Under the pieces are notes generated by a model. The model did no database searches and had not been told where the DNA came from. It saw only the letters and a list, made by a program, of their open reading frames with translations. 64,000 nucleotides of DNA from a virus, in the IMG/VR virus record IMGVR_UViG_3300030060_008074, positions 1-64,000 of that record; one strand, given 5' to 3'. The position numbers and the translations under genes were made by a program. The stretch's first letter is position 1, and each line of letters begins with the position of its first letter. This document shows positions 1-64,000 of the stretch, piece after piece.

Positions 1-91
1 CAGTTGCCAAAAATATAACCAATGCTAGTGTACCTCCAAATATACAGAAAATACCTAGACTTGTCTTAAAAAATTTGCTTTCATGTATCAT
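1..91 (-). CDS. Partial (5' end) small membrane protein running off the window
   Basis: Manually translated MIHESKFFKTSLGIFCIFGGTLALVIFLAT..., preceded by an AAGGAG Shine-Dalgarno-like sequence. Confidence 0.5.
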   Translation of the reverse strand, partial: MIHESKFFKTSLGIFCIFGGTLALVIFLAT

Positions 92-104
92 AACTTTTCT
101 CCTT

Positions 105-404
105 TTAGTTTTCCCATACTACTTCGTGTTTTTCTTGTTGATGTAATATCTTGCCGTCTCTCTTTGCAAAATATAAATCGCCTAATTTAACTAGGCAGGT
201 ATCTCCATTTAATAAGTACCTCTTATCTTTTCCATCATAAGTCCATTTTGAAAATCCAGAACAATAATATCCTCTATTAGTCCACCAATCATACTTCTTA
301 CCTGGATTGTTGTGTTCAAAAATGAACTTCTGAATGTCTACGAATCTAGCTCCATCTTTTCCGTGGAGAGCTACAAAATCCACGATAAGGTCTTTTTTAG
401 TCAT
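105..404 (-). CDS. Hypothetical phage protein
   Basis: 99-aa ORF in a co-oriented gene run; no recognised motif. Confidence 0.6.
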   Translation of the reverse strand: MTKKDLIVDFVALHGKDGARFVDIQKFIFEHNNPGKKYDWWTNRGYYCSGFSKWTYDGKDKRYLLNGDTCLVKLGDLYFAKRDGKILHQQEKHEVVWEN

Positions 405-528
405 AATTTTTTCTATTTTTTATTTTGTATAATATATATCCAACTACCGGGGTACCCATAAGTAATGTCCATAAATTTGGATGGGGTTCTCCACATAGTC
501 CTAGTGCATGTCTTAAAAATTCTATCAT
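397..528 (-). CDS. Small membrane protein not in the ORF track (43 aa, H-x2-G-x-CGEPHP)
   Basis: Manual translation MIEFLRHALGLCGEPHPNLWTLLMGTPVVGYILYKIKNRKNYD*; fills the gap and overlaps both neighbours' start/stop codons. Confidence 0.6.
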   Translation of the reverse strand: MIEFLRHALGLCGEPHPNLWTLLMGTPVVGYILYKIKNRKNYD

Positions 529-1070
529 CTGTATACCTTTGAGTTTTTCCAGTTTCTAAATGCAAATTCTATCTCTTCGTCAATAACCTCTTCTTTTACT
601 GAATATTCTACAACTGGGTCAGGCATAAAGGTATTCACTATCTCTAACAACTGGCGACGATGAGAACCACTTATCATTCTAGACTCTAATGCTCCATCAA
701 GGTATTTAATTGCAGAATCTTTACCTTTTGAGTCCATAATAGACATTGCCATTTTACCAGCCCTTTCAAAGTCTTCTTGGGTTGGTATTCGCATTTCTCT
801 TCCAGAATTACCAACTATTTTAGTGGTTGACTTTGGAGTAGAACCACCACGCAGTCCACGCATTATACCGTATCCTGCTCTTTGAGCTAATTTATTGATA
901 CGCTTTGCTGTATCTTTATCTGTTATTTGTATGGTATTACCTGTCTTGTGATAACATATATCTACACAACCGACCTGTTCTGTGGTAGAACATTCTGTAC
1001 ACGTTTTTGTATTCGGAAGTGCTTGTAATCTTTGTTGTGGTATTTCTGTTTTACAATGTATGCAATTCAT
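525..1070 (-). CDS. DksA/TraR C4-type zinc-finger protein
   Basis: N-terminal CIHCKTEIPQQRLQALPNTKTCTEC matches the CxxC-x3-IP-x2-RL-x-A-x-P-x4-CxxC signature. Confidence 0.75.
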   Translation of the reverse strand: MNCIHCKTEIPQQRLQALPNTKTCTECSTTEQVGCVDICYHKTGNTIQITDKDTAKRINKLAQRAGYGIMRGLRGGSTPKSTTKIVGNSGREMRIPTQEDFERAGKMAMSIMDSKGKDSAIKYLDGALESRMISGSHRRQLLEIVNTFMPDPVVEYSVKEEVIDEEIEFAFRNWKNSKVYR

Positions 1071-1088
1071 AATCTTTATTTATAGTTA

Positions 1089-1144
1089 AATATAATAAAA
1101 ATATTTGACCCGGTAAAATCCTGGCCAAAAAGTTATTAACAATT
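1089..1144 (-). promoter_or_regulatory. Class A 31-bp phage promoter motif plus upstream TTGTTAATAACTTTT box
   Basis: Minus strand reads AATTGTTAATAACTTTTT...ATTTTACCGGGTCAAATATTTTTATTATATT; same motif at 9 intergenic sites. Confidence 0.65.
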
Positions 1145-1480
1145 TTCAGCAATAACTTGCTTAATGTGTCTACATTTACCGTCCTTAGCTCTTCTAAAAC
1201 CTAGACAGTCACATGAATAAGAACCTGAGCTATTAAATTTTACAGTGTATAGATTACCAGTACTGCCTTCTATCGGCCACTCGTTCTCTTTTACAACTGG
1301 CTTGTACTTCATAGTATTTACTATCAACCCATCAGATAGAGCCTTGTCAAGGTCAAAATCTGCAGTTACCTCTAGCCAAATCGGTACTACAAAGTGTTTA
1401 CTACCAACTTTCATCATAGCTGGTCTCTGTATATTTGATTCAAATTCTGTCTTTGGTAATGTTTCGTTTGTATATGCCAT
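1136..1480 (-). CDS. SWIM-type zinc-finger protein
   Basis: GSTGNLYTV...YSCDCLGF...KCRHI (CxC-xn-CxH). Confidence 0.75.
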   Translation of the reverse strand: MAYTNETLPKTEFESNIQRPAMMKVGSKHFVVPIWLEVTADFDLDKALSDGLIVNTMKYKPVVKENEWPIEGSTGNLYTVKFNSSGSYSCDCLGFRRAKDGKCRHIKQVIAENC

Positions 1481-1481
1481 A

Positions 1482-1985
1482 TTATGAGTATTTTAATGTT
1501 GGTGTCCAATCTATTTCTATTTCGTCTTCAAACGGAGCAAAATCTGATAGTAGTTCTGTGTGTGTTTTGACAGCATAATCACATTTTTCCCAATCGAATC
1601 CAACCATCATAAAGGTTGTTCTTGGTACTAGACCTTTGAAACAAAGATAAGAATAATTTTCATGTAACTGCCAGTTGGCCATGGTTTCTAATTCGTTTCT
1701 AAACTCTTTGTCTACCATTTCTAAAGTATAACCATCACCAAATCCAGTAGAACAAATACCTTCTTGAAGTTTAACAATATCAAAAGATTTCCAAGAGAGT
1801 TCAGTCCACTCAGTTTCCATAGTTGTGTGACCATGCATCTTAATATTCAATAGAGCTTCCCATTTTTCAATAATGTTTGCTCTCATTTGATTAGCAACTT
1901 GATCGTTGTGGTCATACATTGCTTGTGAGAAAGGTTTTGTGATTTTTAATCCGTACTTAGTGGTGGTTTTCTTGCTTTTTGACAT
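1482..1985 (-). CDS. Hypothetical phage protein
   Basis: 167-aa ORF downstream of a class A promoter. Confidence 0.65.
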   Translation of the reverse strand: MSKSKKTTTKYGLKITKPFSQAMYDHNDQVANQMRANIIEKWEALLNIKMHGHTTMETEWTELSWKSFDIVKLQEGICSTGFGDGYTLEMVDKEFRNELETMANWQLHENYSYLCFKGLVPRTTFMMVGFDWEKCDYAVKTHTELLSDFAPFEDEIEIDWTPTLKYS

Positions 1986-2011
1986 AGTTTAATTATTTTT
2001 ATTTATAGTAT

Positions 2012-2078
2012 AAATATAATAAAAATATTTCAAACCGGAAAATCTGGCGTGATTATTTTCAAAAAGTTATTAACAATT
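2012..2078 (-). promoter_or_regulatory. Class A promoter motif plus TTGTTAATAACTTTT box
   Basis: Minus strand AATTGTTAATAACTTTTTG...ATTTTCCGGTTTGAAATATTTTTATTATATTTATA. Confidence 0.65.
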
Positions 2079-2154
2079 ATAGAGTACCTAGATAGAATAC
2101 TACTATCATCATGAGTATATATACTGCTGGAGTTATGTCGATTTTATCTTTCAT
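2077..2154 (-). CDS. Putative 25-aa single-TM peptide
   Basis: Manual translation MKDKIDITPAVYILMMIVVFYLGTL*. Confidence 0.35.
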   Translation of the reverse strand: MKDKIDITPAVYILMMIVVFYLGTL

Positions 2155-2203
2155 ACAGTAATAAATACATTGGTGGTGTCCGTTATTTATTACGGCAGTA
2201 TTA

Positions 2204-2848
2204 TCATTGTGTTAACTGAATGTTAAAAAATCTATCCATATATTCTAATGGATCTGCTGTTCTACCGTCTCTTCTTATCTCATAGTGAAGATGTGGTCCA
2301 GTAACATTACCACTGTTACCTGCTCTACCAATTGCCTGTCCTGTAATTACTGAATCTCCTTCTTCTACAAACATCCTATATAAATGGGCGTAATAAGACT
2401 CATATCCTCCTGCATGGGTTATTACTATACACCTCCCATATCCGCCAAGCCAATAAGCCTTCTTAACTACACCATGTCCAGACGCGTGTACAGTATCGCT
2501 CCAAGCCGCATATATGTCTATTCCTCCATGAAAGCCATACCCTAATCCTAGCGGCCTTCTCCTCCAGCCATAATTTGAAGATATTCTCATAGTATCTAGT
2601 ATTGGAGAACCCAAAGGTAACGAATCCATCATTGCCAGGAGCCTTTCGTTATCACATAAGAGGTACTGATTTTCTTGTGTAATAAACTCAATATGTTCTT
2701 GTTGGTGTTTTAATTGCAGTTTTTGCAATTTTATCTGAGAGTTTCTTTTTTCTAAAATAAGACCAAATACTATTGCCGAGACTATAACTAGTACTAGTAT
2801 TCTTCTTCTTTTGTTTATTATTTTTAATAATTTATTAGTAAATATCAT
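2204..2848 (-). CDS. M23-family metallopeptidase with N-terminal membrane anchor and coiled coil
   Basis: HGGID (HxxxD), GYG...YAHL, TGPHLHYE (HxH); hydrophobic ILVLVIVSAIVFGLIL segment. Confidence 0.9.
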   Translation of the reverse strand: MIFTNKLLKIINKRRRILVLVIVSAIVFGLILEKRNSQIKLQKLQLKHQQEHIEFITQENQYLLCDNERLLAMMDSLPLGSPILDTMRISSNYGWRRRPLGLGYGFHGGIDIYAAWSDTVHASGHGVVKKAYWLGGYGRCIVITHAGGYESYYAHLYRMFVEEGDSVITGQAIGRAGNSGNVTGPHLHYEIRRDGRTADPLEYMDRFFNIQLTQ

Positions 2849-2869
2849 ATTGAAATAAATTAAAGTTAA

Positions 2870-3226
2870 TTATTTTTCAAAATATTTTGGTTTTTCATCT
2901 ATTATACCAGCCTTCCTACATGGAAGCCAAACTGTGTTTTCAAAGTCGTCATTTAACCTTGAAGATATTTCAGTTATTACTTGGTATTTCTTATCCTCAT
3001 ATCCCGCAATATCCATTTGTAGTATTTCAAATAATTTTTTTATGTTTTCATAATCGTCTTCAGTGTATAACTGGTGTACTGTAGAATTTATTTCGCTAAC
3101 CATCCTAGACGCTACTGCGTAATTTGGATTGTTAACGGCTTGTTTATCTCTTGAAATATTACGAAACTTCTTAAGTACTCTTCTTACTCTCCTCGATACC
3201 ATATGTTTTGTCTCCATCCTTTCCAA
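2870..3226 (-). CDS. Hypothetical protein
   Basis: 118-aa ORF; true start may be an internal Met. Confidence 0.55.
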   Translation of the reverse strand: MERMETKHMVSRRVRRVLKKFRNISRDKQAVNNPNYAVASRMVSEINSTVHQLYTEDDYENIKKLFEILQMDIAGYEDKKYQVITEISSRLNDDFENTVWLPCRKAGIIDEKPKYFEK

Positions 3227-3693
3227 TTAAGAGAACCTATAGTTTGAAAGTGGCAATTATAGCACAACAAATATAAATTCTCAAGATTTCTATTGTCTAA
3301 ATTTTCATCCTTATATTCTAATATTAAAGGCACTTTATTGTCAGTTACTCTTTTTTCGCTATACCCACAGTTATGACAACACTCTTCTATGTATCCCATC
3401 CTAATCAGCCTATCCTTTAATCTCCAATCTTTATATTGTGGATACTTTCCTGCAAGAATATCATCTAATGGATATTTCTTATCGTAATCTACAATATGTT
3501 TTATGCCTTTACCGGTTGGATTTTTACATCCATCAAATAAAGTATTTCCATCTTTATCCTTGTATAGCTGTGCATATTTCTTAAATGTATTATATGATAC
3601 ACCAAGAAACCTAGAAGCAGCCTTTGCACTCTTAGTTTTTGATATCGCTAGCTCTACCTCAGCTTGAAGTAACGGCCTTCTCTTCCTTCTCAT
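3184..3693 (-). CDS. HTH plus HNH-like zinc-binding endonuclease/regulator
   Basis: AASRFLGVSYNTFKKY helix-turn-helix; CHNCG...N..NL..LCYNCH HNH-type Cys pattern. Confidence 0.7.
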   Translation of the reverse strand: MRRKRRPLLQAEVELAISKTKSAKAASRFLGVSYNTFKKYAQLYKDKDGNTLFDGCKNPTGKGIKHIVDYDKKYPLDDILAGKYPQYKDWRLKDRLIRMGYIEECCHNCGYSEKRVTDNKVPLILEYKDENLDNRNLENLYLLCYNCHFQTIGSLNWKGWRQNIWYRGE

Positions 3694-3925
3694 TATATCC
3701 TTTCTTTAATTTTTCACTAACGATAAGTCTTTCTATCTCTTCATCCTGTTCATCTTTTGTCAGTTGGTCTGTGTATAGAACATCTGATATATCCATTGAT
3801 AGTTTTCCTTGTGTAATTATGGCATCTACTCCTTTAATATACCATTCTACTACTCCTGCAATCCCTCTTGAACTGTGTATGTCCATAATCTGTTCATCAT
3901 CAATATATCTTTTATGAAAGCCCAT
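3659..3925 (-). CDS. Hypothetical protein
   Basis: 88-aa ORF, translationally coupled to neighbours. Confidence 0.6.
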   Translation of the reverse strand: MGFHKRYIDDEQIMDIHSSRGIAGVVEWYIKGVDAIITQGKLSMDISDVLYTDQLTKDEQDEEIERLIVSEKLKKGYNEKEEKAVTSS

Positions 3926-4347
3926 TATTTTCTCCTCTTAATCGTAACCCTATTTTTATTTGGTTTTGTATATTTAACGTTTGAATATGAACCATTAATG
4001 ATTTTATTCAATTTAGGCCTATGAACCGGTTTATTTACAGGCCTCTTAACTATTACATGAGTAGTTTTATGGTAATGGGAAGGTGGACATGTCTTATAGT
4101 AATAATACCATGGATAGTAGTGCGGTTTACCATAGTAATAATAATATCCACTGTGCCATCCCCAATAAATTTGATTGTTATGAAAAGTATTTACAGCGTG
4201 TTCTTCCCTTAGGTCAGAGTATTCTGCGTCTGTAATATAATAGGTACCATGACACCCAGTAATAAGTAAGAATATTAAGCATAGTATTATTCCTATCCAT
4301 CCTATAAATGCTCCTGTAGCTGCGTTTTTGTATCTTCTTTTATTCAT
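3925..4347 (-). CDS. Putative Tyr/Trp-rich lipoprotein
   Basis: Hydrophobic N-terminus ending LITGC (lipobox-like), YYYYY-rich core, basic tail. Confidence 0.55.
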   Translation of the reverse strand: MNKRRYKNAATGAFIGWIGIILCLIFLLITGCHGTYYITDAEYSDLREEHAVNTFHNNQIYWGWHSGYYYYYGKPHYYPWYYYYKTCPPSHYHKTTHVIVKRPVNKPVHRPKLNKIINGSYSNVKYTKPNKNRVTIKRRK

Positions 4348-4864
4348 ATCTAATATACTTCTTATTGTTTTTAATATACAGTTTACCTAATGGTATATCT
4401 CTTAATTCTCTACCAGTTAGGTCATATACTTTATTATCGTTAAATTTTTCAATTACAAGTTCTTCTATATTTGTTGGTAACATGTTAAGTAATACCCATG
4501 AAAAACTATTTTGATTAAATACTAACCACTCTTCTACACTACATACTTCTACTGAACCGTTCTCGTAAATATAAACATCATAACCAACTTTTACTGTATC
4601 AGCTGTTGTGATTTGTGGAAAATAATCATACATACCTGAACCTGTATAACAGATACCACCTCCTGAAAATCCAGTACATATTCCCCAATATACTGTCATA
4701 GAATCTGGATTGTGTACTATGTTTGTAGTATCTAATGATATATTGAATCCTTGGCTTTGGTCTATATTATATGTTATTGAATCACAACAAAAATATGGTG
4801 CTGCCTGTTGTGCTTGTGTTTGTAGTCCTATTAAGACTAATACTGCTAATAAAATTCTTTTCAT
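4340..4864 (-). CDS. Secreted protein with short T9SS-like C-terminal domain
   Basis: Signal peptide MKRILLAVLVLIGLQTQA; C-terminus TNIEE...VYDLTGRE...LYIKNNKKYI resembles Bacteroidota sorting-type tails. Confidence 0.6.
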   Translation of the reverse strand: MKRILLAVLVLIGLQTQAQQAAPYFCCDSITYNIDQSQGFNISLDTTNIVHNPDSMTVYWGICTGFSGGGICYTGSGMYDYFPQITTADTVKVGYDVYIYENGSVEVCSVEEWLVFNQNSFSWVLLNMLPTNIEELVIEKFNDNKVYDLTGRELRDIPLGKLYIKNNKKYIRYE

Positions 4865-4928
4865 TTTTTATCTTCTCTAATTATGTAAATAAAAGGTTTA
4901 TCTCCAAAGGTTGTTGTAGTTGTCCACA

Positions 4929-5117
4929 TTATTTATTCTCCAATGACTTTCTTTTTCTAGCACACCTAGAACGCAATTTTTTAGTTAAGTCTGTACATGT
5001 TTTATTATTTGAGAATAGCCTCTCAAAATTCCATATATAGTTAAACGCAGAATAGATTTGTTGAGTATTATTACAACTCTCTATTACTTCTATTGCTTTC
5101 TTGTATGCTTTATTCAT
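4929..5117 (-). CDS. Hypothetical protein (start revised to MNKAYKK)
   Basis: Class A promoter at 5123-5154 lies just upstream of the ATG at 5117. Confidence 0.55.
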   Translation of the reverse strand: MNKAYKKAIEVIESCNNTQQIYSAFNYIWNFERLFSNNKTCTDLTKKLRSRCARKRKSLENK

Positions 5118-5122
5118 ACTAT

Positions 5123-5154
5123 AATATAATAAATTTTTTTGAATCGGAAAAATT
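5123..5154 (-). promoter_or_regulatory. Class A promoter motif
   Basis: Minus strand ATTTTTCCGATTCAAAAAAATTTATTATATT. Confidence 0.6.
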
Positions 5155-5371
5155 AAAAGGCACTTATTTTCCATTTCGGCTTCTTTGAAGTAGCTATAAA
5201 GTCATCAACATATTCAGCATTTGAAACCTTGTACTCTCTAGATAGTTTTGAGGAAGACTCAACTATTTCTTCCTTGGTATCTTTTATTTCTGCAAGTAAT
5301 GGCCTGCCCGTATGGTCTAATAAATAGGTTATATAACCTCCTGCTTTTAGTGGGTGAGCCAAAATTTTCAT
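5153..5371 (-). CDS. Hypothetical protein
   Basis: 72-aa ORF in operon. Confidence 0.55.
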   Translation of the reverse strand: MKILAHPLKAGGYITYLLDHTGRPLLAEIKDTKEEIVESSSKLSREYKVSNAEYVDDFIATSKKPKWKISAF

Positions 5372-5372
5372 A

Positions 5373-5615
5373 TTACCATTTTCCTTGAGGGCATCTTTGT
5401 TTTTTCATTCCTGTTTTAAGTTTAAGAATACATCCACAAGTTAGCTGTTTGCCGTTATCATCCCATGTAGGCATAAGTATTGTACCGCAAGTAAGACCAG
5501 TAACAGAATTTTCCTTTGAATAGCTGCACTGTCTACACAGAAACATTCTAGATTCTGGATCAGTTATTACTATATCTCCAGCGTGTTTTTTACTTTTACC
5601 ACAATTACATCCCAT
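5373..5615 (-). CDS. Small Cys-rich metal-binding protein
   Basis: MGCNCG, CRQC, CG, CGC, CPQGKW; AGGAG SD upstream. Confidence 0.7.
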   Translation of the reverse strand: MGCNCGKSKKHAGDIVITDPESRMFLCRQCSYSKENSVTGLTCGTILMPTWDDNGKQLTCGCILKLKTGMKKQRCPQGKW

Positions 5616-5687
5616 AACGTATTCTCCTTTTATATAAAATAAATATAAAAGTTGGATGAATTTTTTCCAATTGGTTGACTAATAAAG

Positions 5688-5903
5688 TTATTTTTTTGAA
5701 AATTTTTCGATGCCTGCGATACCGAAGCAACCTAGAACAACCCATGTAAATGAGTCGTATATTGTCTCGTTAATTACTAGGTCTTTACCTAAATAGCCTG
5801 TCATCAAGTCTAATAAGGCAAATAATACCATTACCAAAAATGCTATAAATCCTACAACATTCTTCTCATTCCATTCGTTATTGTCTTTGAATATATTCCA
5901 CAT
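5688..5903 (-). CDS. Two-TM small membrane protein (holin-like)
   Basis: Two hydrophobic helices and a charged tail (EKFSKK). Confidence 0.5.
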   Translation of the reverse strand: MWNIFKDNNEWNEKNVVGFIAFLVMVLFALLDLMTGYLGKDLVINETIYDSFTWVVLGCFGIAGIEKFSKK

Positions 5904-5905
5904 AA

Positions 5906-6202
5906 TTAACTCACATCCATAAAATCGTGGTGACTTGCTTTCACACCCGATATTTTAAGTTCTCTTACTATTTTATCTAAAGTATTCCTACCTGAACCGT
6001 ATCTTCTAGGCACTTCCATGTCTATACCCATACTCTTGAGGTATTTATTAGTATCGTCTAATCCTAATTTAGCAGTTCTTTGTTTTTGAGATTTGTTTTT
6101 GTGTACGTCTGTACCGTAGAATAGACCGCCCTGTTCTGTATAAACAAACTCAACCTTTTGATAAGGGCTCTTAATCTCATATAGTAAACTTTTTAATTTC
6201 AT
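5906..6202 (-). CDS. Hypothetical protein with KLK-x-LL-x-E leader
   Basis: Begins MKLKSLLYE. Confidence 0.65.
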   Translation of the reverse strand: MKLKSLLYEIKSPYQKVEFVYTEQGGLFYGTDVHKNKSQKQRTAKLGLDDTNKYLKSMGIDMEVPRRYGSGRNTLDKIVRELKISGVKASHHDFMDVS

Positions 6203-6450
6203 TATTTTAGACCAAACATTTTACCCATTAGATCAGGGTAACCTTTAACAGTTCGTAGCGTCTGTATCATCTTACTTATAGTAGACTTGTCTGCACCTTT
6301 AGCCGTTTTAGCTTCATGTTCAAGGTGTCGAAGTAATATAGTACAATTCCTCTCGAATTCTTTTTTGAATTCTTTGTCCATTGGAGCCTCTGTTAATGTT
6401 CCAGCTGATAATTTTCTAAGCCATGCATGTTGATTAAATTTTTCTGCCAT
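6202..6450 (-). CDS. Hypothetical protein
   Basis: 82 aa; N-terminal segment ends LTE. Confidence 0.6.
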   Translation of the reverse strand: MAEKFNQHAWLRKLSAGTLTEAPMDKEFKKEFERNCTILLRHLEHEAKTAKGADKSTISKMIQTLRTVKGYPDLMGKMFGLK

Positions 6451-7550
6451 TAGTATTGCTCCATCTTATCTAATTTAGCCATAAGTTTTTTGAACTCAGA
6501 TTTTTTCTTTTTATATTCTTTTTCTTTCTTTTCAATATCTCTACCATATCTAGTAGCTTTAGGTCCACCTTCTGGCTCTGCCTCTTGTTCCATATCTTTA
6601 TGAAGTTGACTTAAATCTTTATTTATCATCTTCATATCCATTTCAAGGTCCATTATTTCATCTTGCAATTTCATTTTTGCATCAAAATGTTTCCAAAGAC
6701 TAGTGGCTTCATTTACTTTATCCACATCAATAGTTTCCTTTATTTCTTTAGCCATCATTACAGAAAGACCTAAAGCATCAATTAACTTTTTAGCAGTATT
6801 AAAGTATTTTTTATCTAACTTCAATGCTGTTAAAGTTGTAGATAATCTATTCATTGAATAACCCTTAATTTTAGCTTTATCTAATGCTTTTTGTAAGTCT
6901 GCAGGCTTGAAGTTTCCAGTAGTTTTGATACCAATCATACTTTCATTTAATTTGCCTTCAGTAACTCTTCCGTTCGATACAAAAAATGAATGTGGTTTTT
7001 GATTCCAAGTTTTAGGGTCTCCTTGAAAGTCCATATCTTCTTTCTTACCAGTTGATTTCATACCGCTTGACGTTACTACTGGCTCGTTTTCATAATAGAA
7101 CCATTTACCATTTTTTTCTTGAGCCACAGCAGTTGCCCAACGTGGAGGTGTTGCAGTAAATTTTGATTTGAAAGCTTTATATTTCGCTGAAGCTTCATTT
7201 AATTTATCATATCCTGATCCGTACGGCGCTGCCTTTCCATCGTGGTCTGGAGCAACTGACTCTTCTTTTTCATATCTATGAGATTGATCCGCGCATATGG
7301 CTTCTGATATAAATACCTTTTTTCCCTTTCTTTTCTCTGAGCTAGGTTTCAATCCAGATACCATTACCGGGTCAAAGCTTGTGGCTCCCGTACTCGGAAA
7401 CTTTACATAGGCAACATTACCCTTAACCTTATTAACTACTCCATACTCACCGAATGATTTATCGTGTATGAAGTCGCCTTTTTTAGGCTTTTGCTCTGTT
7501 AATAGGCTTAATTCTTCTTTTATGATATTTATGATTTCTGACTTTTTCAT
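6450..7550 (-). CDS. Multi-module putative virion internal protein
   Basis: MKKSEIINIIKEELSLLTE leader; modules separated by ISE/LNE/VTE/VNE motifs; C-terminal coiled coil. Confidence 0.55.
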   Translation of the reverse strand: MKKSEIINIIKEELSLLTEQKPKKGDFIHDKSFGEYGVVNKVKGNVAYVKFPSTGATSFDPVMVSGLKPSSEKRKGKKVFISEAICADQSHRYEKEESVAPDHDGKAAPYGSGYDKLNEASAKYKAFKSKFTATPPRWATAVAQEKNGKWFYYENEPVVTSSGMKSTGKKEDMDFQGDPKTWNQKPHSFFVSNGRVTEGKLNESMIGIKTTGNFKPADLQKALDKAKIKGYSMNRLSTTLTALKLDKKYFNTAKKLIDALGLSVMMAKEIKETIDVDKVNEATSLWKHFDAKMKLQDEIMDLEMDMKMINKDLSQLHKDMEQEAEPEGGPKATRYGRDIEKKEKEYKKKKSEFKKLMAKLDKMEQY

Positions 7551-7551
7551 G

Positions 7552-7917
7552 TTAAGATGGTATAGTAGCGCCTTTTCTATTAAGAGTATTTGTCAATTCA
7601 GCTACCCCTTTGTATGCTTTATTAAAAGCTCCCTTCAAGTGACTGTATCTAGAACTATCAGCTGCTTTCATTTGATTTTCCATTCTTTCAATTTGAGTTC
7701 TTAATTCTCTCATCTTTTCTACATAAGGGTCCTTTCTCATTTTTGGAGCCTCTTCTAATCCCATATCTTGAGGCGGTAAATCATCAGTACTACCTTTATG
7801 GTCTTGATCTGCTACATCCTCCTCTTCAGTTAATGGATTCCATTTCATTTTCATGAGCTTTGAAGAAGGAAGTTCTCCTAAATAAGCACTTTCTTGAATT
7901 ATCTTTTTAAGTTTCAT
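7552..7917 (-). CDS. Hypothetical protein with KLK-x-II-x-E leader
   Basis: Begins MKLKKIIQE; class B motif and AGGAG upstream. Confidence 0.65.
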   Translation of the reverse strand: MKLKKIIQESAYLGELPSSKLMKMKWNPLTEEEDVADQDHKGSTDDLPPQDMGLEEAPKMRKDPYVEKMRELRTQIERMENQMKAADSSRYSHLKGAFNKAYKGVAELTNTLNRKGATIPS

Positions 7918-7935
7918 TATTTCTCTCCTATATTA

Positions 7936-7945
7936 TATAAATATC
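7936..7945 (-). promoter_or_regulatory. Class B (late-like) promoter motif GATATTTATA
   Basis: Minus strand TTGATATTTATATAATATAGGAGAGAAATAATG; the same core precedes several other genes. Confidence 0.55.
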
Positions 7946-7954
7946 AAGGTATAC

Positions 7955-8311
7955 CTAAAAGGCATCCATTATTATCTCATCTATTTTACCCTGTACATCT
8001 TCAACAGTTGCTTCCATTGTCATCATAATATTTGCCTGAAACCTTGCAACTTCTTCTCCATCATTGTATATTACAATTGTTGGTACAACTACTATTTTAT
8101 ATTTAGCAGCAGCTTTTGTATCTTTTTGAATATCTATAAATTTTTTGCTACACTCTTTTAGTTCTCCTAACCATGGTACTTTATTAGCCTCATTAAACCC
8201 AGCATTAAATTGTACTACACATATTCCATCGCCTTTACATGGACTCTGAGCTTTTGTAGAAAAGCTACTAATAAAAAGTAATAATGCCAATATGTATCCC
8301 ATGTACTTCAT
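7955..8311 (-). CDS. Exported thioredoxin-fold protein lacking CxxC
   Basis: Signal peptide; VVQFNA-x-(W/F)N in place of WCxxC; KYKIVVVPTIVIYNDGEEV..RF cis-Pro segment. Confidence 0.7.
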   Translation of the reverse strand: MKYMGYILALLLFISSFSTKAQSPCKGDGICVVQFNAGFNEANKVPWLGELKECSKKFIDIQKDTKAAAKYKIVVVPTIVIYNDGEEVARFQANIMMTMEATVEDVQGKIDEIIMDAF

Positions 8312-8320
8312 AACTCTCTC

Positions 8321-8605
8321 CTATCTTAGTTTGTCTATCTTTTCCTCTAATCTTTTTATAGATTCTTTTAATTCTTTGACATCTTCTTGAGTTGTCATAA
8401 TTGTTTGACGTACTAATTGGTCTTTCATATCAAATTCCATACGCGTTATTTCTGCTGGAGGAGGTTCTGGCAATAATTTTGCCTCTTCAATATCAGCCTG
8501 TAGAGCAAACCACATACCAACTATAGTAAAAATTAGAACCGCAATACCTGCTAAAGTCTTTATACTTAACTTTAACGTTGTGTCTTCATTTAACTCTTTT
8601 GCCAT
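8321..8605 (-). CDS. Single-TM coiled-coil protein
   Basis: TM LAGIAVLIFTIVGMWFAL followed by a heptad-rich tail. Confidence 0.65.
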   Translation of the reverse strand: MAKELNEDTTLKLSIKTLAGIAVLIFTIVGMWFALQADIEEAKLLPEPPPAEITRMEFDMKDQLVRQTIMTTQEDVKELKESIKRLEEKIDKLR

Positions 8606-8616
8606 CTTTCTCTTCC

Positions 8617-9693
8617 TTAAAATACTCTATAGTTTATACCTGCACTAAATCCGTGCCAAGTTCTGTTCCAATATTTGTTGTAATTTCCTTCTACAAACAC
8701 TCCTAAATTTTTACTAAACCAGTGTCCTAATATTATACCACCAGAGTAGTCATTCCATTGGCCTTCATTAAAATTGTAATAACTAAATTCATTTTCATCA
8801 TCACTAAAATGTAATGGCATTAGGCTACCCCATGCATGTAACCAACTTGTTTTAGTGTATTTGTAATAATCAAATCCTACTACCCATGAGTGTGTCCATT
8901 GTACTGGTAGCTCGTTTCTCTTTTTCTCAGTGTAGTTCGCAAGTGCTTGTGGTATAACAACAGCTTCCCATACCTCTGTACTAGTTGCTACTGAATTTCC
9001 TGATGGATCAAAATATTCTGCTCCGCCTTGTCCATCAAATTCTACTGTATATCCTTCTTGTAGAGCTAATTGAGTATAATGTAAATTGCCATTTGATAGT
9101 AGCCACTCTTCTAGTGGATCAAATCCATAAGGCTCTGACATTCTCTGTGCTACACCAATATTAACAGATATACCCTTCCATTCCTTTCTGTACCTTAATG
9201 AAGATTCAAAGAATTTTACATCAGCAAAACCGTCACGTAAATATTCTGCTTTAACTAGCCAGTCGGTAGCTATATATCTGACCATATGATGATAGTCAAA
9301 ATATTCTTGGCCTTCTTGTCTTTTATATTCATGTTGAAATAAAAATTCTACTTGATTTGACCATCTACCTATTGTTGCTGCATCACTAAAACTATTTTCT
9401 GTTCCATTTTTGAATGCCTCTTTAGGTTCATATCCAAATCTCTTTATTTTTCTAGCGCCAAATAATACTGAATAATCATAAGGTGTTTTAATTGTTTGTG
9501 TCTCTAGTCCATTCGTAACACTATAAACATCTACGTCTGATACAGAAGTATTACCATTCACAGCTCCATAAACTGTTGAGTACTTAAAAAAGTCTTTAGT
9601 AAAAGTTTTAACATCTACTTGGCCACAGCATTTTTTAGGTGCTGCACAACCAGCTAAAACAACTAATAATATAATGAGTATCTTTTTCATCAT
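8617..9693 (-). CDS. Putative outer-membrane beta-barrel / lipoprotein
   Basis: LAGC lipobox-like signal; aromatic amphipathic strands; C-terminal FSAGINYRVF beta-signal. Confidence 0.6.
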   Translation of the reverse strand: MMKKILIILLVVLAGCAAPKKCCGQVDVKTFTKDFFKYSTVYGAVNGNTSVSDVDVYSVTNGLETQTIKTPYDYSVLFGARKIKRFGYEPKEAFKNGTENSFSDAATIGRWSNQVEFLFQHEYKRQEGQEYFDYHHMVRYIATDWLVKAEYLRDGFADVKFFESSLRYRKEWKGISVNIGVAQRMSEPYGFDPLEEWLLSNGNLHYTQLALQEGYTVEFDGQGGAEYFDPSGNSVATSTEVWEAVVIPQALANYTEKKRNELPVQWTHSWVVGFDYYKYTKTSWLHAWGSLMPLHFSDDENEFSYYNFNEGQWNDYSGGIILGHWFSKNLGVFVEGNYNKYWNRTWHGFSAGINYRVF

Positions 9694-9704
9694 CTTCTCC
9701 TAGT

Positions 9705-10130
9705 TTACATCGCCTTGTCTAGTATCTTAACGCGATTAAGTCCTTTTAAGAATTTTTTTGTTGGTACCAGTGCATTTCCTATGTCAGTACGCTTGGCGCT
9801 TGTCTTTCCTTGATAGTCATCATATTTTTCTATTGATACTTTAGTGACATCAACAGTGCTGTCGTTTAAGTAGTGTTGTGTTTGATATATAAAATAAACT
9901 TCAGGTGGATAGCCACTTCCTTGTACGACATGATATTGCATGTGCTTAAACATTTTACCACCTTCATATGTTTTAAGTCGTTTATTTGCAGCTGCAACGT
10001 CGCCTCTTCCAACTCCAAAGCCTAAGCCTTGTAATACGTCGATAACTTTGTTAGCATTTTTATCTTTCACATACTTCATTTCAAAATTATAGTCTGTGAA
10101 TTCTTTTAGTATTTTCTGTAGTTTTATCAT
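9705..10130 (-). CDS. Hypothetical protein with IKL-x-x-IL-x-E leader
   Basis: Begins MIKLQKILKE. Confidence 0.65.
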   Translation of the reverse strand: MIKLQKILKEFTDYNFEMKYVKDKNANKVIDVLQGLGFGVGRGDVAAANKRLKTYEGGKMFKHMQYHVVQGSGYPPEVYFIYQTQHYLNDSTVDVTKVSIEKYDDYQGKTSAKRTDIGNALVPTKKFLKGLNRVKILDKAM

Positions 10131-13100
10131 TGTTTTACCACTCTCGTATTAAATTTTCTATCATTATATATAAGTATCAAGTTGTACACCCCGTTTGGAT
10201 AGTCTGATAAATCAATTCTCTTAGAAGTTTCTCTCGTCATCAATTTACCCATAATATCGTATATCTCTACCTCAACTTCTAATCTTGTATCTATATTTAT
10301 CATATCTCCTGTAGGATTAGGATAAATCATTATTCCCATAGAGCTTATATCTTCTACTGATGTTGGCCAACCTAATTGACAGTAATCATACATTGATTGA
10401 CAACTAGCATCCCAATCGTCAGTACAGCAATATGAATCTACATCTATTACCCAAGCATAGCACCCATCGTTTAACCAATAAGGAACTCCTGGTCCTCCAT
10501 AACAACCTGCATCATATAAACAAGCTGAAGAATCTGAAACATTTGCTGCTGGATTGTAGTTATATGCACCTACATCTGTACATCCAAGAACTGCTGTTAT
10601 ACATGAACCGTCGTCATAACATGCGTTTGAATTATAGTTAACCGCTAATGGATCTGTACAACCTCCAATATAACAACAAGAATTATCTAGTGTATTAGCT
10701 AAAGGATCGAAGTTAAGTGCAGTATTATCTGTACAACCATAGATAAATGGTATACATGTTCCATTGTCCGTGTTGGCAGTTGGGTCATAATTGTACTGTG
10801 TAGAATCTGTACAACCATAGATAAATGGTATACAACTTCCGTTATCTGTGTTAGCTCCAGCATCATAATTAAACATTGTTGGGTCTGTACAACCATAGAT
10901 AAATGGTACACAGCTTCCGTCATCTGTATTTGCCGATGGATCGTAATTAAACTGGCTAGGATCAGTGCATCCATAAATATATGGTACGCAACTTCCGTCA
11001 TCTGTATTTGCTGTTGGCATATAATTGTAAGCACTTGAATCTGTACAACCATAAATATATGGTATACAGCTTCCGTCATCAGTGTTAGCAAGAGAATTGT
11101 AATTCAATGCTGTAGAGTCTGTACATCCTAATAACTCTGCTATACAAGTACCATCATCAGTATTTGCTAAAGCGTTGTAATTTATTGCTGTTGAATCTGT
11201 ACATCCGTAAAGATATGGTATACAGCTTCCATCATTTGTATTTGATAAAGCATCATAATTAAGAGCTGTTGAGTCTGTACAGCCATAAATGAATGGAATA
11301 CAAGAACCATTGTCTGTGTTAGCTGATGGGTCGTAGTTCCACATTGTCATATCCATACATCCATAGATAAACGGTATACATGAATAGTCTTCTGTATTTG
11401 CTAGTGGGTCATAATTAAATGCCGTTGGGTCTAGACAACCAAATACCTTTGCTATGCATGGGTCAGTTTGGTCTACTACCGAAGTCCATTGTACTGTAGC
11501 ATATTGGTCATAATTGTATTGAGTAGAATCCATACAGCCAAATATTGCATAATTAAGACAATAGCTTCCGTCATCGTAGTCTGCTACAAATCCTTGCGTA
11601 TGATATTCTAAATAGGCTGCATCTGTGCAACCAGGATTGTAATAACAAGAGTTATCTGTTGTATTTGCAAATTGATTATAGTTAACTGCTAAAGAATCTA
11701 TACATCCATATATTTTAGGAATACAGTTATTTCCACAAAATGCTAAATCATCATAAATCATTCCGTATTGATTATATGATAATAGTGGGTCAGTAAATGA
11801 ATTTGTACCTCCTTCAGAAATAACTAAACCAATTGGATTTGTTATCTGGAACATACATTGATTTGATGTTGGTACAGACTGTCCAAATGAGTAAAAATAA
11901 GTTTTTATTTCTTGTTGAGTATTAAGATATATTGCTGTATCTAATATTAGGTCGTTAGGTCCTAAAGTAAACGGACCCCAAAAATTATTTCCTTGAGTTA
12001 CAACTAAGAATGAGCCTGCCCAGCCATTATCAGCCCAGTCAGTTAATGTTAAAGTATTCATGCAACCAGGATTTTGTAATTGTGCTGTAGCATTAGGGTC
12101 ATAATTAAATGCGTTTGTATCAACACAGCCAAATACATTTAGTGTAGCACATGAACTATCATCTACAGTTGCCATTGGATTAAATTCTTGATATGCAGGG
12201 TCTGTGCAACCTAATATAGGTGTCTGTACACATTCATTGACGAATCCTACATCTGAATAAGTATTACCAAAATCTCCTATACCTTGAGATATAGTATCAC
12301 ATTCAGTATAAACTATCCATGTTCCATCAATACCACCAAATTGAGCACCACCTAAACCATCACCAAAATCGTCATCAATTGTAAATTGTATTTCTGTGCC
12401 ATAATCAATACAAAGATATTTTGTTACTATTGCTCCCATTGGCTGACCTGAATAAGAACCAATAGGCTGCTCGTGTATTAAAGTTCCACCTATTGTATAA
12501 ATATCCCATCCAATTTCTTCTGCATATTGGTCTAACATTATCTCTACTGTTACTAACTCTTTGCCAGGCGAACAAGATATAGGACCGCCTCCACCACAAC
12601 TATTATCGTCTAATGTTGCAGCTGGATTATAGTTTGCTGAAGTAGAATCCATACAACCAGGAATATTGATACATGAACCATCATCTACACCTGCTAAAGG
12701 ATTATAGTTTAGAGCGTTTGGTTGAGTACATCCATAAATGAATATACATGGATCAACCAACCAGTCTTCACCAACAACCGCATTTACGTTTAATCCTGGT
12801 ACAAAAGTTCCTGTATTTCCATCAGCTTGAGCTTCAGTTGGCACAACATAAATTAAAACTGCTGGCGCATTACAGTTTGTAGGAAAGTTAACCCCATCTA
12901 CGAACCACTGTTGACCTGATATGTAGATTCTAGTACCAGCCGACCATAGTGAAGGGTCATTCCAATAATCTACTGAATCTATTCCAAAATAGTTTTGATT
13001 CCATGAAGTTAAATTACAACTACCTCCTGGTACAATTACACCGTTTGGTAATTCACCTGCCGTAGAATCATAGTTTGTTGCATTAGGGTTCATACAGCCC

Positions 13101-13588
13101 TGTATATACTGACATGACCCATCGTCGTAAGAAGCCAATGAGTCATAGTTTATTGCAATAGGGTCCGTACATCCATATACTGGAGGAGCACAAGGCAAAA
13201 TATTAACTAGCGTATCTAGTGTTGAAAAGCCTATAAGTGCTGCTGAATCAAGATAAAATATCATACCTTGACAATCATTCTGCATCTTGAATTCAGAATA
13301 AGGTCCCATAAGTTGACCTGATTGATATGATGCCCACCCATCTCCATAAGAATCATTTAACGTTACTAAATAATCGCCTGAATTACAATTTATTACTGTG
13401 TCTAGATATTCCCATGGCTGTGTAGGCTCATGGAATAGTAAAGTATCTCCGTTTGAATTAGATACAAATGTAAAACCTGACTCTTGATTTGCCCAATAAT
13501 CATACTGAACTGCAAATCTAACCCAACTATCTGTTTGGGCAAATAGAAAAGTTGGTATTAACAGCAGTAAAAATAAAAATTTTTTCAT
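10127..13588 (-). CDS. Large secreted Cys-rich GCTD-repeat protein with T9SS type-A sorting domain
   Basis: Signal peptide MKKFLFLLLLIPTFLFA; about 21 GC(T/M)D...NY...A..DDGSC repeats; DSYGDGW-type Ca-binding motifs; C-terminal IYPNPT...IYDIMGK...IDLS.YPNGVY. Confidence 0.85.
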   Translation of the reverse strand: MKKFLFLLLLIPTFLFAQTDSWVRFAVQYDYWANQESGFTFVSNSNGDTLLFHEPTQPWEYLDTVINCNSGDYLVTLNDSYGDGWASYQSGQLMGPYSEFKMQNDCQGMIFYLDSAALIGFSTLDTLVNILPCAPPVYGCTDPIAINYDSLASYDDGSCQYIQGCMNPNATNYDSTAGELPNGVIVPGGSCNLTSWNQNYFGIDSVDYWNDPSLWSAGTRIYISGQQWFVDGVNFPTNCNAPAVLIYVVPTEAQADGNTGTFVPGLNVNAVVGEDWLVDPCIFIYGCTQPNALNYNPLAGVDDGSCINIPGCMDSTSANYNPAATLDDNSCGGGGPISCSPGKELVTVEIMLDQYAEEIGWDIYTIGGTLIHEQPIGSYSGQPMGAIVTKYLCIDYGTEIQFTIDDDFGDGLGGAQFGGIDGTWIVYTECDTISQGIGDFGNTYSDVGFVNECVQTPILGCTDPAYQEFNPMATVDDSSCATLNVFGCVDTNAFNYDPNATAQLQNPGCMNTLTLTDWADNGWAGSFLVVTQGNNFWGPFTLGPNDLILDTAIYLNTQQEIKTYFYSFGQSVPTSNQCMFQITNPIGLVISEGGTNSFTDPLLSYNQYGMIYDDLAFCGNNCIPKIYGCIDSLAVNYNQFANTTDNSCYYNPGCTDAAYLEYHTQGFVADYDDGSYCLNYAIFGCMDSTQYNYDQYATVQWTSVVDQTDPCIAKVFGCLDPTAFNYDPLANTEDYSCIPFIYGCMDMTMWNYDPSANTDNGSCIPFIYGCTDSTALNYDALSNTNDGSCIPYLYGCTDSTAINYNALANTDDGTCIAELLGCTDSTALNYNSLANTDDGSCIPYIYGCTDSSAYNYMPTANTDDGSCVPYIYGCTDPSQFNYDPSANTDDGSCVPFIYGCTDPTMFNYDAGANTDNGSCIPFIYGCTDSTQYNYDPTANTDNGTCIPFIYGCTDNTALNFDPLANTLDNSCCYIGGCTDPLAVNYNSNACYDDGSCITAVLGCTDVGAYNYNPAANVSDSSACLYDAGCYGGPGVPYWLNDGCYAWVIDVDSYCCTDDWDASCQSMYDYCQLGWPTSVEDISSMGIMIYPNPTGDMINIDTRLEVEVEIYDIMGKLMTRETSKRIDLSDYPNGVYNLILIYNDRKFNTRVVKQ
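10520..11440 (-). repeat. Coding tandem repeat, about 12 copies of a 78-bp (26-aa) unit GCTDxxAxNYDPxANTDDGSCIPFIY
   Basis: tgtacaacc recurs at 78-bp spacing (10730, 10808, 10886); the protein shows a 26-aa period. Confidence 0.9.
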
Positions 13589-13731
13589 AGTTCAAATCCC
13601 AAATTACATATCATAAATCGAAACTTACCTTTTTCGACCTTTATTTCCAATACTGTAAAAGTACCTAGTCGACATGTTAGACTGTACTTTTCTTTTTTAT
13701 TTCCTGCGTCAAATCCGTTTATCCAATTCAT
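13585..13731 (-). CDS. Small protein not in the ORF track (48 aa)
   Basis: Manual translation MNWINGFDAGNKKEKYSLTCRLGTFTVLEIKVEKGKFRFMICNLGFEL*; AAGGAG SD; ATGA overlap with the next gene. Confidence 0.65.
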   Translation of the reverse strand: MNWINGFDAGNKKEKYSLTCRLGTFTVLEIKVEKGKFRFMICNLGFEL

Positions 13732-13747
13732 AACAATTTCTCCTTTA

Positions 13748-14323
13748 TTACTTTTTAATAATATCTGTCAATTTACTAGATACTGACTCTTTCATACTCT
13801 TATATATAGCCTTAAATTCTTTTTTAGTTTTACCATCTAAATACCTATCCAAACCAAATGCATTTGCCGGCCTAATTAGAGATGCTATTTTGCCCTTATT
13901 TATGAATTTACCATATTTTTTACCGTATGGAGACATTCTAATCCAAGTCTGTATACCATCTGCTAGGTCTTTAGACATCTTAATACCTTCTATTGAAGAA
14001 GTTTTTCCTTTTACTATGTCTTCTAAGCCTTGCTTTGCAGTTAGTCCTCTTCCTCCTGATGAACCTTTATCTGCCTTTCTCTGGAAAAAAGATGCATCTC
14101 GCTTTTGTGGCTTTTCTTTTTTACCTTTATCCTTTAAAAATTTATCAGATACTTTCTTTTCTTTATTGTATGCTATCTTAGCTGGATGGTCGTCTGGTAA
14201 TTTTTTAGCAGATCCTGCAGGCATTAAATCATTTTCTCCAGTTTTAGGGTCTTTATATCTTATCATGGTTTTATCTTTCAAACCAGTATATTCAAATTCA
14301 TTTAGCATGCTTTTTAGTTTCAT
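13748..14323 (-). CDS. Basic hypothetical protein with KLK-x-ML-x-E leader (start revised)
   Basis: ATG at 14323 gives MKLKSMLNE and removes the overlap with the nuclease gene. Confidence 0.65.
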   Translation of the reverse strand: MKLKSMLNEFEYTGLKDKTMIRYKDPKTGENDLMPAGSAKKLPDDHPAKIAYNKEKKVSDKFLKDKGKKEKPQKRDASFFQRKADKGSSGGRGLTAKQGLEDIVKGKTSSIEGIKMSKDLADGIQTWIRMSPYGKKYGKFINKGKIASLIRPANAFGLDRYLDGKTKKEFKAIYKSMKESVSSKLTDIIKK

Positions 14324-14327
14324 ATTA

Positions 14328-14717
14328 CTATCCCTTAAATACTTTCTTTTTACCTCCATCATAAACATATGCATGACCTTCAGTAATCAATTGGTTATTT
14401 ACACAAATGGTATTTTCATTTTCGTCTTGTATAAAAATTTCACCAAGAACTCTACCGTACTTACCAACTCCATACGATTTAAGTCTAAAATATCCTGGTT
14501 TAGAACTAACCTCCTCTAAAAGCTTTTTATTTCTTTCTTTGGCTGCTAATCCTTTTTTCTTTTCATCAAGGTCTCTTGTCCTGCTTTCCCAGCAGTCTAT
14601 ACCTTTGTATCTAATTCTTTTTTTAACCCAAATGTCAAATCCTACATCGATAAGAGCATCGATAGTGTCTCCATCAACTACTCTTTCTAACTTACCTCGA
14701 TATATGTACTTTTCCAT
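14328..14717 (-). CDS. Thermonuclease (SNase-like) family protein
   Basis: RVVDGDTID...RIRYKGIDCWE...GKYGRVLG...VN.QLI.EGHA. Confidence 0.85.
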   Translation of the reverse strand: MEKYIYRGKLERVVDGDTIDALIDVGFDIWVKKRIRYKGIDCWESRTRDLDEKKKGLAAKERNKKLLEEVSSKPGYFRLKSYGVGKYGRVLGEIFIQDENENTICVNNQLITEGHAYVYDGGKKKVFKG

Positions 14718-15038
14718 CTAGCAACTTTCTTTACAGCAAGTTTTACTATTAACTTTACAAGCTTTACATTTACATACTTGCCAGTATGCCCATCCACCTG
14801 CTGCTAATAAAAGCACTGTACCAAATAATAGGTTAGCGCCAAATGTACATCCAGCTCCAACTGCAAGGAGATAACCTCCGTAACATTTAGTATAGCATAC
14901 GATTTTATCGTAAACTGACTGATTTTCTTTATATTCAGCTACTAGCTTTTCATCTATAGTAGTTGAGTCTAATACTTTTTTTACAACCTTCTTGGCTGTT
15001 TTTTTAACTGCTTTTTTAGCTGTTGTTTTCTTTGCCAT
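14718..15038 (-). CDS. Membrane protein with histone-like KKTAKKAVKK N-terminus and Cys-rich tail
   Basis: Sequence composition; AGGAG SD and class B motif upstream. Confidence 0.6.
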   Translation of the reverse strand: MAKKTTAKKAVKKTAKKVVKKVLDSTTIDEKLVAEYKENQSVYDKIVCYTKCYGGYLLAVGAGCTFGANLLFGTVLLLAAGGWAYWQVCKCKACKVNSKTCCKESC

Positions 15039-15068
15039 GTTTTATTCTCCTTTGTTAATTCTTCTAAG

Positions 15069-15078
15069 TATAAATATC
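15069..15078 (-). promoter_or_regulatory. Class B promoter motif
   Basis: Minus strand TTGATATTTATACTTAG, about 30 nt before the ATG at 15038. Confidence 0.55.
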
Positions 15079-15101
15079 AAAATTTCTGGTTTAATACATC
15101 T

Positions 15102-15626
15102 CTACTTAACCAATTTTGTGATTATAGTGGTATCAGGATACTTTTTCCTAAGTTTATTTACTGCCTTTATATTTTTAGGGCTGTCATCCATAAAGTATAT
15201 CGGATCGTAACCTTTTAGTATTTCTGTCTCTATGTATTCTGCCTTTTTCTGTGGATTTGCATCACCTAAAGGTACTACGTATGGCTGTATACCTATGGTT
15301 TTGAAGAAATGATTTATTGGTGCACCAAGTCTTCTGGCAGTTAATATCGTCACTTTTCTGCCACCCTTCTTTAATTGCTTGCGTAACAAATCAACATTCT
15401 TTTTGATAATTTTTGGATTTCTTAACTTTTTATCAAAATCTCTAAAATCATATTCTTGTCCTTTTTCTAGTCTGTGTACTGCAAATTCAGCAGGGTCAAG
15501 CTTTTCTACCTCTACTCCATTAGCAGTTACGTACACCCATGAATCTGACTTAGCTAGGGTATCATCAAAGTCAAATATACTTAAAAGCTTCTTCTCTAGT
15601 AGTATGTCTTTTAATTTTATCGCCAT
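15102..15626 (-). CDS. HAD-superfamily phosphatase with IKLKDIL-x-E leader
   Basis: FDFDDTL (motif I), ILTAR (II), K, FMDDS (IV); starts MAIKLKDILLE. Confidence 0.8.
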   Translation of the reverse strand: MAIKLKDILLEKKLLSIFDFDDTLAKSDSWVYVTANGVEVEKLDPAEFAVHRLEKGQEYDFRDFDKKLRNPKIIKKNVDLLRKQLKKGGRKVTILTARRLGAPINHFFKTIGIQPYVVPLGDANPQKKAEYIETEILKGYDPIYFMDDSPKNIKAVNKLRKKYPDTTIITKLVK

Positions 15627-15853
15627 GGTAGCATTGTCATTCCTATTAAATTAAGTAAAACTTCTATTATGATAACTGCTATCAAACCTGGACCTAATTG
15701 CCAAGCCCACCATTTCCATCCTTCTAATCCTAACGCCCATTCACGTATTGAAGACTTTCTTGCCTTATCATATAAACCAGACCTTTCACCAATCTTACTA
15801 GACCAATAATTTGGGTCTATTATATCTTTTAATTTTTTTAATAATTTAAGCAT
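15617..15853 (-). CDS. Small Trp-rich membrane protein
   Basis: WKWWAWQL followed by a TM helix. Confidence 0.55.
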   Translation of the reverse strand: MLKLLKKLKDIIDPNYWSSKIGERSGLYDKARKSSIREWALGLEGWKWWAWQLGPGLIAVIIIEVLLNLIGMTMLPWR

Positions 15854-16193
15854 CCTTAGTTTTCTTCTTTAATTTTTCTAAGTGTGCAGACCAAATTTTG
15901 TATGCGGCGTTTAGATTTTTCTTTTTTTCTGGGTCTTTAGTTCTTTCTTTTGCAACCTTTGCTCTTTGTTTCATAACCAATGTAGCTTGTACTTTATGAG
16001 CGTGTTTACGACTAGCTTTATTTATTATTCCTACACCCTTTCTGGCGGTTGCAGCATCTTTGAATCCTAGTCCATGTATTGTTCCTTTTGGGTCTTCATC
16101 AGTATATAGGTCTGAATGTTTTGAAGAACCTTTTTTCTGTCCCTTTTTTCTAGCAGTTCTTGAAGCCTCGTATATGTCTTTTAACTTTATCAT
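15846..16193 (-). CDS. Basic hypothetical protein with IKLKDI-x-E leader
   Basis: MIKLKDIYE...SDLYTDEDPKGTIHGLGFKD. Confidence 0.65.
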   Translation of the reverse strand: MIKLKDIYEASRTARKKGQKKGSSKHSDLYTDEDPKGTIHGLGFKDAATARKGVGIINKASRKHAHKVQATLVMKQRAKVAKERTKDPEKKKNLNAAYKIWSAHLEKLKKKTKDA

Positions 16194-16594
16194 ACGTATT
16201 TTTTCCAGTTTTTCTCTGCTCTCCTAGCTTCCTTTTCTGTAGGATTATTTTTGTATCCTTTTTCTCTTCCTGACTTTATCTTTTTTGGGTCTTGTTTTGC
16301 ATGAGTGTATTCATGTAATATAGACCTAATAACGTCCTCTTCTGAATTTAATGCTGAACTATAAAGGTATATCGTATTATCTTCATGTACAAATTCAGCC
16401 TTTTCTCTTTCTCCTCCTGGGTGATCCTCGATTCCACTATATCTTGCATAGATATTACTGCCAATTTTAATTTTTGGTATACCCTTTCTAGCCTTTCCAA
16501 GGTCCTTTACTATTTTAGGATATACTCTAGATACAATTTTGTTTATATCATTTTTAGACATTCCTTCTGAGAGTATGTCTTTTAATCGTATCAC
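16190..16594 (-). CDS. Zincin-like metallopeptidase (HExxH) with IRLKDIL-x-E leader
   Basis: SILHEYTH plus downstream NPTEKEA; starts MIRLKDILSE. Confidence 0.7.
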   Translation of the reverse strand: MIRLKDILSEGMSKNDINKIVSRVYPKIVKDLGKARKGIPKIKIGSNIYARYSGIEDHPGGEREKAEFVHEDNTIYLYSSALNSEEDVIRSILHEYTHAKQDPKKIKSGREKGYKNNPTEKEARRAEKNWKKYV

Positions 16595-17241
16595 TTTTTC
16601 TTCTTTTTAGCTTTTCTTGCTTTTGCCGCTAAATCTTTATCTGCTCCACCCCAAGTTCCCTTTCCTTTTGTTGCAAAGCTATTTACTCTAGCATGGGCCC
16701 ATTGTTGTTGTCCTGCACCAGGACGATGTCCAGTTTTCCAAGCAGCCATTCCTCTATCATATACTTTCTTAAGTATTCCCTTTGGTATACCTGTTTTTTT
16801 AGCTTTTTTTGCTAAAGACTTATCTGCTGGAGATTCCTTTAGGGTTTTTGATTCCTTCCAAACCTCTCTTAGTGCTTTCCAACCGTTTTCCCCAAACATC
16901 TGCTTGAATTTTTTTGTGTGTTTTGATGGTTTTGTTTTTTCACCCTTGTCTGTATCAAAATCTTTATACGCATCTGGGTCGTCGTCATCCATCTTACTTC
17001 TTCTAGCTATAACCCTTTCCCTCTCTTTTTTCTCTTCTGGAGATAATCCTTTGAAATAAGCAGGATTACTTTTAGCTGTCGCTGAAGCCTCATCTAAACC
17101 GAATCTCATGGCTCTAAGCTGGAACTCAATAATTCCTTCACCTCTTCTTCTGTTTTGATTTCCAATGAGCTTCGCGAATACAAGCTTATCAAATATTACC
17201 TTTGCTGCCTTTTTAGGGCTAAGTCCTTCATTTAGTTTCAT
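16591..17241 (-). CDS. Basic viral protein, C-terminal DUF5824-like module
   Basis: GIPKGILKKVYDRGMAAWKTGHRPGA..QQWAHARVNSF..GTW..ADKDL; starts MKLNE. Confidence 0.6.
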   Translation of the reverse strand: MKLNEGLSPKKAAKVIFDKLVFAKLIGNQNRRRGEGIIEFQLRAMRFGLDEASATAKSNPAYFKGLSPEEKKERERVIARRSKMDDDDPDAYKDFDTDKGEKTKPSKHTKKFKQMFGENGWKALREVWKESKTLKESPADKSLAKKAKKTGIPKGILKKVYDRGMAAWKTGHRPGAGQQQWAHARVNSFATKGKGTWGGADKDLAAKARKAKKKKK

Positions 17242-17251
17242 AATATATCTC

Positions 17252-17719
17252 CTATCTTGGCGGTGCCTCTATAGCTGCTATTTGTCCTTTTGCTCTTTTC
17301 TTTGAAGTATGACAGGCACTTCTCTTTTTACCTTTTTTATCTGTATAATATAGTACAGTATTTCCTCTATCTCCATCAGATTGTTTACAGCTCTGACTTC
17401 TTATATTATATTTTTCTTCTAATTCTTCATCATCTGGGTTTAGAAGATAATCTCTACACTTATTTAGAGAGTTAGATGCAATTGCAATTTTACTCATCCA
17501 CCAACTAGGTAAATCTCCTTCTGAGTCCATCGTTTCTAATTTTTCTAGCATTTGCCTTGCATCTTCTATTGCAAGCTTCATTTTTCTCTTTGCAGAAGCC
17601 ACGTCAGTATGTCCATCTTCGTTTAACTCATCATCCTTTTTAGGCGCGCCCTTTATTGTTCCATCAGGTTCGACTAGAGCTGGGTTTTGCTCACTTAATA
17701 TATTTTTTAATTTAATCAT
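17252..17719 (-). CDS. Multi-module hypothetical protein with IKLKNIL-x-E leader
   Basis: MIKLKNILSE; internal LNE and LEE; LPSWWMSKI helical module. Confidence 0.65.
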   Translation of the reverse strand: MIKLKNILSEQNPALVEPDGTIKGAPKKDDELNEDGHTDVASAKRKMKLAIEDARQMLEKLETMDSEGDLPSWWMSKIAIASNSLNKCRDYLLNPDDEELEEKYNIRSQSCKQSDGDRGNTVLYYTDKKGKKRSACHTSKKRAKGQIAAIEAPPR

Positions 17720-18552
17720 CTTATTCTCCTATTAAAAAAGTCAAACAATGCATCACCAACCTCTAATCCAAATATAGAGTCTGATGGATAATGCACCTTT
17801 GCGACAAGTCTTGCGTTAGATATTTCATCAGCCAATTTCATTATTTCGTTAGAATGCTCAGGATATTTTGTTGCTAAAAATTTTCCAATCAATCTTCCTT
17901 GGCTCGAGTGGCCACTAGGATACGAAGGAGTTTTTGCAGTATCTAGAGGCTCTTGATGGAATTCTAATCCCATAGCTGAAGCCAGTTGGGCTGGTCTTGG
18001 CCTATTGTAGTGATATTTTAGTTTATATAATATACCCTTTGTATCTTTTATCAGTGTTTCTACCTCCTCCTTTGGATAATCTAATCCAGCACTCTTGAAA
18101 TATTCTTCAAAATATTTTGTAATATCATCTGCCTTTTTTACATCAATAGTGCTTACTATAGTCTCTAGCTCTCTCATTTCAGCTAAAGTTTTTTGGCTAC
18201 TGTTAGAAAAGGGTGGATTTGACATGAATGGAGATATATCAAAGTCTTGAAATATACTATCATTTCTGTCCATATGTTTTTGATGAGATTTTTTAACTGT
18301 GTCTCCATATTTTAGAGAATCTACATCTGATACAATTTCTTTTAACTTAATAGATTCTTTTTTGGGCATAAGTTTTTTTATTCTAAAAGACAGCATCTTT
18401 TTACCATTTATAGTTGGTTGTCCATGCTCATCTGTTCCAAACTCTTTTACAACAACAGGCTTGTTCTTAAATTTTCCACGTAAAATAGTATCACCTACTT
18501 CTAGGTCAATTTCAAACTTTTCAGATAATATGTCTTTTAACTTTATTCCCAT
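17716..18552 (-). CDS. PAP2/vanadium-haloperoxidase-family phosphatase with IKLKDIL-x-E leader
   Basis: K-x6-RP (KYHYNRPRP), PSYPSGH, ARLVAKVHYPSD; starts MGIKLKDILSE. Confidence 0.85.
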   Translation of the reverse strand: MGIKLKDILSEKFEIDLEVGDTILRGKFKNKPVVVKEFGTDEHGQPTINGKKMLSFRIKKLMPKKESIKLKEIVSDVDSLKYGDTVKKSHQKHMDRNDSIFQDFDISPFMSNPPFSNSSQKTLAEMRELETIVSTIDVKKADDITKYFEEYFKSAGLDYPKEEVETLIKDTKGILYKLKYHYNRPRPAQLASAMGLEFHQEPLDTAKTPSYPSGHSSQGRLIGKFLATKYPEHSNEIMKLADEISNARLVAKVHYPSDSIFGLEVGDALFDFFNRRIR

Positions 18553-18731
18553 TTTCTTTGATATTTTTCTCTTTGGTCTATGAGTACGTACTCTACAGCA
18601 TCATATTCACCACAATGTGGACATCTAAGTTTTTCTAAATTACTTGCTTCATTTATTTTCCATTCACCACCACATTTCTTATTACTACATTTGTAAATAT
18701 ACGTATGTCTAATGAATACCTTGTGTCCCAC
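18543..18731 (-). CDS. Zinc-ribbon protein
   Basis: YKCSNKKC...W...CPHCG. Confidence 0.6.
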   Translation of the reverse strand: MGHKVFIRHTYIYKCSNKKCGGEWKINEASNLEKLRCPHCGEYDAVEYVLIDQREKYQRKWE

Positions 18732-18743
18732 TAAAATTCTCCG

Positions 18744-19226
18744 CTACCAGTTTTTACAGCTCCAGTATCTTGCTTTATGTCTTGGACCAGGACTATCGCA
18801 ATTATGTCTTGCTCTAAAACTTGCTCTTGCTCCTGGATCAGATCTTTTAATTCTATTCTTTTTACCTTTGGCTCCAAAGTTTACTTTAACAACATTCCCC
18901 TTTGGATTCTTAACATAAACCTTAAACTTACCAGTATCACCTCTTGTAGGCTTTCCAAGTTTTACCTTTCTTCCTTGATACTCTGCTTCAGTTATATTCT
19001 GCATTTGGTTTGTTAAGTATTCCATAAAACAATCATAGTCTTCTGTTTTAACTTCATATTCAGGAATTACTGATTCTGAGGCAGATCTGAAATTTTTATC
19101 AGATGGTGCCCCTTTTTCTCCCTTCTTTCTCATCCTTTTTCCAGATTTTCTTCTCTTATGTATATTGGCCCATAATCCAGGACCCTTTTCATTTAGATTT
19201 TCTAAAATTTTTCTTAGATTTATCAT
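18744..19226 (-). CDS. Basic multi-module viral protein with INLRKILE leader
   Basis: MINLRKILENLNE; GLWANIH module; EAEYQGRKVKL...VNFG...FRARHNC...ARYWSC module. Confidence 0.65.
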   Translation of the reverse strand: MINLRKILENLNEKGPGLWANIHKRRKSGKRMRKKGEKGAPSDKNFRSASESVIPEYEVKTEDYDCFMEYLTNQMQNITEAEYQGRKVKLGKPTRGDTGKFKVYVKNPKGNVVKVNFGAKGKKNRIKRSDPGARASFRARHNCDSPGPRHKARYWSCKNW

Positions 19227-19227
19227 G

Positions 19228-19845
19228 TTATCCCTCTAAATCTTCTGATTCTAATAATGTATATGAAAATGAATTACCATGAATTTCTCTAGCTGCTTGA
19301 CAAATATCTAAAAATTCATGCCAATCATCGTTATCTGCAATTACTTGGCAACCTGCTGACCATTTATCTACTCTTGTAGATTTTCCTCCTGACCTACCAG
19401 TAGCTCTATGGATGTTGATTCCTATAAGCTCTTCTCTTACTGACTCTTCTATTAAATCATATTTGCCGTCTAGGTTTGCATCTCTGTATATTTTCATAGG
19501 CTTCTTTTGGCCTAAAGCTAAATATTTTCCTTGATGAAGTCTTAATTTATGAGAGCCTCTGTACTGACCAGGTTTTAATATTGCAACACCTCTATCATTC
19601 AGTATATTTTCAACCCAGTGAGTTCCTGGATCGGTTGTACATGCATATTCATGATACATCCAATTGCCATCTTCATTTTTATATGAGATAGTTATTAGAT
19701 CGTCAAATGCATTTGTAACCCTGCCCTTTGTTTTTGAATTTCTAATTCCTATGATATTTACATCATAAGATTTATTGCTGTTGTCGTGAAAGTATTTGTA
19801 ACCTTTTTCTTCGACAGTTGATTGAATCTGTTCTCTTGTGTACAT
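19228..19845 (-). CDS. Putative peptidoglycan-active enzyme (L,D-transpeptidase/YkuD-like catalytic motif), lysin candidate
   Basis: GINIH-x16-SAGCQV resembles the H-x14-17-S-x-GC motif; TTDPG, PGQY. Confidence 0.55.
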   Translation of the reverse strand: MYTREQIQSTVEEKGYKYFHDNSNKSYDVNIIGIRNSKTKGRVTNAFDDLITISYKNEDGNWMYHEYACTTDPGTHWVENILNDRGVAILKPGQYRGSHKLRLHQGKYLALGQKKPMKIYRDANLDGKYDLIEESVREELIGINIHRATGRSGGKSTRVDKWSAGCQVIADNDDWHEFLDICQAAREIHGNSFSYTLLESEDLEG

Positions 19846-19886
19846 TTAATAGCTCTCCCTTTATCTTTCAAAGTGTATTATTCTTA

Positions 19887-19895
19887 TATAAATAT
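19887..19895 (-). promoter_or_regulatory. Class B promoter motif
   Basis: Minus strand TTTATATTTATATAAG upstream of GGGAGAG SD and ATG 19845. Confidence 0.5.
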
Positions 19896-19918
19896 AAAGT
19901 TTGAACTATAAAATATCA

Positions 19919-20098
19919 TCAAATGAGTGTTATATCTGCTTCGGAGAACCAATATATTCTTCCTCCTAAATCTGTGACCTTTATACCTTTAGAAGTAATC
20001 TCTTTAACTATTAACTTGTCGCCCTTATATATGGCTCCATTATGACCGTAATAATCTTTTTTTAGAATTGCGTACCTAAGATTTGTTGTGTTTTTCAT
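19919..20098 (-). CDS. Small SH3-like beta protein not in the ORF track (59 aa)
   Basis: Manual translation MKNTTNLRYAILKKDYYGHNGAIYKGDKLIVKEITSKGIKVTDLGGRIYWFSEADITLI*. Confidence 0.55.
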   Translation of the reverse strand: MKNTTNLRYAILKKDYYGHNGAIYKGDKLIVKEITSKGIKVTDLGGRIYWFSEADITLI

Positions 20099-20312
20099 AT
20101 TTTATACCCTCTATAGACATACTAATAGCTATTTCAGCAGCCTTTTCTCTGCTCTTAATACCATCCTTTATTACATTTTTAGCGTGCACTATTCTGTACT
20201 CAGAAGACTGTACTTTTCCCTTTCTATCTTTATTAAATTTTTGATATAGGTCAAAGTATTTAATCTTTGTTACATAATTTCCAAGGGTTTCTTTTTTTGT
20301 TTTTCTGGCCAT
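20076..20312 (-). CDS. Hypothetical basic protein
   Basis: 78-aa ORF; TATTTATA immediately upstream. Confidence 0.6.
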   Translation of the reverse strand: MARKTKKETLGNYVTKIKYFDLYQKFNKDRKGKVQSSEYRIVHAKNVIKDGIKSREKAAEIAISMSIEGIKYEKHNKS

Positions 20313-20445
20313 ATATATAAATATATCCTACTTTTGCCTACTACTATTTTTTTGCTGAGGATTTTCTTGCTTTTCCTTTCTTTTTCTTATTTTTTTCTTT
20401 TTTGGGTAGTCATCCATGTATTTGTCTAACCTTCTAATGTCTATC

Positions 20446-20682
20446 TTAGCCATTTTGCACCCTTACCTTTAACTTATCTATATTTTCTAAAAATTGTGAA
20501 ATATCTAATGATTGATTCTGATCAGTTTTTATTTGCATTTCTGTTAATTTATGAGGTTCTTTGTCTACAACGTTCATTAGCGCAGACAGTCCTTGGTCTG
20601 CCCAAAATACTCCAAAACCGTTGTCTGTTCCTATGAGTAATCTAGCCTCTGGTTGTGATTTATCTATTAAGTAGTAATCCAT
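20446..20682 (-). CDS. Hypothetical protein
   Basis: 78-aa ORF coupled to the epimerase. Confidence 0.6.
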   Translation of the reverse strand: MDYYLIDKSQPEARLLIGTDNGFGVFWADQGLSALMNVVDKEPHKLTEMQIKTDQNQSLDISQFLENIDKLKVRVQNG

Positions 20683-21566
20683 TTATGTATCCAATCTTTG
20701 AGTTCATTATTAGGCCTAAAATCTAAATCTAAATCAATCTTTGCAGTGCAAGCCAAAGTTTCTTTTGGTTCTATTACTCCTTCATTATATACTTTATCGC
20801 CACCAAACATACCTGCTATCTCGTTAACAGAATAATTTTTACCTGAACCTACGTTATAGCACTCACCATTTAATTTTGGCGTGTATTTAGCAGCAGCAAT
20901 ATTTGCTCTTACAACATCTTTCACGTGTATAAAATCTCTTCGCTGTTCTCCATCGTTATTTATTGTCAGTGGTAAACCTTTATTTTTCAAATCCTTAAAT
21001 ATTGGAAATAATAATCTGTATCCTCCTTCATTATTCATTCTATCACCATACACATTAAAGTACCTCAGGCAAACAGTATCTAAATCATACACTTCACTAA
21101 AAAGTTTACAATATTGTTCGCCAATAAGTTTGGTTAAAGCATATGGAGATACTGGCTTTTTTTCAGTTGATTCTGAAGTTGGAAGTTCAGTGGTTTCTCC
21201 ATAAACAGAACTTGAAGAACTAAAAACAAATCTTTTAACTCCAACACTAGAGCTAGCCCTAATAATATTTAGTAACCCTAAACAGTTTATTATTTCATAA
21301 ATTTCTGGGTTAACCAAAGATTCTTGAACTGCTGTTTTTGCTGCTAAATGAAAAACATATTCTGATCCTTCAATTATTGATTCTAGTCTTTGTGAAGCGG
21401 CTGATGATATGTCTAAATTGAAGTGGGTAGCTTTTGGATTTATATTTTCTACTTTGCCAGTAGACAAGTCGTCTATTATATAAACTTTATAGTCATAATC
21501 TACTAGTTTGTCTACTAAATTAGAACCTATAAACCCAGCACCACCAACAACCACAGCTTTTTTCAT
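20667..21566 (-). CDS. NAD-dependent sugar epimerase/dehydratase (UDP-Glc/GlcNAc 4-epimerase-like)
   Basis: GGAGFIG, SSSSVYG, YALTK (YxxxK), LRYFNVYG, RDFIHV. Confidence 0.9.
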   Translation of the reverse strand: MKKAVVVGGAGFIGSNLVDKLVDYDYKVYIIDDLSTGKVENINPKATHFNLDISSAASQRLESIIEGSEYVFHLAAKTAVQESLVNPEIYEIINCLGLLNIIRASSSVGVKRFVFSSSSSVYGETTELPTSESTEKKPVSPYALTKLIGEQYCKLFSEVYDLDTVCLRYFNVYGDRMNNEGGYRLLFPIFKDLKNKGLPLTINNDGEQRRDFIHVKDVVRANIAAAKYTPKLNGECYNVGSGKNYSVNEIAGMFGGDKVYNEGVIEPKETLACTAKIDLDLDFRPNNELKDWIHKWITT

Positions 21567-21748
21567 TACTTATTATCCGTTGTTTCCCAGTTATTTTCAA
21601 TATCAAAAATTATTTTGAAAATGTGCTCTAACTGAGGTTGAATAGCGTTTAGTACACCTTTGCTTTCTGCAGTTTCAGCTAGTGATTCTAATGCAGTTTT
21701 TACCTGTGTACTAATGATGTGCTTTCCATCTTTATCTATTTTTGCCAT
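21566..21748 (-). CDS. Hypothetical protein
   Basis: 60 aa with AAGGAG SD. Confidence 0.55.
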   Translation of the reverse strand: MAKIDKDGKHIISTQVKTALESLAETAESKGVLNAIQPQLEHIFKIIFDIENNWETTDNK

Positions 21749-21761
21749 CTTTTTTCTCCTT

Positions 21762-22958
21762 TTAATTAGTTATTAAATTATTTTCATATGTTTCCATATT
21801 TTTTATACTTACCTCTAAGGTACCTAAATTAAATGTACCTATATCTCCACTATCTGATATTATTTCAGATAACTTTTGAATGTAACCGAATTCGCTGTTT
21901 GCAAACCTACTTCCATCAACTCTTATCTCTACATTATTATTTACCTGGCTATGTATTCCATAGACTCTTTCTTTCATATCGAATTTTGTATTTTTTTGTT
22001 CACTTTCTATATAATAATCATAATCCATATCAACAAATATTTGGTCACACCACGGTTCTAGCGCATGTAATATTTGTGAAGTACAATTTTTAACTACAAT
22101 TCCAACTCCATATTTCTTAGGAACTATTGGTTTCAAAAACTTATCGTGTTTTACAAAGTGGCCCCATTTACGAATAAAGTTTCTAGAAGCCTTTTCATTT
22201 TGCGCCAACCATTCATCTGTTTCTCTGTTTTTCATAAATACTTTACCATCTGGATTTCTAACAGCTCCACCCGCAAATCTACTGCCTCTACACGTCATGT
22301 GGTATACACAACCTCCCCATGTTTGAACAAACTTAATACCATTCAAATGAAACCTATTAAATATATCTGAATCTTCTTTTGATTGAGGAGCATATAATTC
22401 ATCATGGCCTCCTATCTCCTGAAAATCCTTTTTATAGAATGCCCATGGAGCAAATATACCTTCAGTTATTTTAGTTAATTGATTTAATCGTATATCCTTA
22501 AACCAATCTAATAATTGTTGTTCTTTGAACTCTTCAGGCTCAATACCAAAATCCATTAACATCTTTTCTGGACCTGGTGGATGCAAAGGTGGTTCAATTC
22601 TTGTTAAAGAAACAATAGTTTTATCTTTCATTTTATGTTCTATCTGATCTATTGCTCCTGGCATTAAATACATATCAGCATGATATATCATACAAACATC
22701 GTGTTTTGCAACTTCATTTACTAGTTTATCATAAAGAATAGTATGGCCTAATCTTTGTTCACTAAAATTACATATTGCGTCAAAGTTTTCATCCTTTTCC
22801 ATCATCTCAAGACACCATTCCCATGTACCATCAGTAGAAGCATCTGAAGCAACGCATATCTGTACTTCATGGTCTCCTTGATTTTTTCTAATTGAATCAT
22901 AAGACCATTTTAGATACTTAAGATTATTTCTACTAGGTTGTATTAAACTAATTTTCAT
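21762..22958 (-). CDS. Glycosyltransferase family 2
   Basis: ISLIQPSRN, DASTDGT, HADM, IGGHD...EDSD. Confidence 0.85.
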   Translation of the reverse strand: MKISLIQPSRNNLKYLKWSYDSIRKNQGDHEVQICVASDASTDGTWEWCLEMMEKDENFDAICNFSEQRLGHTILYDKLVNEVAKHDVCMIYHADMYLMPGAIDQIEHKMKDKTIVSLTRIEPPLHPPGPEKMLMDFGIEPEEFKEQQLLDWFKDIRLNQLTKITEGIFAPWAFYKKDFQEIGGHDELYAPQSKEDSDIFNRFHLNGIKFVQTWGGCVYHMTCRGSRFAGGAVRNPDGKVFMKNRETDEWLAQNEKASRNFIRKWGHFVKHDKFLKPIVPKKYGVGIVVKNCTSQILHALEPWCDQIFVDMDYDYYIESEQKNTKFDMKERVYGIHSQVNNNVEIRVDGSRFANSEFGYIQKLSEIISDSGDIGTFNLGTLEVSIKNMETYENNLITN

Positions 22959-23824
22959 TGTAAATCCTCCTTTACTGATTCTATAACTTCCGCATAACTT
23001 TTTGCGTGAACCATCTGTGCACAGGAAAATAAAGGGAAGTAAGTTTCATAAACAGACCATTTTACCTCCATTCCTTTTACTGCATAAACTATGTTTTTTC
23101 CTCCAAAATAACTACAAAGAACTGAATTACCTCCCTGTACAGATATAAAATTAGAGCAATTTGCATAAAGATACATCTGTAGTTCATTGAATGATAATTG
23201 TGGAGCCATGCTCTGTAAGTCTTGTATCAAGGTCACTCTTCCCTTATATTTGTTTCCGATTAAATCAAAATCTCCAAAGTCCATTAGTGTGCTATGGTCT
23301 TCGACAATGTTTGAAGGTTTAGGCCTATTATATATTACCTTAAAGTTTGGAGACAACATCTCAAATATTTTATCTAAGGTTTCTAAATCAATAAAATTTA
23401 CCGGTCCACCATCCCATTCTGATTGATACTTATTAGATATTATATATAACGGCTTTTCAAATCTAAAAAAATTATTTTTGTAGTAGGCAGAATATGGAGG
23501 TGGAGTCCACTGATCATGCCAAAATAATTTATCTGGTAAATGGTCTAAGTCTTCGTGTAGATTTTTATCATGCGATAGAGTTTTCCAATGTAGGCCTACT
23601 GAGTGATTGTGCCTTTTAACTCTATATTTACCATCAACCTTCATTTCATAGCACATGTCTCTCTTCATATCTAATTCTTTATGTTTTTCTGAAAAGAAAT
23701 AAAATGGCTTAGTATCTTTAACGTTTATTGTTTCAAATTCTACTCCATTTATATACTGATGATAGGCAAACGGTGCTCCTAAAGTTAAATCGTATCCAAA
23801 TTCTCCTAACATTTCTATTTTCAT
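22955..23824 (-). CDS. Putative glycosyltransferase (uncharacterised)
   Basis: Context in the glycan island; GEFGYDL N-terminus and FISVQGGNS GT-B-like C-terminal motif. Confidence 0.45.
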   Translation of the reverse strand: MKIEMLGEFGYDLTLGAPFAYHQYINGVEFETINVKDTKPFYFFSEKHKELDMKRDMCYEMKVDGKYRVKRHNHSVGLHWKTLSHDKNLHEDLDHLPDKLFWHDQWTPPPYSAYYKNNFFRFEKPLYIISNKYQSEWDGGPVNFIDLETLDKIFEMLSPNFKVIYNRPKPSNIVEDHSTLMDFGDFDLIGNKYKGRVTLIQDLQSMAPQLSFNELQMYLYANCSNFISVQGGNSVLCSYFGGKNIVYAVKGMEVKWSVYETYFPLFSCAQMVHAKSYAEVIESVKEDLQ

Positions 23825-23826
23825 AA

Positions 23827-24927
23827 CTATTTTTTCTCTAACTTATTATACTTTGACCAAGCTGAACCTATTATCTGATGCATATCATAATATTTATATT
23901 CTGCTAGTCTTCCGCCAAAAATAACCTTTTCTTGTTGTTTTGATAACGTTTTATATTTACTATAAATATCATTATTGATTGTATTATTTACAGGATAGTA
24001 TGGAATTTTTTCCTTTGTAAACTCAACTGGATATTCATATGTTATTACAGTCTTTTCCTGTTTACCAAACTGAAAATGTTTGTGCTCGCATATTCTAGTA
24101 TATGGAACATCTTCAGAAGTATAATTTACAACAGCATTGCCTTGAAAATCTTTCTTATCTAATAACTTGCTATAAAATCTTAAAGTTTTATATTCTAGCT
24201 CTCCAAACCTGTAATCATAAAATTCATCTATCTTACCTGTAAACACAACCTTTTCTGCTAAATTGTCAAAGTAATCCTTATCACTGAAATAGTCTGTATT
24301 TAATTTTACCTCTATATCTCCTAACATTTTTTTCATCATTTTGGTATATCCTCCTATAGGAATTCCTTGATACTTATCATTAAAATAGTTATCATCAAAC
24401 GTTAATCTTATAGGAAGCCTTTTTATTATGGCTGAAGGTAAATCTTTTGGGTCCATCATCCACTGTTTTTTAGTGTATCCTTTAATGAAAGTCTCGTATA
24501 TTTCTTTACCAACTTGTGAAAGGGCCCATTCCTCCAAGTTTTTAGGATTATCTATTTTTTCTCTAGAAGACTCTATCTTTGCAATTGCGTCTTCAGGAGT
24601 CGTTACTCCCCATAACTGATATAAAGTCATCAAATTTATAGGAAAAGAGTAAATTTTTCCGTTGTAATTTACTTTTGGCCTGTTTACATAGTGATTGAAT
24701 TCAGCATATTCATTCACATAATCCCAAATCCTTTTATCACTGGTATGGAATATGTGAGGTCCATAAACATGTACGTCTATACCTTCTATGTCTTCAGTAT
24801 AACAGTTTCCTCCTATATGGTGTCTCTTATCTATTATTAGACATTTCTTACCATCAGCAATTGCCTTTTTTGCAAAAGTTATACCGAATAAACCGCAACC
24901 AACTATTAAATAATCATAATTTTTCAA
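23827..24927 (-). CDS. glf: UDP-galactopyranose mutase
   Basis: GCGLFG, HIGGNCY, YGPHIFHT, GYTKKQW, GRLAEYKYYDMH. Confidence 0.95.
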   Translation of the reverse strand: MKNYDYLIVGCGLFGITFAKKAIADGKKCLIIDKRHHIGGNCYTEDIEGIDVHVYGPHIFHTSDKRIWDYVNEYAEFNHYVNRPKVNYNGKIYSFPINLMTLYQLWGVTTPEDAIAKIESSREKIDNPKNLEEWALSQVGKEIYETFIKGYTKKQWMMDPKDLPSAIIKRLPIRLTFDDNYFNDKYQGIPIGGYTKMMKKMLGDIEVKLNTDYFSDKDYFDNLAEKVVFTGKIDEFYDYRFGELEYKTLRFYSKLLDKKDFQGNAVVNYTSEDVPYTRICEHKHFQFGKQEKTVITYEYPVEFTKEKIPYYPVNNTINNDIYSKYKTLSKQQEKVIFGGRLAEYKYYDMHQIIGSAWSKYNKLEKK

Positions 24928-25858
24928 CTATTTTTCTCCATTTTTGTAAAAAGGCTTTTTCTGTATAAGATTCTTGGTAAATCATCTTTGATACTTCTAC
25001 ATTCATATCATAAAAATCTTTATCTGTTTGTAATCTAGAAGCCAATTGCCTAGCAGAAAATACATCTCCTCTTTCAACACTTAAATCAGGAAACAAATCT
25101 CTCTGAGTATTTATATCGTTATATCCTATACAAGGAATTCCTAAGTATGCGCAATTCAATGGAAACTGGCCAGCTGAAGATTGATATGTCTGTATTCCAT
25201 ACTTACATTTAGATAGTTCAAGCATAAACTCGTACCAATCCATCCATGGCAAGTAATTTATTCCGTTTATTTCTTCTCCATCTTTATATTTTCCAGACTT
25301 AAATCCATACTTTGGTAAATCAAATTCATTTGATATTACCCAAGCGTCAAATCCTCTATAAGTAAGGTGCCAATTTCCTGCTACAAATACTCTATCTTCT
25401 TTTTTAGCAGTTTTTATATTGTCTTCTATCATTAAAGTAGGTAATACCATAGAAGTCTTATCAGTTATTCCTCTAAAATATTTTACGTCTGCATCGTTAT
25501 GGCATAATAATAAATCAGCCTCTAACAATTGATTATAGAACCACACCATTACTTCTACAGAATCCTCTTGCCAATCCCAGTGGCAGCTTTCCTGCATTAT
25601 TAGTACTTTATTACAATGTTTTCTAACGTTTGATATTAAAGGATAGTCAGCTTTAGCTAAATCTTGCCTATTTTTTTCTTTAGGAATAATTACTACTCCT
25701 ATATCATATGATGCATTTAACTTATCTAGAGTAAACACGCAATGGTGTGTTGCTCCTAATGCACACATCCACGCCTGATCTGTTCTCATTGGAACATCTC
25801 TAGGTATATTGCCTTCATAACCTCCTTCAGTAAAAAATGCTATACTATTCTTCGTCAT
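24914..25858 (-). CDS. Putative glycosyltransferase (GT-B fold)
   Basis: SAGQFPLNCAYLGIPCIG resembles the GT4 EA..G.P..; context. Confidence 0.55.
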   Translation of the reverse strand: MTKNSIAFFTEGGYEGNIPRDVPMRTDQAWMCALGATHHCVFTLDKLNASYDIGVVIIPKEKNRQDLAKADYPLISNVRKHCNKVLIMQESCHWDWQEDSVEVMVWFYNQLLEADLLLCHNDADVKYFRGITDKTSMVLPTLMIEDNIKTAKKEDRVFVAGNWHLTYRGFDAWVISNEFDLPKYGFKSGKYKDGEEINGINYLPWMDWYEFMLELSKCKYGIQTYQSSAGQFPLNCAYLGIPCIGYNDINTQRDLFPDLSVERGDVFSARQLASRLQTDKDFYDMNVEVSKMIYQESYTEKAFLQKWRKIVEKL

Positions 25859-26576
25859 ATTCTATTTCTCCTAACATTTCTTTTGATTTTGGTCCGTAAT
25901 TAAATAATAAATCTATGAAAGACATATGAGATTCGAATCCTTCATATCTTTGATTATATTTCGGGTGAGAAAATTTTTGAAAAACATAATTTATATTTTC
26001 ATTATCAAATTTATCTTTTTCAATGTATGTCTTTCCATCTTGTCCAAAAACAAATGTTCTAGCTCCAGCAGACTTACACATTTTAATAATTAAATCTGAT
26101 TTTTTACCTGAAATATCTTTTCCATTCTCTATAAGTTTTGAGGTTCTATAAATAGGAATGTTAATATCGAACTTTTTGAAAGCATATCTTATTATTTCTT
26201 CTGAAAAATCTATCAGATATTCATAATCTTTTGAGTATATTTCTTCTAGTTCTGAAAATATATCTTCAAAATACTCTGCCCTAGAATAGCACATTCTTAT
26301 AGAGTTTAATTGCTTTCTTTTCCAATTCTTAGAATTATCTATCCTAGCCTCAGGCCACATTAAAAGTTTACTCTTAGATTGTAATACTGGAGTACTAATC
26401 CATAACCATCCATCCTTTTTTCTTATTTTGTTTCTGCTATGCCAGTGCTCTTTCATGAATTGAACAGTATCTAATATATAATAAACGTCTCCCATTCTAG
26501 CTTTAGATATAAAACCTAGCCATGGAAAAAACTCTGGCTGATGTGCTACTAATATTGGCGATTTTATATTATCCAT
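25845..26576 (-). CDS. WbqC-family protein
   Basis: AHQPEFFPWLGF..K...D.VQF...W.SRN.I; Y.Q...F..HMS.IDLLFNYG. Confidence 0.9.
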   Translation of the reverse strand: MDNIKSPILVAHQPEFFPWLGFISKARMGDVYYILDTVQFMKEHWHSRNKIRKKDGWLWISTPVLQSKSKLLMWPEARIDNSKNWKRKQLNSIRMCYSRAEYFEDIFSELEEIYSKDYEYLIDFSEEIIRYAFKKFDINIPIYRTSKLIENGKDISGKKSDLIIKMCKSAGARTFVFGQDGKTYIEKDKFDNENINYVFQKFSHPKYNQRYEGFESHMSFIDLLFNYGPKSKEMLGEIEYDEE

Positions 26577-27366
26577 TTGGAAAAACTGATACCCATTCTA
26601 AATTATTTTTAATTGAATCTACCGTTGGACAATCAAAATTAACATCTTCTCCTAACCATATTGTTCCATTATATTTGTCATGTAAAGGAGTATATGGTAC
26701 CCTTTTTTGGTTCTGAGTAAAATACATTGCTCTAAGCCAAGAATTTGGTTGATTATCTCCAATAAATCTTAATCCTGTATTTCTTATTTCATCAACCCTT
26801 TCTTTTCTACTATTATATATTTTGTCTATATCTTGAAACATTACGTTTGTTTTGTGTATTGCAGTAGGATTATCGTGCCACTCTACATCATTACCATCAT
26901 AAGCAATTACTGCTCCGCCTTTTTCCTTGTCTACTCCAGAAGGTAACCACTTTGTTGGGCCTAATGAAGCTATAACTATGTCAGAATATTTACCTAATCC
27001 TTCTAAGCCTAAACACTGAGAACAGTCTTCAATAATCATGTATCCTTTTTCTTTTAAGTACTTTATTTGATTTTGGGCCTGTATACCAAACATGTGTGGA
27101 ACTATTACTGTGTCTACGTCCTTAAAATTTTCAACTAACTTTTCATCTATCTGTAAATCATGCGCGCAGTCAACTATTCTAGGTTTACAATTGGTGTTTA
27201 GTGTTGCCTCATATACTCTATGACATGTATAAGTTGGCATTGCCACACAATAAGAACCAAGTTGTTTAAGAGCCTTTTCAATAGCAGTTTTACCGTTTAC
27301 TAAATATGCAGCATTAGTTTTACCAAAGTAATTTGACCAATTGTTCTTAAAAAGTTTAGTCGCCAT
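26569..27366 (-). CDS. DegT/DnrJ-type PLP aminotransferase-like protein (short)
   Basis: NGKTAI, PTYTC, PHMFG, IIEDCSQ, SLGPTKWL..GG. Confidence 0.75.
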   Translation of the reverse strand: MATKLFKNNWSNYFGKTNAAYLVNGKTAIEKALKQLGSYCVAMPTYTCHRVYEATLNTNCKPRIVDCAHDLQIDEKLVENFKDVDTVIVPHMFGIQAQNQIKYLKEKGYMIIEDCSQCLGLEGLGKYSDIVIASLGPTKWLPSGVDKEKGGAVIAYDGNDVEWHDNPTAIHKTNVMFQDIDKIYNSRKERVDEIRNTGLRFIGDNQPNSWLRAMYFTQNQKRVPYTPLHDKYNGTIWLGEDVNFDCPTVDSIKNNLEWVSVFPNG

Positions 27367-27994
27367 TAGTTGTCCATTTCTTTATTTTGTATATATCATA
27401 ATATTCAGATTTATACTTTGCACAGTTTTCCATAACATATGCCATTCCAATATTCCAATGTTCACTGAGATAGTATCCTACCTTTGAATAAGATTGGTCC
27501 TTTTTTATATCATAACATTCTATAGCTTCAGTTTTTATTTTATACTGTTCTTTTGATAACTCTATAAAGTAGTTTGGTTCAAAATTAAGAGAGCTAGGAG
27601 AATAATAAGTAATAAATCTATCGCTTAGTTTGTACAAACCCATCATTATCTCGTTACATACCTGATGGTCTGTGTGTAAATCATTACTGTCATGAGAAAG
27701 TACTTCAAAGTTTCTACCAAAGTCTATCATATTGTATACAGAATCTTTTAGATCGTCCATTTCTGACCTCAATCTTGTAGAATTAAAATTATGATTTTTG
27801 TATATTAAAGGTCTGCATATTTCATCTTCTAACCGTCTTAAATTGTGCCTTGTTATAGGATTCTTGTAATCATTTTTTGTTGCAACATGCACGTATATAT
27901 TTTCATACTTTGAATGGTGTTTGAAAACATAACCGTAACAAGATATTTCAAAATCATCTAAATGCGCGCATAGTATATGTAAGTCTTTATCCAT
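27356..27994 (-). CDS. PIG-L/LmbE-family deacetylase (start revised)
   Basis: CAHLDDFE and DLHTDH zinc motifs. Confidence 0.75.
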   Translation of the reverse strand: MDKDLHILCAHLDDFEISCYGYVFKHHSKYENIYVHVATKNDYKNPITRHNLRRLEDEICRPLIYKNHNFNSTRLRSEMDDLKDSVYNMIDFGRNFEVLSHDSNDLHTDHQVCNEIMMGLYKLSDRFITYYSPSSLNFEPNYFIELSKEQYKIKTEAIECYDIKKDQSYSKVGYYLSEHWNIGMAYVMENCAKYKSEYYDIYKIKKWTTNGD

Positions 27995-28751
27995 ACAATT
28001 CCCTATAAGTTTGTTCCATCCATTGTTTAGTATCTCCCATATTTGCTGGTATAGCATTGAAGTGATACACCCATCCAGCCTTTATATACAACGGTAATTT
28101 TGACCAGTTTTTGTATCCCAGGGTAAATAAATTTTTTCTAGGCATATCTTGTAAATTATAGCAGCCCGGTAATAACTTGACTTCTACTCCAAACTTTTTT
28201 ACAAAATAATTTAGGGGAGTTTGGTCGTTTCCAACATAGAAACTTTTTGCATGTATAAATTTATCTACATTTTCTTCATAATAATTTATCACCTTATCAA
28301 AAAATTCTCTGTGAGACTTGTTTACAACTATAAATCCACTATTAAAATATTCCCACGTTTTTATTTTAGGTATTTCTGGAAATATATAATCTCCATAATT
28401 TTCTATACTTCTAGTTACCCACTCATAACATCCATCGTTCATTACAGCGCAAAACTTATTTTCTGTATCTTCGAAAAAATTAGGACAGTCTGGGTGTACT
28501 ATTGTATCGGCATCGACTATCAAAACCTGATTGTATTTTATATTGTTATCGTCAAGTAGCTGTAGAGCTAAAGATTTATGCCAATTAGCATTCATATATT
28601 CTTCAGGATACACTCTTTCTGTTAATACAAATACTTCACAATTATTTTTAATTGCCCACTTCTTCCAACTAGATACACCTAGCCTATAAGGCTCGTTTCT
28701 ACCCTTTTTGTTTTCTTCTTCTATGTTTACTATAAAAATTGTATTTTTCAT
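27987..28751 (-). CDS. Glycosyltransferase, GT8/GT34-like (GT-A)
   Basis: VDADT (DxD), YFNSGF, DQTPLN, YN, YHF. Confidence 0.8.
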   Translation of the reverse strand: MKNTIFIVNIEEENKKGRNEPYRLGVSSWKKWAIKNNCEVFVLTERVYPEEYMNANWHKSLALQLLDDNNIKYNQVLIVDADTIVHPDCPNFFEDTENKFCAVMNDGCYEWVTRSIENYGDYIFPEIPKIKTWEYFNSGFIVVNKSHREFFDKVINYYEENVDKFIHAKSFYVGNDQTPLNYFVKKFGVEVKLLPGCYNLQDMPRKNLFTLGYKNWSKLPLYIKAGWVYHFNAIPANMGDTKQWMEQTYRELYG

Positions 28752-28759
28752 ATTAGTAT

Positions 28760-28790
28760 AATATAATAAAATTTATTCAATCTGTAAAAT
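28760..28790 (-). promoter_or_regulatory. Class A promoter motif
   Basis: Minus strand ATTTTACAGATTGAATAAATTTTATTATATT. Confidence 0.6.
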
Positions 28791-28800
28791 TTTCTCAATG

Positions 28801-29568
28801 TTATTTTACAGTTGCTACTCCTGGTTTTTGAACCACTATTGTAGTGCACTCTTGAGCAAACCCTATCGCCTTTTCTATATCGTTACTTTTTATGTATTCA
28901 TAAACCAATCCTGCTAAAAAAGTATCTCCTGCTCCTGACACATCTTTAACAGGTACTTCCTTAGTTGGAAATATTTTTTCGTTATATATACAACCATTTT
29001 TACCTTTAGTTATTATCAACTTTTCCTTTAACTTTGGATATTTAGGTATTCTTTCAAAATTCTTTTCGTGCTCTGAATTATTGATTTTAATAAAATCTAT
29101 ATCATTACACCATTCACCTAAAAACTTTTTAGTATCTAGAAATACTGGACAACTAGCCATTTCTGCTATTTGTTCTATATCGTATGTTTGAAGAAACCCT
29201 TTACAATAATCTGATACAATTATTGCGTCGTATTTATCAGCAGTTTTCATTATGTGATGAGGCATTGCTTTTCCTGTACTTGCTAGTGATTGTATTGGTT
29301 TACACCTATCATTTTCATCAACACGCAATACCATTTGATTATATCTTTCATCAACATATCTAATCTTTTTAATAGGGTCTTCGTTTGTAATTAAATCAAC
29401 TTCAGCTCCCAAGGCTCTTAAATTTGACGCTACATTTCCTGCCATTCCTGGATTACCTACTTCTTTATTAGGCTTTATTACTGGAACAGGGGCCTCTGGA
29501 GCTATTCTACTTATATCGCCATAGATAAAAATATCCTCACAACTATCTCCAATAACTAATATTTTCAT
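28801..29568 (-). CDS. Heptose-7-phosphate kinase (RfaE/HldE domain I, PfkB family)
   Basis: LVIGD..D..IYG...RIAPEAPVPV, SDYCKG, DVSGAGDTF. Confidence 0.85.
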   Translation of the reverse strand: MKILVIGDSCEDIFIYGDISRIAPEAPVPVIKPNKEVGNPGMAGNVASNLRALGAEVDLITNEDPIKKIRYVDERYNQMVLRVDENDRCKPIQSLASTGKAMPHHIMKTADKYDAIIVSDYCKGFLQTYDIEQIAEMASCPVFLDTKKFLGEWCNDIDFIKINNSEHEKNFERIPKYPKLKEKLIITKGKNGCIYNEKIFPTKEVPVKDVSGAGDTFLAGLVYEYIKSNDIEKAIGFAQECTTIVVQKPGVATVK

Positions 29569-30098
29569 AAAACCTCTTCTTCAAATTTTAATATTCCATC
29601 AGCTAAATTTTTTTCCCAATCGCTTGGAGAATCATCATCTGCATTATCACTTATGTATTTATATGATACAAATGGTACATTAAATACGTAACAAACCTTT
29701 GCTAATGCGTATGCCTCCATGTCAAAAACGTCTATAATATCAAGTTCTTTATTAACATCCTGTACGAAATTGTCTCCTGTTCCGCAAGTTAGTCCTTCCC
29801 CGTAGTCTATTATCATAGGAACATCTGTTTCATAAGCAGTTTCTCCTAGCTTAAAACCTAAGGCTGTTTTATCCATATCTCTTTGTACAAATTTTGTACA
29901 CTTTACCAATTCTCCTACTGGAATATTTCTACTCCCTGCAGTTCCATAATTTATTACTTCTTTAACATCTTTTGTAGTTAAGAAATTAGTTAAAGCCATT
30001 GTTGCGTTTACTTTTCCTACTCCTGTGTGTAATAAATCGTAATTACCTGAACCATTAGAAGTTTCCATCTTTAATGCTGATACTACTAATCTATCCAT
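29565..30098 (-). CDS. mtnN: MTA/SAH nucleosidase
   Basis: TGVGKVNA, INYGTAG, GTGDNFV, DMEAYA, KYISDNAD. Confidence 0.85.
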   Translation of the reverse strand: MDRLVVSALKMETSNGSGNYDLLHTGVGKVNATMALTNFLTTKDVKEVINYGTAGSRNIPVGELVKCTKFVQRDMDKTALGFKLGETAYETDVPMIIDYGEGLTCGTGDNFVQDVNKELDIIDVFDMEAYALAKVCYVFNVPFVSYKYISDNADDDSPSDWEKNLADGILKFEEEVL

Positions 30099-30480
30099 CT
30101 AAAGTATCTCCCTTCCATATTCTATATGAATCTTCATCAAAGTGTTGAGTAGAAACTTCAAACACCGTTGCATCTGTTATTGCTTCTAATTGGTGAGGTT
30201 GACCTGGAGGTACTCTCACAGCATCGCCTGGATATAAAGTTTGACTGTTAGTTTCAGCTTTTTCTGTATCAATCCATGTGTATAGGAATTTACCCTCCTG
30301 TACATACCATGTTTCATCTTTAATCATATGATAGTGCATTGAAAATTTACGTCCTTTCTTAAATACTAATAATTTACCGCAATACAGTTCGTTGTTTTCA
30401 AATATAATTTCATGTCCCCAACCTTTTTCTACTCTAGATTCTGAACATTCTTTTGCATTAAATATTATCGGTTTTTCCAT
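30091..30480 (-). CDS. Cupin (mannose-6-phosphate isomerase / D-lyxose isomerase-like)
   Basis: VEKGWGHE, SMHYHMIKDETWYV, PGQPH, EVST. Confidence 0.8.
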   Translation of the reverse strand: MEKPIIFNAKECSESRVEKGWGHEIIFENNELYCGKLLVFKKGRKFSMHYHMIKDETWYVQEGKFLYTWIDTEKAETNSQTLYPGDAVRVPPGQPHQLEAITDATVFEVSTQHFDEDSYRIWKGDTLDG

Positions 30481-30866
30481 TCTAATATCTCAGTTGTAGA
30501 ATATCTATCTATCCTATTAAAAAATTTAAGTTCTTTGGTGTATTCTTCTCCAATAACTGTTTTACCTTTCCAATCTGAACCTATTACCATTATATCTGGA
30601 GAAATCTTTTTTATTAGTTGCTCTAGCTCATGGGTTGAATCAAAAACATGGGTACTGTCTACATATGATATTGAGTTAACCATGAATCTTCTATCATCTT
30701 CACTAAAAACAGGTCTAGTTGGTCCTTTATCTTTATTTACTTTGTGATCTGAATCTATGCCTACATGAAGTTTACCACCTAAAGATTTAGCATACCTAAA
30801 TAATTCAACGTGTCCTCTATGAAGTACATCAAAACATCCATTTGTCCAAATTATTTTTTGTTCCAT
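30465..30866 (-). CDS. Sugar-phosphate adenylyl/cytidylyltransferase (RfaE/HldE domain II-like)
   Basis: TNGCFDVLHRGH (HxGH), KGPTRP, IGSDW, YSTT. Confidence 0.85.
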   Translation of the reverse strand: MEQKIIWTNGCFDVLHRGHVELFRYAKSLGGKLHVGIDSDHKVNKDKGPTRPVFSEDDRRFMVNSISYVDSTHVFDSTHELEQLIKKISPDIMVIGSDWKGKTVIGEEYTKELKFFNRIDRYSTTEILEWKNR

Positions 30867-31243
30867 GATATTTCCCAATCCTTAAAATCAGCTGCTAAAC
30901 AATCTATTTTGTAATCTTTTCTACCGCCTACCTTTTCTTGAATCATGTTTTTAGCAGTGTTTCTTATTCCATTTAATCCGTGAGTAAGTTCTAAATTATT
31001 TCCGTCCTTAATACCTTTTCTATAATTAGATTCATTGTGCCAAATATGTAAGTTCATCTGTGACAAAACAACTACTGCTCTAATTAGTTCAGCATCTACT
31101 CCTTCTAAATTTATATCGTGTAATATGTCCTGTATTTCTTTTGCATATTCTTCTTTATGCTCAGGAATAAATACCTCTTTTAGTTGGGCAATAGATAATC
31201 TATCTATAAGCTCAGATAGTGTTGGTAAATATTTTCTTTCCAT
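30851..31243 (-). CDS. Helical hypothetical protein (DUF4254-like; start revised)
   Basis: TLSELIDRLSIAQLK and NLHIWHNE..R; TAATG overlap with the upstream stop. Confidence 0.5.
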   Translation of the reverse strand: MERKYLPTLSELIDRLSIAQLKEVFIPEHKEEYAKEIQDILHDINLEGVDAELIRAVVVLSQMNLHIWHNESNYRKGIKDGNNLELTHGLNGIRNTAKNMIQEKVGGRKDYKIDCLAADFKDWEISWNKK

Positions 31244-32316
31244 TATCTTCTCAAAAATTTTCTTCCGGAGCCTATTCTGTTTCTCCAATAAGTTAATAAA
31301 TCGTCCATAGTTTTTTCAAATCTTATTTCAGGCTTCCATCCAGTATGTCTTGTAAATTTATCAGTGTTTGGTACCTGTAAATCTGCATCTATAGGCCTAA
31401 GTCTGGATTTATCTGTAACTACCTCTATATTTTCAACTGTTGACTTGCTCAACAGGTAATCTAACATTTCCTTTATAGAGCAAGAATAAGAACCACCTAT
31501 ATTATAGTACTCTCCTCCTTTAGGGTTAACAGTAACTAACATGTGGTATGCTCTAACTGCATCTCTAACGTCAGACCAGGTTCTTAAAGAATCCAAGTTT
31601 CCAACATGTAATTTTGGTTCAATTAACCCAGCTTCTATCATGGCAATTTGTTTAGCAAAAGTAGATTCAGCAAATACATCTCCTCTTCTTGGCCCTGTAT
31701 GTGTAAACATTCTAGTTGTCATTATAGTCATATCATAAGCTTCTGCATAATATCTACCAACTAGGTCTGTTCCAACTTTAGATATTGCATAAGGAGATGC
31801 AGGATGAAATTTACATTCTTCATCTATTGGTATAAACTCTTTTGGTACTCTACCAAATACTTCTGATGATGCACAAACATGTATAACTGGATTATATTTA
31901 GATTTATGAATAGTATCTAATAATTTAGCAGTACCTATAATGTTTGTATCTAGGGTTTCAAATGGAGCATCAAAACTTGTTTGTGGATATGATTGAGCTG
32001 CTAAATGGAATACAAAATCAGGTCTTGATTTACCTATTGCAGTATGTAGAGATGCTATGTCATTCAAATCTCCATATATCAATTGTATCCTGTCTTGATT
32101 ATTTATTTCATCTGACAGGTGCTCTATATTTTCTAAAGAATCATTCCATCTACAAAAACCATATATGTCCCAATCAGTATTTTTTAGCAAGAAATCTGCC
32201 ATATGTGAGCCAACCATTCCAGTTATTCCTGTTATTAAAACTCTTTCTCTTCTCACATGCATTTCACCTACGTCTATAACCTCCATACCAGATTCTTCTG
32301 GACTAATTATTTTCAT
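31243..32316 (-). CDS. gmd: GDP-mannose 4,6-dehydratase-like SDR
   Basis: ITGITGMVGSH, HLAAQS, SSEVFG, SPYAISK, F.HTGPRRG, GNLDS.R...DVRD. Confidence 0.8.
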   Translation of the reverse strand: MKIISPEESGMEVIDVGEMHVRRERVLITGITGMVGSHMADFLLKNTDWDIYGFCRWNDSLENIEHLSDEINNQDRIQLIYGDLNDIASLHTAIGKSRPDFVFHLAAQSYPQTSFDAPFETLDTNIIGTAKLLDTIHKSKYNPVIHVCASSEVFGRVPKEFIPIDEECKFHPASPYAISKVGTDLVGRYYAEAYDMTIMTTRMFTHTGPRRGDVFAESTFAKQIAMIEAGLIEPKLHVGNLDSLRTWSDVRDAVRAYHMLVTVNPKGGEYYNIGGSYSCSIKEMLDYLLSKSTVENIEVVTDKSRLRPIDADLQVPNTDKFTRHTGWKPEIRFEKTMDDLLTYWRNRIGSGRKFLRR

Positions 32317-33281
32317 GATATAAAATCCTTAATCTTACTATGAATATCATCTACAGAAAGTCCATTATTATCTAGATGGTAATCTCTACTTCCGTTTTCA
32401 AAAATGTATCTCTCAGGCAAACCTATTCTTAAAATTGGTTTTTGAACATTTTCATCAGCTAAAGCTTCACAAACTGCTGAACCAAATCCTCCTGAAAGGG
32501 TTTGTTCTTCTAGTGTCACAACATAATCGTATCCAGAAAGATTTCTTGCTATCAATTCTGAGTCTAGCGGCTTTATTTTCCATAAATCATATAGAGTTAT
32601 TTCAACGCCTCCATCCTCTATAAACTTATCCCAAACCTTTCCACCTCTACCTAGCATGTAACCATAAGAAAGTAATGCAACTTTTGGCATAGTAGATTGA
32701 GGATTATCACTTAATCCAGGTTTTACAGGGTACATTCCTGCCTCTACAAAATTTGTTGAAGCGTTTGATAAATTGTAGCATCCTTCAAATTCTTCAGCAT
32801 ACTTCCTTTCTAGTCTTATGTATCTTACCTTTGGGTCATTGTATGTTAAATGTACTAAAGACTTTGCCATCTCATTATTTGTTGGAGAGTAAATCTCTAT
32901 TCCTAAAAGAGAACGCATATATGCTATATCGTCATTTGTTTCATGAGCTGGTCCTGCTGGTGCATAACCTAATGCTACTCCATTACCTAAAACAGTTATT
33001 GGATTATTTGCCATACAACAGGAATATCTTATTTGTTCAAAGCATCTAGCTGCCCATGAAGCCATGAAATAAACATAAGGCTTTTTTCCTTCTGCTGCTA
33101 ATCCTGCAGCAAAATTTATTGCGTGTTGTTCAGAAATACCTGCAGACATGAACTGATCTGGTAAATCACTTCTCCATCTGTCTAGGGCTGGTGCTCCCAT
33201 ATCAACTGAAATTAAATATACGTCTTTGTCGTTTTTAGCTATTTCAAATAGCTCTGCTATAAATGTGTCTCTTTGTGTCAT
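32313..33281 (-). CDS. Transketolase-like, C-terminal subunit
   Basis: GISEQHAINFAAGLA, R.FEQIR, GPAH, EEQ...GGFGS. Confidence 0.85.
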   Translation of the reverse strand: MTQRDTFIAELFEIAKNDKDVYLISVDMGAPALDRWRSDLPDQFMSAGISEQHAINFAAGLAAEGKKPYVYFMASWAARCFEQIRYSCCMANNPITVLGNGVALGYAPAGPAHETNDDIAYMRSLLGIEIYSPTNNEMAKSLVHLTYNDPKVRYIRLERKYAEEFEGCYNLSNASTNFVEAGMYPVKPGLSDNPQSTMPKVALLSYGYMLGRGGKVWDKFIEDGGVEITLYDLWKIKPLDSELIARNLSGYDYVVTLEEQTLSGGFGSAVCEALADENVQKPILRIGLPERYIFENGSRDYHLDNNGLSVDDIHSKIKDFIS

Positions 33282-34048
33282 GATAAATCCTCCAATCCTT
33301 GTTTAATGTCTTCGTCACTACTAGGTACAATTGTATGGTATTTCCATTTTCCTTCCATATAACTAACACCCTTTCCTTTTATTGTATTTGCTAATACTAC
33401 CTGTACTCCACTGTCTTCAGAGAAAACCTCTCTTAATTCATCGAAACTATGACCATCTACAACCTTTACGTTAGGTACAAAACCTTCAAATTTTTCTTTT
33501 AATGGCTCTAATTTTAGTAACTTTTCAGTTTCACCAATAGTTCCCATTCCATTTCTATCAACTATTATTTTTAGGTTAGTTAAATTATGGTGGGTTATTG
33601 AAATCAAACTTTCCCATACTGAACCTTCATATAACTCTGCATCACCTAGTATTACATAAACATCTTTGTCTCTATTTGCAAATGCTACTCCAGACGCATA
33701 ACCAATACCATTTCCTAAAGAACCTCCTACAAAATGGCAGCCTGGTATTGAACCATCTGAATGTAGTCTCAATATTCCTCCAACCCTACAATATTTATCA
33801 AGCTCATCCTTTGGAAAGAAGTCGAAATCTGCTAGTATTGGATATATTGATGGAGAGCCATGGGCTTTTCCAAAAATAACAATATCTTTTTCATGATTAA
33901 ACGTTGTATCCTCATCATAGAATAACGATACTAAAATATCTACTGGAGATAAAGAGCTATGTAAATGTCCTATCCCATCTCTTGTTTTAATTTCAAAAAC
34001 AGTTTTTCTAACTGATTTTGCTATTTTTTCTAATTCTTTATTTTTCAT
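33278..34048 (-). CDS. Transketolase-like, N-terminal TPP-binding subunit
   Basis: GH..SSLS, KAH, GSLGNG, GDAEL.EGSVWE, DRN, DGH, TIKGKG. Confidence 0.9.
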   Translation of the reverse strand: MKNKELEKIAKSVRKTVFEIKTRDGIGHLHSSLSPVDILVSLFYDEDTTFNHEKDIVIFGKAHGSPSIYPILADFDFFPKDELDKYCRVGGILRLHSDGSIPGCHFVGGSLGNGIGYASGVAFANRDKDVYVILGDAELYEGSVWESLISITHHNLTNLKIIVDRNGMGTIGETEKLLKLEPLKEKFEGFVPNVKVVDGHSFDELREVFSEDSGVQVVLANTIKGKGVSYMEGKWKYHTIVPSSDEDIKQGLEDLS

Positions 34049-35595
34049 AACTTATCTCCTAATATTTTTCTCTTTAATTTAAGTTTACTTTGTTCAATTA
34101 TATTATCTACTGCTACCTGTCCATATCTTTTTTTAACCCTTTCTAGGAACGGAGGATATGCATGATATTTATCGAAAGCCTCATCTCTAAATTTTAACAC
34201 TTCGGCTGGAGTGCAGTATTTTGTTGGCATTGGTTTAGTCGTGTACGCGTGGAAAGAATAACCAGCATAATCCTCTGGTAAGTCGTATCCAGCCTCAACT
34301 GCATCTTTATATAATTTACTTCCAGGTAGTGGCATCACGGCGTACGCATTCCATGCAACTGTACATAATTCTTCGCTTAAATCATATGTTTTTTGCATGG
34401 TTTCTATATTATCTGTAGGTAATCCAAATAGATAATTCGCCATTATTTCTATGTCTGCATCATGTACCTGTTGTACAACGTTTCTAATATCTACATCTTC
34501 AAATCTTCCTTTAGAAACCTCAAGCCTAACGTCTTTATCACCGCTTTCTATTCCTAAACAAAGCCATTTAATTCCTGCCTTTCTAACTAAATCTAGTATT
34601 TCAGGTCTTCTTACAGTGTCTATTCTAGAATAAGCCCACATTCTTAATTTGTCGTCTTTATTTCTTTCAGCCAACATTTCACAAAGTGGCTTATAGTACT
34701 TTGGAGCCAATAAAAACATTTCATCACTTATTCTTATCGTTTCTACCCCCATATCTATTACCTTGTCAAATTCTTTTATGATAAATTCAGGGGACCAATA
34801 TCTCATCGTATTATAGTTTGATGCAACTCCTATTTCGTCTTTATCATCTCTATTAAGAATGTTAATCATACAAAATTCACACTTAAATCTACATCCTAGT
34901 GAAGTGTATATTGCAGCGTAAGGACTTCTTTTTTCATGGTCATATTCTCCATGCCATAATGGAGACCTATATAAATCAAAAGGTTTTTTATCGTATGGCA
35001 ACAAATCCCAAGCATAACCTGGTAAATCTTCATCCATCCTACTTTGTGGAACTATTTTTTCAGGGTCTGTCAATATCGATTTTCCATCCTTTCTAAACCC
35101 TATACCCTTTATATGTTCTAATTTTGTTATGTCACTTAAATCTTCTTTTAATATATTCCATAGCGCATAAACTGCCTCATTGGTAAAAATAAAATCTAGA
35201 AAAGGTTCATTTTCCAAAACCTCGTATGGTAAAGCTTGAACATGAGAACCTGCAACAGAAATAGGAATAGTTACCCCTGCCTTCTTTATATTTTCAGCTA
35301 ATAAAACTGTACCAGACATTTGAGTAGTTCCTGAATTACAATTTTCACCGTAAACTACAAAACATATTAGTTTTGGATTGAGTTCCTTTATTCTATTTAT
35401 TGCCTGTTCGTGATTCATCCTTTCAGCTAATACATCTAGTATGGCAACATTGTATCCCTGTTTTCTACATGATTGTGCAAGTAGTAGAGCCCATGTTGGT
35501 GTACCTATACCAGAATATTTATCTGCAAGGCATTGATAAACATGTTTAGCACTACCAGGACTAATAAATAATACGTCTAATTTATTTTCTTCCAT
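34045..35595 (-). CDS. Cobalamin-dependent radical SAM enzyme (class B methyltransferase-like)
   Basis: N-terminal B12-binding region (GSHVQALP), SLGCRFKCEFC (CxxxCxxC), GIESG, PLPGS. Confidence 0.9.
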   Translation of the reverse strand: MEENKLDVLFISPGSAKHVYQCLADKYSGIGTPTWALLLAQSCRKQGYNVAILDVLAERMNHEQAINRIKELNPKLICFVVYGENCNSGTTQMSGTVLLAENIKKAGVTIPISVAGSHVQALPYEVLENEPFLDFIFTNEAVYALWNILKEDLSDITKLEHIKGIGFRKDGKSILTDPEKIVPQSRMDEDLPGYAWDLLPYDKKPFDLYRSPLWHGEYDHEKRSPYAAIYTSLGCRFKCEFCMINILNRDDKDEIGVASNYNTMRYWSPEFIIKEFDKVIDMGVETIRISDEMFLLAPKYYKPLCEMLAERNKDDKLRMWAYSRIDTVRRPEILDLVRKAGIKWLCLGIESGDKDVRLEVSKGRFEDVDIRNVVQQVHDADIEIMANYLFGLPTDNIETMQKTYDLSEELCTVAWNAYAVMPLPGSKLYKDAVEAGYDLPEDYAGYSFHAYTTKPMPTKYCTPAEVLKFRDEAFDKYHAYPPFLERVKKRYGQVAVDNIIEQSKLKLKRKILGDKL

Positions 35596-35610
35596 AATTT
35601 TCCTCTTTGT

Positions 35611-36123
35611 TTATGAATACATTCCTTTTGTATCTCTAACAGACAATATAGGATTTTTTATTGGCCACCAAAAGTTCCAATTTGGATCGTCCCATTTTAT
35701 TGTGAATTGCCTACCATCTACGAAGTGTGTATCTTGTTTGTAATAGTATATAGTATTATCCTCTAAAGCTAGCATAGAATTACCTATTCCTGCTGGAACA
35801 TATAGTTGATTCATATTAGAAGAACTTAAAGTAAAAGCCTGCCATTGTTTATAGGTTGGAGAATCCTTCCTATTATCTGCAAGTATAGAATAAACTGAAC
35901 CATTCAATACTGAAACTAATTTTGTTGTTTTATCATCTCCGTGTAAACCTCTCAAAACATTTTTCTTAGACACGGATATATCATCTTGAATAAACTTAGT
36001 ATTGCTACAAGCTTGTTTATGATTTTCGCTATCATATAATTCTAGATAAGTACCCCTATGGTCTTCAAAATTATCTAATACTATTCTTTTTACGCCATGT
36101 AATTTTGTATCATAACATTTCAA
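35611..36123 (-). CDS. rmlC: dTDP-4-dehydrorhamnose 3,5-epimerase family
   Basis: FEDHRG, QDDISVSKKNVLRGLH, D.RKDSPTY.QW, WDDP...WP..NPILS.RD. Confidence 0.85.
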   Translation of the reverse strand: MKCYDTKLHGVKRIVLDNFEDHRGTYLELYDSENHKQACSNTKFIQDDISVSKKNVLRGLHGDDKTTKLVSVLNGSVYSILADNRKDSPTYKQWQAFTLSSSNMNQLYVPAGIGNSMLALEDNTIYYYKQDTHFVDGRQFTIKWDDPNWNFWWPIKNPILSVRDTKGMYS

Positions 36124-37067
36124 TTTTTTTCTCCTTCGTAATAACTTATTGTCTTTGGTCCTCTATAAATATCTTGGCCAAATATCTTTTTTTGAACTGA
36201 CTCATTATATTCATGTTTATGTTGGCAATTTCTAGAAAAGGCCTTTCTTATTTTATCTTCTCCATTATGGGCTCCCCATGGCCAATTCCATTTTTTTGCG
36301 AATCTTTTTTTACCTTCTTCAAAACCTATTCCAGACATACTACTATATCCAGTAAATTTTCTCTTTCCACCTATGTCATGGATATATGTCAAATTTGGAA
36401 AACAAACATTATATATTCCATTCAACATGAATTGGTGGCTAATATCATCGTCAGCATGATTAAGGTGGTAGCCTTTATCTATTTTTATATGCTCTTTCAT
36501 TAGTTTTATATTGTATCCTTTTGCCCAATCTAGTGGAGACTCTACTACAAAATAATCTTTTGACTTGTACTCTTCATATTTTGGAAGGTTAACGTACCAG
36601 CCACCGTGCTTTGATATAATATTTTTCTCTAAGCATCCTCTTCCAAATCTACCGTTTTTATCAGAGTCTGCAAAGCCAAAGCTTCCAACCTTTTCCAATA
36701 AAGTGTCTTCATGCTTAGATAATATATCATCTAGTTTATTCCAAAAGTCTTTAGTCTTAGGAAATGCATCATCGTGTACTCTAATAATCCAGTCAAAGTC
36801 GTGGTTATTTTTTTCTAGCCAATCTATTGCTTCAAACATCAGCTCATGGTGTGTTAGTCCTGAAACACTTTCTTCGTTCATCCAATGAATTCCATATTTA
36901 GCACAAACCTCTTTAGCCTTGTCTAACTGTTTTTTGTCAGAACCTACGTCATGGTTAATCATTAAAACATCCTTAAAAGAAACAGAAGAATTCTTAAATA
37001 CCATGTTTTCAAATAACTGATAATGATTTTTTGTTTGAAAATATATACAATACTTTCTATTATTCAT
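36120..37067 (-). CDS. Putative GT2-like glycosyltransferase
   Basis: D.GS, HDDA (DxD-like), ADDDI; context. Confidence 0.55.
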   Translation of the reverse strand: MNNRKYCIYFQTKNHYQLFENMVFKNSSVSFKDVLMINHDVGSDKKQLDKAKEVCAKYGIHWMNEESVSGLTHHELMFEAIDWLEKNNHDFDWIIRVHDDAFPKTKDFWNKLDDILSKHEDTLLEKVGSFGFADSDKNGRFGRGCLEKNIISKHGGWYVNLPKYEEYKSKDYFVVESPLDWAKGYNIKLMKEHIKIDKGYHLNHADDDISHQFMLNGIYNVCFPNLTYIHDIGGKRKFTGYSSMSGIGFEEGKKRFAKKWNWPWGAHNGEDKIRKAFSRNCQHKHEYNESVQKKIFGQDIYRGPKTISYYEGEKN

Positions 37068-37360
37068 TATATTTCCTCTATCCTCTTAGTTTTATCGCAA
37101 ATGAGTAAATCATAATCTGGCTTTTCACCTACGCTCAATTCATGGTATTGACATCCCCATTCATCTAATTGATTTGCAGTTGTCTCTAACCAATCCAATC
37201 CTGTTACTGCACCTCTTGCTGTCCAATACTTAATATAATGTCCTTTATCATATAGTTTATTTATCTTAGCTATATTTTCCATGTTAGGAATGGCATCTGG
37301 ATAATGCCTTTCTCCTTCATAAAAACAAATTGTTTCGTCTATGTCTACGTATATCTTCAT
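37067..37360 (-). CDS. Minimal HAD phosphatase (capsule-biosynthesis phosphatase type)
   Basis: VDIDETI, WTARG, KP, ICDK. Confidence 0.8.
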   Translation of the reverse strand: MKIYVDIDETICFYEGERHYPDAIPNMENIAKINKLYDKGHYIKYWTARGAVTGLDWLETTANQLDEWGCQYHELSVGEKPDYDLLICDKTKRIEEI

Positions 37361-37367
37361 ATTATTT

Positions 37368-37398
37368 AATATAACAAATTTATTTCAATCTGTAAAAC
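37368..37398 (-). promoter_or_regulatory. Class A promoter motif
   Basis: Minus strand GTTTTACAGATTGAAATAAATTTGTTATATT. Confidence 0.55.
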
Positions 37399-38032
37399 TT
37401 TTTATGTAATTTTTTAATCTTTTTAAGTCTTCTTTATCATCTATATCAACAGAATCCTCTGAAGCCATTTCAACAAAACCAACTTTTCCAGAATAAAGAG
37501 AATTAGTTTTGATAAATGATTCTGTTTTTGTTATATAGAAAGCTCCATTTTCCTTATACCATGGTAACATATCTTGAGTCCTAGGCCGAGAACCCGGTAT
37601 AAAATTAACAGGTTCTCCGTAACTATCCCAATAAAATCCTTTTTCATTTGTGACAGATATTACAGAATCAAACCTATTCATCATTTCTATACCTTCACTA
37701 ATGTGTTTATTCGTTACCAAAGGAGTAGTTGCCTGCATTACAACTATTATTTCAGTTTTTTCTTCATCTAAAAAATGTTTTACGGCCTCTTCTGTTTTTG
37801 ATGTATCTGTGCTTATGTTTTCGGGTCTTTCAACAACCATTGCACCATATTCCTTTGCTACAGCTGATATTTTTTTACTATCTGTACTGACATACACCTC
37901 ATCAGTTAATTTTTTAGCAGTTTCTATTGAATAGGCCAATAAAGGTTTTCCATTCACATCGATAATATTTTTGTTTGGTATTCTTTTTGAACCACCCCTT
38001 GCAGGTATCAATATCTTAAAATTGCATTTCAT
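37385..38032 (-). CDS. neuA: Acylneuraminate (CMP-sialic acid) cytidylyltransferase (start revised)
   Basis: IPARGGSKRIPNKN, VSTD, QATTP, RPRTQD, ENGAFY, SVDID; GGAGG SD before ATG 38032. Confidence 0.9.
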   Translation of the reverse strand: MKCNFKILIPARGGSKRIPNKNIIDVNGKPLLAYSIETAKKLTDEVYVSTDSKKISAVAKEYGAMVVERPENISTDTSKTEEAVKHFLDEEKTEIIVVMQATTPLVTNKHISEGIEMMNRFDSVISVTNEKGFYWDSYGEPVNFIPGSRPRTQDMLPWYKENGAFYITKTESFIKTNSLYSGKVGFVEMASEDSVDIDDKEDLKRLKNYIKSFTD

Positions 38033-38948
38033 ATTTACCTCCAAATATTTCTGTAGTATCATATCTTTTTATTTGATATGGTTTTTCAAAAATGTCTCTA
38101 ATATTATTTAATCCTCTTTCCATAGTAAATCCTGAAGATAGATTTAGCTCTCTGCATGATTCAAATAATTCTTCACTTATAGCAGTTTGTTCTCCAAACG
38201 GATAACTTATAGAAGAAATTTGTTTTCCAGTTATATTATTTATGTAGTTAATTGAATCAGATATATTTTCCTTTATTTGTTTTTTATCAAGTGTACCAAA
38301 AGAAACATGATTTTTCCCATGAGTTCCTAGGCAGCCAGCTCTAGATAATTCTATTATATTTTCTTTGGACATAAATAATTCTTCACATACATCTGATTCA
38401 CTCTTTTCAGAATATTTATTAAAAGCTTCATCAATGTCTTGATAATTAGCAACAAAATTTAATAAGTATTTTATTTTTGAAGTTTCCAAATTATCAAAAG
38501 GATATTGCGACTTTACATGTTCTAAGTCTAGTGATTCTATTTCTTTTTGATATTTTTCTCTAAAGTATTCAAATATTAAATTATCACCTATATTACTTCT
38601 AAGATAGTGTATCTTATGTGTGTGAGGAATTTTTTTGTATTCTATAGTATCTGATATAGCATAAAATACGGCTGGAATACCTTTTTCTTTCAGTATACTA
38701 TACCCTGTTTCAAAAGACTCTAATAATCCATCATCAAATGTTATTAAGCAAGACTTGCTTGGCATTGAATCATTATCTAAGGTTGAAATTGCTGTGTCTA
38801 GTTCATCTATGGATATAAAATCATAACCGTTAGCGTTTATCAAATCTAACTGTTCTGTGAAGTGCTCTGGTGTGATAGGATATATCCCTTTACTAGGCAT
38901 TATTTTTCTTATGTAGTGATAATTTACAACTAATAAAACTTTATCCAT
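38016..38948 (-). CDS. Polysaccharide deacetylase (NodB/CE4)
   Basis: NYHY, ITFDDG, GTHGKNH, SYPFG. Confidence 0.85.
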   Translation of the reverse strand: MDKVLLVVNYHYIRKIMPSKGIYPITPEHFTEQLDLINANGYDFISIDELDTAISTLDNDSMPSKSCLITFDDGLLESFETGYSILKEKGIPAVFYAISDTIEYKKIPHTHKIHYLRSNIGDNLIFEYFREKYQKEIESLDLEHVKSQYPFDNLETSKIKYLLNFVANYQDIDEAFNKYSEKSESDVCEELFMSKENIIELSRAGCLGTHGKNHVSFGTLDKKQIKENISDSINYINNITGKQISSISYPFGEQTAISEELFESCRELNLSSGFTMERGLNNIRDIFEKPYQIKRYDTTEIFGGKYEMQF

Positions 38949-39654
38949 AGTACTTTTCCAAAACTTTTCTCAAAGATTCTTCATTAAAATCTTTTTTCTT
39001 ATAGTAAAACTTTTGTTTAATTTTATCCTGTTTTTTTGGTTGTATACTATTTTTACTATATGCTTCTAATACTCCCGGGATATTTTTTACAGATTTCATA
39101 AATAGTTTATTTGTTGTATCGTAGTAATTATCTCCATCTTCCATATCTATTTTAACAGTTTCTAATATATCTCCTCCATCAACAATCGTGTTTGCTAAAT
39201 GTATCGTTGTTCCTAAATTTTTAAGGTCATCGTTAAAAAATGTCCAAAAAAGAGTTGCTGCTCCTCTGTATCTAGGGCTCAAACCTAAATGTAAATTTAT
39301 TATCCTGTCTTTGAACGCATTACACCATTCGTCTTTTAATAATCCTGCTCCATACAATAATATATAATCAGGATTTAATTTTTTTGCCCAATCTATATTT
39401 TCTATGTCATTTACTCTGCCTGCAGGAATGCACCTTACATCACAATTAGGATAGCCGTTATATTTATTTAGATATTTTTCTTCGTACATTTTCATCTTAG
39501 AAAAATGTTCATTTACAAAACTATTTTTTCTTTGAGAATTAAAGTAGTCTGAATGGGGTTCTGTAATTATTCCTGCTACATCTAAGGTTTCGCTTAGATA
39601 ATTACAGTAATACCTATGTCTTATTTGACTTCCTGTTAAAATAACTACTTTCAT
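38941..39654 (-). CDS. Formyltransferase-family protein
   Basis: INLHLGLSPRYRG...GTTIH...VDGGDI. Confidence 0.85.
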   Translation of the reverse strand: MKVVILTGSQIRHRYYCNYLSETLDVAGIITEPHSDYFNSQRKNSFVNEHFSKMKMYEEKYLNKYNGYPNCDVRCIPAGRVNDIENIDWAKKLNPDYILLYGAGLLKDEWCNAFKDRIINLHLGLSPRYRGAATLFWTFFNDDLKNLGTTIHLANTIVDGGDILETVKIDMEDGDNYYDTTNKLFMKSVKNIPGVLEAYSKNSIQPKKQDKIKQKFYYKKKDFNEESLRKVLEKYYG

Positions 39655-40385
39655 GTTCTTATACTCAAATAGCCTTCAGACTCTAAATTTTTTGTAGCTT
39701 CTAGTTCTCCCTTAAAGCTATGAATCAATCCTCCGCATGAAAGTGGAGCCATTGTATAGTATTTAGAAGATGGAAACTCTGCATCCTGTCTTCCACCATA
39801 AAAACTATATCCATATATATTAACCTTTTTGAATAGCATTACAGCTAAAATTATGGCTATAAAACCAGTAGTTGATTCTTTACCGTTTGTTAAGGCATTA
39901 GAATATGTTTCTAGTTCTCTATCTATATAGCTTATTTTATTATTTCCATTCATATGTAAATCTAATATTCCAAATACCCTATCTAAATTTGAAGGGTAAG
40001 GTCTAACGATAAAATGTTCATTCTTTAATCTTGGAAACCATGTTGCTGAAGGAAGTCCTAATGTTCCACCTGTTTCAAAACTTATGCTAGAAAAAGTTTT
40101 TCCAGATATTAACCGTAAATCTGTTCTACTTCCAACCCAATCTTCAAAACCTTCTATTCTAGCAGCGTTTGACCTTATTATGAAATCATGGCTGTCTATT
40201 TCTTTACCTAGTTTTTTATCTAGTATGTTTGGAGCACTACCAATAACTGCACATGATTTGTCAGAAAAATCAGAATCGAAACTGTTTATACCTGTAAAGT
40301 ATGATATTACTTCATCTTTTGAGTATTTGCCATTATATTTTTTTAAGGCTTCTGCTAATTCTGTATTTTTTACAAACGTATTCAT
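39651..40385 (-). CDS. GT29-family (animal-type) sialyltransferase
   Basis: Sialylmotif L (SCAVIGSAP.IL...LGKEIDSHDFIIRSNAA...GFEDWVGSRT), S (STTGFIAIILA....KVNIYGY), motif III-like YY, VS (HSFKGE). Confidence 0.85.
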   Translation of the reverse strand: MNTFVKNTELAEALKKYNGKYSKDEVISYFTGINSFDSDFSDKSCAVIGSAPNILDKKLGKEIDSHDFIIRSNAARIEGFEDWVGSRTDLRLISGKTFSSISFETGGTLGLPSATWFPRLKNEHFIVRPYPSNLDRVFGILDLHMNGNNKISYIDRELETYSNALTNGKESTTGFIAIILAVMLFKKVNIYGYSFYGGRQDAEFPSSKYYTMAPLSCGGLIHSFKGELEATKNLESEGYLSIRT

Positions 40386-40386
40386 A

Positions 40387-40980
40387 TTATTTATATGCAT
40401 TTACACACAATTGACCGTCTTGTTTGTGTGGGTCCATACTCTCTATTCCTGTTCTCTCAACTTTAGAAAAACCAACATGCTTTAATAAATTTTCTAACAT
40501 ATCATATGTCCAACCTGCCACGTGGCTTATAGAACCGTAAACATTTCCATTTTTATCTGTTAAGTAAGTTTCTGGTCTAGCAGCATTTGCTTCACTACCA
40601 CAAACCCCAGCCATTAACATTCCTCCTACACCCATTATTGGATATATTCCTCTATTTGCCATAGAACCCCAATGATTTTTACTCCTGCTCCACTGAGATG
40701 GGTCGTTATTGTTGTATGCCTCTATCATTTTTCCTAGGTCTGGACAAACAGTTCTAAATTTTCCACCTATTTCTAGCTTTCTATATATCTTATTTATCAC
40801 TAATTCTATATTGCAATACGGTATATGCTCTATTACGTGAGACCAATAAACATCCGTTAAGTATCCATCTGAGCAAGATATTTCATCAAAGACTATGTTT
40901 GCTCCTCCATTATTGTATCCAAATTCTGTCCATCCTGGAAGGTTTCTATTTCCGCCTATCTCTAGTTTCTTATTCAACAC
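40387..40980 (-). CDS. Class I SAM-dependent methyltransferase
   Basis: LEIGG, VYWSHVIEH, L..GG.FR..CPD; GTG start. Confidence 0.75.
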   Translation of the reverse strand: MLNKKLEIGGNRNLPGWTEFGYNNGGANIVFDEISCSDGYLTDVYWSHVIEHIPYCNIELVINKIYRKLEIGGKFRTVCPDLGKMIEAYNNNDPSQWSRSKNHWGSMANRGIYPIMGVGGMLMAGVCGSEANAARPETYLTDKNGNVYGSISHVAGWTYDMLENLLKHVGFSKVERTGIESMDPHKQDGQLCVNAYK

Positions 40981-41828
40981 TAATCTCCTTTATATTTTTT
41001 TCTAGCTCCCTCTTCACATGGTAAAACATATTTTTGTGTTATCCCAAGAGCTTCTTCTAGATTTCTAACAGACTCACAAACTCTTTTCATTCCACCAGGT
41101 TCTAAAGATGCTGCCTGATCAGAGCCTTTCATAGTTCTATCAGTTGTAAAGTGTCTTTCTAACCACGTTGCTCCTAAAGCCACTGCTCCAGCTTCAACTC
41201 CTCCATTTGCTGACCTAAAGTGTCCAGAGAATCCAATTTTTGCCCAAGGAAATTCTTCTTTATATGTTTTAAGTACATTTAGATTAACATCCTTTTCATC
41301 ACATGGGTATGTAGAAGTACATTGCATAACCACAACATCATTTGTGTGAGATTTTAATATATTCATAGTTTCTTCGACTTCTTCCATAATACACATACCA
41401 GTTGAAACAAGTATTGGCTTATTAAAAGTCATAACATGTTTTATTAAGTCGTGCTTAGACGTTTCAGCTGAGCCAAACTTATATATTTCTTGCCCTAATT
41501 CTTCCATTTCATTTGCACTATTTATATCAAAAACAGTATTAAATGCTTTCAACCCTAAACTATTAGCATAGTCAAATAATTCTTTCCATTGTTCTTTACT
41601 AAATTCTAGAGCCTCTTTGTGTTCTCCATATGTTTTTCCAAAACTGTTTGGATTATCGTATGGACGATTATATTGTTCTTCAGTCAAACATTCTGAAGGC
41701 GTTCTTTTTTGGCCTTTAATATAATCTACGCCACATTTTGCCGCTGCCTTAATAATTTTTTTGGCCAACTTCATATCACCACAGTGATTGATTCCCATTT
41801 CTGCAATTATTTTAGTATTAAATTTCAT
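40980..41828 (-). CDS. neuB: N-acetylneuraminate(-9-phosphate) synthase family, lacking the C-terminal SAF domain
   Basis: IIAEMGINHCGD, K.QKR, GKTYGEHK..LEFS, STGM, QCTSTYP, GFSGH, ERHFT.D....GSDQAASLEP. Confidence 0.9.
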   Translation of the reverse strand: MKFNTKIIAEMGINHCGDMKLAKKIIKAAAKCGVDYIKGQKRTPSECLTEEQYNRPYDNPNSFGKTYGEHKEALEFSKEQWKELFDYANSLGLKAFNTVFDINSANEMEELGQEIYKFGSAETSKHDLIKHVMTFNKPILVSTGMCIMEEVEETMNILKSHTNDVVVMQCTSTYPCDEKDVNLNVLKTYKEEFPWAKIGFSGHFRSANGGVEAGAVALGATWLERHFTTDRTMKGSDQAASLEPGGMKRVCESVRNLEEALGITQKYVLPCEEGARKKYKGD

Positions 41829-42495
41829 CAAAATTCTCCTTAAACCTTTTCGTTATTAGATGCGGTCTAGTTATGGCTGTTCCTATAACTATATTACTGG
41901 CACCGTTTTGTTTTGCAAAATATACATGTTCCTTTGTTGAATACCTACCTTCAGCTATTATTGGTAATATAGATTTTTCTGACAAAAGTTTTAGAAAATC
42001 AAAGTCAGGTTCTTCAGTAGGTTCGCAATATTCAGTATATCCACTAAGTGTTGTAGAAAGCATTTTACATCCACATTTTTCAGCCATATGTATGTGTTTA
42101 TTCATAAGGCCAGGATAAGCCATATCTCCTATTACAGGCACACTAGTCAGTTCACAAATATCTCTTAAATTTTTCCAACCATCTTTTACGGTTAATGCAT
42201 CCTTTCTACCAGTTGCATCAGCTGCTATGTAATCTGCACCTGCGGCTTCTATTAGTTTAGCCTCCAAGATAGAAGGAGTTATCCACACTTTACCTGTAGT
42301 GTATTTCTTTTTTATTAGTCCTATTACAGGTATATCTACCTCTTTCTTAACTGCTGATATATTATCTACACCTTCTATTCTTACTGCAACTGCTCCTCCT
42401 CTCTCAGCCTCTTTTGCTAGAGCAACAATAGACTGAATGTTATTAAGATAACTACCTTCTTCTGCTTGACAGGATACTATTATTCCTTTATCCAT
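41818..42495 (-). CDS. nanE: N-acetylmannosamine-6-phosphate 2-epimerase
   Basis: IVSCQA, PVIGLIKK, ITP, DAT.R, TTLSGYT, IIAEGR, GTAITRP. Confidence 0.9.
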   Translation of the reverse strand: MDKGIIVSCQAEEGSYLNNIQSIVALAKEAERGGAVAVRIEGVDNISAVKKEVDIPVIGLIKKKYTTGKVWITPSILEAKLIEAAGADYIAADATGRKDALTVKDGWKNLRDICELTSVPVIGDMAYPGLMNKHIHMAEKCGCKMLSTTLSGYTEYCEPTEEPDFDFLKLLSEKSILPIIAEGRYSTKEHVYFAKQNGASNIVIGTAITRPHLITKRFKENFDEI

Positions 42496-43507
42496 TTCTT
42501 TCCTTTCTCTGTCTTTTTACTGCCTCTGAAAAAGCATAATCCTTATATTCAGGCTTTCTAGCATCTTCCCATGTAAAAGATTTCCAACTAGGATTAAAAA
42601 GATTATAGCAGTTCGCCTCTGACATTTGATGAGCGGTTAGATACCAATCACTAGCCTCTCTTCTACCTTGCATGGATATATCCATATCTTCTCCTTGTAC
42701 ATACATTCTCTTTTTAGGGTGTTTTCTATTATGAACAAGTAGTATATTTTTTATTACGTATTGAGGTATATTTCCTAAAACTCTATTGGTCATGTGTTGA
42801 AAAGCAGTATCTTCATGTACAAAGAATACAGATTTTGGAATGTTTACGCCCGCCTTTATTACTTCTGAAGATATAACCAATCCGCATCCGTTAAATTTAT
42901 GTGGAGAAACTATCCTAACGTCTAAATCTTCTACACCTTCATTTATATTATCCATCTCTTGCTTATTCATAGTATATTTCAAGCTCCACCATTTATCACT
43001 GTCATCTGTGTGGTCTACAAAAGGTTTATCAGTAAAGTCTGGGTGCTCTAATACTTTCCAACTATCATCCCACATTTTGCATGTACCAAAAAATGATAGG
43101 TATTTTGGATTTTTATCCTTTATACCTTGGTGTAATATATCTAATACTTGAAAGGTTTGTCTAGGTATTAAAGAGTCAGATTCTCCCCACATTAAAACGT
43201 CTACCTTATTACAGTATCTAGTGTTAAATCTTCTCCTATAATCTGCTATCGTTACTAACTTACAACTGATTTTAATTTTAATATCCTCACCTAAAATAGC
43301 TATAGCACTCTTTATTTTACGTTCACAGTATTTCATTTTCTCTGCAGATACAGGTTTTTCTAGCTCTTCATTTGTAGTTACGTGAAAATCAACAATGACT
43401 TCTCCATCATAAGATTTTATAGCATCCAATAGAGATATAACATATTCTTCTATTATTTCTGCTTCATACCACTGTACTAAACATCCTATTGCAAATTTTG
43501 TTTTCAT
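42488..43507 (-). CDS. Putative GT-A glycosyltransferase
   Basis: WGESD (DxD-like), HEDT, LLVH; context. Confidence 0.5.
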   Translation of the reverse strand: MKTKFAIGCLVQWYEAEIIEEYVISLLDAIKSYDGEVIVDFHVTTNEELEKPVSAEKMKYCERKIKSAIAILGEDIKIKISCKLVTIADYRRRFNTRYCNKVDVLMWGESDSLIPRQTFQVLDILHQGIKDKNPKYLSFFGTCKMWDDSWKVLEHPDFTDKPFVDHTDDSDKWWSLKYTMNKQEMDNINEGVEDLDVRIVSPHKFNGCGLVISSEVIKAGVNIPKSVFFVHEDTAFQHMTNRVLGNIPQYVIKNILLVHNRKHPKKRMYVQGEDMDISMQGRREASDWYLTAHQMSEANCYNLFNPSWKSFTWEDARKPEYKDYAFSEAVKRQRKERNG

Positions 43508-44283
43508 AATTCTATCCTAGGTATACCAGTATAACCTGGATTTATTTTAGACGTCATTTCTAATTCTATTCCTTTATCCTTCAACCAATAAAATAGGTTT
43601 TTGGTAGAATCTGCTACTAGTAATATTTCTTCTTTTGTCATTTCAAACTTTCCAAACTGAACCCTAGAAGGGTCATAACTATGTTCTTGCCATACACATC
43701 TAGTTTTATCAAACTCTTCCATGTTTGGGTCTCCTATATCCCAGCCAACCAATACAAACTTTTTAACTCCCATCAAGATACCGGTAGGTATACACATCTC
43801 ATACATAGTTCCAGGACCCCAAGGCCTTTCAAATTGAGAGTCAAACAATAACGAATCAAAGTCTCCTTTAGCACAAACTGAAGAATCAAATTTTGGAAAG
43901 CTATCATTTCTAAAATTAGGAATCATAAAATCACACCTAATATTATTTTGCATGATTATATGTGGGTGTTGCTGGTCCCATATAATAAATGGAACGATTG
44001 TATGAAGGTTGTCTCCATAATCATAATTTGTGAAATTAACAAAGTTATTAAAATGAAAATCTACTGTATCCTTCAGTACATCAAAAGACTGTTTTATTGA
44101 AAAAACTAATTTATCAGAAAGTACATCGTTCAAATATTCAGGAGTATAATCTTTGAGAGATGGACCAGCCGCTACTATGTACGCAGTTTCTCCTTCAAAG
44201 GCTCCTCTTAAAACTTCAAGTCTTTCTTGACTAGTTTCAAGCATCAACATTTTTTTTCTTAATTCTAATGTTTTGCTTTTCAT
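43504..44283 (-). CDS. DUF115/MptE-like (Maf-type) putative nonulosonate transferase
   Basis: AYIVAAGPSL...GT......MGVKKFVLVGWD; fold family related to GT29/Maf. Confidence 0.65.
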   Translation of the reverse strand: MKSKTLELRKKMLMLETSQERLEVLRGAFEGETAYIVAAGPSLKDYTPEYLNDVLSDKLVFSIKQSFDVLKDTVDFHFNNFVNFTNYDYGDNLHTIVPFIIWDQQHPHIIMQNNIRCDFMIPNFRNDSFPKFDSSVCAKGDFDSLLFDSQFERPWGPGTMYEMCIPTGILMGVKKFVLVGWDIGDPNMEEFDKTRCVWQEHSYDPSRVQFGKFEMTKEEILLVADSTKNLFYWLKDKGIELEMTSKINPGYTGIPRIEL

Positions 44284-44285
44284 AA

Positions 44286-45323
44286 TTATCTCGTCTGTAA
44301 ATAAGGGTCTATTCCATGTTTTAAGCAGTATTCATCACTTGTTAAATTGCTGTCTACTAAACGTTCAACAAGTCTCAGCGCATTATCCCAGTTTCTAAAT
44401 TCAACCGCTTTATCATCAATATATGCCACCGCTCTAGGCTTTTCAGAAGTTACCTTTGATACAAATTTTGCCATATCGTATTTCTTTAACCATTCCCAAA
44501 CAAGTTCAGTACCTGTTTTTCCATTAACTAATCCTCTATCTGGTTTTGCCTTTGCAGTAAATATTATTACAGTATATTTTTTAGATAATTCTTCCAATGC
44601 CTCATACGAGCCTTCTATAGGTTCGTCATATATAGTACCATCATAAAATCCTTTACTATTTTTATGTATAACTCCATCAAAGTCTACTCCTATATTTGTT
44701 AACTCGTCTGGGTAAGAATTTGCTCTAATCTTATCTCCTTTCCAGTTTAATCTAGCTAATTCTTCAGGAGTATTTTTGCCTATAGGAGGGCATTCATTAC
44801 CTGAGCCGTGAGTAAGCTGGTATTGTAATAGTAAACTTAAGCATTCAGCTGTATGATAATAATCTACACCTAATATTACTTGTGTTAAACCTTTTATAGA
44901 TTCAGCTATAGGCTTAGCTGTTATTAAACAAGTTTCCATTCCATTATCAGATGCCCACTGTAAAGCTTTGTTTACGTCTTTTGATTTACCTGATGAAGAT
45001 ATTCCATATACCAAAGACTTTTTCATTTGTGATTTAGTACGGGTTGAGGTTCTTTGTTGTAGCCATGCAACCATCCATTGGTCAAAGTTTGTATCATTTA
45101 TTAGTGAAGTTGCAACAACACAACTACCTGGACACATTGCGTTCTTTGTACCATTTGAAAGTCTTGTCATATCAACAGCAGTATGGTCAGCTACTCCCAT
45201 ATTACCACCATGACCAAGTACATAAATGTCATTGCACTTATTATATTTTTTTTGTAATTCTTGCCATTCTGGTCCAGAAACTATTTCTGTAAATCTATGG
45301 CCAATGTTTTCAATATTCATCAT
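44286..45323 (-). CDS. Fusion of SIS (GmhA-like phosphosugar isomerase) and HAD phosphatase
   Basis: N-terminal G.GG...ADH, ND, GISSSG.S.DV; C-terminal VDFDGVIH, FTA, KP, YIDDKA. Confidence 0.8.
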   Translation of the reverse strand: MMNIENIGHRFTEIVSGPEWQELQKKYNKCNDIYVLGHGGNMGVADHTAVDMTRLSNGTKNAMCPGSCVVATSLINDTNFDQWMVAWLQQRTSTRTKSQMKKSLVYGISSSGKSKDVNKALQWASDNGMETCLITAKPIAESIKGLTQVILGVDYYHTAECLSLLLQYQLTHGSGNECPPIGKNTPEELARLNWKGDKIRANSYPDELTNIGVDFDGVIHKNSKGFYDGTIYDEPIEGSYEALEELSKKYTVIIFTAKAKPDRGLVNGKTGTELVWEWLKKYDMAKFVSKVTSEKPRAVAYIDDKAVEFRNWDNALRLVERLVDSNLTSDEYCLKHGIDPYLQTR

Positions 45324-45348
45324 AATTTTATTCTCCTATTTATTATAT

Positions 45349-45379
45349 AATATAATAAAATTTTTTGACATGGTAAATT
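45349..45379 (-). promoter_or_regulatory. Class A promoter motif
   Basis: Minus strand AATTTACCATGTCAAAAAATTTTATTATATT then AGGAG SD. Confidence 0.6.
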
Positions 45380-46055
45380 ATTTGTCTAATTTTTTTATTG
45401 CATCTATTAACATTGTTGTGTCCATTCCTAGAGCATAGAATCCATATCCATCTAAGTCATGAGATTTTATATCTTCTGTTTTTACTAAATGTACTCCTCT
45501 AAGCTCTTTTGGTATCATGTTAATTTTTTCTAAATACTCTTTGTATTCTTTATTATCCCATTCTCCAACACAACCTAAGCTAGCAGATAAATCGTATGGT
45601 CCAACTAAGTAATAATCAAATGGCATATTATACAATTCCTCTAAGTTATCAACAGCCTCTTTTGTTTCTATCTGTGCTATAACTATTGGCATAATATTTT
45701 GCAGTTTGTCTTTACCCCAAAAATTTTCTCTAACTAATCCTTGGCCTCTTTTACCTCCGTGTTTAGGGTATTTACAGTAATCAATGATTTCCTGTGCCTG
45801 ATTTTCATTTTCAACTGTAGAAAATATTATTCCTGTTGCACCTGCGTCTAAACACATTCTAACCAGGGCCTTATCTAAATGGGAAACTCTAACAAAGCAA
45901 TTTTTTCTTCTAAGAGTTATTATCTGTATTGAAGTATAAAGGTTTTCATTATTAAAGGCTCCATGTTCTGTATCTAACACGATGCCGTCATAGTCTGAAT
46001 CTGCATATATTTCAGATATTATTGTAGATGATATTTGTTGCCAAAGTAGTTTCAT
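45378..46055 (-). CDS. HpcH/HpaI-family pyruvate aldolase
   Basis: LDTEHG, VRV, LDAGA.G, YP..G.RG, QIET..AV.N, GPYDLSASLG. Confidence 0.9.
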   Translation of the reverse strand: MKLLWQQISSTIISEIYADSDYDGIVLDTEHGAFNNENLYTSIQIITLRRKNCFVRVSHLDKALVRMCLDAGATGIIFSTVENENQAQEIIDYCKYPKHGGKRGQGLVRENFWGKDKLQNIMPIVIAQIETKEAVDNLEELYNMPFDYYLVGPYDLSASLGCVGEWDNKEYKEYLEKINMIPKELRGVHLVKTEDIKSHDLDGYGFYALGMDTTMLIDAIKKLDK

Positions 46056-46780
46056 TATTTTTTCTCAACTAAACTTAGTCTATCTTCTTCTGTGTCTACA
46101 CTTTTACTATCGTGATCGGTATATTTCATAGAAACTTCTATATCATTTTCTAATAGCCTTAATAATCCTATGCCTTCCATATTTTCTAAATATGTTGGTT
46201 CTAGTTTTACGTATCGTTGAAGGCTATCATAGTCAAAAGAATAAACACCTAATTGTTTATACACTTTTTCTTTCAAATTTTTTCTACGAGTTTTTTCATC
46301 TCTAAACGGTATAGAATATCTAGAAAAATAAATTGCTTTTCCTGAATTACTGATTACTACCTTTACACAATTTGGGTCAAATATTTCTTCTATATCTTTT
46401 ACTTCTGTATAAAAATTTGTTATTTCGTTTGATAAATCAACGTTCAACGTATCAACATTAAAAAATGGCTCATCTCCTTGAATAATAATATACCTATCTG
46501 CATTTTCAGCCCTGTGCTTTAATATTTTAGCTGTTTCAGCGGCTCTATCGATACAATCAGGATGATTTGGATCTGTGTAAACATAATCTATATTATACTT
46601 CTCGCATACATCTGCTATTCTCTTATCGTCTAAGGCAACATATACCTTTTTCCAATTATTCCACTTTTTAACTGAATTATACACGTGCCATATCATGGGT
46701 TTACCATTTATATCACATAAAGGTTTTCCAGGCAATCTAGATGAGCCGTATCTGGCAGGTATTATTCCTATATATTCCAT
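46055..46780 (-). CDS. kdsB: CMP-Kdo synthetase-like cytidylyltransferase
   Basis: IIPARYGSSRLPGKPL, QGDEP, VKVV, YFSR..IP, LE..E...LLR.LEN, VDT.ED. Confidence 0.9.
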   Translation of the reverse strand: MEYIGIIPARYGSSRLPGKPLCDINGKPMIWHVYNSVKKWNNWKKVYVALDDKRIADVCEKYNIDYVYTDPNHPDCIDRAAETAKILKHRAENADRYIIIQGDEPFFNVDTLNVDLSNEITNFYTEVKDIEEIFDPNCVKVVISNSGKAIYFSRYSIPFRDEKTRRKNLKEKVYKQLGVYSFDYDSLQRYVKLEPTYLENMEGIGLLRLLENDIEVSMKYTDHDSKSVDTEEDRLSLVEKK

Positions 46781-46782
46781 AA

Positions 46783-47409
46783 TTATATTGTGTCGTAAAA
46801 TGCGTTTTGTTTCTCTTGTCTTCCTATGTCCTTTGGGTGATACAATGCATACTTTTCCTCAGCTGGAAGATTTGCAAATTTAGTATAACCTTTCAATTGT
46901 TCATGGACTGGTTTTATCCAGTAGATTTCTTCTTTGTTTCTATATATTCTCATCTGCCAGTCTGGAAAGTTTACCCATCCCATATCATCAACTCTCCAAC
47001 CCCATTTGGCAATATGCGCATCTGTTATTCCTGCGACTGTGTTTACTCTAGGAACCCAATATGCTTGAACATCGTCATTCGCTTCTAATATAAACGGTAA
47101 AGCTTCTATCAGATATTCGTTTGGTATTTCATCTGCGTCTATTTGAAATATCCAGTTACCATTGCAACTTTTGTTTAATTTATTTTTGTATTCTGCAAAA
47201 TTCTTATTTAATGCATATTGATTAAGAGAATATTCTGACGCGGGTTTAGTTTCAAATCTTTCACATACGCCTATTACCTCTTGAGTTGAATTCATATCCA
47301 TTTGAACCACTACCTCATCTTGTTTTCTTTTGTGCTCGAATAAAAATGTTAATAACTTTTCTATTTCTTTATGTTCATTACATACTGTAATTGCATAACT
47401 AATTTTCAT
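46783..47409 (-). CDS. Glycosyltransferase family 2
   Basis: ISYAITVCNE, WIFQIDADE, PDWQ.R, VHE. Confidence 0.85.
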   Translation of the reverse strand: MKISYAITVCNEHKEIEKLLTFLFEHKRKQDEVVVQMDMNSTQEVIGVCERFETKPASEYSLNQYALNKNFAEYKNKLNKSCNGNWIFQIDADEIPNEYLIEALPFILEANDDVQAYWVPRVNTVAGITDAHIAKWGWRVDDMGWVNFPDWQMRIYRNKEEIYWIKPVHEQLKGYTKFANLPAEEKYALYHPKDIGRQEKQNAFYDTI

Positions 47410-47415
47410 AACCTA

Positions 47416-47907
47416 TTACTCCTGTTTTGTTTTACCGTCTCTATCTTCCAATAAAAATTTATTTTCTATTGTATCACTAAATTTATAGTCAACTAAAAAC
47501 ATCTTGTTAAAATGTTGTATATCAAATGTCCTATAACTTGCTCCCCATTTTGTTTGCATATCTTTTTTTAGAAAAGAGGCATAAAATCTCTGTGAAGATG
47601 TTCTCATTTCTAGTTTTGGAATGTTTAATTTTCTCTTCTTTTGAAACTGTGGTATATAAACTAATCCAACATCTTCTGCAAGTTGATTTAATCTAACATT
47701 AGAAAAATTATCTAAAGTTAGCGCATGAACCTTTTTCTTAAAAAATGGATTCAAAACCAATATCATATATTCTCTTGCAGAATCTCTAGTTTTTCCTGAA
47801 AGTATAGGTGAATATCTAATTCTTAGAATCATTCCTTTTTCTATTCTACTTTTACTAACCTGTACTTGAGAATTTATTCTTACCCTATGTTCATTCAGTT
47901 TACCCAT
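47416..47907 (-). CDS. Hypothetical basic phage protein
   Basis: 163-aa ORF; LVLNP...HAL...YRTF pattern, no confident family. Confidence 0.55.
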   Translation of the reverse strand: MGKLNEHRVRINSQVQVSKSRIEKGMILRIRYSPILSGKTRDSAREYMILVLNPFFKKKVHALTLDNFSNVRLNQLAEDVGLVYIPQFQKKRKLNIPKLEMRTSSQRFYASFLKKDMQTKWGASYRTFDIQHFNKMFLVDYKFSDTIENKFLLEDRDGKTKQE

Positions 47908-47908
47908 A

Positions 47909-48373
47909 TTAAACGTTCTTTGCCATTCCTACTCTTTTGCATACATCTTGGAAAGCTGTTGGTACGTAGTATTCTGCAACATCTGTAGCTAACCTAGTAG
48001 TATAGTATTCTCCAGGCTTTCCTGGTATAGGATACTTTTCTTTTTCTTCTTCAGGTACCTCTACAATTGGAGCATATACCCAATTCCATTGTTCAGTTGT
48101 TCCTTCTGGATAAATCATTCCAGTTGAAAACATGGCTGTTGTAGGATACCAATATTGTCCTAAAGAATCATCTGTATATCTCAATTCCCTTATCAGTTGA
48201 GTTGTTGACTTCTCTACCTCTTCTATTTTATCACTACCAATTTTATATTCAGAATTTGTAGTAAACCCCGTATCCATACATATTCTAGTTTCTATCCCAG
48301 CAGCTGTTTTTTCAACAATTACTGATTTTTTGCCTGTAAAAGGGCTAATATCTGTTAAATCTGACTCTATCAT
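47909..48373 (-). CDS. Hypothetical phage protein
   Basis: 154-aa ORF in operon. Confidence 0.6.
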   Translation of the reverse strand: MIESDLTDISPFTGKKSVIVEKTAAGIETRICMDTGFTTNSEYKIGSDKIEEVEKSTTQLIRELRYTDDSLGQYWYPTTAMFSTGMIYPEGTTEQWNWVYAPIVEVPEEEKEKYPIPGKPGEYYTTRLATDVAEYYVPTAFQDVCKRVGMAKNV

Positions 48374-49680
48374 GTTGTTATCTTCTTTAATTTAGGTAAT
48401 TTTACCTTTGGTGGTTTGTTTAACTGTTGTAATTTAGGTAATTTTATATCAACCTTTTCTACCATATAAGAATCTAATATCCTCTTAAATTCTTCTGTCA
48501 TTGCAGAAAGACTAAATTTTTCTCTAGATAATCTTGCCTGCTTTCTAGAACCGTCTAAGAATACTTTGTAATTCTTAAATACCTCTTTTAGAACCTTGCT
48601 AGCATATCCATAATTTACATAAAACCACTTAGAACCTTTAATTATTACATCTTTCCACTGGGCTGACTGATGCACCTCTTTTATTTCCCCAGGTAATAAA
48701 GTTGAATGAGGAGTTAAAAAGTCTATATGGCCAGACCAATTAGAAGCTATCACTGGTTTACCAGTTACGCTAAATTCTAATAAAGGTCTTCCAAATCCTT
48801 CTCCATGAGTAAAGCTAACCATAGCCTTTATTTTAGGGTGATTATATAAACTATTCATTTCATCGTCTGTTAAATCGCCGTGTAAAAGATATATATTTGG
48901 ACAATTTTTTCCGTATTGTTGTCTCAGTCGTTTAATATTTTGCAATATCATCTCTCTATCAGTTACACTAAAAGTTGCTGAACTTGTTTTCATTACTAAA
49001 GCTGGACGAGTTGAGCTTGGATTATTTTTGAAAGTTTCTATAAATGTTTTAACTGTCATCCCTGTATCTTTTCTGTCATGTCCAAGAGCTCCATTAAGCC
49101 AGTGGCCGCAATATAAAAAGCAAAACTTTTCTTTTACTACACTCATTTGTTCTTGTACGGAGTTTTCAATGTCTGTAGTTTTATTAAATACTTCAAGATT
49201 CAGGCCTTCAAATAAAACCTCTACTGGAGTTGTACACTTAACCTCAGCAACTTTTTGCTGTGTTCTTTCATCTACCTTATCAAAAATAGTTGACTCAAAA
49301 ACCTTCTTTGCATGATTAGAAGGTACAAGAATAAGCTGCATTCTATTTAGACCTTCTATCCAACCAGCAGAACAAACATCTGTTTCTATACCTGCAGTTA
49401 TACCTATATTGTATTTTCCAATAGGATTAAACTCATTAGGAACACTAACCTGTATAAATACGTCTGGTTGTTGTGTTATTGATTGAGGATTAACTATTAA
49501 AGATTTAATATTATTATCCTTTTCTAATATTCCATTTCTTGGACAATCTCCCCATCTTAAATCAACTATTTTAATTATATACTTGTCCATGTTTATTAAA
49601 GATTTTAATAAATCTCTAGAATGGTCTCCATAGCCTGATCTAGAGCTTACTGGACCTTGAAATACTAATACTTTTTTCAT
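48370..49680 (-). CDS. Glycosyltransferase family 4
   Basis: SRSGYG, RKD, HGEGFGRPLLEF...GKPVIASNWSGH. Confidence 0.9.
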   Translation of the reverse strand: MKKVLVFQGPVSSRSGYGDHSRDLLKSLINMDKYIIKIVDLRWGDCPRNGILEKDNNIKSLIVNPQSITQQPDVFIQVSVPNEFNPIGKYNIGITAGIETDVCSAGWIEGLNRMQLILVPSNHAKKVFESTIFDKVDERTQQKVAEVKCTTPVEVLFEGLNLEVFNKTTDIENSVQEQMSVVKEKFCFLYCGHWLNGALGHDRKDTGMTVKTFIETFKNNPSSTRPALVMKTSSATFSVTDREMILQNIKRLRQQYGKNCPNIYLLHGDLTDDEMNSLYNHPKIKAMVSFTHGEGFGRPLLEFSVTGKPVIASNWSGHIDFLTPHSTLLPGEIKEVHQSAQWKDVIIKGSKWFYVNYGYASKVLKEVFKNYKVFLDGSRKQARLSREKFSLSAMTEEFKRILDSYMVEKVDIKLPKLQQLNKPPKVKLPKLKKITT

Positions 49681-49698
49681 ATTTTATTCTCCTATAAC

Positions 49699-51891
49699 CT
49701 ACTTTAACATTATTCCGTCTGGATAAATTACATCTTCCATATCTGTGTTAATAACTGTGAACCTCTCTCTAGGCTTCCATGATTCTAACATATTGTTTAC
49801 TTGTTCAATAAATGAAGTACCCATATTTTTTGCAGTCATTTTTATTTTTGGATCTGTCACATATTCTCTACCTGAGTTTCCTCTTCTTTCCAATTCTTTT
49901 GTTCCAAGTTTGTATGTTTCTAACATTCTATCCTTTATATCATTTATGTTTATTATAGAATCATAAATGTAAGGTGTTTGAGGAGAACCTTGTAGTGTTA
50001 CCGTTGGCCACATAGGAAAAGCCCATTCTCCATGTTTTGTATATCTCTTATCAGCATTGGATGGCCAGTCAGTTGTATAGTCTTTTTCAGTTAAATATGT
50101 TCCATCTTCTTTCATGAATCCCATCTGGTCTTGTAGTCCTCCTATGCAACTAGCAATAATAGGTGTCCCAGTCATTAGTGATTCACAAACACTCAAACCA
50201 AAACCTTCAGCAGTACTAGGCTGACAAGTTACGTCTGCCATATTGTATAAATAATTTAATTCATTTGTAGGAAATTTTGCATCTGTAAATTTAACGTTAT
50301 AGTCTGAAGCAAGGGCCCTGTGTACTGCTGGTAAGTCTGTTCCATTTGGGTCTACTCTTTCACAATGTAATAATAAGCAAGTATTCTTAGCTTCTTCTTT
50401 TCCTATTGTGTCACAAAATAACCTATATCCTAATATAAGATTTGATACACCCTTTCTACGTATATTTCTACTATTAAAGAAGAATGTAAAATCTGGGTCT
50501 AAATTCATTTTATTAGTCATCTTTTCTCTAAAAGTATAATATCTAGAAAATTCAGGATGATTGGGCCCTATTTTGAAAAATTTATTTTCACATATTCCAT
50601 GTGGCAAATATGTTAAGTCTAAACCTTCTACCCTAGGCTTTCTTTGGCAAACATTTTTGTTGATATTATATGTTTGTTTTGAAATTGCCATTAATAGGTC
50701 ACAAGATTCATATGCATTTTCATTCCAGTGAGGATAAGGAAGGTCATCCCATATATTAAGATATATCAATGGCATAGTTTGTCTTATTTCATGCTCCATA
50801 TTGTATAGCCAACCCCAGAACCTTGGATCTGTAAAGTGCATAATAATATCTATTTTTTCGTGAGAAATCAATTGTCTTAAAAGATCCGGATTACCGTATC
50901 CATCAGTTGGGTACACTATTACACTAGCGTCCTGTACCCCTGTTTCTTTTTGAATATCTGAAGATATATCTATTCTTTTTCCTTGATCAGGGTGCTTAAT
51001 GGCTCCTCCTATTTGTACCCAGTCATATTCTTTACAAGAATTTAGAACTATTTCTCTACTCATTGTTCCAACGCCAGAATGCAATCTCATATCGTCAGAC
51101 AGCAGTAGAATTTTTTTCTTTTTTGGTTTATTCAAGTCTATTTTTTTCAATTTTGGTAATGATATATTAGAATTCATATCTTTTTTCTCTCCCTTTATTA
51201 TCCATTGATTAGAAAATACTTCATGTAATAAATTATGCCTATTACAAAACTCTAAGACTGCTTGTTTTACACCTTCTCCAGTTTCATAATCATCTCCGCA
51301 TAAAACTGTGTCTGGAAATAAATTATAGCTTTTTTCAATGTCACTTAAACAATCCTCAAACGTATGAGATGCATCTATATAAATTACATCTGGTACTACG
51401 TCGTGAGATTTTACTATATCTAAACCATCAACTGTATATTGTTGTATTGGTATAACTCTATCTTTATATTCAAAAAGCCTATTTGAAAATATAGAATAAG
51501 GACCGTAATTAGGGTCTTCTATAATGTTTTTAAGCTCTGGCCAAGTACTTATATGTTTTTTTGGCCAATAGTCTACAGAAATAACTGTAGCAGTTTCAAA
51601 ATTCTCTAAAATTTCTTTTGCACTACTACCTAGTTCTGCACCTAATTCAAGATATATTGGATTTTCTTTATTTTTAAGAAGTTCTTTTACTTTATTAAAG
51701 CCAAATCTAGGCCTTCTTTTTGTATTCCATTTTTCTTTATTTTTCTTAAAGTATGAATCAAACTCTTCTTCTATAATGCCTATTTTTCCATGGGAGCGTG
51801 TTCCCTCTTTTCCCCAAGAAAGTAATTTTTCATCTAACTCTTTATATTGCTCTGTTAAATGATAAGATTTTTTTAATTTATCTAAGCCCAT
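49699..51891 (-). CDS. Fusion of class I methyltransferase (Methyltransf_24-like) and GT4 glycosyltransferase
   Basis: LELGAELGSS, IYIDASHTFE, LCGDDY; then LLSDD....SGV, RNIRRK, AEGFGLS..ESL..GTP. Confidence 0.85.
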   Translation of the reverse strand: MGLDKLKKSYHLTEQYKELDEKLLSWGKEGTRSHGKIGIIEEEFDSYFKKNKEKWNTKRRPRFGFNKVKELLKNKENPIYLELGAELGSSAKEILENFETATVISVDYWPKKHISTWPELKNIIEDPNYGPYSIFSNRLFEYKDRVIPIQQYTVDGLDIVKSHDVVPDVIYIDASHTFEDCLSDIEKSYNLFPDTVLCGDDYETGEGVKQAVLEFCNRHNLLHEVFSNQWIIKGEKKDMNSNISLPKLKKIDLNKPKKKKILLLSDDMRLHSGVGTMSREIVLNSCKEYDWVQIGGAIKHPDQGKRIDISSDIQKETGVQDASVIVYPTDGYGNPDLLRQLISHEKIDIIMHFTDPRFWGWLYNMEHEIRQTMPLIYLNIWDDLPYPHWNENAYESCDLLMAISKQTYNINKNVCQRKPRVEGLDLTYLPHGICENKFFKIGPNHPEFSRYYTFREKMTNKMNLDPDFTFFFNSRNIRRKGVSNLILGYRLFCDTIGKEEAKNTCLLLHCERVDPNGTDLPAVHRALASDYNVKFTDAKFPTNELNYLYNMADVTCQPSTAEGFGLSVCESLMTGTPIIASCIGGLQDQMGFMKEDGTYLTEKDYTTDWPSNADKRYTKHGEWAFPMWPTVTLQGSPQTPYIYDSIININDIKDRMLETYKLGTKELERRGNSGREYVTDPKIKMTAKNMGTSFIEQVNNMLESWKPRERFTVINTDMEDVIYPDGIMLK

Positions 51892-51909
51892 AACCTTTAT
51901 TCCTCTTTA

Positions 51910-52095
51910 TTATACTTTTGTACCTAACTGCTTTGTTTTGTCTATACTATCTCTAAATGTTTTATCATTATTGTAAAGGTATAGAGACCTATTTACTAGC
52001 TTCTGAAAATTCATTCCATTTTCTAGGCATATTTTTTTGAAGGTGTTTTGTTCAACTTTGCAAACCTTAACCGAAGTTAATTTTAATTTCTCCAT
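51910..52095 (-). CDS. Small ribbon-helix-helix-like DNA-binding protein
   Basis: LTSVKV beta-strand then two helices (FKKICL..., FQKLVNRSLYLY). Confidence 0.5.
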   Translation of the reverse strand: MEKLKLTSVKVCKVEQNTFKKICLENGMNFQKLVNRSLYLYNNDKTFRDSIDKTKQLGTKV

Positions 52096-52115
52096 AACTA
52101 TTCTCCTATTGTATA

Positions 52116-52124
52116 TATAAATAT
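52116..52124 (-). promoter_or_regulatory. Class B promoter motif heading the glycan island
   Basis: Minus strand ATATATTTATATATACAATAGGAG. Confidence 0.5.
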
Positions 52125-52143
52125 ATGTATATACATAAAAAAA

Positions 52144-52557
52144 TCAAGTTATCACAACAACTTTTTTATTATATTCAACTGCATAGTTTACAGTGTTTGC
52201 TGTTCCCTTTGCTGAATCTCCTTCAGGTACAAAAGCGATTAGTCTATCTATACTCTTAGCTAAAATTTTATTTCTAACATAAAAATTCTTAGGACTATAT
52301 TGTTTACCATACCACTCTTCTTTCATATACGAATACAAATTTTTAGGAGTATGAGAAGGATTGACTTCTATATATTTACAGTCCAATTCTAAAGCATATT
52401 TTTTAGCATACCTGTCTGCTCCATTTGGACTTCCACCACTAAAAATAACTAATTCTTTTCCAAACTTTTGTTTAAGACTAAAAATCGTCTCCTTAATCTT
52501 TCTTTTATTTTCATATTTTCTACTTCCAACTATCCCTATTTTCATATCTTTTCCCAT
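52144..52557 (-). CDS. SLOG-family (DprA/Smf/YspA-like) nucleotide-binding protein
   Basis: IGIVGSR, SGG..GAD, RN, GT..T. Confidence 0.75.
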   Translation of the reverse strand: MGKDMKIGIVGSRKYENKRKIKETIFSLKQKFGKELVIFSGGSPNGADRYAKKYALELDCKYIEVNPSHTPKNLYSYMKEEWYGKQYSPKNFYVRNKILAKSIDRLIAFVPEGDSAKGTANTVNYAVEYNKKVVVIT

Positions 52558-53030
52558 TTACCATTATTCAATAACTTAAATGTTCCAATATATGATTTGC
52601 TCCATTCATTAGGACTAATTAAACTTAAAAATAGATTTTTATACTCATCCTCATACAAATAATAAGGTTCTCCTAATATTGGCTGAAAATTGTACCTTGA
52701 TTCATATACTAGGCTTGTCCAATTGTATTCTTCAACTAATTTTTTATACTCATCTCTTAACTCACTCAATTTAGATTCAAAATATTTATTTGCTTTAAGA
52801 GAATCACTTTTATCGACCTTTATGGGTTCAAACTTTTGTGAACCTACCGTGGTAGGATACTGTTTTAAGTTAGCGTCAAATTTATCTAACTCTTCATTAT
52901 GAACTATATTATCTGGATATTTCTTTTTCATCTTATCTTTATATTCATACCATGATGGGTTAGGTAACTCTGAATAATGGTCCCATAATTCTTTTTTTAC
53001 TATTTCAGGTTCCTTTTTACTCACAAGCAA
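52542..53030 (-). CDS. DUF2452-like protein
   Basis: VY.S.YNFQPI.GEPYYLY...FLSLISP.EW...G.F.L...W. Confidence 0.6.
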   Translation of the reverse strand: MLVSKKEPEIVKKELWDHYSELPNPSWYEYKDKMKKKYPDNIVHNEELDKFDANLKQYPTTVGSQKFEPIKVDKSDSLKANKYFESKLSELRDEYKKLVEEYNWTSLVYESRYNFQPILGEPYYLYEDEYKNLFLSLISPNEWSKSYIGTFKLLNNGKWEKI

Positions 53031-53914
53031 CTAAAATATCTTTCGCCCCTATCACAAAGTATCGTAATAGCATTTTGTTTATTATTTTGGTTTAACCAAT
53101 TTTCTGCTGCTAAAGTATTTGCTCCTGCACTTATTCCAACAAATAATCCATACTCTTTTGCCAACTGTCTTGCTTTGATTCTTGCTTGTTCAGTTTTAAC
53201 AGTGACAACTTCATCAACAAAATCAAGGTCAACTAAAAATTTACTACCATCACCTATTCCCTGTATTCCATGAAGACCTGCTTCTCCACCGCTCATTACC
53301 GGAGATTCCGCTGGTTCTAATGCTACTATCTTAATATTTGGCCACATCTCTTTTAAGAATTTTCCAGTTCCCATTATAGTACCACCTGTTCCTGTACCCA
53401 TAATAAGTACATCTGGTTGTTTATCTTCACCATTTATATTTTTATACTCATTCCAAATCTCTGGACCAGTAGTTTTGTAGTGAGCCTCTATATTTAGTGG
53501 ATTATGGAATTGATTGCAATTAAAATAACCGTGTCGTTCACACAGTGTATCTCTCCGTTCAATTGCTCCATCAAAATCACCTGCCTCTACCGTATGTAAG
53601 TATGCACCATAGAATTGAAACATCTTTTTTCTTTCTATGCTCATATTCATAGGCATAACTATTACCATCTTATATCCTCGTTCGGCTGCTAACATTGCAA
53701 AAGATATTCCAGTATTACCTGAAGTTGCTTCACAAAGATAGTCTCCAGGTTTTATTAAACCTTTTTCTTCTGCGTCATTAAGAATAAAGGTTGCCATCCT
53801 ATCTTTTACAGAGCCGCCTGGATTCATGAGTTCTGCTTTCCCCCAAACAGTTCTATCTTCTGATTTTATTGGAATTAGTGGGGTTTTTCCTACATAGTTT
53901 GATAATTTTAGCAT
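53021..53914 (-). CDS. cysK: Cysteine synthase (PLP-dependent)
   Basis: VGKTPL, NPGGSVKDR, EATSGNTG, NQF.NP.N..AH..TTGPEI, GTGGT, IQGIG, D.GERY.S. Confidence 0.9.
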   Translation of the reverse strand: MLKLSNYVGKTPLIPIKSEDRTVWGKAELMNPGGSVKDRMATFILNDAEEKGLIKPGDYLCEATSGNTGISFAMLAAERGYKMVIVMPMNMSIERKKMFQFYGAYLHTVEAGDFDGAIERRDTLCERHGYFNCNQFHNPLNIEAHYKTTGPEIWNEYKNINGEDKQPDVLIMGTGTGGTIMGTGKFLKEMWPNIKIVALEPAESPVMSGGEAGLHGIQGIGDGSKFLVDLDFVDEVVTVKTEQARIKARQLAKEYGLFVGISAGANTLAAENWLNQNNKQNAITILCDRGERYFSCL

Positions 53915-54831
53915 GGCTTTAATATTCTACTTTTTGGTGGACATAAGTCGTGTTCTTTTTTGAATGGGCAATAAGTACAGTCATTTTTATACGCTGGATA
54001 ATCACCTTCTTTATTATATGTACCGTCAGCATTAAATACATTTTCCACAAAGGCTTTTAATAATTTATCTACTTTGTTTATTGACGGCTTTCCTGCAGCT
54101 GGCCTATATTGTTGTATTCTTTTCTGTGGAAAATCACAGTTTTCATATAACTTTCTTTTAACTATAAAATATTCTACTTCTATATTTTTTATATCTGTTC
54201 CATATTGCTCAGCAAAATACTTTTTATACAATCTTAATTGATTACCTTCTTTCTTCTTCTTTTTATCTTTCCATCCCATAAATGAAGTTTTAATATCTAT
54301 AATCTTTATTGTATCATGTTCCTTCATTACCAAGTCCATGAAACCCATAAACATTATATTTTTATTGTATTCAACTTCACTAAATATTGGCATTTCAATA
54401 CCAACTAATTCTGTATATTTTTTTGAAAAGTATGCGCCTCTTTTCTTTTTGAACCACTCTAATATTGCTACACCATCTGAATAAAAGTCTGACATTTCTT
54501 CTTGACAACTAAAATGTTTGCCTTCTGTTTCGTCTAGCCTTTTTTTATATTCACTAGCCATATTGTCTTTTAGTAATTTTTTTAAGTCTATCCTATCAGC
54601 AGCTACCGCTGTTTCTTTATACATTGTATCTAAATAAAACTGTAAGGTTTCATGAAAAGCTGTACCAAATACTAGAAACATGTTTGGTTCGAATCTTGAT
54701 TGTTTATCTATTTTTTCAAGTTTCCATTGGTGTGGACAATTTGTATATGTGCTTATTTGTGAGTAAGATATGGTTTTCTTACCCATCTTTCTTGCTTTGA
54801 CAGCAAAGTCGTATGGTGTTTTTAATTGCAT
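53908..54831 (-). CDS. PD-(D/E)xK (RecB/Cas4-like) exonuclease
   Basis: SYSQ...Y..CP, FGTAFHE, E...GFMD...IIDIKT, QL.LY, C..CPF...C. Confidence 0.85.
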   Translation of the reverse strand: MQLKTPYDFAVKARKMGKKTISYSQISTYTNCPHQWKLEKIDKQSRFEPNMFLVFGTAFHETLQFYLDTMYKETAVAADRIDLKKLLKDNMASEYKKRLDETEGKHFSCQEEMSDFYSDGVAILEWFKKKRGAYFSKKYTELVGIEMPIFSEVEYNKNIMFMGFMDLVMKEHDTIKIIDIKTSFMGWKDKKKKKEGNQLRLYKKYFAEQYGTDIKNIEVEYFIVKRKLYENCDFPQKRIQQYRPAAGKPSINKVDKLLKAFVENVFNADGTYNKEGDYPAYKNDCTYCPFKKEHDLCPPKSRILKPC

Positions 54832-54837
54832 ATATTA

Positions 54838-54873
54838 AATATAATAAAAATACACGATATAAAAAAATTCTGG
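54838..54873 (-). promoter_or_regulatory. Class A promoter motif (variant)
   Basis: Minus strand CCAGAATTTTTTTATATCGTGTATTTTTATTATATTT. Confidence 0.5.
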
Positions 54874-54878
54874 TGAAT

Positions 54879-55073
54879 TTATTTTTCACCAGAATCTTTA
54901 TTGTTAATAACTTTTTCTATGTATACTATGGCATCCATTAGTTCTTCTTGGAGGTGGGTCATCCACTCTATGAAGTTTAAGTCTTCTCTTTCCATGGTGA
55001 CGCCATATTTATCTTTACCAACCTTAGCCCTATCCTGTATTTTCTTACAGACTGAATCTTCTATCTTACTCAT
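54879..55073 (-). CDS. Small MazG-like nucleotide pyrophosphohydrolase-type protein
   Basis: R...G..KYG.T..R.DL...W..HLQEELMDA.VY (EExxD). Confidence 0.6.
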   Translation of the reverse strand: MSKIEDSVCKKIQDRAKVGKDKYGVTMEREDLNFIEWMTHLQEELMDAIVYIEKVINNKDSGEK

Positions 55074-55311
55074 CTTCTGTTCTTGGCATTAGTTCTTCGT
55101 TAATATGTCCACAAGAAGCACATTGAAAAATTGGAACAGGTAGAAAACCGCCTTTACCATTAGGAGAAAGTACTGCTGATATTTTTCTTAATAGGTGTAC
55201 CTGTATAAATGTAGGATTTCCACACTGTTCACACTCAACTCCATCTAAATCTTTTATTTTAAGGCCCTTTAGTTTTCTATTAAATTCGCTTTTTAACTCT
55301 TGATTGTCCAT
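55066..55311 (-). CDS. Zinc-ribbon protein
   Basis: CEQCG...F.CASCGH. Confidence 0.65.
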   Translation of the reverse strand: MDNQELKSEFNRKLKGLKIKDLDGVECEQCGNPTFIQVHLLRKISAVLSPNGKGGFLPVPIFQCASCGHINEELMPRTEDE

Positions 55312-55322
55312 ATATTATCTCC

Positions 55323-56945
55323 TTATCCAAGTCCAAATCCTCCACCCATCATCGGTGGCTCTGCATCAGAATCTTCTGGTTTTTTTGTTATTACACACTC
55401 AGTTGTAAGCATTGTACCAGCAACAGAAGCAGCTTTTTCCAGTGCAACTCTAGTTACCTTTGCAGGGTCAATAATACCAGCGTCGTACATATCTACAACC
55501 ATTTCTCTTCTAGCATCAAACCCTTGAGTGCTTGTCAAATCTTTTATATCTTTCCATACTACCTCAGGATTAAGTCCTGCATTTTCCATTATATATCCAA
55601 ACGGTGCACCACAAGCCTTAATAACTATTTCTCTTCCTGCTAGCTGATCGTCATTTTCAAAATCTTTTACATCTGGCTCCAAACATCTCATCAGGGCAAT
55701 ACCACCACCTGGAATAATACCTTCATCTAAAGCTGCTCTTGTTGCATTTAGGGCATCTTCTACTCTATCTTTCTTTTCTTTCATTTCTATTTCAGATTCT
55801 GCGCCTATTCTTAAAATAGCAACTCCTCCTGCAAGTTTTGCTAATCTTTCTTGAGTTTGTTCTTTGTCATAGTTTGAAGAAGCATTTTCTATGTCATGTT
55901 TTATTTGAGAAACTCTATTTTCTATTTCCTCAGCTGTTCCTGCTCCATCAACTATTGTTGTATATTTGTTATTTATTGTAACGAGTCTTGCCGTACCAAA
56001 AGATTTTGTAGTAATCTTATCTAATCTCATTCCTCTATGATATGAAACAACCTCTCCTCCTGTTAGAGCTGCAATATCCTCTAAATATTGATTTCTTTTA
56101 TCACCAAACCCTGGAGCTTTAACTGCAGCAACCTTACACGTGCCTCTCATTTTATTTACAATAAGTCCAGCAAGAGCTTCTCCATCTACGTCTTCTGCAA
56201 TAATAAGTAAAGGTTTGTCTTGTTGAATAGCTGCTTCTAAAATTTTTACTATTTCCTTTATAGAAGTAATTTTTTTGTCATAAAGTAATATCCATGGGTT
56301 TTCAAGCTCTACCTGCATTTCTGTATTATTTGTTATGAAGTACGGGGATAGATATTTACTCTCAAACTGCATACCTTCTACTATTTCTAATCTAGTATCT
56401 CCTGTTTGAGATTCTTCTACAGTCACAACTCCTTCTCTACCAACTTTAGATATTGCCTCTGATATTAAATTTCCAACCTCTCCATCGTTATTTGCAGATA
56501 TTTTTGCTATATTTCTAATATCTTCGTCAGTACTTACATCTTTACTACAGTCTCTTAGGCTTTTTACTATTGATTTTACAGACTTATCAATACCCCTTTT
56601 TAATTCTATAGGGTGTCTACCTGATTCTATGTTTCTTATTCCTAATTTTATTATTTCAGAAGCCAATACTGTAGCTGTTGTTGTTCCATCACCAGCTTCA
56701 TCATTAGTTTGTTGTGCAACTTCTTTTACTATTTGAGCACCTGCGTTTTCTAACGTGTCCTCAAGTTCAATTTCTTTTGCTACCGTTACTCCATCCTTTG
56801 TGGAGTGATATTCTCCATATTCTTTTTCAATGATAACAGTTCTACCTCTCGGTCCTAATGTAGACTTTACGGCATCAGCTAGTTTATTAACTCCACTGTT
56901 TATACCGTTTCTAGCATCTCTATTAAATGATAAATCTTTTGCCAT
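55323..56945 (-). CDS. groL: Chaperonin GroEL
   Basis: TLGPRGR, TKDGVTVAKEI, AGDGTTTATVLA, KAPGFGD, GII.GGG, GIIDP.KVTR, GG tail. Confidence 0.97.
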   Translation of the reverse strand: MAKDLSFNRDARNGINSGVNKLADAVKSTLGPRGRTVIIEKEYGEYHSTKDGVTVAKEIELEDTLENAGAQIVKEVAQQTNDEAGDGTTTATVLASEIIKLGIRNIESGRHPIELKRGIDKSVKSIVKSLRDCSKDVSTDEDIRNIAKISANNDGEVGNLISEAISKVGREGVVTVEESQTGDTRLEIVEGMQFESKYLSPYFITNNTEMQVELENPWILLYDKKITSIKEIVKILEAAIQQDKPLLIIAEDVDGEALAGLIVNKMRGTCKVAAVKAPGFGDKRNQYLEDIAALTGGEVVSYHRGMRLDKITTKSFGTARLVTINNKYTTIVDGAGTAEEIENRVSQIKHDIENASSNYDKEQTQERLAKLAGGVAILRIGAESEIEMKEKKDRVEDALNATRAALDEGIIPGGGIALMRCLEPDVKDFENDDQLAGREIVIKACGAPFGYIMENAGLNPEVVWKDIKDLTSTQGFDARREMVVDMYDAGIIDPAKVTRVALEKAASVAGTMLTTECVITKKPEDSDAEPPMMGGGFGLG

Positions 56946-56950
56946 AACCT

Positions 56951-57241
56951 TTATTCTCCTCTCTTAATTATACAATGAATGTCTAGTTCGTTTATTACAA
57001 AAACTTCTTCTTCATCAACCTCTATAGAGTATGCTCCTCTCTTAGGGTATGCAACTAAGTCTCCAATATTGCAAAGTGGTTCAACTGTATTTCCATAATT
57101 AACTGCTCCTGGGCCTACTGCTAATATTCTACCTCTACTAACACCTTCCTGAGAAATGTCAGGCATAATAACTCCTCCTGAAGTCATCTCTTCTGGGTCT
57201 ACTGGTTTAATTGCTACTTTTCCTCTCATTGGTTCTATCAT
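56951..57241 (-). CDS. groS: Co-chaperonin GroES
   Basis: PM...V.I.....EE.T.GG.I.PD, G.ILAVGPG, GD.V, E.DI. Confidence 0.9.
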   Translation of the reverse strand: MIEPMRGKVAIKPVDPEEMTSGGVIMPDISQEGVSRGRILAVGPGAVNYGNTVEPLCNIGDLVAYPKRGAYSIEVDEEEVFVINELDIHCIIKRGE

Positions 57242-57277
57242 AATATAACTCCTTTATTGCGTAAATTCATAACTATA

Positions 57278-57287
57278 TATAAATATC
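57278..57287 (-). promoter_or_regulatory. Class B promoter motif upstream of groES
   Basis: Minus strand AAGATATTTATATATAG. Confidence 0.55.
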
Positions 57288-57290
57288 TTT

Positions 57291-59729
57291 TTAATTTGTT
57301 TCTTTATACTCTTCAAGTATATTTTTAACGCTGTCTATCTTATTAAATTCTTTTAGTTGGTCTAAAACTTGTTTCTTAAAAAATGTTTCATAGTCTAATT
57401 CAAATACATCTTTTCTTTCGTCTACTAAATGTAAATCTTCTTCATTAAGACATATTGCTGTCTGTCTATCTCTGGATTTCATATCTTCTTCGCAGTTGCT
57501 TTTTATGTAAAACAGATATGGATTATCAGTATTTTTAATTGCAGTATTTAACTTTTCATTGGCCCAAACAGAAGCTTTTACATGTTGAGGCATAGTTTTA
57601 ATATATTCATTGAATTTTTTAGTAAATGATTTTGATATACCTATTTCTTTGTAATTTACCGATTCTAGTTTTTTTCTAAGGGCAATTAAATGGTCTACTG
57701 ATAACTTTTCTCTAACAGCAAATTCAGCTATTTTATTAAGTGCACCTTTCATAAATTCTGGAGTATCTTTACGAATGATATTCATACCTCTAATATACTT
57801 TTTACCTGTATCTCTTACTATACCGTAATATCTTTTCTTTGAATCTCCAAAATATATCTTTTCCATATCGTATTCAAACTTTAGGTCCATCATCATGTAT
57901 TCGTCTTGCAATCCAGTGTTATATTTCTTTACAAGGTCTTCTTTTAGAGACTCGTTATATAATTCTAGTTGTTCTTCCATTTGTTCAGCGTTTTTACCCA
58001 TAGATTTAACAAATATAGAATCAGTATCACCGTATAAGGTTTTATGCCCATATTCATTAAATTTTAGTACTGCAAATTTAAGAGCCTGTCTAGCAAAATA
58101 AGTTATGGCATCAGCAACTTCTGGCTTATATAGTCTAAATTGACTGAAGCCCATTGCTCCATAAGCTGAATTAAGTATAATTTTGTATGCCCATTGCCTT
58201 TTTTCCATAGCCACTATTTCATCACCTTTGTATTCTCCAGCTTTAAGTGCTCTGTTTATTTCAACACGTTTTAAGAATAGCTTTTTAAGTACATAAGGCA
58301 ATAATCCTAGTTTATAGTCTTGAGCATAAAAAAGGTATCTATCTCCAAACAAGCTTTCATCATGGCCTGTATCTATATAGTTTATGTTGTCAGTCTTTAA
58401 TTGTTTAACAATTTCTTCTATGTCTATTCCTATTTGCTTACAACCTTTTTCTGAAGCAATAAATGTTTCAGGACTAAGATTAAATGACATTATTGAAGTA
58501 GGGTACAGAGAAGTATAATCCATTACTGTAACGTCATCATGAGCTCCTGGTTCAGTTGGATTAAATACAATTGCTCCTGCATATTGTTGTTTTTGGCCAT
58601 GTCTTCTTTTTGGAAATATTAGTTTTTTATGAAACTCTTTTAGTATATAGTTATCTACAATCATAGATTTGTAGAACACTAGACCTAAAGAATCTAGATT
58701 TGCAATACTTTGAATTGTTGTATATAATCCAAAAACGTTTATTTTATCATTTATTTCTTTTAGTATTTCAACGTCACGAATACCATATTCTATAAAGCCT
58801 TTGAAATTATCTTGCCAATCTTTCCAAGTTACGTCAGTTAATTTATCTAGGCCATCTTCTCCGACAATTTCTTTTACAGCAGTTGCCAATTTATAGTTTG
58901 GTAAATTATATCCCATATCTTGAACACTTTCCATCATATCAATATGGTCTAGACCTTTGATATTTACTTTCCAATATTCACCACGCTTTCTGATATATAC
59001 ATCCTTTATAGGAGACAAATTTTCATATGGTAATCCTAGAACCCTACACCTATTTACAATATATGGAAGGTCATAACCAGCAGAATACCATCCACTTATT
59101 ATATCTACCTTCATCATGTTTACCATGTTTATGAAGCCTAGTATCATGCTCTCTTCGTCTTTTGATAACATGAAAACATATTCATCTTTTTCTATTATTT
59201 TAGGGTCATCAAAGTCTTTTGTATGTTCAGGGTGCCAAGCAAATACAAAATATTTATTTTTACTAGGTAAATAACACTGTAAAGAAGTTATAGGTTGTTT
59301 TGCTTTTTCAGGCATATTGTCTCTTGGGTTTTCAGGGTCGTACCAAGTTTCAATATCAAAATACATTATGTTTCTATGCTGTGACCATTCTAAACCTTTA
59401 TCTAATACAAAATTAAATTCTGGACTTTTATCACATTCAAATATTCTATCTGGATATTTTTTAGATATTTCGTTTCTTATCTTTATAGAAGTGTATTCTA
59501 CCCTGTATACCTCTTCTTCATATAGAGAATTATATATTTTTGTGTCACTACAGTCAAATTGTTTAATATCTAGTATATCGTCAATATGCTTTGCAGAGTA
59601 GTAAAAATAATCTTTGAAGTTATCTACTTTAGTTACGAAATCACCGTTTTCGTCGTAGCCAAATTGGTATATTTTGTATATACCTCTGTCAAATTTTGAC
59701 GTTATTCTTGATAGTTTGAATGTACTCAT
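57291..59729 (-). CDS. Family B DNA polymerase with 3'-5' exonuclease (T4 gp43-like)
   Basis: FDIET (ExoI), GW....YDLPY (ExoII), Y...D (ExoIII), DYTSLYP, KIILNSAYG, YGDTDS, KKRY. Confidence 0.95.
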   Translation of the reverse strand: MSTFKLSRITSKFDRGIYKIYQFGYDENGDFVTKVDNFKDYFYYSAKHIDDILDIKQFDCSDTKIYNSLYEEEVYRVEYTSIKIRNEISKKYPDRIFECDKSPEFNFVLDKGLEWSQHRNIMYFDIETWYDPENPRDNMPEKAKQPITSLQCYLPSKNKYFVFAWHPEHTKDFDDPKIIEKDEYVFMLSKDEESMILGFINMVNMMKVDIISGWYSAGYDLPYIVNRCRVLGLPYENLSPIKDVYIRKRGEYWKVNIKGLDHIDMMESVQDMGYNLPNYKLATAVKEIVGEDGLDKLTDVTWKDWQDNFKGFIEYGIRDVEILKEINDKINVFGLYTTIQSIANLDSLGLVFYKSMIVDNYILKEFHKKLIFPKRRHGQKQQYAGAIVFNPTEPGAHDDVTVMDYTSLYPTSIMSFNLSPETFIASEKGCKQIGIDIEEIVKQLKTDNINYIDTGHDESLFGDRYLFYAQDYKLGLLPYVLKKLFLKRVEINRALKAGEYKGDEIVAMEKRQWAYKIILNSAYGAMGFSQFRLYKPEVADAITYFARQALKFAVLKFNEYGHKTLYGDTDSIFVKSMGKNAEQMEEQLELYNESLKEDLVKKYNTGLQDEYMMMDLKFEYDMEKIYFGDSKKRYYGIVRDTGKKYIRGMNIIRKDTPEFMKGALNKIAEFAVREKLSVDHLIALRKKLESVNYKEIGISKSFTKKFNEYIKTMPQHVKASVWANEKLNTAIKNTDNPYLFYIKSNCEEDMKSRDRQTAICLNEEDLHLVDERKDVFELDYETFFKKQVLDQLKEFNKIDSVKNILEEYKETN

Positions 59730-59749
59730 AGTTTATGTTTTTATATAGT

Positions 59750-59806
59750 AAATATAATAAATTTATTTCAATTAAAAAAATTCTGGGTGAAAAGTTATTA
59801 ACAATT
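59750..59806 (-). promoter_or_regulatory. Class A promoter motif plus TTGTTAATAACTTTT box upstream of the polymerase
   Basis: Minus strand AATTGTTAATAACTTTTCACCCAGAATTTTTTTAATTGAAATAAATTTATTATATTT. Confidence 0.6.
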
Positions 59807-59807
59807 G

Positions 59808-59881
59808 TGGAGAATATCGGAGTCGAACCGATGACCTCTTGGATGCAAACCAAGCGCTCTAGCCAGCTGAGCTAATTCCCC
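59808..59881 (-). tRNA. tRNA-Ala(UGC), CCA not encoded
   Basis: Reverse complement GGGGAATTAGCTCAGCTGGCTAGAGCGCTTGGTTTGCATCCAAGAGGTCATCGGTTCGACTCCGATATTCTCCA: G3:U70 pair, anticodon stem CTTGG/CCAAG, TTCGA T-loop. Confidence 0.95.
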
Positions 59882-59885
59882 ATAA

Positions 59886-61349
59886 CTATTTCAAGTCATA
59901 TGAACTGCCAGATTTATCTAGCATTCCAGCCTTAACCATTTCTTGCATTATTGCCCAACTCTCTTTCCAGTTAGAATCTAACTTTAATCCGTGGCCACCT
60001 TCAGATATAACAACTCTAAGTACCTGTTGGTGAGAAATACCTTTTCCACCAAGAGACTTCATAATTCTAGTTATTAAATCTACTCCTGTTTGACTAAGAG
60101 TTATCTTTTTTGTTTTTGCTTTCTTTATCTTTTTAACAATATTAGAAGAAGGCTTTTCTTCTTTAACCATTTTTACTTTGCAAGTTTCTCCTACAAGAAC
60201 TTCTTCCATTTCAACCTTTTCAGTTAATATTGGTTTTACAGGCTTTGGCGTGCTTCTAGCTACTTTTCTGTTTTTAATTAGATGAGGATTGTTTTTTAAC
60301 CTACAATATACAGAATACTGGCAAAGACTAACTTCTGTACCATAAGATTTTAGCTCATTTTGTTCATCTTCAAATATCTTTATGCCGTTTGTAGAGGTGT
60401 AATTCCATAGCTCTTTATGAAACTCTATATCCAATATTTCCTTTTGATTTTCTCTTATCCAAACAACTCTCTCGCCTAAAGGTACTTCCTTTTTAGATAA
60501 ATTTGGAAACATAAGTTCTAAGGTTTCAACTGCGCCTGGTCCTGGAGCAACAAATTTAGAGTCATGGCTAAAATTTAATTTAGGATTAACTGAATTAGAA
60601 GTTGAACAGTGATAACCATAATAATCTCCAATCATGTTTTCACCAGTAAGATACGCAAAACCTTCACTAAGGTCTTTAGCTTCTCTCATACCTTGCATTA
60701 CTGTTTTGTTTGCATTATATCCAGAAGGTAAATGCGTCCATGAAGCAATCCATTCAGATACATTTGACCATGTTCCTTTATCATCATGCCTTGCATTTCC
60801 TAAATACCATTCATTAACAAACCTTCTACCTGCAGTTTGTATGCTTGTATGTAATTCAGTTGTACCCCATACCTTTTGTTTATTTGCTTTGGCCTGTACT
60901 GCTAATTCTCTGAGTTGTTTTGTATATTCACCAACAACTTCAGTTTTCTTAAACTGTATTTGTTCCTGTCCTAGTTTAATAAAATCTATGTGGGCTTTTT
61001 TATCATCATCTATTCCTGTCAGTATGTTGTGTACGCCTCTTGCTCCATAGAAGTGAGATATGATGGTATTACCTATAACATTTTGCCATTTTAATCCTGG
61101 TACAGTGACAATATTTTCCATTATGTACACCATCCTATCGTCCGCAGTTATTGAAGGGTGAAAGTATTCTACTTCTAAACCTAGAGCAGGATCTGTAGGA
61201 TTATACGAATCAACTATTCCTTTTTGAAACAAAGTTCTTCTATTCACCATTTTAACAAAGTGTTCGTAGTCTTTTAGAACATCCCAGTCTAGACTATTTC
61301 TTAATAATTGGTCTTTTGTACTACCAGGCTGTATCAATAAACTATTCAT
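59886..61349 (-). CDS. aGPT-Pplase1 / amino-acid:DNA transferase-like DNA-modification protein with C-terminal extension
   Basis: N-terminal R...K...TDP.L...F.....DDR; G.YYGYH (HhH-like); PGPGA; E..LCQY..Y.R, a pattern recalled for alpha-glutamyl/putrescinyl-thymine pyrophosphorylase clade 1. Confidence 0.6.
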   Translation of the reverse strand: MNSLLIQPGSTKDQLLRNSLDWDVLKDYEHFVKMVNRRTLFQKGIVDSYNPTDPALGLEVEYFHPSITADDRMVYIMENIVTVPGLKWQNVIGNTIISHFYGARGVHNILTGIDDDKKAHIDFIKLGQEQIQFKKTEVVGEYTKQLRELAVQAKANKQKVWGTTELHTSIQTAGRRFVNEWYLGNARHDDKGTWSNVSEWIASWTHLPSGYNANKTVMQGMREAKDLSEGFAYLTGENMIGDYYGYHCSTSNSVNPKLNFSHDSKFVAPGPGAVETLELMFPNLSKKEVPLGERVVWIRENQKEILDIEFHKELWNYTSTNGIKIFEDEQNELKSYGTEVSLCQYSVYCRLKNNPHLIKNRKVARSTPKPVKPILTEKVEMEEVLVGETCKVKMVKEEKPSSNIVKKIKKAKTKKITLSQTGVDLITRIMKSLGGKGISHQQVLRVVISEGGHGLKLDSNWKESWAIMQEMVKAGMLDKSGSSYDLK

Positions 61350-61737
61350 TCAAATCCTCCAGGTGTCTTACATTTTCTTTCTCTGTAAAGTCATGTGAGA
61401 TGTGTATTACCTTTCCAGTCCAATTCCTTTCAATTTCTTGTTTTTGTACTTCATCATCTTCAAAGAAAAATTGAACTTCGATTCCTTCTTCAATCTTTAA
61501 GAATCTAAGGGTATTTGCTTTATGCATCCCTGAAGTTGTTCTACTTTTCTCATCAAAAGGCAATGGATTAAAGTATACGTGATTTTTTATTCCATGCTTG
61601 TGTAAAAAAGCCTTTGTTTCTGGCTCTTCTTCATAACTTCTACCAGTTATTATTACATCATTTGGGCCAGGTCTTACACCACACACTCCATTTCCTAAAT
61701 GAATTACTCCGTCTATATCAAATCCATTAACTTTCAT
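61342..61737 (-). CDS. Small HAD phosphatase
   Basis: FDIDGVI, ITGRS, HKA, FFEDD. Confidence 0.8.
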   Translation of the reverse strand: MKVNGFDIDGVIHLGNGVCGVRPGPNDVIITGRSYEEEPETKAFLHKHGIKNHVYFNPLPFDEKSRTTSGMHKANTLRFLKIEEGIEVQFFFEDDEVQKQEIERNWTGKVIHISHDFTEKENVRHLEDLNE

Positions 61738-61739
61738 AA

Positions 61740-62927
61740 TTATTTATTCATTTGCTTTGAAGTAGATTCTGTCAATCTTCTGTTTGCTAATTCAGTACAC
61801 TCATAAACTGCATCTGAAAACATCATCTGGTCTGGTGGAGTTTTTTGAGTAAATGCAGAAGGTCCTCTTAATGCTCCAACAACTCCTAATTCTCTTGCCA
61901 CCTTTAAATATCTAATTGCGTCTATTACTACTCCTGCAGAATTTGGACTATCTTGAACACTTAACTGAGCGTCAAATATTACTGGGGAACCACCAAATCC
62001 TTCTAGTTCCAATCTAAAGTTTGCAACTTTGTTATCTCCATAGTAGTGAATATATTCAGAAGGTCCTGCATGTAGGAATGAATCTTCAGTTGATATATTT
62101 CTAATGTCATTTTGGGCTCTAATAACATTTTCTTTTGAAATCTTTTTTGAAGCTAATCTAGTTTTATCTTCCATATTTAAGAAATCAGTATTACCTCCTA
62201 CATTTCTTTGAATGTGGGCCTTTACATGGTGTCCTCTTTCAAAGGCTAATTCTTGTAGCATTTGGGATACAATACTTGCCCCGAATTGAGAACGCATATC
62301 ATCACCGATCAATGGTATACCTGCATCAATAAATCTTTGTTCCCATGCTGGGTCTGAGGCTATAAATACAGGAATACAATTTACAAAAGAAATTCCAGTT
62401 TCTAGACAAATTTCAGCCCAAAATTCTGTAGTCTTTTGCGAGCCGACAGGTAAGTAGTTGATAAGAATTTCTACATCTAAAGATTTTAACTTGTCGATAA
62501 TAGATGCTTTCCATTTTCTTTCTAATGTAGTCGTCCAAGATACTCTATTCATATCTGTAGAATTTCTTAGCTTTTCAGAAACTAAGAATCTATTTTCTTC
62601 AGGATAACTATCCATTAACCCTGCATAACCATCGATTACAGGAGATTCATATACTGGGGCTTTAGAATCAATAGTATCTACAATATTCCATGCTGAATTA
62701 GGTCTTTGCTGAAGAGCTTCTCCTAATGGTAAACCAACTTTACGCTCATCAATATCAAAACCTACTACAAATTCAACATCACCAGCTAAATAGCCTCCAA
62801 TGTCTGTTTTCATCACGCCAGTTTCTGCTTTATTATTTTCAGCATAGTATTGTACTCCTTCTACAAGTGATTTTGCACAATTACCTACACCAATAATTCC
62901 TACTTTAATTTTTTTGTTTTTTGCCAT
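61740..62927 (-). CDS. ino1: myo-Inositol-1-phosphate synthase
   Basis: IGVGNCAKSLVEG, NYLPVGS, FVNCIPVFIA, IGDD..SQ.GA, NVGGNTDFLNM, SKKISK, DSPNSAGVVIDAIR. Confidence 0.95.
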   Translation of the reverse strand: MAKNKKIKVGIIGVGNCAKSLVEGVQYYAENNKAETGVMKTDIGGYLAGDVEFVVGFDIDERKVGLPLGEALQQRPNSAWNIVDTIDSKAPVYESPVIDGYAGLMDSYPEENRFLVSEKLRNSTDMNRVSWTTTLERKWKASIIDKLKSLDVEILINYLPVGSQKTTEFWAEICLETGISFVNCIPVFIASDPAWEQRFIDAGIPLIGDDMRSQFGASIVSQMLQELAFERGHHVKAHIQRNVGGNTDFLNMEDKTRLASKKISKENVIRAQNDIRNISTEDSFLHAGPSEYIHYYGDNKVANFRLELEGFGGSPVIFDAQLSVQDSPNSAGVVIDAIRYLKVARELGVVGALRGPSAFTQKTPPDQMMFSDAVYECTELANRRLTESTSKQMNK

Positions 62928-62962
62928 GTTTTAATCCTCTTTAATTTTTATTTCTTTTATAT

Positions 62963-62993
62963 AATATAATAAATTTTTTTTAATCGGTAAAAT
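62963..62993 (-). promoter_or_regulatory. Class A promoter motif upstream of ino1
   Basis: Minus strand ATTTTACCGATTAAAAAAAATTTATTATATT. Confidence 0.6.
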
Positions 62994-63029
62994 TATTTCA
63001 CTTTTAATTTTCCCATAATAAATACTAAG

Positions 63030-64000
63030 TTAGAATGAAAAAACTACACTTTTGTGATAATTATTTTCACAATTATTTTCCATATCCCATCTATAAAATT
63101 CTCTACTCAAGTGAACACTTTGTGGTTTTTCCATAGCATCAAACGATAGTTCACCTTTATTATTTAGTATATTTTCTGGCCAGGATAGAGCTTTCCACCC
63201 ATATTGTGCACAAACACTATCAACAGTATCATTGAATATTTTTACTAATTCTGTTCTTTCTTGCCAAGAACCGTAAAAAGGAGTATCTTTGTAATATCCT
63301 GTTTTTGGCAGCTTTCTACTTTCGTTCTCAATAGGTATAGCATGAGATATTTCTATGTTTGGTATGTTTAATTGACTTAACTGATCTGCTAAATATATAA
63401 CCATGACTCTAGTGGCCTTTTCTCTATCTTCTCTTCTACATAGATGGTGCCTAATATCTATATTACCTGCATAAAATGTAAGGTGTGTTAGGTCGTCTGT
63501 ATTTATACCAGATTTTTCCATTATCTTTTCTTTGACTCCATCTCTTAATATTGAGAAAAGTGTTAATCCATCATTTCTGCTTGTCATATATCCTGGTTGG
63601 TACATAGAAAACGAATGACTATCTCCAAAGCATAACTTTGTAGTTTTTTCTACTCTATCAAATTTTTCAGTTTTATCAATTGCCTTTTGTAATTCTTCTA
63701 AATCTATTATTTTTGCAAATGCTGAAGTTGAAGAGTTTTTAAGCCTCTTTGAAACCATATCAACTAAATCTGGCATTTCATGTTGAAGGCATAATAATTT
63801 ACCAGGATAACTCTCTAACTGAATCATTTTCTTACAAAAGTCATCTCCTAATCCACCAAAAAGATTTAGTGTTCCTTCGTAACTTATACCTAAATAAAGT
63901 ATTATGGCATCGTATTCATGCAGCTTCTCACCCTTATCTAGTATTCTTATATCGGTATATCCAGCGCTAATACACTGATTTAATACTTTATGGGCCCAAG
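63030..64000 (-). CDS. Partial gene (5' end outside window) with an SGNH-like C-terminal domain
   Basis: Frame stays open past 63827 to the edge (WAHKVLNQ...GTLNLFGG...); FGDSHS, AGNIDIR and terminal SVHL resemble SGNH blocks. Confidence 0.6.
   Translation of the reverse strand, partial: WAHKVLNQCISAGYTDIRILDKGEKLHEYDAIILYLGISYEGTLNLFGGLGDDFCKKMIQLESYPGKLLCLQHEMPDLVDMVSKRLKNSSTSAFAKIIDLEELQKAIDKTEKFDRVEKTTKLCFGDSHSFSMYQPGYMTSRNDGLTLFSILRDGVKEKIMEKSGINTDDLTHLTFYAGNIDIRHHLCRREDREKATRVMVIYLADQLSQLNIPNIEISHAIPIENESRKLPKTGYYKDTPFYGSWQERTELVKIFNDTVDSVCAQYGWKALSWPENILNNKGELSFDAMEKPQSVHLSREFYRWDMENNCENNYHKSVVFSF

What the first reader, a model, noticed from the sequence alone, without database searches (positions are those of the whole stretch)
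59886..64000. Candidate inositol-based DNA hypermodification system: ino1 + HAD phosphatase + aGPT-Pplase1-like DNA transferase beside the DNA polymerase
Seen in sequence: one class A promoter precedes three tightly coupled genes (2-bp gap and an 8-bp overlap): inositol-1-P synthase, a HAD phosphatase, and a 487-aa protein with DP.L...DDR / GPGA / E..LC...Y motifs. tRNA-Ala and PolB follow. Established: Ino1 makes inositol-1-P from glucose-6-P, and a phosphatase would release free inositol. aGPT-Pplase/amino-acid:DNA transferases displace the (pyro)phosphate of activated 5-hydroxymethyluracil in DNA with N- or O-nucleophiles (putrescine, glutamate, glycine, serine O-linked). Inference: this operon makes myo-inositol and attaches it, or a derivative, to thymidine in phage DNA as an anti-restriction base. 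I know of no described inositol-modified base. The upstream SGNH-like gene could acylate it further.
Basis: partly seen in the sequence, partly recalled or inferred. Interest (0 to 1): 0.92.

Follow-up and report, generated by a model that had tools for sequence, protein, structure and literature searches.

The report
Phage inositol cassette for hydroxymethylcytosine DNA
An uncultured large phage links two inositol-making genes to two enzymes that appear to act on bases in DNA, beside a gene for hydroxymethylcytosine; this points to an inositol-bearing DNA base that has never been shown chemically.

Summary
On the minus strand, a repeated promoter-like motif precedes Ino1 (395 aa), a small HAD phosphatase (131 aa) and a 487-aa protein. 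The gaps are as described, and tRNA-Ala and PolB follow.

The 487-aa protein matches Pfam PF18723, the family of M6 gp55 (the untested "clade 1" aGPT-Pplase paralogue). It keeps the GPGA and E-x-x-L-C motifs. Its best structural match is the 5-PmdU glycinyltransferase gp46. It ends in a winged helix.

The upstream gene has a true SGNH fold and is fused to this protein in Aeromonas T4-like phages.

Synteny is very strong. SGNH, Ino1, HAD and the transferase-like gene co-occur in essentially every informative viral contig, in varying gene order.

The base assignment is wrong. The adjacent thymidylate-synthase homologue is a dCMP-hydroxymethylase type. No 5-hmdU DNA kinase was found in complete relatives. 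One relative is fused to a C5-cytosine methylase.

Best reading: a kinase-less hypermodification of 5-hydroxymethylcytosine with an inositol-derived group. The chemistry is unproven.

The Ino1–HAD pair also sits beside ADDT transferases and 7-deazaguanine clusters in other phages.

This scan has noted the same cassette before on other genomes.

The parts
60255..61349 (-). 487-aa protein, residues 1-365: HhH/DNA-glycosylase-like helical domain of the PF18723 family (M6 gp55 type), with invariant E339 and C343
   Evidence: PF18723 at 3.2e-11, 43.6 bits against cut-off 25. The AF2 model has pLDDT 86.5. Top VIA match is 8z2m_A, the gp46 5-PmdU glycinyltransferase (Z 9.5, rmsd 4.1, 216 residues), followed by DUF2419, Ogg and NTHL1. 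Invariant motifs are shown. The E-x-x-L-C motif is shared with M6 gp51 and gp55.
59886..60107 (-). 487-aa protein, residues 415-487 plus stop codon: C-terminal winged-helix domain behind a disordered Lys-rich linker (residues 372-414)
   Evidence: VIA Z 8-8.8 with rmsd about 2-2.4 over 60-70 residues to MecI, Fur, histone H1/H5 and Rpa2 winged-helix domains. The domain is present in only a subset of relatives.
61342..61737 (-). Small HAD-superfamily phosphatase (131 aa), overlapping the transferase-like gene by 8 bp
   Evidence: Invariant DxDGV (7-11), TGR (31-33), HK (72-73) and EDD (93-95) in 17 relatives. phrog_415 (PNK phosphatase region) at 5e-9. It always accompanies Ino1, also in the Cr30, Marzo and ADDT contexts.
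61740..62927 (-). myo-Inositol-1(3)-phosphate synthase homologue (395 aa)
   Evidence: PF01658 at 1.3e-22. TIGR03450 at 298 bits, below the equivalog cut-off of 638. 1GR0 at 5.4e-81 and the Ari2 five-membered cyclitol synthase 6K96 at 2.5e-45. phrog_33138 at 4e-146.
62963..62990 (-). Repeated promoter-like motif upstream of Ino1
   Evidence: 5 matches on the minus strand against 0.04 expected. A weak sigma-70-like site, TTTACC-17-TATATT, lies at the same place.
63030..64000 (-). SGNH-fold partner protein, cut by the window end; the start is probably at genome position 64100, 1 nt after the dUTPase stop
   Evidence: The AF2 model has pLDDT 86.2. SGNH fold: Z 13.5 and Foldseek probability 1.0. 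Invariant GDSH (183-186), GNIDIRHH (236-243), E348 and H354. It is fused N-terminally to the transferase-like domain in the Aeromonas phage 795-aa protein, with HMM E-values of 1e-94 and 3e-26.
59807..59881 (-). tRNA-Ala(TGC): a neighbour, probably not part of the system
   Evidence: ARAGORN. It is not conserved with the cassette in related loci.

Best explanation
This is a phage DNA-base hypermodification cassette that acts on 5-hydroxymethylcytosine, not thymine. Each step below is marked as shown or inferred.

1. The operon just outside the window encodes a dCMP-hydroxymethylase-type TS homologue, then DUF6378, dUTPase and the SGNH-fold protein. It supplies hm-dCMP so that 5hmC enters phage DNA during replication. 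Gene identities are shown; incorporation is inferred.

2. From its own promoter, Ino1 converts glucose-6-phosphate to inositol phosphate, and the small HAD phosphatase releases free myo-inositol. The family assignments are shown; the product is inferred.

3. The 487-aa protein docks on DNA through its winged helix and flips the base into an HhH-glycosylase-like pocket. Like the amino-acid:DNA transferases, it uses Cys343 to add to C6 and Glu339 as a general acid. This creates an exocyclic C5 methylene, which a hydroxyl of inositol then captures. The product would be an ether-linked inosityl-methylcytosine. This step is inferred from conserved motifs and fold.

4. The SGNH-fold partner, fused to the transferase in Aeromonas phages, most likely stands in for the missing DNA kinase. 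It would turn the hydroxymethyl group into an ester leaving group. Less likely, it tailors the adduct. Either role is inference.

5. Many relatives add an FkbM-type O-methyltransferase, which suggests methyl-inositol variants.

The likely purpose is protection of the phage genome from host nucleases.
For: Synteny:
- In 80 IMG/VR loci found with the 487-aa family (40-95% identity), Ino1 is present in 79, and SGNH and HAD in 74 each. The misses lie at contig ends. Gene order varies.
- Starting from Ino1, 43/43 loci with enough downstream DNA have the transferase-like gene and 61/61 have SGNH.

Fusions:
- SGNH plus transferase-like domain in Aeromonas phages 31 and 44RR.
- Transferase-like domain plus winged helix plus C5-cytosine methylase in P0124.

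Cytosine context:
- The TS homologue hits MilA at 4e-21 and T4 gp42 at 6e-19, against 1e-7 to 1e-10 for true TS. It has Asp at the Asn177 position.
- A canonical TS coexists with the divergent one in the complete genome G001 and in Aeromonas 31.2.
- Phages 44RR, 31 and 25 make hm-dCMP but lack glucosyltransferases (PMC2993671).

Transferase likeness:
- PF18723 match.
- Best fold match is gp46/PUGT.
- The E-x-x-L-C motif is shared with M6 gp51, whose Cys and Glu are essential (PMC8989533).
- O-nucleophiles have a precedent in ViI gp247 with serine.

Independent links between Ino1-HAD and DNA modification:
- It lies beside ADDT (PF18724) in Cr30 and about 24 contigs, and inside FolE/QueC/DpdA clusters in Stenotrophomonas phages and 3 or more contigs.
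- In Aeromonas phages, a vSGLT-like sugar/polyol importer sits where Ino1-HAD would be.
- A close unfused relative of the Aeromonas domain sits in a standard Ino1 cassette in L172.

Other:
- No CDP-alcohol transferase was found in these phages.
Against: - No chemistry has been done; everything rests on gene context, motifs and predicted folds.
- PF18723 members (M6 gp55, ViI gp160) have no demonstrated activity and were dispensable in reconstitutions. The transferase role is therefore extrapolated from the sister clade PF18724, which gives no HMM hit.
- The fold match (Z 9.5) lies in the range where helical proteins can match by chance.
- The Ino1 homologue scores below the NCBIfam equivalog cut-off, and a relative (Ari2) makes a different cyclitol.
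- The role of the SGNH protein and the leaving group are unknown. Cr30-type loci have neither a kinase nor an SGNH gene.
- C5-methylase genes inside some cassettes are hard to reconcile with full C-to-hmC replacement.
- The contig is only about 19% of a genome, so missing genes such as kinases or glycosyltransferases cannot be excluded for this phage.
Confidence: 0.5

Rival explanations
1. The cassette modifies thymidine: dUMP hydroxymethylase makes 5-hmU DNA, a kinase activates it, and the 487-aa protein displaces (pyro)phosphate with inositol.
For: All characterised aGPT-Pplase/ADDT systems work on 5-hmdU (PMC8989533, PMC5889632). The Pfam name of the matched family refers to the 5-hmdU DNA kinase.
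Against: The TS homologue has the cytosine-specifying Asp and groups with dCMP/CMP hydroxymethylases, whereas the M6 dUMP hydroxymethylase keeps Asn. A canonical TS coexists in complete cassette-bearing genomes. No PF18748 kinase was found in the contig or in the complete genomes G001, G005 and Aeromonas 31.2. There is a fusion to a C5-cytosine methylase.
Confidence: 0.07
2. Same cassette and same base, but the group attached is inositol phosphate or another cyclitol derivative. In this version the SGNH enzyme performs a transesterification, and the PNK-like HAD phosphatase trims the phosphate on DNA rather than on the free metabolite.
For: The only family-level hit of the HAD protein is to the polynucleotide-kinase phosphatase region. 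HAD overlaps the transferase-like gene by 8 bp. The SGNH protein lies in the nucleotide-metabolism operon rather than with Ino1. Ari2-type relatives of Ino1 make other cyclitol phosphates.
Against: HAD travels with Ino1, not with the DNA enzymes, across three different cluster types. This fits a metabolite phosphatase. Aeromonas phages replace Ino1-HAD with an importer of an unphosphorylated solute.
Confidence: 0.15
3. The 487-aa and SGNH proteins act on free nucleotides or nucleosides, as the HhH-fold queuosine-nucleotide hydrolase DUF2419 does. They would build or salvage a small molecule, such as an inositol-conjugated nucleotide or cofactor, rather than modify DNA.
For: DUF2419/QNG1 is the second-best fold match (Z 9.4). 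PF18723 proteins have no proven DNA activity. The cassette lies among nucleotide-metabolism genes: hydroxymethylase, dUTPase and RNR.
Against: A winged-helix DNA-binding domain is fused in this and many relatives. A fusion to a DNA C5-cytosine methylase exists. The Cys/Glu dyad is the one used on polymeric DNA by ADDT. The gene lies next to the DNA polymerase in 46 of 81 loci.
Confidence: 0.15
4. Ino1-HAD is an auxiliary metabolic module that gives the infected cell inositol for lipids, osmoprotection or surface glycans. It merely lies next to unrelated DNA enzymes.
For: Bacteroidota and Actinobacteria use Ino1 for inositol lipids and mycothiol (general knowledge).
Against: Linkage to DNA-modification enzymes is near-absolute and recurs with three unrelated enzyme sets. 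No CDP-alcohol phosphatidyltransferase was found in six phage genomes, while the control search hits 13 of 14 cellular genomes. In this window the cassette lies about 8 kb from the glycan island's 51.9-kb end (as given in that note), next to the polymerase.
Confidence: 0.05

Closest known systems
Thymidine hypermodification pathways of phages M6, ViI, PaMx11, SP10 and PhiW-14: dUMP hydroxymethylase, the 5-hmdU DNA kinase (PF18748) and the amino-acid:DNA transferase ADDT/aGPT-Pplase2 (PF18724; structure 8Z2M)
   Same: A hydroxymethylpyrimidine is made by a TS homologue before replication. An HhH-glycosylase-like protein carries an E-x-x-L-C dyad. A dedicated supply or tailoring of the appended group is present. 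An O-nucleophile has a precedent in serine with ViI gp247.
   Different: The base is cytosine-type rather than uracil-type. No DNA kinase is present. There is no PF18724 match. An SGNH-fold partner replaces the kinase in the gene set. The appended group would be a cyclitol made by phage-encoded Ino1-HAD rather than a host amino acid or polyamine.
PF18723 proteins (M6 gp55, ViI gp160, the C-terminal half of SP10 gp186; now named 'HMUDK_hel', formerly the clade 1 aGPT-Pplase by elimination from the 2018 and 2021 tables)
   Same: The Pfam hit is above threshold. The GPGA and E-x-x-L-C motifs align.
   Different: Only profile positions 149-276 of 281 match. This subfamily is never next to the kinase. 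It has its own strongly conserved N-terminal motifs (EYF, DDR, SHFYGxR, GTTELxTS). The archetypes have no shown function and were dispensable in vitro.
5hmC glycosylation in T-even phages and RB69/DLP3 (glucosyl-, arabinosyl-hmC / 5-hydroxycytosine glycans)
   Same: There is a dCMP hydroxymethylase-type gene. Decoration of the hydroxymethyl oxygen occurs after replication. A small HAD phosphatase is predicted to free the sugar (PMC13326640). A hexose adduct would have the same mass (+162).
   Different: The cassette has no glycosyltransferase and no nucleotide-sugar activation. The linkage would be an ether to a carbocycle rather than a glycosidic acetal.
Bacterial Ino1/IMPase pathway (M. tuberculosis Ino1, 1GR0)
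   Same: The synthase is a clear homologue (5e-81) and is followed by a phosphatase.
   Different: The phosphatase is a 131-aa HAD protein, not an IMPase-fold enzyme. No lipid or mycothiol enzymes follow. The setting is viral DNA modification.

Membership tests
PF18723 (HMUDK_hel / clade 1 aGPT-Pplase, M6 gp55 type) | Match to the Pfam model above the gathering score | tested here: met
   43.6 bits against cut-off 25, E 3.2e-11, but only profile positions 149-276 of 281. All listed relatives carry PF18723 in precomputed annotation. M6 gp55 itself scores 8e-56.
PF18723 (HMUDK_hel / clade 1 aGPT-Pplase, M6 gp55 type) | Genomic or physical association with the P-loop 5-hmdU DNA kinase (PF18748) | tested here: not met
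   No PF18748 match in the contig, in the complete genomes G001 and G005, in Aeromonas phage 31.2, or in Cr30, Marzo and RP13. The own contig is only a fragment.
PF18723 (HMUDK_hel / clade 1 aGPT-Pplase, M6 gp55 type) | HhH DNA-glycosylase-like helical fold | tested here: inconclusive
   Top VIA rows are gp46/PUGT (Z 9.5, rmsd 4.1, 216 residues), DUF2419 (Z 9.4), Ogg (Z 8.9) and NTHL1 (Z 7.8). These are functionally coherent but within the range where helical models can match by chance. Foldseek found nothing at E<=0.001.
ADDT / aGPT-Pplase2 amino-acid:DNA transferase (PF18724) | Match to the Pfam model | tested here: not met
   No PF18724 hit even at E<=10. hhalign against M6 gp51 gives nothing meaningful.
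ADDT / aGPT-Pplase2 amino-acid:DNA transferase (PF18724) | Conserved catalytic Cys with a nearby Glu (essential in M6 gp51 and ViI gp247) | tested here: met
   E339 and C343 are invariant in 24 relatives. The same E-x-x-L-C pattern is found near the domain's C-terminus in M6 gp51 and gp55. Structural equivalence of the residues was not checked.
ADDT / aGPT-Pplase2 amino-acid:DNA transferase (PF18724) | Substrate is kinase-made 5-phosphomethyl-dU in DNA | not testable with these tools
   The context argues against it: there is no kinase, and the hydroxymethylase is dCMP-type.
myo-Inositol-1-phosphate synthase (MIPS/Ino1) | Family domain and catalytic-core motifs | tested here: met
   PF01658 at 1.3e-22. 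The alignment to 1GR0 covers the NAD-binding N-terminus and the GGN.DF.N, SK..SK and DSPNSAG blocks. These blocks are invariant in 14 phage homologues.
myo-Inositol-1-phosphate synthase (MIPS/Ino1) | Equivalog-level score, implying the same product | tested here: not met
   TIGR03450 scores 298 bits against a cut-off of 638. The five-membered cyclitol synthase Ari2 is the second-best solved relative. Product identity needs an assay.
HAD-superfamily phosphatase | Four HAD motifs (DxD, T/S, K, DD) | tested here: met
   D7xD9, T31, K73 and E93-D94-D95 are invariant or nearly so in 17 relatives. Pfam gives only weak sub-threshold HAD-family hits.
SGNH/GDSL hydrolase-acyltransferase superfamily | SGNH fold with a block I Ser, a block III Asn and a C-terminal His | tested here: met
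   Z 13.5 (rmsd 3.5, 172 residues) to 2hsj, and many esterases and O-acetyltransferases at Z 10-13. Foldseek probability 1.0. GDSH, GNID and H354 are invariant. The acid residue is E348, not the usual D-x-x-H. Pfam GDSL gives only E 0.12.
Deoxycytidylate hydroxymethylase (TS superfamily, T4 gp42 type) | TS-fold protein with Asp in place of the uracil-specifying Asn, and closer to gp42/MilA than to TS | tested here: met
   PF00303 at 5e-16. MilA at 4e-21 and T4 gp42 at 5.6e-19, against TS at 2.4e-10 or weaker. Asp is present in all cassette-linked homologues, while M6 gp58 and the canonical TS have Asn. The gene lies outside the window, at genome 64861-65718.

The most novel reading that the evidence does not exclude
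Phages have a kinase-independent way of hypermodifying 5-hydroxymethylcytosine. In this reading, an SGNH-fold enzyme activates the hydroxymethyl group as an ester. A Cys/Glu HhH-fold transferase of the so far function-less PF18723 clade then ether-links myo-inositol (O-methyl-inositol in relatives) to the base. This would be the first cyclitol-bearing nucleobase. The Ino1-HAD pair would be a portable supply kit for the nucleophile, plugged into three different DNA-modification chassis: PF18723 plus SGNH, ADDT, and 7-deazaguanine/DpdA.
Probability: 0.33. Interest if true: 0.9.

Novelty: new variant of a known kind. Interest (0 to 1): 0.8.

Why it matters
If the prediction holds, it adds a new chemical class, a carbocyclic polyol, to the known decorations of phage DNA. 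It would also give the first function to the PF18723 clade and show that hydroxymethylpyrimidine substitution can run without the DNA kinase.

The adduct would have the same mass as glucosyl-hmC but would resist glycosidases. That matters for restriction and anti-restriction biology, for sequencing and enzymatic mapping of modified DNA, and for enzyme tools that derivatise 5hmC.

The cassette is common: 281 viral contigs carry the transferase-like gene and at least 520 carry Ino1. Cultured phages make it directly testable: Aeromonas 31, 44RR and 25, Caulobacter Cr30, and the Stenotrophomonas Menderavirus phages. It may also answer the question, open since 2010, of what replaces glucosylation in the gp42-positive, glucosyltransferase-negative Aeromonas T4-like phages.

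Tried and rejected
- Complex prediction of the SGNH protein with the HhH-like domain gave no verdict (score 0.00). This is not evidence either way.
- A sequence search of the PDB with the family profile found nothing.
- Foldseek against the PDB gave no match at E<=0.001 for the large domain.
- hhalign against single M6 proteins was weak: E 0.054 for gp55 and none for gp51.
- DUF6378 has no solved relative and no NCBIfam hit, so its possible role as a dCTPase stays open.
- The HAD profile found no solved relative.
- The Iyer et al. 2013 paper that defined these families is not held. The equation 'PF18723 = clade 1 aGPT-Pplase' therefore rests on the 2018 and 2021 tables plus the Pfam scan of M6 gp51 and gp55.
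- Literature searches for an inositol-modified base found nothing relevant, and nothing on Aeromonas phage hmC hypermodification.
- A scan with the Aeromonas fusion protein retrieved only phage 44RR itself.
- No ADDT, TAGT or CDP-alcohol transferase was found in the own contig.
- I considered and set aside tRNA-Ala as part of the system, because it is not conserved with the cassette.

Full report
**What is in the sequence**

All genes in the region lie on the minus strand. In the direction of transcription the window holds:
- the 3' part of a 356/380-aa gene (63030 to the window end);
- a 102-bp spacer;
- a 395-aa gene (61740-62927);
- a 131-aa gene (61342-61737, 2-bp gap);
- a 487-aa gene (59886-61349, 8-bp overlap);
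- tRNA-Ala(TGC) at 59807-59881;
- an 812-aa family-B DNA polymerase, GroES, GroEL and a PD-(D/E)XK nuclease.

The spacer carries TTACCGATTAAAAAAAATTTATTATATT at 62963-62990. A degenerate version of this motif occurs five times on the minus strand against 0.04 expected.

The window is the first 64 kb of a 78-kb IMG/VR viral contig that CheckV rates about 19% complete. Reading on past the window end, the upstream gene is packed directly behind a dUTPase, a DUF6378 protein and a 285-aa thymidylate-synthase homologue (genome 64861-65718).

**The four cassette proteins**

*Ino1.* It matches PF01658 (1e-22). It aligns with M. tuberculosis inositol-3-phosphate synthase 1GR0 at 5e-81 across the NAD-binding and catalytic blocks. 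The five-membered cyclitol synthase Ari2 is a distant second at 2.5e-45. It scores below the NCBIfam equivalog cut-off (298 against 638 bits).

*HAD protein.* It has no significant Pfam hit. It carries DxDGV, TGR, HK and EDD motifs that are invariant in 17 relatives. It matches the phosphatase part of a PHROG annotated as polynucleotide kinase.

*Upstream protein.* Its predicted structure (pLDDT 86) has a genuine SGNH fold over residues 175-377: Z 13.5, rmsd 3.5 over 172 residues, and Foldseek probability 1.0. GDSH, GNIDIRHH, E348 and H354 are invariant. The N-terminal alpha/beta domain is unassigned.

*487-aa protein.* It matches PF18723 at 43.6 bits against a cut-off of 25 and gives no hit to PF18724/ADDT even at E 10.

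A Pfam scan of phage M6 shows that gp51, the proven glycine:DNA transferase, is PF18724. The neighbouring gp55 is the archetype of PF18723 at 8e-56. gp55 and its ViI counterpart were not needed in the published reconstitutions (PMC8989533; PMC5889632).

The AF2 model (pLDDT 86.5) has three parts:
- A helical domain, residues 1-365. Its best independent structural match is PaMx11 gp46, the 5-PmdU glycinyltransferase (Z 9.5, rmsd 4.1, 216 residues). Next come the queuosine-nucleotide hydrolase DUF2419 and the HhH glycosylases Ogg and NTHL1. These scores are modest for a helical protein.
- A disordered basic linker.
- A C-terminal winged helix (Z about 8-9).

E339 and C343 are invariant in 24 relatives. 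They form the same E-x-x-L-C pattern as in gp51, where the Cys and Glu are essential, and as in gp55.

**Is the gene linkage more than chance?**

It is, by a wide margin.
- A pattern scan of IMG/VR found 281 contigs encoding relatives of the 487-aa protein. In the best 80 (40-95% identity), Ino1 is present in 79, and the SGNH and HAD genes in 74 each. The misses lie at contig ends.
- Gene order is not fixed. Observed orders include SGNH-Ino1-HAD-X, Ino1-HAD-X-SGNH, Ino1-HAD-SGNH-X and split arrangements, where X is the transferase-like gene. This argues for selection on proximity.
- Starting instead from Ino1 (at least 520 viral contigs), all 43 loci with enough downstream DNA carry the transferase-like gene and all 61 with enough upstream DNA carry SGNH. 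This includes a subgroup with only 27-29% identity. That sample is biased toward close Ino1 relatives.
- Forty loci insert an FkbM-family methyltransferase between HAD and the transferase-like gene. About ten add a C5-cytosine DNA methylase.

**Which base?**

The TS homologue resembles CMP hydroxymethylase MilA (4e-21) and T4 dCMP hydroxymethylase (5.6e-19) far more than any thymidylate synthase (2.4e-10 or weaker). Its nearest cultured relatives are gp42 proteins of T4-like phages.

At the position of TS Asn177, it and all cassette-linked homologues have Asp, as T4 gp42 has Asp179. The canonical TS proteins and the M6 dUMP hydroxymethylase have Asn.

The complete 153-kb genome G001 carries the cassette, and the complete Aeromonas phage 31.2 carries the fused SGNH-transferase protein. 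Each encodes a canonical TS plus the divergent enzyme, which is the T4 pattern. No PF18748 5-hmdU DNA kinase was detected in these genomes, in the near-complete G005, or in the own contig.

A database relative (P0124, 66% identical) fuses the transferase-like domain and winged helix to a C5-cytosine methylase that has PC, ENxP and QxRxR motifs.

Together these results move the target from thymine to cytosine, most likely 5-hydroxymethylcytosine.

**Cultured-phage evidence**

The only cultured phages with the transferase-like protein are Aeromonas T4-like phages (31, 44RR2.8t and relatives). There it is the C-terminal half of a 795-aa protein whose N-terminal half is the SGNH protein, with HMM E-values of 1e-94 and 3e-26.

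These phages encode gp42 and gp56 but no glucosyltransferase. What they do with hm-dC was left open in 2010 (PMC2993671).

They lack Ino1. Instead, the gene directly upstream of the fusion is a phage-encoded Na+/solute symporter closest to the Vibrio galactose transporter vSGLT (9e-104). The closest metagenomic relative of the Aeromonas transferase-like domain (L172, 9e-168) is unfused and sits in a standard SGNH-Ino1-HAD cassette. Import of a hexose-like polyol thus appears to replace its synthesis.

**Ino1-HAD as a portable kit**

In loci found with the Stenotrophomonas-phage and Cr30 Ino1 proteins, the same small HAD gene follows Ino1 almost everywhere. The neighbours fall into three classes:
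- an ADDT (PF18724) gene immediately upstream, in Cr30 (1.3e-52) and about 24 contigs;
- the SGNH plus PF18723-like pair, in 6 contigs;
- FolE/QueC/DpdA 7-deazaguanine clusters, in the Menderavirus phages and 3 or more contigs.

No CDP-alcohol phosphatidyltransferase was found in six phage genomes, while the control search hits 13 of 14 cellular genomes.

**Proposed mechanism and its limits**

The steps below are marked as shown or inferred.
- Shown: the gene families, motifs, folds, linkage, fusions, the cytosine-type hydroxymethylase, and that no kinase was detected.
- Inferred: the phage puts 5hmC into its DNA.
- Inferred: Ino1 and HAD raise the pool of free inositol.
- Inferred: the 487-aa protein flips the base, adds Cys343 to C6 and, with Glu339, generates an exocyclic methylene. 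An inositol hydroxyl then captures it. This follows the ADDT mechanism and the O-linked serine precedent.
- Inferred: the SGNH partner replaces the kinase by making an ester leaving group.

The SGNH step is the weakest. Cr30-type loci have neither a kinase nor an SGNH gene, so direct substitution or another activator is possible. The C5-methylase genes in some cassettes remain unexplained.

No literature describing an inositol-bearing base was found.

**Relation to earlier notes of this scan**

After I had reached the cytosine reading, a look-up showed that follow-up agents had reported the same cassette and the same reading on five other genomes. I re-derived their main claims here independently: conserved cassette, hmC context, no kinase, and three cluster types. 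Those notes are not independent evidence.

**Verdict**

I rate this a new variant of the known phage hydroxymethylpyrimidine hypermodification systems, of high interest and directly testable in cultured phages.

Noticed in passing
L001 (Stenotrophomonas phage Marzo) 5059-10582; also L163, L164, L170, L191: Ino1 and the same small HAD gene (annotated hypothetical, 123 aa) sit inside a FolE / QueC / DpdA / QueC-like 7-deazaguanine DNA-modification cluster. This suggests an inositol-linked deazaguanine derivative in Menderavirus phages.
   Followed up: partly
L002 (Caulobacter phage Cr30) 3693-7711: A 409-aa ADDT (PF18724, 1.3e-52) and a weak TAGT-like protein lie directly upstream of Ino1-HAD. 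Cr30 has a canonical TS but no detectable divergent hydroxymethylase or PF18748 kinase.
   Followed up: partly
L087 (Aeromonas phage 31.2) 4091-8071: A phage-encoded vSGLT-like Na+/solute symporter (507 aa) lies directly upstream of the 795-aa SGNH-transferase fusion, in a T4-like phage that makes hm-dC but has no glucosyltransferase.
   Followed up: partly
protein P0124 (889 aa, ENA metagenome): A natural fusion of the transferase-like domain, the winged helix and a C5-cytosine DNA methylase with intact PC, ENxP and QxRxR motifs.
   Followed up: partly
L042:8485-9162 and 39 other related loci: An FkbM-family methyltransferase (PF05050, TIGR01444) is inserted between HAD and the transferase-like gene in about half of the related loci. 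It is absent from this window. It may O-methylate the cyclitol.
   Followed up: partly
window 5123-5150, 28760-28787, 37368-37395, 45349-45376, 62963-62990 (minus strand): A 28-bp promoter-like motif (TTACC..TT.AAAAAA.....TTATATT) is repeated five times against 0.04 expected. It is probably a phage-specific promoter class.
   Followed up: partly
genome 64526-64849 (L005:2527-2850, outside the window): A DUF6378 protein is wedged between the dCMP-hydroxymethylase-like gene and dUTPase and is conserved beside the cassette in 44 of 81 loci. It has no solved or curated relative. It could be the dCTP-clearing enzyme that an hmC phage needs.
   Followed up: partly
window 55323-57241: Phage-encoded GroES and GroEL homologues lie directly downstream of the DNA polymerase, followed by a PD-(D/E)XK nuclease at 53908-54831.
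   Followed up: no
window about 20.6-51.9 kb: Another first-reader note flags a large glycan-biosynthesis island there (heptose, Kdo-like and sialic pathways, many glycosyltransferases, no lipid-carrier genes). Phage glycosyltransferases can put heptose or Kdo on 5hmC DNA (bioRxiv 2023.12.21.572611), so a link to DNA modification deserves a look. No TAGT-family match was found in the contig.
   Followed up: no
L206 (G005:C1:9064-9579): The divergent TS homologue of a 389-kb, 98%-complete cassette-bearing viral record contains one in-frame TGA. This could be a broken gene or recoding.
   Followed up: no
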